From an uncultured virus (IMG/VR IMGVR_UViG_3300005336_000020) (taxonomy: Duplodnaviria; Heunggongvirae; Uroviricota; Caudoviricetes): a stretch of 20,000 bases of DNA. Below the pieces are notes generated by a model that searched no databases, had not been told where the DNA came from, and saw only the letters and a list, made by a program, of their open reading frames with translations. The stretch is from IMG/VR virus record IMGVR_UViG_3300005336_000020. One strand, given 5' to 3'. A program made the position numbers and the translations under genes. How positions within the stretch are numbered: the first letter of the stretch is position 1; each line of letters opens with the position of its first letter. Below are positions 1 through 20,000 of the stretch, piece after piece.

Positions 1-161
1 CCGGTCCAGGCCGAGTTCTCCTGGCGGGGCCGGTCGCCGTAGCGCACGGAGGCTGCGGGCATGGGGAAGGCCGCCGTCGGCCGGTCGACCCAGTTGGTGA
101 CGGTCGACTTGCTGACGCCGAGGTGCTTCCCCACGTAGGTGGTGTCGTAGAAGGTCTGCAC
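1..161 (-). CDS. Small HTH DNA-binding protein (excisionase/AlpA-like), runs off the window start
   Basis: Not in the ORF track. GTG at 161 follows an RBS (GAAAGGGG). Translates MQTFYDTTYVGKHLGVSKSTVTNWVDRPTAAFPMP..., where LGVSKSTVTNW...FP is an HTH recognition-helix pattern. Confidence 0.7.
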   Translation of the reverse strand, partial: MQTFYDTTYVGKHLGVSKSTVTNWVDRPTAAFPMPAASVRYGDRPRQENSAWT

Positions 162-214
162 GTGCTTCCCCTTTCGGCCTAGGCCAGCTTAGCACAGGCG
201 TGGGCCGCTTGACC

Positions 215-613
215 TCAACCTCGTTGGGATTCCTCGGTGTTGAGCAGGCTGCGATCGAGCAGTTCGGCCACCTGGCGCAGCGTTTCGGTGGAGTACCGGT
301 CCAGGCCGTCCTTCCCGTGGCCGACGATCCGGGCTTCGATCCCCAGATCGCGCAGGCGGGACTTCACGCTCGCCCGGATCTGCTCGTTGGCCACCTCGGT
401 CAGCGTCTTGAAGTACTGGTGGTAGGCGCCTTGCTGGGCAGACCGGTCCTCCTTGCTGAAGGGGACCGGCTTGAAACCGTAAGCCGACTCGATGAAGATC
501 CGCTTCGTGCCGATGCTCGTGATGGCCAGCTCGCGCTGACTGTTGCCGTCGAACACGACAACCTTGCTTCCGACCGTCAGAACCTCTCCGCCGGTCTCGA
601 ACGAATTCGCCAT
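215..613 (-). CDS. Hypothetical phage protein (132 aa)
   Basis: ORF with upstream RBS (GAGGAAAGG/AGGAG), natural amino-acid composition, and orientation matching neighbours. Confidence 0.75.
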   Translation of the reverse strand: MANSFETGGEVLTVGSKVVVFDGNSQRELAITSIGTKRIFIESAYGFKPVPFSKEDRSAQQGAYHQYFKTLTEVANEQIRASVKSRLRDLGIEARIVGHGKDGLDRYSTETLRQVAELLDRSLLNTEESQRG

Positions 614-625
614 TCGTCTCTCCTG

Positions 626-663
626 CCTTTCCTCAACTTATCCAATCTTAGCGGAAGTTGAGG
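626..663 (-). promoter_or_regulatory. Promoter/operator: -10 TAAGAT flanked by inverted repeat CCTCAACTT/AAGTTGAGG
   Basis: IR arms at 631-639 and 655-663. The same architecture recurs at 8114-8150. Confidence 0.6.
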
Positions 664-669
664 GGCATG

Positions 670-706
670 GAAACACGAAGGCCCCCTCCGGCCGGGAGGG
701 GGCCTT
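670..706 (-). terminator. Intrinsic terminator after the Ro60 gene
   Basis: 12-bp perfect stem AAGGCCCCCTCC (678-689) / GGAGGGGGCCTT (695-706), followed by GTGTTT on the minus strand, 10 nt past the stop. Confidence 0.75.
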
Positions 707-716
707 GTGCCCTACG

Positions 717-2408
717 TCACTGCATCCACGGCCACGGCGCGTTCTTGCCCTGCTCCAGGAGCTGGATCAGACCGAAGCTCGCATCCGACAGACCGCCGAA
801 GCAGTGCCGGTTCGTGCCGCCGGTCTCCAGGATGGAACCGGCGTAGCCCGCCATGTTCCACAGGTAGACCGGGACGCTCTTCGGGATCAGGTCGTCGATC
901 CGCGTCTCCGGCATGCCGTACGTGCGCCCGCCCATGTTCGACGGGAGCCAGCCCGGCCGCGACTGCTCGTCCGTGACGATCACGACGCGGTTGAACTCGC
1001 TCGTGAAGTTGTCCTTCACGGCACGCGGGATGTCGGTCCCGTTGATCGACGGGCCGAAGCTCTCGACGATCTTCAGGACGCTCGCCCCGCGCGGCACGTC
1101 GACCGGGCGCGAACCGGCGCCGCCACCCCGGCTGTTGTAACCGCTGTACGCCTGGTCGCCGCCGAACTCGACGAGCTTGGCGTCCTGCGCCTTCACGGCC
1201 AGCGCCGCACCGAAGAGCGCCGCCTGGTCGGCCAGCGTGATGTCGCTCTTGTTCGGCGTCGAACCCCACATGCCCGGGAACATCGACGGGCTGCGGTCCA
1301 CGAGGATCAGGGTCTTCCCCCGCAGGGTCGGAACCAGCTCCAGGGAGCCCGCCAGGCCCCGCTCCAGGGCGTTGCCCCAGCGCAGCGACGACAGGGCGCG
1401 GTAGGCCGACAGGAAGCGGTACGGGAAGAGCCGGGCCTTCCGCACCCGCTCGCCGTCCGAGAGCACCTTGGCCACGATGTCGGCCGAGGCGTCGGAGATA
1501 CCCTCCTCGTCGAAGTTGCGCAGGTTCTTGATCAGCGCACCCGGCGCCATGGTCGGGATCATCGCCTCCCACAGCAGCTTCTTCTCGACCTTGCCACCCA
1601 GCTCGGACAGGACGTCCTCCCAGGTGAGACCGGCATCCTTGAGCACCTGCGGCGCGATGAGACCCGAGCCGTAGATGTACTCCGCCGACGCCTTCTTCGG
1701 GACGCTGGCCGCCGCCTGCCGCCACTCGCGCTGGTTGCGCGTCATCGACAGGCTCGGCGTGATCGCGCCGCCGTGGCCGTGGCGCCGGTCGAGGATCAGC
1801 CGGAACAGGTCCGACTGCCACTGGGCGCTCGGCACCGGGTGGACGATGTCGATCACGTCGGCGAAGCGGTACGCCCGGCGGGCCGAGTCGTACTTGGCGT
1901 ACGAGTACTCCGTGTACAGACGCGTCACCGCGCGCTTCAGGCCGCGCTTGACCGCCTGGTAGCGCTTCGGCCACGCCTTGCCCGCGATCGAGAACCAGTA
2001 CGCGATGAACTCGCCCGGCTCGTCGGCCCGCTGGAGCACGCCGTCGACCATGTCCTCGACACCGTCGTAGCGGTGCTGGTCGCAGAGCGTCTTCGCCGCC
2101 TCGGCCGCCGCGAGCAGCGACGTGGTGCGCATGTAGCCGTCGGTGCGCAGCCACGGAAGCATGTGCGTGACGTGCCACTGCTCCAGCAGGGCGGTGGCGT
2201 GCAGGAGGTCGACGTAGCGCTCGTTGCGGTCGTGAGCGCGCTCGTAGAACGTGTCCTTGGTGACGAGGTTGGACACCGAGACCAGGTAGAGGTCCGACAG
2301 CGGGCTGCGGGTGAAGCCGCTTGCGCCCTCGAACGTCTTGGTCGTGCCCTCTGTCGTCACCTTCGAGGTGACGCGCGGCTTCGTCGTCGGCTTGTTGAAC
2401 GTTGCCAT
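717..2408 (-). CDS. rsr: Ro60/Rsr-family RNA-binding protein (TROVE domain + C-terminal vWA), 563 aa
   Basis: N-terminal TFEGASGF...FYE, RADEPGE, ALIKNLRNF, RLFPYRFLSAY; vWA MIDAS motifs LVDRSPSM, GTD, IVTDEQ; YLWNMAGY. True start is probably ATG 2408 (MATFNK) after a purine-rich RBS. The ORF-track start at 2573 lies inside an ncRNA. Confidence 0.92.
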   Translation of the reverse strand: MATFNKPTTKPRVTSKVTTEGTTKTFEGASGFTRSPLSDLYLVSVSNLVTKDTFYERAHDRNERYVDLLHATALLEQWHVTHMLPWLRTDGYMRTTSLLAAAEAAKTLCDQHRYDGVEDMVDGVLQRADEPGEFIAYWFSIAGKAWPKRYQAVKRGLKRAVTRLYTEYSYAKYDSARRAYRFADVIDIVHPVPSAQWQSDLFRLILDRRHGHGGAITPSLSMTRNQREWRQAAASVPKKASAEYIYGSGLIAPQVLKDAGLTWEDVLSELGGKVEKKLLWEAMIPTMAPGALIKNLRNFDEEGISDASADIVAKVLSDGERVRKARLFPYRFLSAYRALSSLRWGNALERGLAGSLELVPTLRGKTLILVDRSPSMFPGMWGSTPNKSDITLADQAALFGAALAVKAQDAKLVEFGGDQAYSGYNSRGGGAGSRPVDVPRGASVLKIVESFGPSINGTDIPRAVKDNFTSEFNRVVIVTDEQSRPGWLPSNMGGRTYGMPETRIDDLIPKSVPVYLWNMAGYAGSILETGGTNRHCFGGLSDASFGLIQLLEQGKNAPWPWMQ

Positions 2409-2429
2409 GACCCTTCTTCCCTTTCCCTG

Positions 2430-2468
2430 AAAATGCGAAAACCCCCTGTCCCGGGTGGGAGCAGGGGG
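2430..2468 (-). terminator. Intrinsic terminator between the Y RNA array and the Ro60 ORF
   Basis: Minus strand CCCCCTGCTCCC-ACCC-GGGACAGGGGG followed by TTTTCGCATTTT. Confidence 0.75.
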
Positions 2469-2482
2469 CGCATCTCGATGTA

Positions 2483-2660
2483 TGTGTGGGGTGCCCGGCC
2501 AACAGATAGGCCCCGGTGGTTCTTTCGAACCTTCCTCGACCAACGCTCTGCCAATTGAGCTATCCACGAGCACGCTCGCAGATCAGGACTCGAACCTGAA
2601 ACATTTGGTTCCACTGTGAAGTAACCGTTGCCAAGACGCTCCGGGCACCTCACCCACACA
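2483..2660 (-). ncRNA. yrlA: Y RNA, YrlA-like, with complete permuted tRNA-like domain (copy C)
   Basis: 5' and 3' ends pair (UGUGUGGG..GGUGCCCGG / CCGGGCACC..CCACACA). Internal order is T arm UCAGG-UUCGAGU-CCUGA (2583-2599), closed acceptor-like hairpin (2563-2582), then D arm UAGCUCAAUUGGCAGAGC (2545-2562). T-before-D order next to a Ro60 gene is the YrlA hallmark. Confidence 0.85.
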
Positions 2661-2665
2661 CCGAG

Positions 2666-2831
2666 TAACAGAAGATCCAGAGGAGTCACCGGCCAACAAT
2701 GCGAGCCCCGGTGTCTGCCAGTTATGCCATGCGTCGGCAGCGACGGGATTCGAACCCGCCCTCAGTTTCTTTTTCCAGAAGAAGTAACCGTTGCTCAAAA
2801 CGCTCCGGTAACCCTTCTGGATCTTCCGTTA
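2666..2831 (-). ncRNA. Y RNA-like element with T arm and degenerate D/acceptor region (copy B)
   Basis: Long terminal stem GAAGAUCCAGA/UCUGGAUCUUC. Same conserved core CCGGAGCG..ACGGUUACUUC..CACCGGG..UGUUGGCCGG as copy C. T arm GCGGG-UUCGAAU-CCCGU at 2743-2759. Confidence 0.75.
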
Positions 2832-2911
2832 TGCGCCCCGGCCAACAAGATGGCGCCCGGTGTGTTCTCCGCATGATGAAGTAACCGTTCGCACTAACGC
2901 TCCGGGGTGCA
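2832..2911 (-). ncRNA. Minimal Y RNA-like element lacking the tRNA-like domain (copy A)
   Basis: Terminal stem UGCACCCCGG/CCGGGGCGCA and the same conserved core motifs, with only about 15 nt between UUACUUC and CACCG. Begins at the predicted TSS. Confidence 0.7.
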
Positions 2912-2917
2912 GATAAA

Positions 2918-2947
2918 ACATTACGGGATCCTGCGAGGGGATCGCAA
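2918..2947 (-). promoter_or_regulatory. Sigma70/HrdB-type promoter for the Y RNA array
   Basis: -35 TTGCGA (2942-2947), 18-nt spacer, -10 TAATGT (2918-2923). Predicted start near 2911 coincides with the 5' end of copy A. Confidence 0.7.
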
Positions 2948-2952
2948 GTCTT

Positions 2953-3444
2953 TTAGTACTCCTGCGGGGCGAGGATCCACGAGGCCCGCTCCTGCGTGGG
3001 CTCCATCCACAGGGCCCGCAGCGCATGGTGCAGGTAGCCGTCGTCCGGGAAGTCCACCCCGGGGATGTGGAGGTTGGGGTTCCACTCGAAGTTCGGCGTG
3101 ATGCAGACCGGGGACCAGTCGTCGGCCCGGTACACCGAGCCCGTCAGCGCGAGGCCGTAGAACTGCGTGTTGGAGTGGCCGAACGTGATGATCTCCATCG
3201 AGCACCGCTCCTTCATCAGGGCCTCGGCGTTCTCGCGGGTGATCTCCTCCTCGGGCACCTCGTCGGCCAGCAGGACAGCTCGGCGCATGTGGTACTCGTA
3301 CCCCTCGCCATCCTCGTCGGCCTCCATGTCGGCCTCGGCTTCCGTGAGCCAGTCCGGCTCGAACTCGTCGGCGTTCTTGATGGCCCAGTCGCCGTCGCTC
3401 GGCACTCCCAGGCTGTACCCGTAGAACAGAACCGCCATCGACAT
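2953..3444 (-). CDS. Hypothetical acidic protein (163 aa)
   Basis: AGGAG RBS before ATG 3444, strong GC3 bias, D/E-rich sequence. Confidence 0.8.
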   Translation of the reverse strand: MSMAVLFYGYSLGVPSDGDWAIKNADEFEPDWLTEAEADMEADEDGEGYEYHMRRAVLLADEVPEEEITRENAEALMKERCSMEIITFGHSNTQFYGLALTGSVYRADDWSPVCITPNFEWNPNLHIPGVDFPDDGYLHHALRALWMEPTQERASWILAPQEY

Positions 3445-3467
3445 GTCGACTTATCTCCTGTACGACA

Positions 3468-3491
3468 GAGGGGGCCCGGCTGGGCCCCCTC
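3468..3491. terminator. Intergenic stem-loop
   Basis: 10-bp perfect stem GAGGGGGCCC/GGGCCCCCTC with a 4-nt loop and no clear U tract. Confidence 0.5.
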
Positions 3492-3504
3492 GGGAACGTG
3501 CTGG

Positions 3505-3693
3505 TCAGGCGCTGATGTCCTCGCCGTTCTGCGACTTCTGCTCGGCCTGGCGCGACTGCACGGCCATCTCGCTCACCGTGCCCCCGTACTGGCCGGAGAT
3601 CGTGCGGTACGCCTCGGCGGTGTGCCGCACATCGTCGGTGTCCAGGCTGGGGTGTGCCGCCTGGACGATCCTCTCGCTGGGTCGCTGTGCCAC
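3505..3693 (-). CDS. Small hypothetical protein (62 aa, MAQRPSERIV...)
   Basis: 3' part of ORF 3505..4008. GTG at 3693 follows an RBS (GAAGGGAG) immediately after the vWA stop. Confidence 0.65.
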   Translation of the reverse strand: MAQRPSERIVQAAHPSLDTDDVRHTAEAYRTISGQYGGTVSEMAVQSRQAEQKSQNGEDISA

Positions 3694-3707
3694 TTCGCGT
3701 TCTCCCT

Positions 3708-4454
3708 TCAGACGCGGACGATGCCCTGCTGGCGGGCCTGCGCCAGCCAGGTGGGGAACTCGGTCATGAGCCGGTTGTACAGGGTGCTGTCGGTCATCGT
3801 GGTGGGATCGGTGCCCACCGCGAAGAAGTCCGAGTTGTCGATCGGCCGGTACTGCGGGACCGGGATGTCGTCGAGGCGCTGGAGGAAGCCCAGGCCGTCC
3901 TCGTCGTCGTAGTCGTACGGGCGGTCCTCGCCGAAGCCCACGAACTGCCAGAAGATCGGCAGCGTGGCGTACTGGCAGATCCGCTGGGCGGCGGCCTTCT
4001 TGTCCCACGGCGATCCGTCGGTCTGGAAGATGACGTAGGCGGGGACGCTCTTGCCGCTGGACTGGTAGTGCCGCACCACGGCGTCCATGGCGACGGTGTA
4101 GTCCGTGCCGCCCATCTGACCGAGCTTGGCGTGCGCCTTGGCGATCTTGCCCTGGTGCTGCCCGAGCACCAGCTCGTCCATGCCCTTCAGGGTGTGGTCG
4201 AAGAACACGACCGGCACACGGCCGTCGTCCTCGAAGTGGGCCGCCATGCCCAGAATCCGCTCGGCGAAGTACTGGACGTGGCCGTGGCGGTAGTGACCGC
4301 GATGCGGGAAGTCCATCGAACCGGAACGGTCGAGCACCAGGTAGACGGCCGCCCGCTCGCCCTCCAGCCCGTGCTTGTTCGCCGCGAACCCGGCCTTCTG
4401 GTACGGCCTCTCCAGGTCGGGAGCGATGTCCCGGATTTTCTCTACGGTGATCAT
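3708..4454 (-). CDS. vWA domain protein, TerF-C-terminus-like (toxic cation/tellurium resistance-type)
   Basis: MIDAS motifs VYLVLDRSGSM, MGGTDY, VIFQTDG, plus LPIFWQFVGFG, FLQRLDD, R.IDN.DFF and LMTEFPTWL, typical of the vWA-TerF-like family. Confidence 0.85.
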   Translation of the reverse strand: MITVEKIRDIAPDLERPYQKAGFAANKHGLEGERAAVYLVLDRSGSMDFPHRGHYRHGHVQYFAERILGMAAHFEDDGRVPVVFFDHTLKGMDELVLGQHQGKIAKAHAKLGQMGGTDYTVAMDAVVRHYQSSGKSVPAYVIFQTDGSPWDKKAAAQRICQYATLPIFWQFVGFGEDRPYDYDDEDGLGFLQRLDDIPVPQYRPIDNSDFFAVGTDPTTMTDSTLYNRLMTEFPTWLAQARQQGIVRV

Positions 4455-4480
4455 TCTGTCTCTTCAGACCTTTCCGAGGG

Positions 4481-4669
4481 TCAGCGCTTCTTGACGGGTC
4501 GGGCCCACTGCTCCGGCGGAACGCCGCTCATCCTGGCCTGCGGGCGCTCGGGAACCTCCGTGCGCGCGAGCTGACTGGAGCCGTAGCTGCCGATGGAGTG
4601 GGCCTGCGTTGCACTGGGGCCCGAGTCCACCTGCTCCGATGCGGCATCCAGGGCGTCGGCGTCAGACAT
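4481..4669 (-). CDS. Small hypothetical protein (62 aa, MSDADALDAA...)
   Basis: ATG 4669 follows AGGAAGG; 3' part of ORF 4481..4792. Confidence 0.55.
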   Translation of the reverse strand: MSDADALDAASEQVDSGPSATQAHSIGSYGSSQLARTEVPERPQARMSGVPPEQWARPVKKR

Positions 4670-4799
4670 ATGCACCTTCCTGCCAGGCGAGCAGAACCTG
4701 CTGCTCGCGGTACTCGTCCAGTTCCTCTCGCGAGAGGAATGTGATTCCGTCCTCGCGGATGACGACCGGCGCCTCCGCCTTCTTCTCCTCACCGTTCAC
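4662..4799 (-). CDS. Possible 45-aa protein (MNGEEKKAEAPVVIREDGITFLSREELDEYREQQVLLAWQEGAYV)
   Basis: Plausible codon usage and an 8-nt ATGTCTGA overlap with the next gene. No RBS, as it starts 2 nt after a tRNA-like element. Confidence 0.4.
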   Translation of the reverse strand: MNGEEKKAEAPVVIREDGITFLSREELDEYREQQVLLAWQEGAYV

Positions 4800-4800
4800 G

Positions 4801-4919
4801 TGTGCACGACGGGATTCGAACCCGTGGGCTATCCAGAGATTCCCAGCTCCAGCCAGCCGCCTGCCTCCACCCCTGGGAGGGATTCAGCAAGCCCCTTTAG
4901 GCCGCTCAGGCACATGCAC
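4801..4919 (-). ncRNA. tRNA-like RNA (Ser/Leu-type D arm) with anticodon/variable region replaced by a long insert
   Basis: Acceptor GUGCAUG/CGUGCAC+A, D arm CCUGAGCGGCCUAAAGG, T arm ACGGG-UUCGAAU-CCCGU. About 68 nt lie between the D and T arms with no canonical anticodon arm in register. Total 119 nt. Confidence 0.7.
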
Positions 4920-5003
4920 CGCCGGACCCGTTAGTCCGGCCCAGGTTCCGCTTTCAGGAGTTCTACGCGGAACCGTCCGATTCATCTTCCACTCCAACCG
5001 GAG

Positions 5004-5088
5004 AGCCCATGACGGGATTTGAACCCGCGTCTCCATCCGCTGGCATGATCCAGTAGGACGATGTGCTTGGCCGCTACACCACATGGGC
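5004..5088 (-). ncRNA. tRNA-like RNA with a 19-nt anticodon loop (extended anticodon arm)
   Basis: Acceptor GCCCAUG/CAUGGGC, D arm GUGU-AGCGGCCAA-GCAC, anticodon stem UCGUC/GAUGG enclosing CUACUGGAUCAUGCCAGCG, variable AGAC, T arm GCGGG-UUCAAAU-CCCGU. Confidence 0.75.
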
Positions 5089-5242
5089 GCTCGGTGTCCT
5101 GCCGATCACCGAGCGGGCGGATTCCGTGGCGCCGGGTGCCACCCGGCGGTGCCTCCTCCACGAAACCCTCTTTGGCGTGCACCCCGCCGCCGACTTTCTC
5201 AGCCGAAAGCGGGGGTAAAGCGGACCTGTAATTCAGGTCCAG

Positions 5243-5316
5243 TTGGCAGGGAGAGATTTGAACTCTCGACCTCGGGATTATCAGTCCCGTGCTCTAACCA
5301 TCTGAGCTACCTGCCA
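5243..5316 (-). tRNA. tRNA-Ile (GAT)
   Basis: Perfect cloverleaf TGGCAGG TA GCTC AGATGGTTA GAGC A CGGGA CT GAT AA TCCCG AGGTC GAGAG TTCAAAT CTCTC CCTGCCA A. CCA is not encoded. Confidence 0.95.
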
Positions 5317-5427
5317 GTGATCCATCCGGAAGCGTGTCGGACCGCCTCCGGTGGATCGGTGCGCCGAGCCGGGCCGTAACCGGCTCGGAGCGTTTCGCCC
5401 GGGTGTCGGATTCCCGAACTAAGTGAA

Positions 5428-5457
5428 ACTCTACCGGGTGTTGCTGGCCTAGGTCAA
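5428..5457 (-). promoter_or_regulatory. Sigma70/HrdB-type promoter for the tRNA/ncRNA operon
   Basis: -35 TTGACC (5452-5457), 18-nt spacer, -10 TAGAGT (5428-5433). Confidence 0.75.
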
Positions 5458-5467
5458 CCGATCCGGG

Positions 5468-6769
5468 TCAGACCGCGAGCCGGAAGTTCTCCCCGTCCGC
5501 AACGATCAGGCCCTCGCGGGTGAACGACCGCAGGAAACGACTGGCCTGCGTCGCCCCGCAGCCCGTGTGGGTCGCCAGGAGAGCCGGGGTCCAGACGGCC
5601 TGCGGCTGGCTCCGCAGCACCCGCAGCGCGACATCCCGGGGGTACTTGCCACGGCCGTGGTCCGGGTGCGCCAGAAGGGCCACCATCTCGTCCGTGACGG
5701 TCCAGGTGCGCACGAGGTTGGGGCCGTGCACGTTGAGGTAGCCGTGCCCACGGAAGCGGGGGCCGCGCGGAAGGAAGTGCGGTTCCACTCCGGCGCCCGG
5801 ACCGAGCACGGTGTCGGTGTTCTGCGGGGTGTTGACGCGAAGGCAGAACGAGAAGTCGAAGTTCGTGCGGATGCCCGAGGTGATGCCCCGGTCGTCGCCC
5901 GAGCGGAGCGGGTTCTGGGTCATCCACATGATGATGATCTCGCGCGAGCGGCCCTGGCTGGACAGCTCGGTGAGCTTCTGCATCACGGACTTGTCGGGGC
6001 CTTCGAGGAAGGCGTACTCCTCGTCGCCCTTCGGCGCCTTGCCGCGCCGCTTGTCCTCGTCGATCACGGCCTGAAGGACGGAGTAGCCCTCGTCGATCGG
6101 AATGAGCCTGCGCGGGCCGAGCTTCAGATCCCACTTGGAGATCCCGAGCTTGGCCATCTGGGCGGCCCGGTCCTCCATTCGGGCGTGCTCGCGCTCGATC
6201 ATCTCGATGATCTCTTCATGGGTCACGGCGCAGGTGCAGATGCCGCGCCAGACCGTGGCCTCCTCACCCTTGCCGTCGATGAAGCCGCCCAGTTCCTCGT
6301 CGGGGTGGACGACCGCGCGGGCCATGAGGGCGCGCGTGGACCAGCTCTTCCCGGAGCCGGAGGCGCCGCCGACCAGCAGGCGTTCGTTGCGCGGGACGTC
6401 GACCTCTTCACCCGTGACCGTGTCGAGTCCGAGCGTGGTGATGTCGGGGTGCCAGAACATGTCCAGCTCGTCGGTGATGTACCGGGTACGAACCGCGAAC
6501 AGCACGCGGGAGGACCGGCCGCCGGGGGACAGGTCGCTCAGGTGCTCGTCGAGCACGTCGAGCATGGCGCGTATGGCCTGGTGCTTGACACGCAGCTCCT
6601 TGAGCATGTCGCGCCCGTCGAGCTTGAGCACGGCGACAACGCCGGACTCGGTCAGCTTCGCGGAGTCCAGGTTCACGCCGCGCAGGCCGCGCGCCTTCGC
6701 CTGCGGGTTCCAGTACTCAGGCGTGAGCAGGTCCAGCAGGCGCAGTTCCTCTTCAGTCGCTACCAGCAC
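5468..6769 (-). CDS. FtsK/SpoIIIE-family ATPase, similar to Streptomyces TraB conjugal DNA translocases
   Basis: Walker A LLVGGASGSGKS, IDGKG, Walker B LIPIDEG, arginine-finger QGRSREI..MTQNP, RTNF, GHGYL; C-terminal wHTH-like segment. Confidence 0.85.
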   Translation of the reverse strand: MLVATEEELRLLDLLTPEYWNPQAKARGLRGVNLDSAKLTESGVVAVLKLDGRDMLKELRVKHQAIRAMLDVLDEHLSDLSPGGRSSRVLFAVRTRYITDELDMFWHPDITTLGLDTVTGEEVDVPRNERLLVGGASGSGKSWSTRALMARAVVHPDEELGGFIDGKGEEATVWRGICTCAVTHEEIIEMIEREHARMEDRAAQMAKLGISKWDLKLGPRRLIPIDEGYSVLQAVIDEDKRRGKAPKGDEEYAFLEGPDKSVMQKLTELSSQGRSREIIIMWMTQNPLRSGDDRGITSGIRTNFDFSFCLRVNTPQNTDTVLGPGAGVEPHFLPRGPRFRGHGYLNVHGPNLVRTWTVTDEMVALLAHPDHGRGKYPRDVALRVLRSQPQAVWTPALLATHTGCGATQASRFLRSFTREGLIVADGENFRLAV

Positions 6770-7070
6770 CGGGCACCTCCATGACCGCGTCGAGCGCCGG
6801 GTCCAGGCCGAGGGGGAAGATCACGCCTTCCGCCTGGTCGACGACGATGAAGATGCGCAGCGGCGCCATGAGCGAGCACACCTGACCGGCCTCCTCCAGG
6901 GAGACCTTCCGGGTGAGCGGCCAGACGGCGATCATCGTGCCCGCCTTGGGCATGCCGAGCTGGATCACCGCGTCCATGGGCGTGAGGGCCAGGGCGCAGT
7001 GACCGTCGAACGGGTTGTACGTCAGCGTCCTGACCTCGCGCCGCACGGGAACGGCGTAGTAGAGACCCAT
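6753..7070 (-). CDS. Hypothetical protein (105 aa, MGLYYAVPV...) overlapping the FtsK start
   Basis: ATG 7070 follows GAAGGA; 3' part of ORF 6753..7448; overlaps the FtsK GTG start. Confidence 0.65.
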   Translation of the reverse strand: MGLYYAVPVRREVRTLTYNPFDGHCALALTPMDAVIQLGMPKAGTMIAVWPLTRKVSLEEAGQVCSLMAPLRIFIVVDQAEGVIFPLGLDPALDAVMEVPGAGSD

Positions 7071-7098
7071 CGTTTCCTTCTTCCTCTCCTTCAACGAC

Positions 7099-7135
7099 GA
7101 AGGCCGGACCTGGTTGATCGCCAGGTCCGGCCTTC
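7099..7135. terminator. Stem-loop terminator
   Basis: 15-bp perfect stem GAAGGCCGGACCTGG/CCAGGTCCGGCCTTC downstream of the 7154..7648 gene. Confidence 0.65.
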
Positions 7136-7153
7136 TCGGGATGTGCCGCTCGG

Positions 7154-7648
7154 TCAGGCCGAGGCGACGGGGCTGCCGTAGCCGTAGCTGACGGAGGTGG
7201 TGGAGTCGGCGCCGTCCGCGTCGGCCGAGGCGTCGTCGCCCTCGTCCTCGTCGGTGTCGACGGCGGAGTCCGCGTCGGTGTCGCTGGAGCGGTTCTCCAG
7301 GGCGGCGACGTACTCGCGGGCCTGCTCCTCGGTGACGTCGGCCTGGAGCACGAGGGCCGGGACGGGGTCCACGCCCTTCTCGGTGGCCTTGTCGACGATC
7401 GGCTTGATGACGTTGACCAGGACGGAGTCGCGCAGGTTCACGGCCCACGCCTCGTCGCGCTCGGCGGCCTCGGCCAGCTCCGCGTCGGCGGCGGCGACGG
7501 CCTGCTCGTCCTTGTAGGTGCTCTTCAGGTTGGTCGCGGCGGCCTCGAAGACGAGCTTCGCGTAGACGGCGATGTCGGCTTCGGCGGCGCCCGGGAACTT
7601 CTTGGCTGCGGTCCGGAAGACGGAGCGCACTGCGGTGGTCAGGGACAC
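7154..7648 (-). CDS. Hypothetical Ala-rich protein with acidic C-terminal tail (164 aa)
   Basis: GTG 7648 follows GGAGAGG; very strong GC3 codon bias; candidate extended -10 TGaTACGCT near 7720-7728. Confidence 0.8.
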   Translation of the reverse strand: MSLTTAVRSVFRTAAKKFPGAAEADIAVYAKLVFEAAATNLKSTYKDEQAVAAADAELAEAAERDEAWAVNLRDSVLVNVIKPIVDKATEKGVDPVPALVLQADVTEEQAREYVAALENRSSDTDADSAVDTDEDEGDDASADADGADSTTSVSYGYGSPVASA

Positions 7649-7745
7649 GTTCTGATCCTCTCCGATGTCCTGCTTCGTTCTGCGAACTTTACTGTGCGTG
7701 CTCGCTGTTCGTCGGTAACAGCGTATCACGATTTGGCCTGAGCCA

Positions 7746-8105
7746 CTACTTCTGGGACGGCCCCTTCGCCTGCTTGCGGATCGTCGTGTCCTCCGGACGC
7801 GCCGAGTTGGCGAAGTCGTTCCAGCGGGGCGAGATGCTGACCTTCACGGCCTTGCGGGCGGCGACGCGCACGCGCTCCCCGTTGTGCGGGTTCCGGGCCA
7901 TCCGCTCCTTCTTCTCCACCAGCGCGAAGCTGCCGAAGTTCGTGATGGAAACGGTGTAGCCCTGGGCCACGGTACGGGCGCAGATGTCGAAGACGTTTTC
8001 GACGGCCTCCTGGGCGACGGATCGAGCCAGGCCCATCCGGTCGGCCAGCGCCTCTGCGAGGAGCATCTTGTTCAGGTTGCCGGGCTTCTGCTCGACGTTT
8101 GCCAC
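7746..8105 (-). CDS. hup: HU/IHF-family histone-like DNA-binding protein
   Basis: LNKMLLAEALA, VSITNFGSF, ERMARNPHNGE.V.VAARKAVK signature. Confidence 0.92.
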   Translation of the reverse strand: MANVEQKPGNLNKMLLAEALADRMGLARSVAQEAVENVFDICARTVAQGYTVSITNFGSFALVEKKERMARNPHNGERVRVAARKAVKVSISPRWNDFANSARPEDTTIRKQAKGPSQK

Positions 8106-8113
8106 GTTGGGCT

Positions 8114-8150
8114 CCTTTCCTCAACTGTACCTATCGTAGCACCCTTTGAG
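8114..8150 (-). promoter_or_regulatory. Promoter/operator upstream of HU: extended -10 TGcTACGAT within CTCAA-N21-TTGAG
   Basis: Matches the element at 626-662, including an identical 13-mer AGTTGAGGAAAGG. Confidence 0.6.
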
Positions 8151-8267
8151 ATTCAAGTTGGCTAAAAGGGTGTAGTTGGCCAGAGAGTGTCCGTTGCTGG
8201 GGAGAACAAGGGTACGACGGAGAGCCGTTCATGTTTCTACCAACGAGGGAAACAATCCGGCCACGAC

Positions 8268-8299
8268 GAAGGGGACCCGGTAGGAACCGGGCCCCCTTC
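8268..8299 (-). terminator. Stem-loop terminator
   Basis: GAAGGGG-A-CCCGGT / ACCGGG-C-CCCCTTC hairpin downstream of the 8319..8534 gene. Confidence 0.6.
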
Positions 8300-8318
8300 A
8301 AGGTTCCGCGTACTTGAC

Positions 8319-8534
8319 TCAGGGAAGCGGCGGAAGGTTGCGCTGGTGCGCGTGAGCGCGATCGATGGACTCCTGGCTGCGCGGCTGCGCGAGAGCGCGG
8401 CGCATGCCCTCCATCGGGTCCTCCGCGACCGGCGGAGGGGTGCTGCGGCGGGAGGTCTTCTCCCGGGCCGCCTGCGAAGCGGACTTCTTGCCCGCGTACT
8501 TCGTTGCGGCGAGGCGCTGGTCACGGCTCGGCAT
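8319..8534 (-). CDS. Small basic hypothetical protein (71 aa)
   Basis: TGATG coupling to the upstream gene and an AAGGAG RBS. Confidence 0.65.
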   Translation of the reverse strand: MPSRDQRLAATKYAGKKSASQAAREKTSRRSTPPPVAEDPMEGMRRALAQPRSQESIDRAHAHQRNLPPLP

Positions 8535-8935
8535 CAGTTCTCCTTCTCCTCGGAAATGACCAGCGGCATCCGCGCCGCCAGCCAGACCTTCTCGTCCGAC
8601 GTCATCTCGCGGAACGGCTGGGTCGCGAAGTAGACGACGGCGTGCGTCAGGTGCGCGATCTCCTCGCGCTTGGCCAGCAGGGGAGCGATCACGTACAGCG
8701 ATCCGAGGGCGACGTACATGTTCACGCCCTTGATCTCGACGTAGGCGCGCTCCACTACCGGCGGCATGGGGCCGATCGGGTAGGTGGTGTACTCCGCCCC
8801 GCAGGCGTGCCCCTTCGTCTCCGCCTCGACCCGTCCGTCCTCGTTCGGGTGATGCAGGAAGACGCCGAACAGGTCGGGATCCGAGGGAACACCGATGGAG
8901 ATCTCGACGTCGACCACCTCGAACCCGGGGGTCAC
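8534..8935 (-). CDS. Hypothetical protein (133 aa)
   Basis: GTGA overlap with the upstream ORF; GC3 bias. Confidence 0.7.
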   Translation of the reverse strand: MTPGFEVVDVEISIGVPSDPDLFGVFLHHPNEDGRVEAETKGHACGAEYTTYPIGPMPPVVERAYVEIKGVNMYVALGSLYVIAPLLAKREEIAHLTHAVVYFATQPFREMTSDEKVWLAARMPLVISEEKEN

Positions 8936-9051
8936 CGGGCGGCGCCCATGTTGTCGTGGTCGAGGACCACGGCCTCCTCCACGCGGCTGCCGATCAGGAC
9001 GGCGAGCACCCCGGCGACCGAGAGCAGGATCCAGCTCTTCAGCTTCTTCAC
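8932..9051 (-). CDS. Small membrane peptide (39 aa, MKKLKSWILLSVAGVLAVLIGS...)
   Basis: GTG 9051 follows GAGAGGA; basic N-terminus plus hydrophobic helix. Confidence 0.55.
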   Translation of the reverse strand: MKKLKSWILLSVAGVLAVLIGSRVEEAVVLDHDNMGAAR

Positions 9052-9114
9052 GTTCCTCTCCGTTTTCCTGTCACGTTTCCCTATCGGATCGAACCTGAAA
9101 AAGAACCCCTGACG

Positions 9115-9154
9115 CACACGGACTCGGAGCGCCGTGCGCCTCCGAGTCCGTGTG
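9115..9154. terminator. Stem-loop terminator
   Basis: 15-bp perfect stem CACACGGACTCGGAG/CTCCGAGTCCGTGTG. Confidence 0.6.
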
Positions 9155-9171
9155 GTGTGCCCCGTGTGTGA

Positions 9172-9252
9172 TCAGCCCTGGTTTCCGCCGAGGCCATGGC
9201 CGCAGCCCGATCCGTTCTTGGCTCCGCACTGGGGGCACGGGTTGGGGTTCAT
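9172..9252 (-). CDS. 26-aa putative zinc-finger micro-protein MNPNPCPQCGAKNGSGCGHGLGGNQG
   Basis: ATG begins 1 nt after the upstream stop, has a GAGGGGG RBS and a CxxC-x7-CxH motif, and is followed by a hairpin. Confidence 0.5.
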   Translation of the reverse strand: MNPNPCPQCGAKNGSGCGHGLGGNQG

Positions 9253-9253
9253 G

Positions 9254-9517
9254 TCAGGCCGTCACCCCCTCGGCCTGCTTCAGCTTCTCCAGCACCTCGT
9301 GGGCCCAGGAGTTCTTCGATCGGGCCGCCTGGTTGAGACGGCTCCTCAAGCGCCGGATCATGGTGGAGTCGTTGTAGCTGTACTCCGTCGCCACGTCCTT
9401 CACCATGGAGGTGAAGTTCTGGGCGGCCTCGGGGGAGAGTCCCTTGGTGAGAGCCTGCGCCGCCTTGTCGAATCCGCTCTTCGTGGAACGCTTCTTGTTG
9501 TTTCGGCCGTTGCTCAC
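9254..9517 (-). CDS. Hypothetical basic protein (87 aa)
   Basis: GTG follows GGAAAGGGG; first gene of the leftward unit. Confidence 0.7.
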   Translation of the reverse strand: MSNGRNNKKRSTKSGFDKAAQALTKGLSPEAAQNFTSMVKDVATEYSYNDSTMIRRLRSRLNQAARSKNSWAHEVLEKLKQAEGVTA

Positions 9518-9638
9518 GCTTCAGTCCCCTTTCCGAGACCGCCCTGTCCGGCGGTGAGTCATACTCTTCCAGAAGTGGCCCAGGCCGTCAAGTCCGGTCA
9601 ATGAAGGTACACTTGACCTGTGTAGACAAGGAGGTGAG

Positions 9639-10106
9639 ATGAGGAGAGCAGCGCTCGGTGCCCAGCGGAAGGCGAAGCAGAGGCAGCGGCCCGACGTGCT
9701 GGCGCCGTTCCTGGACCTGCCGGAAGCGGGCAAGCGGCTGTCGTTCACGCAGGTGCCCGACTGGGTGATGCTCTGCGACCGGGTGAATCCGACGGCGTTC
9801 CGGCTGTGGTGCGTCCTGCGCTCGATGCAGTTCGAGAACGGGCCGGGCATACCGCCGCTGACCCTCGACGAGGTCTGCTGGCTGCTGCCGGGCATCAACA
9901 AGAAGCCGACGTCGAGAACCCGGGCCAGGGAGGCGCTGGACTGCCTGCTGGCCGAGGGCCTGCTGAAGGACGTCACGGCGGAAGGGGCCTCAAAGGCGGC
10001 CCCCAGGCTCTACCTGGCGATGGACGAGCCGCAGGGGCCGATGGGCTGGAGCAGTGCCCGGCGCAAGCTCAGGCGCTACACGAAGCTCTGGCGCAAGGCC
10101 GAGTGA
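9639..10106 (+). CDS. Winged-HTH protein resembling phage/plasmid replication-initiator N-terminal domains
   Basis: AGGAGGT RBS; FTQVPDWV...PTAFRLWCVL...LTLDEV...SRTRAREALDCLLAEGLL pattern. Confidence 0.7.
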   Translation: MRRAALGAQRKAKQRQRPDVLAPFLDLPEAGKRLSFTQVPDWVMLCDRVNPTAFRLWCVLRSMQFENGPGIPPLTLDEVCWLLPGINKKPTSRTRAREALDCLLAEGLLKDVTAEGASKAAPRLYLAMDEPQGPMGWSSARRKLRRYTKLWRKAE

Positions 10107-10110
10107 AACG

Positions 10111-10152
10111 GCAGACGGCCGCCTCCACGGGGGGAAGAGGACGGCCGTCTGC
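10111..10152 (+). terminator. Stem-loop terminator
   Basis: GCAGACGGCCG/CGGCCGTCTGC stem directly after the stop. Confidence 0.6.
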
Positions 10153-10257
10153 TGTACACGGTAGAGCTGAATCAGGGTTGATCGCCCGCGAATCCAGAAA
10201 GCTCTGGACTTCCTCAAGAGTGGTGACAGCCGTTTCCGGGTTGGGAAAGATGCCAGC

Positions 10258-10611
10258 ATGGACTTCAAGAACCCGTTCAAGAAGCGGCCGGAAAAGAAGG
10301 CGGACTCGGCCCCCGCCCCCACCGCGAAGCGCACCACCTCGGCTCCGGCGAGCCGTCCCGCCCCGGCGCCGTACCGGCCCGAGCCGGACCCGGTGCCGTA
10401 CGCGACCTTCTACACGCCGCCGTCCTCCAGCCGGTCCGACGACTGCGGCACCTCTTCCAGCTCGCACTCGTCGGGCGGAGGGTCGTACCACTCGCACGAC
10501 TCGGGCAGCTCGCACAGCAGCAGCCACAGCAGCTACGACTCGGGGTCCTCGCACTCCTCCAGCTCGTACGACTCGGGCTCGTCGGGCTGCGACAGCGGCG
10601 GGGGATTCTGA
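10258..10611 (+). CDS. Low-complexity Pro/Ser/Gly-rich hypothetical protein (117 aa)
   Basis: High GC3; repeated SYDSGSS motifs ending CDSGGGF. Confidence 0.7.
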   Translation: MDFKNPFKKRPEKKADSAPAPTAKRTTSAPASRPAPAPYRPEPDPVPYATFYTPPSSSRSDDCGTSSSSHSSGGGSYHSHDSGSSHSSSHSSYDSGSSHSSSSYDSGSSGCDSGGGF

Positions 10612-10627
10612 GAGGATGTCCCCCGAG

Positions 10628-10668
10628 CAGGGCCCACCTGGGAGCGTCGGTATCCCGGGTGGGCCCTG
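10628..10668. terminator. Terminator between convergent genes
   Basis: CAGGGCCCACCTGGGA/TCCCGGGTGGGCCCTG stem. Confidence 0.65.
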
Positions 10669-10670
10669 AC

Positions 10671-10751
10671 TCATACGACCCCGACGAGCGCCAGGATCAG
10701 GACGATCAGCAGGATCGCCACGAGCAGGGTGATCAGTCCGTTGGTCGTCAT
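10671..10751 (-). CDS. 26-aa single-TM peptide MTTNGLITLLVAILLIVLILALVGVV
   Basis: Strong GAGGAGG RBS before ATG 10751; one hydrophobic helix. Confidence 0.7.
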   Translation of the reverse strand: MTTNGLITLLVAILLIVLILALVGVV

Positions 10752-10792
10752 GGTGTCCTCCTCGCGAGGACGCCTACCCCGGATGGCCCGGT

Positions 10793-13700
10793 CTACGAGA
10801 GGGCCGCCCAGCGGGAGCCGGTGTTCTGCGACCCCGAGCTGAGCGTGATGCTCGACGGGAGCGCCGTCTGGCCGGTGCCGGAGGTGAGGAACCGGGAGGT
10901 CGCGGTGGTGAGACCGGCGTTGATGGCGCTGGAGACACCACCCGAGGCGGCCACCGACGGCTGGGTTCCGGTGCCCACCGACAGGAAGGCGACGTAGTAG
11001 TCCCCAACCGCGAGCGTCTGCGCCGCCGTGAGGGCCGCCGTCTTTAGGCCCTGGGAGCCGAAGTTGGTGGTCTGGTCGGCGCTGACGGCGAGCCGGGTCC
11101 CGGAGGAGTTGTACAGGCCGACGAAGTTCTGACCGCTGGTCAGGGACGTTCCCGCCGTGGTGACGCCGTACAGGATGTTCGAGACCACGGTCGACCGGTT
11201 CACGATCTTGACCTTGGACAGGTACACGACGCCCGTGTTCAACGGGAAGGCGTCGGCGATCGTGGCCGGGTCCTGCGTCCACGTGATCAGGTTGTGGTCG
11301 GCCGGAGCGAAGGTCGGGTTGTTGACCACGCTCAGCGGATACTGGAGAAGCCCGGCGGGCATCGCGTTTCCGGTATTGAAAGTGGTGATGTCCCGGAAAA
11401 CGGTGGACGACGACTTCGTGTAGGTGACCGTTCCGCCCGTGTTGTTCTCGATGCGGATCCGCTCGAAAATGTTCGGTGCCGCCGAGGTCGTGTTCAGGTC
11501 TTCGATGATCTGGAGCGTGCCGCTCGATTCGACGTTCACCCACTTCGCCTGGAACAGGTTGTTGTACGAGTTCGAGGCGCAGACGAACATCTTGTTTCCG
11601 GCCTGGCCACTGTCTCCGGTGACGTAGTTGCAGTAGAACTCGTTGCTCTCACCGTTGGCGACGTTGATGCCGGTCTGGAACTGCTCCAGGTTCAGACCGT
11701 AGAACCGCTGGCTGGCCGTGGGGTCGGTTCCTCCGACGTAGATGCCCGTGCATCCCGTGGAGTTCGCCCCGGCTTCGAACATGTGCCAGATGTTCTGGTT
11801 CATGTTGTTGGCCTGCGAGTCGAAGTAGAGGGCGTATCCGCCCGTTCCGACGATCTCCACGAAGAAGCGCGAGAAGACGCAGTCTCCCGCGTTCTGCACG
11901 GTGGAGTTGTTGATGATTTTGATGCCGTTCCGGCAGCCCTCCACCTCGATGTTCTCGAAGGTGGAACGCCACGGCATTCCCAGCTCCATGCCCCACGTGG
12001 TGTAGGAGGCGTTGAAGGCTCCGTTGATGCGGAGGTTCCGGAAGCTGGAGTGCCAGAAAGAAATCGTGTTGTTGTCGCCGACGTCATTCACGCCGATCGA
12101 CTTGATTCCGATTCCGGATCCGGCGATGAAGATGCAGAACGAATCGAGGTGGACCTGGGCCCAGTCCGAGATGGTAACGGCGACGACGTTCGAGGCCGCG
12201 TTCAGGTAGGTCGCCTGCTGGCCGCAGCCGCGCAGGGTCACCGTCTTCGCGTTGTCCTCGTCGATGGTGCCGTTGATCTCCACGGTGGCCGCGACGTTGA
12301 AGGTGCCGGGCGAGAGCAGCACCACGCCGCCACCCGTGGCCTGCACCGCATCGATCGCCGCCTGGATCTGCACTTCATCCGCTGTGCCGTCGCAGACGTA
12401 GTCGGCCATCGCCTTGTCGGCGGCCGGGGCGTCCGAAGCGGCCACGTACAGGGCTCCGGCCAGCGCCCGGCTGGTCACCGGGACGTAACTCCAGGTGCCG
12501 CTGATGCGCGTGTACAGCCGCTTGTTGGTCGTGTCGACGCCCATCATGCCGTCGCTGGGCACGAGCGGGGCGAAGGTCGCATCGGAGATGGCCCCGGCGT
12601 TCGTCCGCAGAGCGGGAGCCACGTCTCCCTTCGCACCACCGCCCATGTTGTCGCGCGCCATCGTGCCCGGGGCGTTGATGTCGAGGGCGGCCACGGCCAG
12701 CGTGCCCTTGGTGATGAGCATGTTGCCGAGGATCAGGTTGCTGCCCGAGTCGCCGACGGACTCCTCGCGGATCAGGGAGTGGGCGGCACCGTTCGTCGTG
12801 TGGGACGTGAGGGAGTTGCCCGAGATCAGGTTGCCGGTCGCGGCGTACTCCAGGTGGATGCCGGTATACGCACCGGCCGTGCCGACGGCGCCGATGCCGA
12901 AGATGGTGTTCCCCTCGACCACGCAGTTCTGGGCCGCGAGGAAGATGGCGTCACCGGCCACCCCGTCGAAGTTGCATCCGATGATCTTCGTGGCTGCCGC
13001 ATCCTGCACCCGGATGGCCGGTCGGCTGTTCCCGCCGTTGACGAAGTTGCACCCCAGGATCGTCTGCGTTCCGGCCGAGTCGTGGATCATGCCCATGACC
13101 GCGCCGGATCCGCCGAGGAACTGGAAGTCGCAGGCCACGATGAAGTTCTCGTCGTTCGACGTCATGTAGATCGCGTTGCCCTCCAGGGTGGAGGTGTTCG
13201 CGTTGTCGAACAGGCAGTGCGTGACGATGTTGTTGTGACCGAACGCCGGGCCGGTGATGGCACCGAGGACCAGACCGGTGCTCTTGCAGGCGGTGAAGTG
13301 GATCCGCTGGAACACGCACTCGACGGCGCCGATGGCCCAGATGCCGCCGCTCGGGCCGGTCGTCTGGTTGGTGTGGTTGCCGTCGATGGTGAAGTCGGAG
13401 AAGGTCGAGCGCGTCTCGCCGCCGGAGAAGGTGATCGCGTTGTCGTCGACTCCGGCGGCCAGCTTCAGCACGGTTCCCCAGCCCGACCCCACCAGGCCCA
13501 GCCCGACCCCGTCCGGCCAGTTGATCGTGGCGCCCAAGTTGAAGGTGCCATCGAGCAGCCGGATGCGGCCTTTGCCGGGAACGCCGTCCACCAGATCGAC
13601 GGCCTGCTGGATCACGAGGTGGTCGTCGGTGCCGGTGCAGATGAAGTCGGCATCATCCTTCGAGGCGGAGTCTGCGGCGGCGACCGTGACTTCCCCCGAG

Positions 13701-16700
13701 ATGGCCCGGCTCCGGGTGAAGGTGCTGGTCGTACCGATCGCGTAGGTGATGTTCGAGCCGAGCCGGATCTCTCCGTTATCGCCCGCGTCGAAGATGCCGC
13801 CGGTCGCCGCGTGCAGGTAGGCGTTGTCGATCTGCACGAACGGAGTGTCGGTGAAGGATCCGCCGTACTGAGGCGAGTTGGTGGACGCGCCTCCGTCGTC
13901 CACGCCGGGGAAGTTCGTCCAATCGCCGATGATGACCGGGGTGGTCGCGCCGTTGGTGGCCAGGCCCGCGTACCCGCCGCCGCCAGTGCCGCCGTTGCGG
14001 CCGTCGCGGCGCGTCATCAGGTTCGAGATGACGATCGGCGGCGTGCCGGTGCAGTCCAGGTAGACGCCGTTGAAGCCGTTGCGGTCGGTTGAGCAGCCCG
14101 ACATCAGCATGCCGCCGGACCCGGCGCCGTTGCCCCAGTCGCCGCTCAGGTAGAAGCCGTGGTTGCCGTTCCACTCGGCCCGGCATCCGAGCATCTGCGA
14201 GTTCGCCGCGTTCTGGAGCATCCAGCCGTTGGACCAGTTGCCGATGGACTGGCAGTCGACGGCGGTGAGGTCGACCATGCGCTCGCCGAAGAACCCGTGG
14301 GCGTGGTTGTTGTCGAGCATCACGCGGTGCATGCGCCAGGAGTACGGAGCGACGCCGCCCTGGAGGCCGCAGTAGATGCCGGAGTTCGGGAAGCGCCGGA
14401 TCGTGACGTCGCGCAGGGCCACGTTCTGGACGTTGCCCTTGGCCTGGATGCCGTCGACTCCGGCCGCCACGTTCGAGCCGTCGAGCGTGAGGTTCAAGAT
14501 CCGCTGTTCACCGGAGATGTCCGTGTAGCCGCCATCGGTGGCATCCAGGAAGCGGATGGCCGCGACACCCGTGAAGGTGGCCAGCGGCTTGATCTGCACG
14601 TTCGGCTCGTAGAGGTCGGTGACCGTCATCAGGTCCGAGCGCAGGCCCATCAGCGTCTTGCCGGGCGGCACGACGATCGGCTCGTCGGTCGCGTAGGTGC
14701 GCGCAGGCAGCACGATGACGCTGCCTGCGGGGGAGGTGCTGAGGATGGTGTTGATGGCGGGGGCGTCGTCCGTGGTTCCGTCGCCGACGACACCGTGATC
14801 GACACCGTTGATCCACAGGGAGTCCTGCGCCATGTAGAGGTCGTCGGCCGTGGCCTGGTCGAGTGCGCCCACGTCGGCCGCACTCAGGCTCACGGCGCCG
14901 GTCTCGCCGTTCACGGAGGTCACGGGGGCAGTCGGAAGCTGCGCCGAGGGGACCTTGCCCGTGTTGTCGAGGGTGGCGACGCCGTTGTTGGCGCCCTTCT
15001 CGTCCGAGTCGATCGCCCCCACGTCGGCTGCGCTCAGGCTGACCGCACCGGTCTCCCCGTTGACCGAGGTGACCGGCGCGGTCGGAAGCTGGCCGGAAGG
15101 GACCTTGCCGTCGAGGCCGAGGGTAGCCACACCGCTGGCGATGCCCTTCTCGGTCGTGTCGATCGCGCCGACATCGGCCGCCGAGAGCGTCACATCCGGG
15201 CCGGATTCGCCGTTCACGGTCTCCACGACGGGCTCTCCGGCCGTCGAGGTGTCAGTGATGAGGCCGAGCGCTTCCAAGCCGTCCAGCAGGCTCTGGAGGG
15301 CGCCGCCGGTCGTGCGTTCGCCGGAGACTGTCTGCCTTCCGACGGCCGTCGCGCCGAAGAAGCCGAGCAGGTTGTTCAGTCCGTCGATGGTGTGGACCGA
15401 CGTGTCGTCCGGGTTGGCCCCGAATAGCCACTTGCCGCTCGCGTGGGCGGTGAACTCGCCGGACTCCAGGCGTAGGTACGTCCACTGCTCGCCGAGGAAG
15501 TTGACCAGTTCGAAGACCGACACGAACAGGTCGGCGCCCGAGGCGTCGAGGTCCAGGGCCGCACCGGACTGCCGGAAGCGGTAGCTCTTCGCGTCCTCCT
15601 GGCCGATGAGGAAGTCGGAGTTGATCAGCGCCAGCAGGCCGACACCGAGCCGCTTGAGGAAGGTGTCCATCGAGCCGGAGCCCGAGCCCCACTGCATCTC
15701 GCCGTCGGTGAGCCGACGCCAGAGGTCGTTGGTGTTGACCGGGGTCCGGGAGGACTGGGCCACGTCGTCGTCGGCCGCGCGCAGCGAGGAGACGGTGCCG
15801 GTGAACTCGGCGCCGGAGAGCTGGGCGTACCCGCTCAGGTCGACAGCCGCACCGCCACCGGGGCCCGAGCCGAACTTGCCCGCCTTGATGAACAGGGCCT
15901 GCGTCGCGTCGGAGAGATCGGTGGACGAACCGGAGGTCGCCAGGAAGCCCAGGTTGATGGCGTTGCCGGGGAGTGCCGGGTTCGTCGCGAAGGCTTCCTT
16001 GCCCGCAGCGGAGACCGCGTCGTCAAGCGAGGCGTACGTCTGCTGGCCGTACTGGAGGACGTGGACCTCGGAGCCCTCGTTGGTGGGGAACATCCAGAGC
16101 TGGTGGACCACGTACTCGCCGCCGGGGACGGCCGTCAGGGAGCCGTTGTTGTCGTAGTTGCCGACATCCACCACGGTCGACGACAGGACGTGTTCCAGGT
16201 CGGAGTCCCGCAGGACGTTCGTCCAGGAGGCCGGGGAGGCGCCGACCGTGTTCGTGATGTGCGGGTTGTTGGTCTCGGTGCTGCCGTCGAAGTGGTTCCA
16301 GCCCCGGGAGAAGACTTGACCGGCGCCCACGTTCAGCATCAGGTTCGCGCCGTTGGGGCTGACGTCGTTGCCCGAGATGCCGAAGGCGCCGATCGCGTCC
16401 ATCAGGTCGTAGAGCTGGTTGACCGGGTTGCCCGAGATGGTGGGGATGGACTGCGCCAGGAAGATGGATCCGTTGTCCTGCGCGGCCATGCCGAGGACGA
16501 TGAACGTCCGCCGGTCTTCGGGGGTGGGCCGGTTCTCCTGCTGGTAGACGTTCAGATCGGCGTCCATCACGAACCACGTGATGTCCCGGGTCTGGGCGAC
16601 GCTGTCCAGTTCGACGGTGATGACGCTTGTGCTCTCGACGGGGGTGATCGTCGGAGGGTTGGTGAGGTAGTCGACGATCCGGCCGCTCAGGGGATTGATG

Positions 16701-17314
16701 TCGATGGCCAGGGGGTTGCCCGGGTTCACCGAGATGTCGCCACCGGAGGTGATGCCAGTGTCGAGACCGCCGTCCACGCCGGAGGGACCGGCGGGGCCCA
16801 CGAGGGAGGCCAGCCACTCCTCCTCGGTGCCGACGAAGCCGTTGTCGACCGCGACCTGATAGGCGGATTCGCCGTCCTGCCCATCGGCGCCCGGGGTGCC
16901 AGGTGCGCCTGGAGCGCCGGGACTGCCGGGTGGCCCGGGGACGGGTACGTAGTCGACGCCACAGATGTCCACCGAGAGGATGTCGGTGATGTCAAGGGCG
17001 CCGGTTCCCCCCGGGAGGGCGAAGACGCTCTCTTCCCAGTCGCCACCGACGAACTGCCGCAGGCGCCACATGCGGCCGTCGGCCGGGAGGACTCCGGCCG
17101 CATCGGTGCAGACGAGGTCTTCCGAGAAGTGACCGTTCTCGTCGAGCGTGACCTTTCCGCCGCCGAGGAGAATCTGATTCCCTTCCTGATCCGTCCAGCG
17201 GGCCGGAACAGGTTCGAAAATCACGTAGTTGGATCCGTCGCTTCCGTCATACGGCTCACCATTGACCGGATTGACGTAAGTGCCGGTGACGGTACGTTCG
17301 GTCGGCAGCGCCAT
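10793..17314 (-). CDS. Giant tail-fibre/tailspike-like protein (2173 aa) with collagen-like segment, 50-aa repeats and three parallel beta-helix (pectate-lyase-like) modules
   Basis: N-terminal phage minor-tail-like domain; GPPGSPGAPGAPG collagen; SAYQVAVDNGFVGTEEEWLASLVG; GVVGDGTTDDAPAI and two AD(F/Y)(I/V)C.GT.D...IQ.A(V/I)D beta-helix caps; Asn/Gly-rich coils. Confidence 0.85.
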   Translation of the reverse strand: MALPTERTVTGTYVNPVNGEPYDGSDGSNYVIFEPVPARWTDQEGNQILLGGGKVTLDENGHFSEDLVCTDAAGVLPADGRMWRLRQFVGGDWEESVFALPGGTGALDITDILSVDICGVDYVPVPGPPGSPGAPGAPGTPGADGQDGESAYQVAVDNGFVGTEEEWLASLVGPAGPSGVDGGLDTGITSGGDISVNPGNPLAIDINPLSGRIVDYLTNPPTITPVESTSVITVELDSVAQTRDITWFVMDADLNVYQQENRPTPEDRRTFIVLGMAAQDNGSIFLAQSIPTISGNPVNQLYDLMDAIGAFGISGNDVSPNGANLMLNVGAGQVFSRGWNHFDGSTETNNPHITNTVGASPASWTNVLRDSDLEHVLSSTVVDVGNYDNNGSLTAVPGGEYVVHQLWMFPTNEGSEVHVLQYGQQTYASLDDAVSAAGKEAFATNPALPGNAINLGFLATSGSSTDLSDATQALFIKAGKFGSGPGGGAAVDLSGYAQLSGAEFTGTVSSLRAADDDVAQSSRTPVNTNDLWRRLTDGEMQWGSGSGSMDTFLKRLGVGLLALINSDFLIGQEDAKSYRFRQSGAALDLDASGADLFVSVFELVNFLGEQWTYLRLESGEFTAHASGKWLFGANPDDTSVHTIDGLNNLLGFFGATAVGRQTVSGERTTGGALQSLLDGLEALGLITDTSTAGEPVVETVNGESGPDVTLSAADVGAIDTTEKGIASGVATLGLDGKVPSGQLPTAPVTSVNGETGAVSLSAADVGAIDSDEKGANNGVATLDNTGKVPSAQLPTAPVTSVNGETGAVSLSAADVGALDQATADDLYMAQDSLWINGVDHGVVGDGTTDDAPAINTILSTSPAGSVIVLPARTYATDEPIVVPPGKTLMGLRSDLMTVTDLYEPNVQIKPLATFTGVAAIRFLDATDGGYTDISGEQRILNLTLDGSNVAAGVDGIQAKGNVQNVALRDVTIRRFPNSGIYCGLQGGVAPYSWRMHRVMLDNNHAHGFFGERMVDLTAVDCQSIGNWSNGWMLQNAANSQMLGCRAEWNGNHGFYLSGDWGNGAGSGGMLMSGCSTDRNGFNGVYLDCTGTPPIVISNLMTRRDGRNGGTGGGGYAGLATNGATTPVIIGDWTNFPGVDDGGASTNSPQYGGSFTDTPFVQIDNAYLHAATGGIFDAGDNGEIRLGSNITYAIGTTSTFTRSRAISGEVTVAAADSASKDDADFICTGTDDHLVIQQAVDLVDGVPGKGRIRLLDGTFNLGATINWPDGVGLGLVGSGWGTVLKLAAGVDDNAITFSGGETRSTFSDFTIDGNHTNQTTGPSGGIWAIGAVECVFQRIHFTACKSTGLVLGAITGPAFGHNNIVTHCLFDNANTSTLEGNAIYMTSNDENFIVACDFQFLGGSGAVMGMIHDSAGTQTILGCNFVNGGNSRPAIRVQDAAATKIIGCNFDGVAGDAIFLAAQNCVVEGNTIFGIGAVGTAGAYTGIHLEYAATGNLISGNSLTSHTTNGAAHSLIREESVGDSGSNLILGNMLITKGTLAVAALDINAPGTMARDNMGGGAKGDVAPALRTNAGAISDATFAPLVPSDGMMGVDTTNKRLYTRISGTWSYVPVTSRALAGALYVAASDAPAADKAMADYVCDGTADEVQIQAAIDAVQATGGGVVLLSPGTFNVAATVEINGTIDEDNAKTVTLRGCGQQATYLNAASNVVAVTISDWAQVHLDSFCIFIAGSGIGIKSIGVNDVGDNNTISFWHSSFRNLRINGAFNASYTTWGMELGMPWRSTFENIEVEGCRNGIKIINNSTVQNAGDCVFSRFFVEIVGTGGYALYFDSQANNMNQNIWHMFEAGANSTGCTGIYVGGTDPTASQRFYGLNLEQFQTGINVANGESNEFYCNYVTGDSGQAGNKMFVCASNSYNNLFQAKWVNVESSGTLQIIEDLNTTSAAPNIFERIRIENNTGGTVTYTKSSSTVFRDITTFNTGNAMPAGLLQYPLSVVNNPTFAPADHNLITWTQDPATIADAFPLNTGVVYLSKVKIVNRSTVVSNILYGVTTAGTSLTSGQNFVGLYNSSGTRLAVSADQTTNFGSQGLKTAALTAAQTLAVGDYYVAFLSVGTGTQPSVAASGGVSSAINAGLTTATSRFLTSGTGQTALPSSITLSSGSQNTGSRWAALS
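14868..15225 (-). repeat. Intragenic tandem repeat, 150-nt (50-aa) period, about 2.4 copies
   Basis: V.(S/T)VNGE.G..V.LSAADVGA x3 and EKG...GVATL...GKVPS.QLPTAP x2. DNA copies start at 14868, 15018 and 15168 with synonymous divergence. Confidence 0.8.
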
Positions 17315-17380
17315 GGTCAGCCTTTCTCTCGTCTGGGAGCAGAGTAATCAGGAATTACGACGAGCGCCGAAGCGATTGGA

Positions 17381-20000
17381 TCACGGGCCCACGGCGGCCC
17401 ACGGACCGGCGAAGTCCGTACCCGTATTGATCTCGCGAACGAGTGGGGACGGGAGCGCGGTACGACCGGATCCGTTCTTGGCGAAGCGCATCGTGGTGGC
17501 GGTCAGGCCCACGTTCGCTGCCCCTTCCACGCCGGTCCAGCCGGAGCCGCGAGTCAACGTCGGCGGGACGGATGCGTTGAAGAGGAGGGCGATCCAGTAG
17601 AAGGATCCGGCCGTGAGGGACTGGCTGGTGATGGTGGTCGTCTTCAGACCGGCCGAGGAGATGGCCGAGTCGACCCCGGTCGAGGCCAGCAGTGTTCCGG
17701 CCGAGGAGTAGAGGCCGACCCAGTTCTGCCCAGCCACGGCGCCGGACCCCGTGTTGCCGATCCACCAGTAGAGCTTCGTGACGCTGGCGGCTGCCGCGAC
17801 GTCCACCCGCACCAGGTACAGAACTCCGTTGGCCATCTCGGAGGAGTTCACGGCCAGTGCCGGGTCGTAACACCAGGCGGTCAGCCCCTGTGTGGCGGCG
17901 CGGGCGGGCTCGGCGCCGATCGCCCCCGGGGTGATGGGGTCCGTGCTGCTGGCGGCGTGGCTGGCGGCATGGGTCATCGGGGTATCCGCGTACCAGCCCC
18001 ACGTGCTGCCGTTGTACAGGGCCCTGACGCGGAGCGTGTGACCGGAGGGGACGGCCACGGTGGTGGCCCCGGTCGCACTGGAAACGTAGACGTTCTGGCT
18101 GCCGGTCGTCGCAACGGTGAGCGTGTTGCCGCCAATGCTCTTGAAGGTGTACTCGACGGGGCAGAACGAGGCATCCGGCAGGGTGCCGGTGAAGCCCCCG
18201 CTGGTGGTGTCGCAGATCAGGATACGGTCGATCGGCGAGCAGGTGAACGAGCTGGTCTTCCGCTTGACCGCAGCCGGAACCTGACCGTTGACGACTTCGA
18301 TGCCGGTCGGGGCGGAGGTGGATACGCCCGATTCAGTGAAGAGGCCCGTCAGCCGGATCCGGCCGAGAGCCGCGTTCAGTGCTCCGTTCGAGTTGCCCGC
18401 GATGTTGGGGGTGCTGTTCTCCGTGCTGAGCTGGTCGACATCGACGATCGGGCCCACGCCGGAGGATCCAGCTCCGATGATGTACACCTCGTTCGTGCAC
18501 GCCTCGATACTCGCGGAGATCACCTTCATGGCATGGACGCTGCCGACCGACCCGGCGTAGTTGCCGACCGGGCACAGCCCGGCCCAGCAGTACAGGGCCA
18601 TGTACCGCTCGACGACAGTGTGCTCGGTGAGGAACATCGCGTAGGTGTAACCGCCGCCGCAGGAGACGTTCCGGGCGATCGAGTGATCGTTGTTTCCGGG
18701 GGCCGGAAGGAGCAGGCCGACGCTGAGGCCGGTACCGAAGGTGCCCGGGGAGGTGTAGTCGGTCGAGGAACCCGCAACGGTGCCCGCCGTGCCGAATCCC
18801 AGGTTGTCGACGTAGGCGTTGGCACAGCCCCACAAGTTGGCCGCACCGTAGGTGAGCCCGTAGGCGCTGTGGGCCGTCAGGATGGCGAGGTTCTTCAGAC
18901 CCGCCATGATGTTGGAGTAGCGGGCCGAGGCGCCGTAGGCGAGGCCGTTCGACGTTCCCTCGTTGGGTCCGCTGATGACGCCGGGGTTTCCGTTGGCGTT
19001 GATGTTCGTGGTCTGGGCCGAGGTCGAGGAGAAAAGCCCGAGGGAGAGCAGGCAGGATCCCGAGTACTGGGGGACGACCTGCTCCCAGTGCCTGACCGCT
19101 GCGGCACCGTCTCCTTCTCCACGGAATTCGAGGATCTTCTTGACACCCGAGGTCGGGTACACGCCGAAGACGATCTGCCCGTTGCCCGACTTGCTGGTGT
19201 TCAGCGCACCGGCCAGCACGTAGGCGCGCGGCGGGAAGTAGACGGCGGCATAGGTGTGGCTGGTCAGATACGACTCGGCCGCGTCGACCGCTGCCTGGAT
19301 CGCGGCCGTGTCGTCGGTGCCCCAGATGACGACCGCGTTCGTCAGGGATACGCCGGAGGCGTTGGAGGCGGCGAGCGTCACGCTGGTGGCCGAGTTCACC
19401 GTGGAGATGGTGGTGACCAGCGTGGTCACGCCGGTTGCCGCCGCTCCCTTGACCGAGATCGCCTTGCCCTGGTCCTCGGCCGTGAAGCTGGCGGTCGCAC
19501 TGGTGAGGGTCGCACTGCCGCTGGCCATGGCGCCGTCGCCCACCACCTTGCCGTCCCCGGCCGCTCCGTATGCGCTGTCGGTGACATCGAAGATCCACGG
19601 GTAGGACGAGTTGACCGAGGTCCAGGAAGCGGTGACCGCATCGAGGGCAACCAGCGCATCGCCCGCCGAGGGGGCACCGGAGATCTCGACACCCGCGACC
19701 TTGGCCACCGAGGGGTTCGGGTAGGTGCCGTCCAGGTCGCCGCCTGCCGGACCGGTGGGGGTGCGCGCGTTGGTGGTGGTCGGGTCGTCCGACTTCAGGG
19801 CGATGGTCGGCCCGTCTCCGGCGTCACCGAGCGGCGGCTGGGGACCGGCGGGGCCTTCCGCCCCCTCGGGTCCGACCAGGGAGGCCAGCCACTGGGATTC
19901 CGTTCCGACGAATCCGTTGTCCACGGCCACGTCGTACGCCGACTCGCCGTCAGCGCCTGTCGACCCGGCGGGACCGGCGGGGCCTTCCGCTCCGGCCGGG
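17381..20000 (-). CDS. Second tail-fibre/tailspike-like protein (collagen repeats, beta-helix), start lies beyond the window
   Basis: Frame stays open past 19930 (PAGAEGPAGPAGSTGADGESAYDVAVDNG). YGAAGDG...GTDDTAAIQAAVD cap; C-terminal domain paralogous to that of 10793..17314. Confidence 0.85.
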   Translation of the reverse strand, partial: PAGAEGPAGPAGSTGADGESAYDVAVDNGFVGTESQWLASLVGPEGAEGPAGPQPPLGDAGDGPTIALKSDDPTTTNARTPTGPAGGDLDGTYPNPSVAKVAGVEISGAPSAGDALVALDAVTASWTSVNSSYPWIFDVTDSAYGAAGDGKVVGDGAMASGSATLTSATASFTAEDQGKAISVKGAAATGVTTLVTTISTVNSATSVTLAASNASGVSLTNAVVIWGTDDTAAIQAAVDAAESYLTSHTYAAVYFPPRAYVLAGALNTSKSGNGQIVFGVYPTSGVKKILEFRGEGDGAAAVRHWEQVVPQYSGSCLLSLGLFSSTSAQTTNINANGNPGVISGPNEGTSNGLAYGASARYSNIMAGLKNLAILTAHSAYGLTYGAANLWGCANAYVDNLGFGTAGTVAGSSTDYTSPGTFGTGLSVGLLLPAPGNNDHSIARNVSCGGGYTYAMFLTEHTVVERYMALYCWAGLCPVGNYAGSVGSVHAMKVISASIEACTNEVYIIGAGSSGVGPIVDVDQLSTENSTPNIAGNSNGALNAALGRIRLTGLFTESGVSTSAPTGIEVVNGQVPAAVKRKTSSFTCSPIDRILICDTTSGGFTGTLPDASFCPVEYTFKSIGGNTLTVATTGSQNVYVSSATGATTVAVPSGHTLRVRALYNGSTWGWYADTPMTHAASHAASSTDPITPGAIGAEPARAATQGLTAWCYDPALAVNSSEMANGVLYLVRVDVAAAASVTKLYWWIGNTGSGAVAGQNWVGLYSSAGTLLASTGVDSAISSAGLKTTTITSQSLTAGSFYWIALLFNASVPPTLTRGSGWTGVEGAANVGLTATTMRFAKNGSGRTALPSPLVREINTGTDFAGPWAAVGP

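What the first reader, a model, noticed from the sequence alone, without database searches (positions are those of the whole stretch)
4801..4919. 119-nt tRNA-like RNA whose anticodon/variable region is replaced by a large structured domain
Seen: intact acceptor, D and T arms flank about 68 nt that can close with GGGCU/AGCCC and contain UCCCAG/CUGGGA or CCUCC/GGAGG helices. A vestigial GGGGC-UU-GCU-GA-AUCCC (Ser-GCU-like) arm exists but competes with the D stem. Like YrlA it keeps the D/T elbow and changes the anticodon side, but it is unpermuted. Inference: a second elbow-preserving tRNA mimic. Two such RNAs side by side suggest selection rather than pseudogenisation.
Basis: partly seen in the sequence, partly recalled or inferred. 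Interest (0 to 1): 0.72.

Follow-up and report, generated by a model that had tools for sequence, protein, structure and literature searches.

The report
Anticodon-less class II tRNA mimic
A small group of large Streptomyces phages keeps a gene for an RNA shaped like a long-armed tRNA whose anticodon loop is replaced by a closed rod, so it cannot read codons and most likely works as a tRNA look-alike whose partner is still unknown.

Summary
The 119 bases (window 4919..4801, minus strand) are real and under selection. The window is Streptomyces phage Frankenweenie (cluster BM), where this stretch is unannotated.

Eight distinct variants from BM-type phages and metagenome contigs keep one fold. 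95.6% of pair cells are standard pairs, and 14 of 43 pairs show changes on both sides; slid controls give 35-46%. RNAalifold finds the same fold on its own.

The fold is not one large insert. It is an unpermuted class II cloverleaf:
- a 7-bp acceptor stem, a D arm and a T arm;
- a 12-bp variable arm;
- an anticodon arm turned into a rod: a 6-bp stem, a 4x4 internal loop, a 4-bp helix and the hexaloop UYCCAG.

There is no 7-nt anticodon loop. The hexaloop can pair with the variable-arm loop (CUGGR).

Rfam tRNA, tRNA-Sec, tmRNA and YrlA models do not call it. The Ro60-binding motifs of the phage's own Y RNAs are absent.

It lies in a promoter-led unit: tRNA-Ile, a second anticodon-less mimic, a structured spacer, this RNA, then a small ORF that starts 1 nt after it.

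Best reading: a processed, non-decoding tRNA decoy or bait. The function is inferred, and expression is not shown.

The parts
4801..4919 (-). Whole 119-nt tRNA-shaped RNA (idx 1 = 4919, idx 119 = 4801, discriminator A; no encoded CCA)
   Evidence: Own covariance model R1 scores it 126.7 bits. Not called by ARAGORN or by Rfam tRNA.
4913..4919 (-). Acceptor stem, 5' strand (idx 1-7); pairs with 4802-4808
   Evidence: 7 pairs, 100% of cells paired; pair 7-112 is G-C in 5 variants and A-U in 3.
4802..4808 (-). Acceptor stem, 3' strand (idx 112-118)
4894..4910 (-). D arm (idx 10-26): 3-bp stem plus G13/A23 opposition, with a loop carrying A14, G15 and GG
   Evidence: Pair 12-24 is U-A in 4 variants and C-G in 4, which fixes the register. 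The same D-arm string occurs in tRNA-Tyr, tRNA-Ser and tRNA-Leu genes of many genomes.
4859..4892 (-). Anticodon-arm 'rod' (idx 28-61): 6-bp stem GCYUGC/GCAGGC, internal loop UGAA/GGRG, 4-bp helix, hexaloop UYCCAG
   Evidence: Outer stem and internal loop: 18 of 20 columns invariant. Inner helix 38-41/48-51: 3 of 4 pairs changed on both sides. Predicted independently by RNAalifold.
4873..4878 (-). Hexaloop UCCCAG (idx 42-47), complementary to the variable-arm loop
   Evidence: Duplex energy -9.4 to -4.9 kcal/mol across variants. Pair 43-78 is C-G in 4, U-A in 1 and unpaired in 3.
4827..4858 (-). 12-bp variable arm (idx 62-93) with loop CUGGGAAU (idx 74-81 = 4839-4846)
   Evidence: 6 of 12 pairs changed on both sides, 89.6% of cells paired, and a recurrent non-standard opposition at 67-88.
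4809..4825 (-). T arm (idx 95-111), loop UUCGAAU
   Evidence: 5 pairs, 100% of cells paired, 2 with double changes. This is the only part seen by Rfam tRNA (14.2 bits).
4920..5003 (-). Structured spacer between the two mimics (three hairpins)
   Evidence: RNAalifold on 6 sequences: 31 pairs, 9 with double changes.
5004..5088 (-). Neighbouring class I tRNA mimic: the anticodon loop is replaced by UA/C + CUGG-6nt-CCAG
   Evidence: Rfam tRNA 44.6 bits with a 17-nt insert. 26 pairs, 100% of cells paired, 8 with double changes. GenBank labels it tRNA-OTHER.
5243..5316 (-). Ordinary tRNA-Ile(GAU), first gene of the unit
   Evidence: Rfam 75.3 bits; ARAGORN.
5428..5457 (-). Promoter-like site TTGACC-18-TAGAGT upstream of tRNA-Ile
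   Evidence: 1 site found against 0.1 expected. Both hexamers are invariant in 4 lineages.
4662..4799 (-). Small ORF-A (45 aa); its GTG start lies 1 nt after the RNA's discriminator
   Evidence: The juxtaposition and the protein are conserved in all 7 loci examined. Annotated as gene 153.

Best explanation
This is a functional, non-decoding class II tRNA mimic of BM-cluster Streptomyces phages.

Shown:
- It has an unpermuted cloverleaf with a canonical acceptor stem, D arm, T arm and tertiary-pair nucleotides.
- It has a 12-bp variable arm joined to the T stem by a single nucleotide, as in tRNA-Ser.
- Its anticodon arm is capped into a nearly invariant rod, so no anticodon exists.

Inferred pathway:
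1. It is transcribed from the conserved promoter ahead of tRNA-Ile, as part of one precursor: tRNA-Ile, mimic 1, spacer, mimic 2, ORF-A, ORF-B.
2. It is cut out by RNase P and RNase Z and receives CCA from the host enzyme, like the phage's own CCA-less tRNA-Ile.
3. It then acts in trans as bait for a factor that reads the body of class II tRNAs (elbow, acceptor end, long variable arm) rather than the anticodon.

The most likely target is a host tRNA-directed defence or toxin effector, or else a synthetase. The rod, possibly locked to the variable-arm loop by a 4-6-bp kissing contact, would serve as the specific handle and keep the RNA off the ribosome.
For: Fold:
- 8 distinct variants, 43 pairs, 95.6% of cells paired, 14 pairs with double changes, 0 of 500 shuffles as good; slid controls 34.6-45.6%.
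- RNAalifold gives the same helices.

Not a decoder:
- No 7-nt loop in any variant.
- With introns allowed, ARAGORN gives Ala(GGC), Arg(GCG) or Phe(GAA) with 'introns' of 24, 25 or 44 nt depending on the variant. No consistent anticodon results.

Selection on the rod: 18 of 20 columns of its base are invariant, against 11 of 32 in the variable arm. Satis and JustBecause share only 74.4% ANI genome-wide (PMC6687918, passages).

Body type:
- The best matches of model R1 in 151 Actinomycetota genomes are ordinary tRNA-Ser (5 of 8 looked at) and tRNA-Tyr (3 of 8), at 51 bits or less. Family members score 127-141 bits.
- The one-nucleotide V-arm/T-stem junction matches the tRNA-Ser genes printed.

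Expression unit: the promoter is conserved, and no terminator-like site lies on the minus strand in 4300-5600.

Context:
- A second covarying anticodon-less mimic lies 84 nt upstream.
- Ro60 (TROVE) and three Y-RNA-like units lie 2-4 kb downstream.
- An Rnl2-type RNA ligase sits in the same place in JustBecause.

Precedents:
[quoted passage not shown] - YrlA is cut by RNase P and receives CCA (PMC4201824, passages).
Against: - No partner has been identified.
- Nothing shows the RNA is made or processed. The only RNA-library signal is one low-depth contig over 4850-5034 that spans the spacer and could be DNA.
- The 8 variants come from about four lineages of one phage cluster, so independent events are fewer than the cell counts suggest.
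- Discriminator A differs from the G of the tRNA-Ser genes seen.
- A 12-bp variable arm is about twice the natural length and may not fit proteins that read natural arms.
- The loop-loop contact is weak in the JustBecause lineage (C-A mismatch, -4.9 kcal/mol).
- Single-sequence folding is no better than shuffles.
- The decoy idea rests on analogy, not on any test made here.
Confidence: 0.5

Rival explanations
1. It is an accessory of the phage Ro60/Y-RNA particle. A free tRNA-like module would compete with, or be a substrate of, whatever the tRNA-like domain of YrlA recruits, or would bind Ro60 through the rod.
For: - All 7 phage records with the RNA also carry a Ro-like gene 2-4 kb downstream on the same strand.
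- Three Y-RNA-like units lie just upstream of Ro60.
- In other actinophages Ro60 also sits among tRNA genes.
Against: - The Y-RNA stem motifs of this phage (AACGGTTACTTC, 3 exact copies; TGTTGGCCGG, 3 copies) all lie in 2495-2889, none in 4801-5100.
- Rfam YrlA gives no hit at E up to 10 in 4600-5400.
- Ro60 is only 38% identical between Frankenweenie and Satis, while the adjacent FtsK-like protein is 88% identical.
- 16 of 23 Ro-bearing phage records lack the RNA.
- Five other Ro-bearing records score 34.8 bits or less with R1.
Confidence: 0.15
2. It is mainly a cis-acting processing signal (tRNA punctuation). RNase P/Z cuts at the mimic would free and stabilise the downstream ORF-A/ORF-B message, whose GUG start lies 1 nt after the discriminator and has no room for a Shine-Dalgarno site.
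For: - The arrangement A-C-GTG-AAC is identical in all 7 loci examined, and ORF-A is conserved as a protein.
- Leaderless mRNAs are common in actinobacteria (recalled knowledge).
- Hairpin H3 ends 1 nt before the RNA's 5' end.
Against: - Any tRNA would serve this purpose. It does not explain the invariant rod, the doubled variable arm, or the loss of the anticodon in two adjacent RNAs.
- RNase Z would leave a 1-nt leader, not a true leaderless end.
- In Satis the annotators chose a start 25 nt further down.
Confidence: 0.12
3. It is a chargeable, non-ribosomal aminoacyl carrier. SerRS (or LeuRS/TyrRS) would charge it through the variable arm and acceptor end without needing an anticodon, and the aminoacyl group would go to a non-ribosomal acceptor.
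For: - It has a class II body with an intact acceptor end and elbow.
- The variable arm is important for SerRS binding (PMC11541572, discussion passage).
- The phage encodes no class II tRNA of its own among the 13 Rfam tRNA hits.
Against: - No FemAB-type transferase was found in 3 of 3 BM genomes searched, and no CCA-adding enzyme. No synthetase was looked for beyond these.
- Discriminator A, not G.
- The arm is twice the natural length.
- The neighbouring mimic has no variable arm yet shares the same design.
Confidence: 0.1
4. It is a decayed tRNA-Ser/Tyr pseudogene, or a real tRNA carrying an intron in or near the anticodon loop.
For: - JustBecause annotates the 3' part as a 72-nt tRNA-Ser.
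- ARAGORN calls tRNA-Ser(GGA) in 3 of 8 variants, using the variable arm as the anticodon arm.
- The string CU-GCU-GA is present.
Against: - 14 pairs are kept through double changes, including 9 inside the supposed junk.
- The GCU-type arm is paired in only 62.5% of cells with no double change.
- Intron-mode calls disagree on isotype among variants.
- No splicing system for such inserts is known in bacteria (established knowledge).
Confidence: 0.03
5. Structural rival: the 68 nt form one domain closed by helix 27-30/90-93, with UCCCAG/CUGGGA as an ordinary helix. This might be an alternative conformer.
For: - 27-30/90-93 is paired in 96.9% of cells, with one U-A to C-G double change between the closest pair of variants.
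- 42-47/74-79 is paired in 92.9% of cells.
Against: - It excludes helices 28-33/56-61 (100% paired) and 62-73/82-93 (6 pairs with double changes).
- RNAalifold does not choose it.
- Bases 27-30 and 62-65 are near-identical strings, so pairing with 90-93 comes for free.
Confidence: 0.1

Closest known systems
YrlA-type Y RNAs (Rfam RF02553; Chen et al. 2014, PMC4201824, passages read)
   Same: Both are non-decoding RNAs that keep the D/T elbow of tRNA. YrlA occurs in actinobacteria and their phages and is encoded near Ro60. A YrlA-like unit is in this very window (2537-2607, 30.8 bits).
   Different: YrlA is circularly permuted (T arm, capped acceptor-like stem, D arm), and its ends form the Ro60-binding helix. 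This RNA is unpermuted, has free acceptor ends, a class II variable arm and a capped anticodon arm. It lacks the Ro-binding motifs.
Deinococcus radiodurans Yrn1, as modelled in PMC4201824 (passages)
   Same: It is described there as modelled in tRNA orientation, with a 5-bp 'anticodon' stem and a 6-nt rather than 7-nt loop.
   Different: Yrn1 has no full D arm and no V arm, and it binds Rsr through its terminal stem.
Bacterial class II tRNAs (tRNA-Ser, tRNA-Tyr)
   Same: D arm string, G15/C48-type positions, GG in the D loop, UUCGAAU T loop, and a long variable arm. They are the best cellular matches of model R1.
   Different: The mimic has no anticodon loop. Its variable arm is 12 bp, against 3-7 bp in the genes seen. 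Cellular tRNAs score 51 bits or less with R1 against 127-141 for the family. The Rfam tRNA model gives the mimic 14.2 bits against a cut-off of 29.
Phage tRNAs that counter tRNA-cleaving defences (T5/T6 tRNA-Tyr against retron-Eco7/Septu; PMC13096335, passages; PMC11555353, listing and abstract only)
   Same: These are phage-encoded class II tRNA bodies proposed to act as decoy or supplement against effectors that read the variable loop.
   Different: They are working tRNAs with anticodons. This RNA could only be a decoy. No link to any defence system was tested here.
The neighbouring mimic at 5004-5088
   Same: Same operon and same design: a 6-bp stem, a small internal loop, a 4-bp helix and a 6-nt loop in place of the anticodon loop. 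It is the next-best match of R1 (33-45 bits).
   Different: It is class I (4-nt variable region). The tip of its arm is dispensable, since it is deleted to a GUG triloop in the Satis lineage.

Membership tests
tRNA (Rfam RF00005) | Full-length match at or above the gathering score of 29 bits | tested here: not met
   Only a local T-arm match at 4809-4826, 14.2 bits, E 8.9. Nothing at the gathering threshold.
tRNA (decoding) | 7-nt anticodon loop on a 5-bp stem, giving one consistent anticodon | tested here: not met
   The arm ends in a 4-bp helix plus a hexaloop in all 8 variants. ARAGORN finds nothing in 5 of 8 and a 72-nt partial call in 3 of 8. In intron mode the isotypes disagree.
Class II tRNA body | 3-bp D stem with 13/22 purine opposition, long paired variable arm, elbow nucleotides (GG in the D loop, UUCGAAU T loop) | tested here: met
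   The best R1 matches in 151 genomes are tRNA-Ser and tRNA-Tyr.
YrlA / Y RNA (RF02553) | Permuted order: T arm, capped acceptor-like stem, D arm | tested here: not met
   The order here is acceptor, D, rod, V, T, acceptor. No YrlA hit at E up to 10 in 4600-5400.
YrlA / Y RNA (RF02553) | Terminal helix that binds Ro60 | tested here: not met
   The stem motifs shared by the phage's three Y-RNA-like units occur only at 2495-2889. Actual Ro60 binding is not testable with these tools.
tRNA-Sec (RF01852) | 8/5 acceptor/T arrangement, 6-bp D stem, UCA anticodon | tested here: not met
   No hit in 4600-5400 at E up to 10. The acceptor is 7 bp and the D stem 3 bp.
tmRNA (RF00023) | tRNA-like domain plus a tag reading frame | tested here: not met
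   No Rfam hit. ARAGORN in tmRNA mode found 0 of 8.
Intron-bearing tRNA | Removing one insert restores a standard anticodon loop with the same anticodon in relatives | tested here: not met
   Ala(GGC), Arg(GCG) or Phe(GAA), with inserts of 24, 25 or 44 nt, depending on the variant.
Substrate of RNase P, RNase Z, CCA-adding enzyme, aminoacyl-tRNA synthetases | Cleavage, CCA addition or charging | not testable with these tools
   Inferred from the intact acceptor/T domain and from the YrlA precedent (PMC4201824).

The most novel reading that the evidence does not exclude
The RNA is a pure RNA decoy against tRNA-directed immunity. It would be a CCA-bearing class II body with an exaggerated variable arm that traps effectors which pick tRNA-Ser or tRNA-Tyr by the variable arm. 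Candidates are AbiEii/MenT-type nucleotidyltransferases and Septu/PtuAB-type nucleases. The capped anticodon arm would keep it out of translation. Together with its class I neighbour it would form a two-decoy cassette beside the phage's Ro60/Y-RNA repair module. This would be the first anti-defence tRNA look-alike that is not itself a working tRNA.
Probability: 0.2. Interest if true: 0.85.

Novelty: new variant of a known kind. Interest (0 to 1): 0.62.

Why it matters
Known bacterial and phage tRNA mimics with a role (YrlA, the tmRNA tRNA-like domain) are permuted or truncated. This one is a complete, unpermuted class II cloverleaf in which only the decoding tip has been disabled and the variable arm enlarged. 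It has been kept through many compensatory changes, and it sits next to a second mimic of the same design.

If it is a decoy or bait, it points to host factors in Streptomyces that read tRNA bodies. It would also give a simple genetic handle (delete one small gene) to find them.

In practice, GenBank records of this phage cluster label parts of these RNAs as tRNA-Ser, tRNA-His, tRNA-OTHER or tRNA-Pro. This inflates the tRNA counts and hides a distinct RNA class that is absent from Rfam 15.

Tried and rejected
- **Single-sequence folding.** z = -1.03, which is not informative in 64% G+C.
- **RNA evidence.** One run on record as RNA holds contigs over 4469-4573, 4850-5034 and 5111-5352 at depth 4-8. 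These are contigs, may be DNA, and show no ends. The other three runs are probably DNA or only matched tRNA-Ile. This counts neither for nor against expression.
- **Distant homologs.**
  - R1 hits in L010 (17.7-20.9 bits) turned out to be neighbouring units of a YrlA array.
  - Nothing above 34.8 bits in five other Ro-bearing phage records, nor above 50.9 bits in 151 Actinomycetota genomes. That sample had no genome over 5.5 Mb, so probably few or no Streptomyces.
  - The pattern scan of GTDB genomes gave 0 hits.
  - One metagenome hit (L017) was a chance match.
- **D-arm pattern scan.** The 80 loci held carry tRNA-Tyr 24, Ser 14, Leu 14, and 23 others, counting every tRNA in each locus and not only the matched one. 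This shows a generic class II D arm, not an isotype.
- **Phage-encoded partners.** PF02388 (FemAB) and PF01743 (CCA enzyme) were found in 0 of 3 BM genomes. PF09414 (RNA ligase) was found in 1 of 3, JustBecause only.
- **ORFs around the RNA.** ORF-A, ORF-B and gene 150 gave no meaningful Pfam or PHROG family; gene 149 gave no PHROG family, and its Pfam scan at E up to 0.01 was also empty.
- **Earlier notes of this scan.** None for this genome by place or by sequence.
- **Literature.** Searches found no paper describing this RNA. The two genome announcements only count tRNAs.
- **Not looked at.** The supplements of PMC4201824 (phage YrlA lists). They predate these phages but could list related designs.
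- **Not used.** No protein structure, complex or homology search, because no protein claim depended on one.

Full report
**Identity of the window.** A 1101-base query around the finding matches Streptomyces phage Frankenweenie (OQ921725.1, 200,048 bp) at 100%. Window position equals record position minus 89,956. The phage belongs to cluster BM (PMC10652959, passages). The flagged 119 bases lie on the minus strand (4919..4801). In the GenBank record they are unannotated, lying between gene 153 and 'tRNA-OTHER' gene 154.

**What the standard tools see.**
- ARAGORN finds three genes in the window: 2574-2664 'tRNA-Pro', 5003-5088 'tRNA-???' and 5242-5316 tRNA-Ile. It finds nothing at 4801-4919.
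- Rfam at gathering thresholds finds only tRNA-Ile (75.3 bits) and the neighbour (44.6 bits, with 17 nt where 5 loop positions belong).
- With permissive thresholds on 4600-5400, the flagged stretch gives only a local T-arm match (14.2 bits, E 8.9). It gives no tRNA-Sec, tmRNA or YrlA match.

**Check of the observation.** Folding the single sequence is not better than chance: z = -1.03, and 28 of 200 shuffles fold at least as well. The evidence therefore had to come from relatives.

**Relatives found.**
- blastn with 131 bases finds the element in 7 of 50,697 phage records, all BM-cluster Streptomyces phages.
- Pattern scans find it on 4 IMG/VR contigs.
- They find it on 4 metagenome contigs, plus one chance match, L017.
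- They find it in 0 GTDB genomes.
- After removing identical copies, 8 distinct sequences remain. They fall into about four lineages, so the events counted below are fewer than the cells.

**Structure.** I drew a fold by hand from the alignment, and RNAalifold then gave the same helices independently. On the 8 sequences:
- The 43 pairs (37 nested plus 6 loop-loop) are standard in 95.6% of cells.
- 14 pairs show a change on both sides.
- No shuffle out of 500 reaches the observed paired fraction or covariation score.
- Sliding the 3' partners by 1-3 columns drops pairing to 34.6-45.6%.

**Helices (index 1 = window 4919).**

| Element | Positions | Notes |
|---|---|---|
| Acceptor stem | 1-7/112-118 | |
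| D stem | 10-12/24-26 | U12-A24 in four variants, C-G in four, which fixes the register |
| Outer stem of the rod | 28-33/56-61 | GCYUGC/GCAGGC |
| Internal loop | UGAA/GGRG | symmetric, 4x4 |
| Inner helix | 38-41/48-51 | 4 bp; 3 of 4 pairs doubly changed |
| Hexaloop | 42-47 | UYCCAG |
| Variable arm | 62-73/82-93 | 12 bp; 6 pairs doubly changed; recurrent non-standard opposition at 67/88 |
| Spacer nucleotide | C94 | single |
| T stem | 95-99/107-111 | |

This is a complete, unpermuted class II cloverleaf. Its anticodon loop has been replaced by a capped extension, and its variable arm is about twice the natural length.

**Conservation is uneven.**

| Region | Invariant columns |
|---|---|
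| Base of the rod | 18 of 20 |
| Variable arm | 11 of 32 |
| Acceptor stem | 9 of 14 |

For comparison, whole-genome ANI between two carriers is 74.4% (PMC6687918). This pattern argues for sequence-specific recognition of the rod.

- GGGCU/AGCCC, taken as 27-30/90-93, is pairable in 96.9% of cells with one double change. It excludes two better-supported helices, and it comes almost for free because bases 27-30 and 62-65 are near-identical strings.
- The 'vestigial Ser-GCU arm' is paired in 62.5% of cells with no double change.
- CCUCC is not conserved.
- UCCCAG/CUGGGA joins the hexaloop to the variable-arm loop. Four pairs are invariant. The fifth is C-G in four variants, U-A in one (a compensatory change in Satis) and C-A in three. 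Duplex energies run from -9.4 to -4.9 kcal/mol. I treat this kissing contact as plausible but unproven.

**It is not a decoder, an intron-bearing tRNA or a pseudogene.**
- No variant has a 7-nt loop on the anticodon arm.
- With introns allowed, ARAGORN accepts the full-length body but names Ala(GGC), Arg(GCG) or Phe(GAA) with inserts of 24, 25 or 44 nt, depending on the variant.
- The 72-nt 'tRNA-Ser' annotated in JustBecause arises because the variable-arm loop (CU-GGA-GA) looks like an anticodon loop. ARAGORN repeats this call in 3 of 8 variants.
- The variable-arm triplet differs between lineages (GGG against GGA) on the same body, which would be incompatible with decoding.

**Body type.**
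- My covariance model R1 scores family members at 127-141 bits and the neighbouring mimic at 33-45 bits.
- In 151 Actinomycetota genomes it scores nothing above 50.9 bits, all hits being 82-93 nt.
- The eight best loci there are tRNA-Ser (5) and tRNA-Tyr (3).
- The D-arm string is shared with tRNA-Tyr, tRNA-Ser and tRNA-Leu genes across bacteria and archaea.
- The single nucleotide between variable arm and T stem matches the tRNA-Ser genes printed. Discriminator A matches tRNA-Tyr rather than tRNA-Ser.
- The phage's own main tRNA cluster has no class II tRNA.

**Surroundings, from upstream to downstream on the minus strand.**
- A promoter-like site, TTGACC-18-TAGAGT (5457-5428), with 1 found against 0.1 expected. 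Its hexamers are invariant in four lineages.
- tRNA-Ile(GAU).
- The neighbouring mimic. Its 26 pairs are 100% standard, 8 with double changes. Its anticodon loop is replaced by CUGG-6nt-CCAG, and in the Satis lineage by a bare GUG triloop.
- An 84-nt spacer with three covarying hairpins.
- The 119-nt RNA.
- One nucleotide later, the GTG start of a conserved 45-48-aa ORF, followed by a 62-aa ORF.
- No terminator-like site lies on this strand in 4300-5600.
- Further downstream lie a vWA-TerF-like protein and three Y-RNA-like units. Each unit is bracketed by AACGGTTACTTC and TGTTGGCCGG: 3 exact copies of each, against 0.01 and 0.06 expected. One of them matches Rfam YrlA at 30.8 bits.
- Last comes a TROVE/Ro60 gene at 717-2408.
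- JustBecause has an Rnl2-type RNA ligase next to Ro60.

The RNA therefore sits in an RNA-surveillance and repair neighbourhood, but it lacks the Ro-binding module.

**The link to Ro60 is loose.**
- Ro60 is 38% identical between Frankenweenie and Satis, while the FtsK-like neighbour is 88% identical.
- 23 phage records carry a related Ro60 and only 7 carry the RNA.
- Five other Ro-bearing records have no family member.

**Mechanism.**
- Shown: a selected tRNA-shaped fold without an anticodon, a conserved promoter, and a conserved position.
- Inferred: excision by RNase P and RNase Z and CCA addition, as shown for YrlA in M. smegmatis (PMC4201824, passages), then action in trans.

I favour bait or decoy for a factor that reads the class II tRNA body, at about 0.5. 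Such factors exist. [quoted passage not shown] A decoy with no anticodon would not disturb decoding.

Against this reading:
- No partner was found and no expression has been shown.
- The arm is twice the natural length.
- The discriminator is not Ser-like.
- The case is one of analogy.

Rivals are a Ro60 accessory (0.15), a processing signal for the ORF-A message (0.12; it may well be an additional role), an aminoacyl carrier (0.10; no FemAB or CCA enzyme in 3 BM genomes) and a pseudogene or intron-bearing tRNA (0.03).

**Novelty.**
- Rfam 15 has no family for it.
- Five full-text searches and the two genome announcements do not describe it.
I saw it only after my own fold was made, and it is not independent evidence.
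- tRNA mimicry by phage and bacterial RNAs is known, so I rate this a new variant of a known kind.

**Caveats.**
- One phage cluster, about four lineages.
- The Actinomycetota sample probably lacked Streptomyces.
- The supplements of PMC4201824 were not read.
- No RNA-level data.

Noticed in passing
window 2495-2900 (-): There are three Y-RNA-like units upstream of the Ro60 gene, each bracketed by AACGGTTACTTC and TGTTGGCCGG. The unit at about 2504-2629 matches Rfam YrlA (2537-2607, 30.8 bits, E 1e-4). GenBank gene 148 'tRNA-Pro(tgg)' (window 2574-2664, 91 nt) overlaps it and is not seen by Rfam tRNA, so it is probably a misread YrlA tRNA-like domain.
   Followed up: partly
window 4920-5003 (-): The spacer between the two mimics folds into three hairpins kept by compensatory changes (31 pairs, 9 with double changes in 6 sequences). 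JustBecause carries a 19-nt insert in the loop of the second hairpin. GGAGU/ACUCC could add a pseudoknot. Its role is unknown.
   Followed up: partly
window 4797-4801 (-): The GTG start of conserved ORF-A lies 1 nt after the discriminator of the RNA in all 7 loci examined, leaving no room for a Shine-Dalgarno site. An RNase Z cut could create a near-leaderless message.
   Followed up: partly
window 5428-5457 (-): A promoter-like site TTGACC-18-TAGAGT, together with about 25 nt downstream of it, is invariant in four phage lineages. It is followed by a roughly 100-nt leader containing a long hairpin, ahead of tRNA-Ile.
   Followed up: partly
L003 5402-5470 (Satis) and L002 5328-5399 (JustBecause): The GenBank 'tRNA-His' of Satis-type phages is the neighbouring mimic with a GUG triloop on a 5-bp stem. 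The 'tRNA-Ser' of JustBecause is the 3' part of the 119-nt family. Both are likely annotation artefacts that inflate the tRNA counts.
   Followed up: yes
window 717-2408 (-) against L003 2031-3644: Ro60 is only 38% identical between Frankenweenie and Satis, while the nearby FtsK-like protein is 88% identical. The Ro60 gene seems to have been exchanged or to evolve much faster than its surroundings.
   Followed up: partly
record OQ921725.1 70465-70537 (outside the window; L163 30466-30538): This is annotated as a 73-nt 'tRNA-SeC(tca)'. A class I-sized tRNA with a UCA anticodon would be a UGA suppressor rather than a selenocysteine tRNA. A SpoT-like ppGpp protein (gene 133) is also encoded in this part of the genome.
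   Followed up: no
window 3708-4454 (-): A 248-aa protein with a vWA-TerF-like domain (PF10138, E 3e-54) lies between the mimics and the Y-RNA/Ro60 block. It is absent at this place in JustBecause and Satis.
   Followed up: no
L010 4800-5850: An uncultured phage contig carries at least five tandem YrlA-like units upstream of its Ro60 gene (three Rfam YrlA hits at 31.7-36.9 bits, and repeated CCGAAGTG...ACGGATACTTC motifs).
   Followed up: partly

What the first reader, a model, noticed from the sequence alone, without database searches (positions are those of the whole stretch)
5004..5088. tRNA with intact body but a 12-nt insertion that extends the anticodon arm
Seen: acceptor, D and T arms are fully paired, yet the anticodon loop is 19 nt and folds a second helix CUGG/CCAG capped by AUCAUG (contains CAU). 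Intact stems argue against random decay. Inference: it could be a non-decoding tRNA mimic (decoy for anticodon nucleases, or a Ro60 ligand), a tRNA with a mini-intron needing an RtcB-type ligase, or a frameshifting tRNA.
Basis: partly seen in the sequence, partly recalled or inferred. Interest (0 to 1): 0.72.

Follow-up and report, generated by a model that had tools for sequence, protein, structure and literature searches.

The report
Anticodon-less glutamate-tRNA mimic in phage
A Streptomyces phage carries a conserved small RNA gene shaped like a glutamate tRNA whose anticodon loop is replaced by a short hairpin, so it cannot read codons and probably serves as a tRNA look-alike within the phage's RNA-damage toolkit.

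Summary
Window 5004-5088 (minus strand) is an 85-nt cloverleaf (Rfam tRNA 44.6 bits) with a 19-nt anticodon loop holding a CUGG/CCAG hairpin. The window is Streptomyces phage Frankenweenie; GenBank calls the gene 'tRNA-OTHER'.

It is not decay. Twelve distinct orthologues from related phages and soil contigs keep all four arms through compensatory changes (8 of 25 pairs). The body matches actinobacterial tRNA-Glu(CUC).

A neighbouring 119-nt RNA does the same with a tRNA-Tyr body. Both lie behind one conserved promoter with a normal tRNA-Ile. About 2.6 kb downstream are three Y-RNA-like modules and a Ro60 gene.

Best reading: a non-decoding tRNA-Glu mimic (about 0.85). It most likely competes for a tRNA-binding factor such as a host tRNA nuclease (about 0.35, inferred). 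Ro60 ligand and RNA-processing punctuation remain open. The mini-intron and frameshifting readings are not supported.

The scan has noted other anticodon-less phage tRNA mimics on other DNA, but not this family. I found no paper describing it.

The parts
5004..5088 (-). tRNA-like RNA 'A' (the finding), GenBank gene 154 'tRNA-OTHER'. It has a tRNA-Glu(CUC)-type body and a 19-nt anticodon loop. RNA positions 1-85 map to window 5088-5004.
5038..5056 (-). Expanded anticodon loop (RNA positions 33-51). Layout: CUA, 4-bp helix CUGG/CCAG (5050-5053 with 5040-5043), variable hexaloop (5044-5049), CG.
   Evidence: In 9 hairpin-type orthologues 12 of 13 flank and stem positions are invariant, against 1 of 6 hexaloop positions and 3 of 10 anticodon-stem positions.
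5089..5114 (-). Conserved 8-bp hairpin that ends directly at position +1 of A.
   Evidence: The stem sequence differs between lineages but stays paired (my reading of the sequences printed).
5243..5316 (-). Ordinary tRNA-Ile(GAU), the first gene of the RNA operon.
   Evidence: Rfam 75.3 bits; ARAGORN.
5428..5457 (-). Promoter-like site TTGACC-18-TAGAGT, followed by a conserved leader of about 105 nt.
   Evidence: It is the only such site in 2300-5600. The same letters are present in 9 of the 10 relatives printed; the tenth contig (L018) ends before the site.
4801..4919 (-). tRNA-like RNA 'B', 119 nt. It has a tRNA-Tyr-type body, a 22-nt anticodon loop holding a covarying 4-bp hairpin, and a very long variable arm ending in a CUGGNAU-type loop.
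2490..2907 (-). Three Y-RNA-like modules (about 2836-2907, 2689-2808 and 2490-2649). The last has a YrlA-type permuted tRNA-like domain. The annotated 'tRNA-Pro' at 2574-2664 is an artefact of that domain.
   Evidence: YrlA RF02553 hit at 2537-2607, 30.8 bits, E 5.5e-4, below gathering. Repeated end motifs read. YrlA-like hits occur near Ro60 in 6 of 6 other phage loci searched.
717..2408 (-). Ro60-like (TROVE) RNA-binding protein, gene 147.
   Evidence: Pfam TROVE E 1.2e-13; PHROG 850 RNA-binding protein; annotation.

Best explanation
SHOWN: gene 154 of phage Frankenweenie encodes a conserved RNA with the complete body of an actinobacterial tRNA-Glu(CUC). That body includes the acceptor, D and T arms, the anticodon stem, the 4-nt variable region and the tertiary-contact bases. 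The place of the anticodon loop is free of any decoding constraint. In this phage it is a 19-nt loop with an invariant CUGG/CCAG hairpin. In relatives it is a 3-, 8- or odd 7-nt loop.

The gene sits in one promoter-driven unit: tRNA-Ile, then A, then a second anticodon-disrupted mimic (B, tRNA-Tyr body), then small ORFs. This unit lies upstream of three Y-RNA-like modules and Ro60.

INFERRED: the transcript is cut out by the host tRNA-processing enzymes and given CCA by the host. It folds into an L-shape about 5 bp longer in the anticodon limb. It then occupies a protein that recognises the tRNA-Glu body without being usable in translation. The most likely target is a host tRNA-cleaving or tRNA-modifying defence enzyme, which the mimic would titrate as an uncleavable competitor. 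B would do the same for tRNA-Tyr.

Probabilities: non-decoding functional tRNA mimic about 0.85; decoy or competitor mechanism about 0.35.
For: Structure and selection:
- Rfam tRNA scores 44.6 bits.
- 99.5% of pair cells are paired, 8 of 25 pairs change on both sides, and 0 of 500 shuffles reach either value.
- Two more distant orthologues (L023, L024) keep all four stems with further compensations (my reading).

No decoding:
- Loop lengths are 19, 18, 3, 8 and 7 nt.
- Programs and annotators give seven different identities for orthologues: undetermined, Pyl(cta), Val(cac), His(gtg), 'gagg', Arg(tcg), or not called.
- The discriminator base varies among U, A and C.

Isotype:
- Among tRNAs not picked by my own pattern, the best match to model R1 is a phage tRNA-Glu at 57.3 bits.

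Sister element:
- B has 14 of 35 pairs with changes on both sides, including 2 of 4 pairs in its anticodon-loop hairpin.
- B's D-arm pattern hits only tRNA-Tyr(GUA), 2 hits in 5 genomes.

Context:
- The canonical tRNA sets of Frankenweenie, Quantum and JustBecause lack Glu and Tyr, 3 of 3.
- The promoter is conserved.
- Ro60 and YrlA-like RNAs lie downstream. The linkage is kept in a relative whose Ro60 is only 37% identical.

Published ideas, passages read:
- The anticodon-less tRNA-like domain of YrlA has been proposed to act as a competitive inhibitor of an anticodon nuclease (PMC7790460).
- The actinobacterial toxin VapC52 cleaves tRNA-Glu(CTC), tRNA-Ser(GGA) and phage D29 tRNAs including Glu(CTC) and Tyr(GTA), and contributes to phage defence (PMC13273310).
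Against: - No expression, processing, CCA-addition or binding data exist.
- The only RNA-library run holds two short contigs of the operon, which may be DNA carry-over.
- No tRNA-Glu- or tRNA-Tyr-specific nuclease is known for the Streptomyces hosts, and I did not search for one.
- The hairpin abutting +1 (5089-5114) is unusual for an RNase P substrate, so the mature 5' end is uncertain.
- A plain 'uncleavable loop' does not explain why 12 of 13 hairpin stem and flank bases are invariant. That pattern points to a specific ligand or contact.
- The family is confined to one phage lineage, so its linkage to Ro60 is a single inherited arrangement, not repeated association.
- Five other Ro60-encoding actinophages have only ordinary tRNAs around Ro60.
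Confidence: 0.45

Rival explanations
1. Ro60 ligand. A (and B) would be an unpermuted kind of Y RNA that binds the phage Ro60, or brings a tRNA-binding enzyme to it. The invariant extended anticodon limb would be the contact.
For: Same strand and 2.6 kb upstream of Ro60. The linkage is kept in the distant relative L024. Known Y RNAs carry anticodon-less tRNA-like domains, and M. smegmatis YrlA is cut by RNase P and receives CCA (PMC4201824, passages). The invariant hairpin suggests a specific partner.
Against: The phage already has three Y-RNA-like modules directly upstream of Ro60. A gives no YrlA match at E up to 5. A holds no GNCGAAN0-1G motif on its strand. The Quantum group and L023/L024 lack the hairpin yet keep Ro60 nearby. 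Other Ro60 phages have no A-like RNA.
Confidence: 0.2
2. Processing punctuation. A and B would be kept only as RNase P / RNase Z cleavage signals and stabilisers. They would cut the polycistronic transcript and create the 5' end of the downstream mRNA. The anticodon limb would not matter.
For: There is one conserved promoter and no other promoter-like site before the ORFs. The annotated GTG start of gene 153 lies 1 nt after B's discriminator. The anticodon loops are free to vary.
Against: The processing enzymes need only the acceptor and T domains. Yet the D arm, the anticodon stem (3 of 5 pairs with changes on both sides) and isotype-specific tRNA-Glu and tRNA-Tyr features are maintained. The hairpin stem and flanks are near-invariant. 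L024 has A but no B, and the same small ORF follows after about 100 nt with its own GGAAGGGAG stretch.
Confidence: 0.2
3. Intron-containing tRNA. The 12 extra bases would be cut out and the halves ligated to give a working tRNA.
For: The insert lies in the anticodon loop, where tRNA introns lie. A 3-nt unpaired stretch next to a 4-bp helix is loosely like half of a bulge-helix-bulge motif. JustBecause and Kela encode an RNA ligase (PF09414) beside Ro60.
Against: Every 12-nt excision I tried by eye leaves an abnormal loop, for example ACU or ACG followed by C37, or no U33. None can give the CUC anticodon of the parent isotype. Orthologues without the hairpin have 3-, 8- or A33/C37 7-nt loops, not a normal one. 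Frankenweenie and Quantum have no PF09414 ligase and no RtcB, 0 of 2. No joined form was seen in the contigs laid (weak). The 4-bp helix is too short for RNase III (established knowledge).
Confidence: 0.04
4. Decoding tRNA with an expanded loop (frameshifter or suppressor), or a decaying tRNA pseudogene.
For: ARAGORN reads the JustBecause copy as anticodon CUA. The gene is annotated as a tRNA.
Against: That alternative fold is not kept in Frankenweenie. CUA is CCA in the L017 and L022 lineage. The 3-nt loop of Quantum cannot decode. Decay is excluded by the compensatory changes in four helices.
Confidence: 0.04

Closest known systems
YrlA / bacterial Y RNAs (Rfam RF02553; Chen et al. 2014, PMC4201824)
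   Same: A non-coding RNA that mimics the tRNA body (T arm, D arm, acceptor stem), has no anticodon, is encoded within a few kb of Ro60 on the same strand, and is found in actinophages.
   Different: YrlA is circularly permuted: its acceptor stem is capped and its ends lie in the Ro60-binding stem. A has normal tRNA topology with an open acceptor end and a closed anticodon limb. A gives no RF02553 match. A keeps a recognisable isotype (tRNA-Glu). True YrlA-like modules are present separately in the same locus.
Phage tRNAs that escape host anticodon nucleases through anticodon-loop changes (van den Berg et al. 2023, PMC10264068; seen as search listing and abstract, plus a term search that found none of my terms)
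   Same: A phage-encoded tRNA-shaped RNA altered exactly where host tRNA nucleases act.
   Different: Those tRNAs still decode. Here the loop is replaced, so the RNA could only compete, not substitute.
Intron-containing pre-tRNAs of archaea and eukaryotes (bulge-helix-bulge substrates; recalled knowledge)
   Same: An extra hairpin that lengthens the anticodon limb of an otherwise normal cloverleaf.
   Different: There are no two 3-nt bulges 4 bp apart, no sensible spliced product and no splicing enzymes in the phage. The host is a bacterium.
Other tRNA-framed phage RNAs noted by this scan on other DNA (e1-6107528, e1-5785234, e1-5785624)
   Same: Phage genes that keep a tRNA frame but no usable anticodon arm, conserved through compensatory changes.
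   Different: They are different families with different architecture (permuted, or with D-loop inserts). None is reported with tRNA-Glu or tRNA-Tyr bodies in one operon beside Ro60. I did not re-examine them.

Membership tests
Canonical decoding tRNA | Cloverleaf with conserved tertiary bases (U8, A14, GG in the D loop, UUCRANU T loop) | tested here: met
   these are invariant columns in alignment A2
Canonical decoding tRNA | 7-nt anticodon loop with U33 and a purine at 37 | tested here: not met
   Loop lengths are 19 nt here and 18, 3 and 8 nt in relatives. The only 7-nt version (L024) has A33 and C37.
Canonical decoding tRNA | The same anticodon in orthologues | tested here: not met
   Seven different calls for orthologues
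tRNA-Glu (by descent of the body) | D arm and T arm sequence of actinobacterial tRNA-Glu(CUC), with a 4-nt variable region | tested here: met
tRNA-Glu (as a working tRNA) | Anticodon YUC, and charging by GluRS | tested here: not met
   No YUC anticodon can be formed (sequence). Charging is not testable here.
Intron-containing tRNA (protein-spliced) | Bulge-helix-bulge or bulge-helix-loop motif at the exon-intron borders | tested here: not met
   A 3x2 internal loop, a 4-bp helix and a hexaloop. Only the 3-nt 5' side resembles a bulge.
Intron-containing tRNA (protein-spliced) | Excision restores a normal loop, and intron-less orthologues have a normal loop | tested here: not met
   My enumeration on the sequence,
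Intron-containing tRNA (protein-spliced) | Splicing endonuclease and RNA ligase available | tested here: inconclusive
   PF09414 ligase in 1 of 3 phages (not Frankenweenie) and RtcB in 0 of 3. Host enzymes and endonuclease families were not searched.
YrlA Y RNA (RF02553) | Match to the covariance model; permuted order T arm, capped acceptor stem, D arm | tested here: not met
   No RF02553 hit on A at E up to 5. A has the normal tRNA order.
YrlA Y RNA (RF02553) | GNCGAAN0-1G motif near the 5' end | tested here: not met
   No minus-strand match in 4801-5457. The phage's own YrlA-like modules lack the exact motif too, so this test is weak.
YrlA Y RNA (RF02553) | Encoded within 4 kb of Ro60 on the same strand | tested here: met
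   A's 3' end at 5004 lies about 2.6 kb upstream of the Ro60 start at 2408, both on the minus strand
YrlA Y RNA (RF02553) | Bound by Ro60 | not testable with these tools
   Needs immunoprecipitation

The most novel reading that the evidence does not exclude
The phage makes isotype-specific tRNA 'sponges'. These are full-bodied but anticodon-ablated copies of host tRNA-Glu and tRNA-Tyr, in normal tRNA topology, expressed from a strong promoter. They would soak up host anti-phage enzymes that attack those tRNAs through their bodies or acceptor ends, without disturbing decoding. The loop replacements would change quickly between phage lineages as part of an arms race. This would be a natural RNA-decoy counter-defence, working together with the phage Ro60 / Y-RNA module.
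Probability: 0.3. Interest if true: 0.8.

Novelty: new variant of a known kind. Interest (0 to 1): 0.6.

Why it matters
Phage tRNA genes are now seen as counter-measures to host tRNA-cleaving defences. Separately, the anticodon-less tRNA-like domain of Y RNAs has been proposed, without test, to inhibit such nucleases.

This locus offers a clean case for testing that idea. It holds two mimics whose parent isotypes can be named (Glu and Tyr), in normal tRNA topology. They sit beside Ro60 and Y RNAs in cultured phages of laboratory Streptomyces hosts. If they are decoys, they define a new RNA-based anti-defence strategy and point to undiscovered tRNA-Glu- and tRNA-Tyr-directed defences in actinobacteria. 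If they bind Ro60, they extend the Y RNA concept to unpermuted tRNA shapes.

There is also a practical point. Genome annotation currently labels these genes inconsistently: tRNA-OTHER, tRNA-His, tRNA-Ser, tRNA-Pro, or nothing.

Tried and rejected
- Intron reading. I enumerated all 12-nt excisions on the sequence, and none gives a normal loop. The ligase and RtcB searches found nothing in Frankenweenie.
- CCA-adding enzyme (PF01743): 0 of 3 phages. CCA would therefore have to come from the host. The ordinary tRNA-Ile here also lacks an encoded CCA.
- RNA evidence. One RNA-library run (X18) gave contigs over 4850-5034 and 5111-5352. There were no joints, and no contig over 5035-5110. Contigs cannot show transcription, ends or absence, so I draw nothing from this. 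X19 and X20 mostly matched other organisms' tRNA-Ile.
- The first crude pairwise scoring of the body pointed to Gly and Asp. It is superseded by the covariance model and the genome scan.
- The first genome scan used a pattern that fixed the variable region and found nothing.
- MAFFT misaligned the D arms of L023 and L024. I left them out of the pair counts and read their stems by eye.
- ARAGORN's amber-suppressor fold for JustBecause is not conserved.
- GNCGAAN0-1G motif searches: no hit in the operon strand.
- Pfam and PHROG searches on the small ORFs between B and Ro60 found no family, except vWA-TerF-like for gene 151.
There are no earlier notes on this genome.
- Literature searches found no description of this RNA. 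The Frankenweenie announcement only counts '15 tRNAs' (PMC10652959, passages). The Satis/JustBecause announcement (PMC6687918) was seen as a listing only, because my term search failed. Burroughs and Aravind 2016 on RNA repair systems is not in the library.

Full report
**What the window is.** The 551 bases around the finding are 100% identical to Streptomyces phage Frankenweenie (OQ921725.1, 200,048 bp; host S. scabiei RL-34). Genes run on the window's minus strand. GenBank annotates the finding as gene 154, 'tRNA-OTHER, tRNA-Undet(ac)'. The published announcement places the phage in cluster BM and only counts '15 tRNAs' (PMC10652959, passages read).

**The observation.** Read on the minus strand (5088 to 5004), the 85 nt form a 7-bp acceptor stem, a 4-bp D stem with a 9-nt loop, a 5-bp anticodon stem, a 4-nt variable region and a 5-bp T stem with a UUCAAAU loop. 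The anticodon loop has 19 nt: CUA, a 4-bp helix CUGG/CCAG capped by AUCAUG, then CG. ARAGORN reports 'tRNA-???'. Rfam's tRNA model gives 44.6 bits (gathering 29; E 9.4e-07) with the extra bases as an insertion in the loop.

**Relatives.**
- Seven phage records cover the region: Frankenweenie, JustBecause, Kela, Quantum, Satis, Kradal and EhyElimayoE. I inspected Frankenweenie, JustBecause, Kela and Quantum.
- Pattern scans added two IMG/VR contigs.
- A metagenome scan added four more contigs with the insert. The other three of its seven hits are ordinary tRNAs, which I read as two Asn(GUU) and one His(GUG).
- A search with the neighbouring FtsK-like protein added five syntenic IMG/VR loci, two of them more distant (77% and 65% protein identity).
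- A first scan of 185,579 bacterial and archaeal genomes, with a pattern that fixed the variable region, found nothing.

**Selection on the body.** In nine distinct sequences, 99.5% of 221 pair cells are standard pairs and 8 of 25 pairs change on both sides: 2 in the acceptor stem, 2 in the D stem, 3 in the anticodon stem and 1 in the T stem. No shuffle out of 500 reaches these values, and sliding the partners by 1-3 columns drops pairing to 39-51%. L023 and L024 add further compensated changes (my reading). MAFFT misaligned their D arms, so they are not in the counts. This excludes a decaying pseudogene.

**No selection for decoding.** The anticodon loop takes several forms:
- 19 nt with the hairpin in Frankenweenie, JustBecause, Kela and six environmental sequences.
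- 18 nt in L022.
- A GUG triloop in Quantum, where the gene is annotated tRNA-His(gtg).
- 8 nt (GUGAGGGU) in L023.
- 7 nt (UAUCGCA, with A33 and C37) in L024.

Programs and annotators name the orthologues undetermined, Pyl(cta), Val(cac), His(gtg), a 4-base 'gagg', Arg(tcg), or nothing. The discriminator base is U, A or C.

Within the hairpin type, the cap varies: AUCAUG, GUCAAG, GUCGAG, UUAAUU, UAAUU, GUAAAG. The 'CAU' is therefore coincidental. In contrast, 12 of the 13 stem and flank bases are invariant. That compares with 3 of 10 in the adjacent anticodon stem, 1 of 6 in the cap and 46 of 72 elsewhere (one-sided Fisher P 0.037). The hairpin is thus under sequence-specific constraint that I cannot explain.

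**What the body is.** A covariance model of the family (R1) scores the orthologues at 75-111 bits. Among tRNAs that my own pattern had not pre-selected, the best match is a phage tRNA-Glu(UUC) at 57.3 bits. A scan of bacterial genomes with A's D arm and T arm, leaving the anticodon arm and variable region free, returned 120 actinobacterial loci (capped). All 125 matches are tRNA-Glu(CUC) with a normal CUCUCAA or CUCUCAC loop. The pattern comes from A, so this only shows which isotype shares these arms, but the answer is unanimous. In one environmental copy (L018), positions 8-26 are identical to such a host-type tRNA-Glu.

**Context.** A single conserved promoter-like site (TTGACC-18-TAGAGT, 5457-5428) is the only one in 3.3 kb. 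It is letter-identical in 9 of the 10 relatives printed; the tenth contig (L018) ends before it. It precedes, in order:
- a conserved leader of about 105 nt;
- a normal tRNA-Ile(GAU);
- a structured spacer ending in a hairpin that abuts A's +1;
- A;
- an 84-nt conserved spacer;
- a second odd element, B (4801-4919).

B is a 119-nt cloverleaf whose 22-nt anticodon loop holds a 4-bp hairpin and whose variable arm is very long. In B, 95.4% of 280 cells pair and 14 of 35 pairs change on both sides, including 2 of 4 in the loop hairpin. Its D-arm pattern hits only tRNA-Tyr(GUA) in actinobacterial genomes (2 hits in 5 genomes), and its loop start aligns with the tRNA-Tyr loop.

The phage lineage therefore carries anticodon-disrupted copies of two named isotypes. 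The ordinary tRNA sets of Frankenweenie, Quantum and JustBecause lack exactly Glu and Tyr, 3 of 3.

Downstream lie small ORFs. In Frankenweenie one of them is a vWA-TerF-like protein. In JustBecause and Kela a PF09414 RNA ligase occupies the equivalent locus. Next come three Y-RNA-like modules, one with a sub-threshold YrlA match (30.8 bits, E 5.5e-4), a terminator-like hairpin, and Ro60 (TROVE). YrlA-like sub-threshold hits lie near Ro60 in 6 of 6 other actinophage loci searched. In five other Ro60 phages the gene sits among ordinary tRNAs, with nothing like A. L024, whose Ro60 is only 37% identical, still has its A-type gene about 1.1 kb upstream of Ro60.

**Mechanism.**
- Shown: a conserved, non-decoding tRNA-Glu-shaped RNA gene in a promoter-driven RNA operon beside a Ro60 / Y-RNA module.
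- Inferred: it is processed like a tRNA. The host must add CCA, since the three phages searched have no CCA-adding enzyme and no CCA is encoded. It then competes for something that recognises the tRNA-Glu body.

I favour a decoy for a host tRNA-directed defence enzyme (about 0.35), for four reasons:
- the isotype-specific bodies are retained;
- the only part that changes freely is the part such enzymes cut;
- a non-decoding competitor would not disturb translation;
- the idea has been put forward for the anticodon-less domain of YrlA (PMC7790460, passages).

In addition, actinobacterial VapC52 cleaves tRNA-Glu(CTC) and phage tRNAs and aids phage defence (PMC13273310, passages).

Two rivals stand at about 0.2 each. 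One is a Ro60 ligand, which would explain the invariant hairpin but not its absence in Quantum, L023 and L024. The other is pure processing punctuation, noting that gene 153's GTG lies 1 nt after B. Splicing, frameshifting and decay are each unlikely (0.04 or less).

**Novelty.** Anticodon-less tRNA mimics linked to Ro60 are known (YrlA). The scan has also noted other phage tRNA-framed RNAs on other DNA. This family differs in four ways: normal tRNA topology, nameable parent isotypes, a pair of them in one operon, and hypervariable loop replacements. Seven literature searches found no description of it. I class it as a new variant of a known kind.

Noticed in passing
window 4801-4919 (-): A second tRNA-like RNA (B), unannotated in Frankenweenie. 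A sub-part is annotated 'tRNA-Ser' in JustBecause, and it lies under a CDS in Kela. It has a tRNA-Tyr-type body, a covarying hairpin inside a 22-nt anticodon loop and a roughly 32-nt variable arm. The arm's end loop always contains CUGG, and the anticodon hairpin loop always contains CCAG, so a loop-loop contact is possible.
   Followed up: partly
window 2490-2907 (-): Three tandem Y-RNA-like modules. They share the end motifs CCGGAGCGU...AACGGUUACUUC and CCGGG...UUGUUGGCCGG. The third has a YrlA-type tRNA-like domain. The annotated 91-nt 'tRNA-Pro(tgg)' (2574-2664) is an artefact of that permuted domain.
   Followed up: partly
window 5317-5420 (-): The conserved leader RNA between the promoter and tRNA-Ile holds two copies of a conserved UCCGAC word. 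One reads GGUCCGA (5337-5343), the heptamer that Chen et al. 2014 cite as contacted by frog Ro60. It also has a hairpin with an invariant GGUUACGGCCC. It could be a further Ro60-binding RNA.
   Followed up: no
window 5089-5114 and 4921-4946 (-): Both A and B are preceded, with 0-1 nt spacing, by hairpins whose stems differ between lineages but stay paired. This is unusual for RNase P substrates.
   Followed up: no
window 4920-5003 (-): The A-B spacer has an 8-bp helix (GGUUCCGC/GCGGAACC) with compensated changes in Quantum and L018. A GGAGU/ACUCC pairing with its loop is also possible, which would make a pseudoknot.
   Followed up: no
window 4797-4801 (-): The annotated GTG start of gene 153 lies 1 nt after B's discriminator base. 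3' processing of B would therefore leave an almost leaderless mRNA.
   Followed up: no
window 3708-4454 (-); L003 5166-5918: Between B and Ro60, Frankenweenie carries a vWA-TerF-like protein (PF10138, E 3e-54). JustBecause and Kela carry a PF09414 RNA ligase in the same stretch instead. Frankenweenie and Quantum have no such ligase anywhere.
   Followed up: partly
L007 7006-7238 (phage Alone3): A near-threshold manA RNA match (47.8 bits, gathering 55.2) between two tRNA-Lys genes, just downstream of that phage's Ro60.
   Followed up: no
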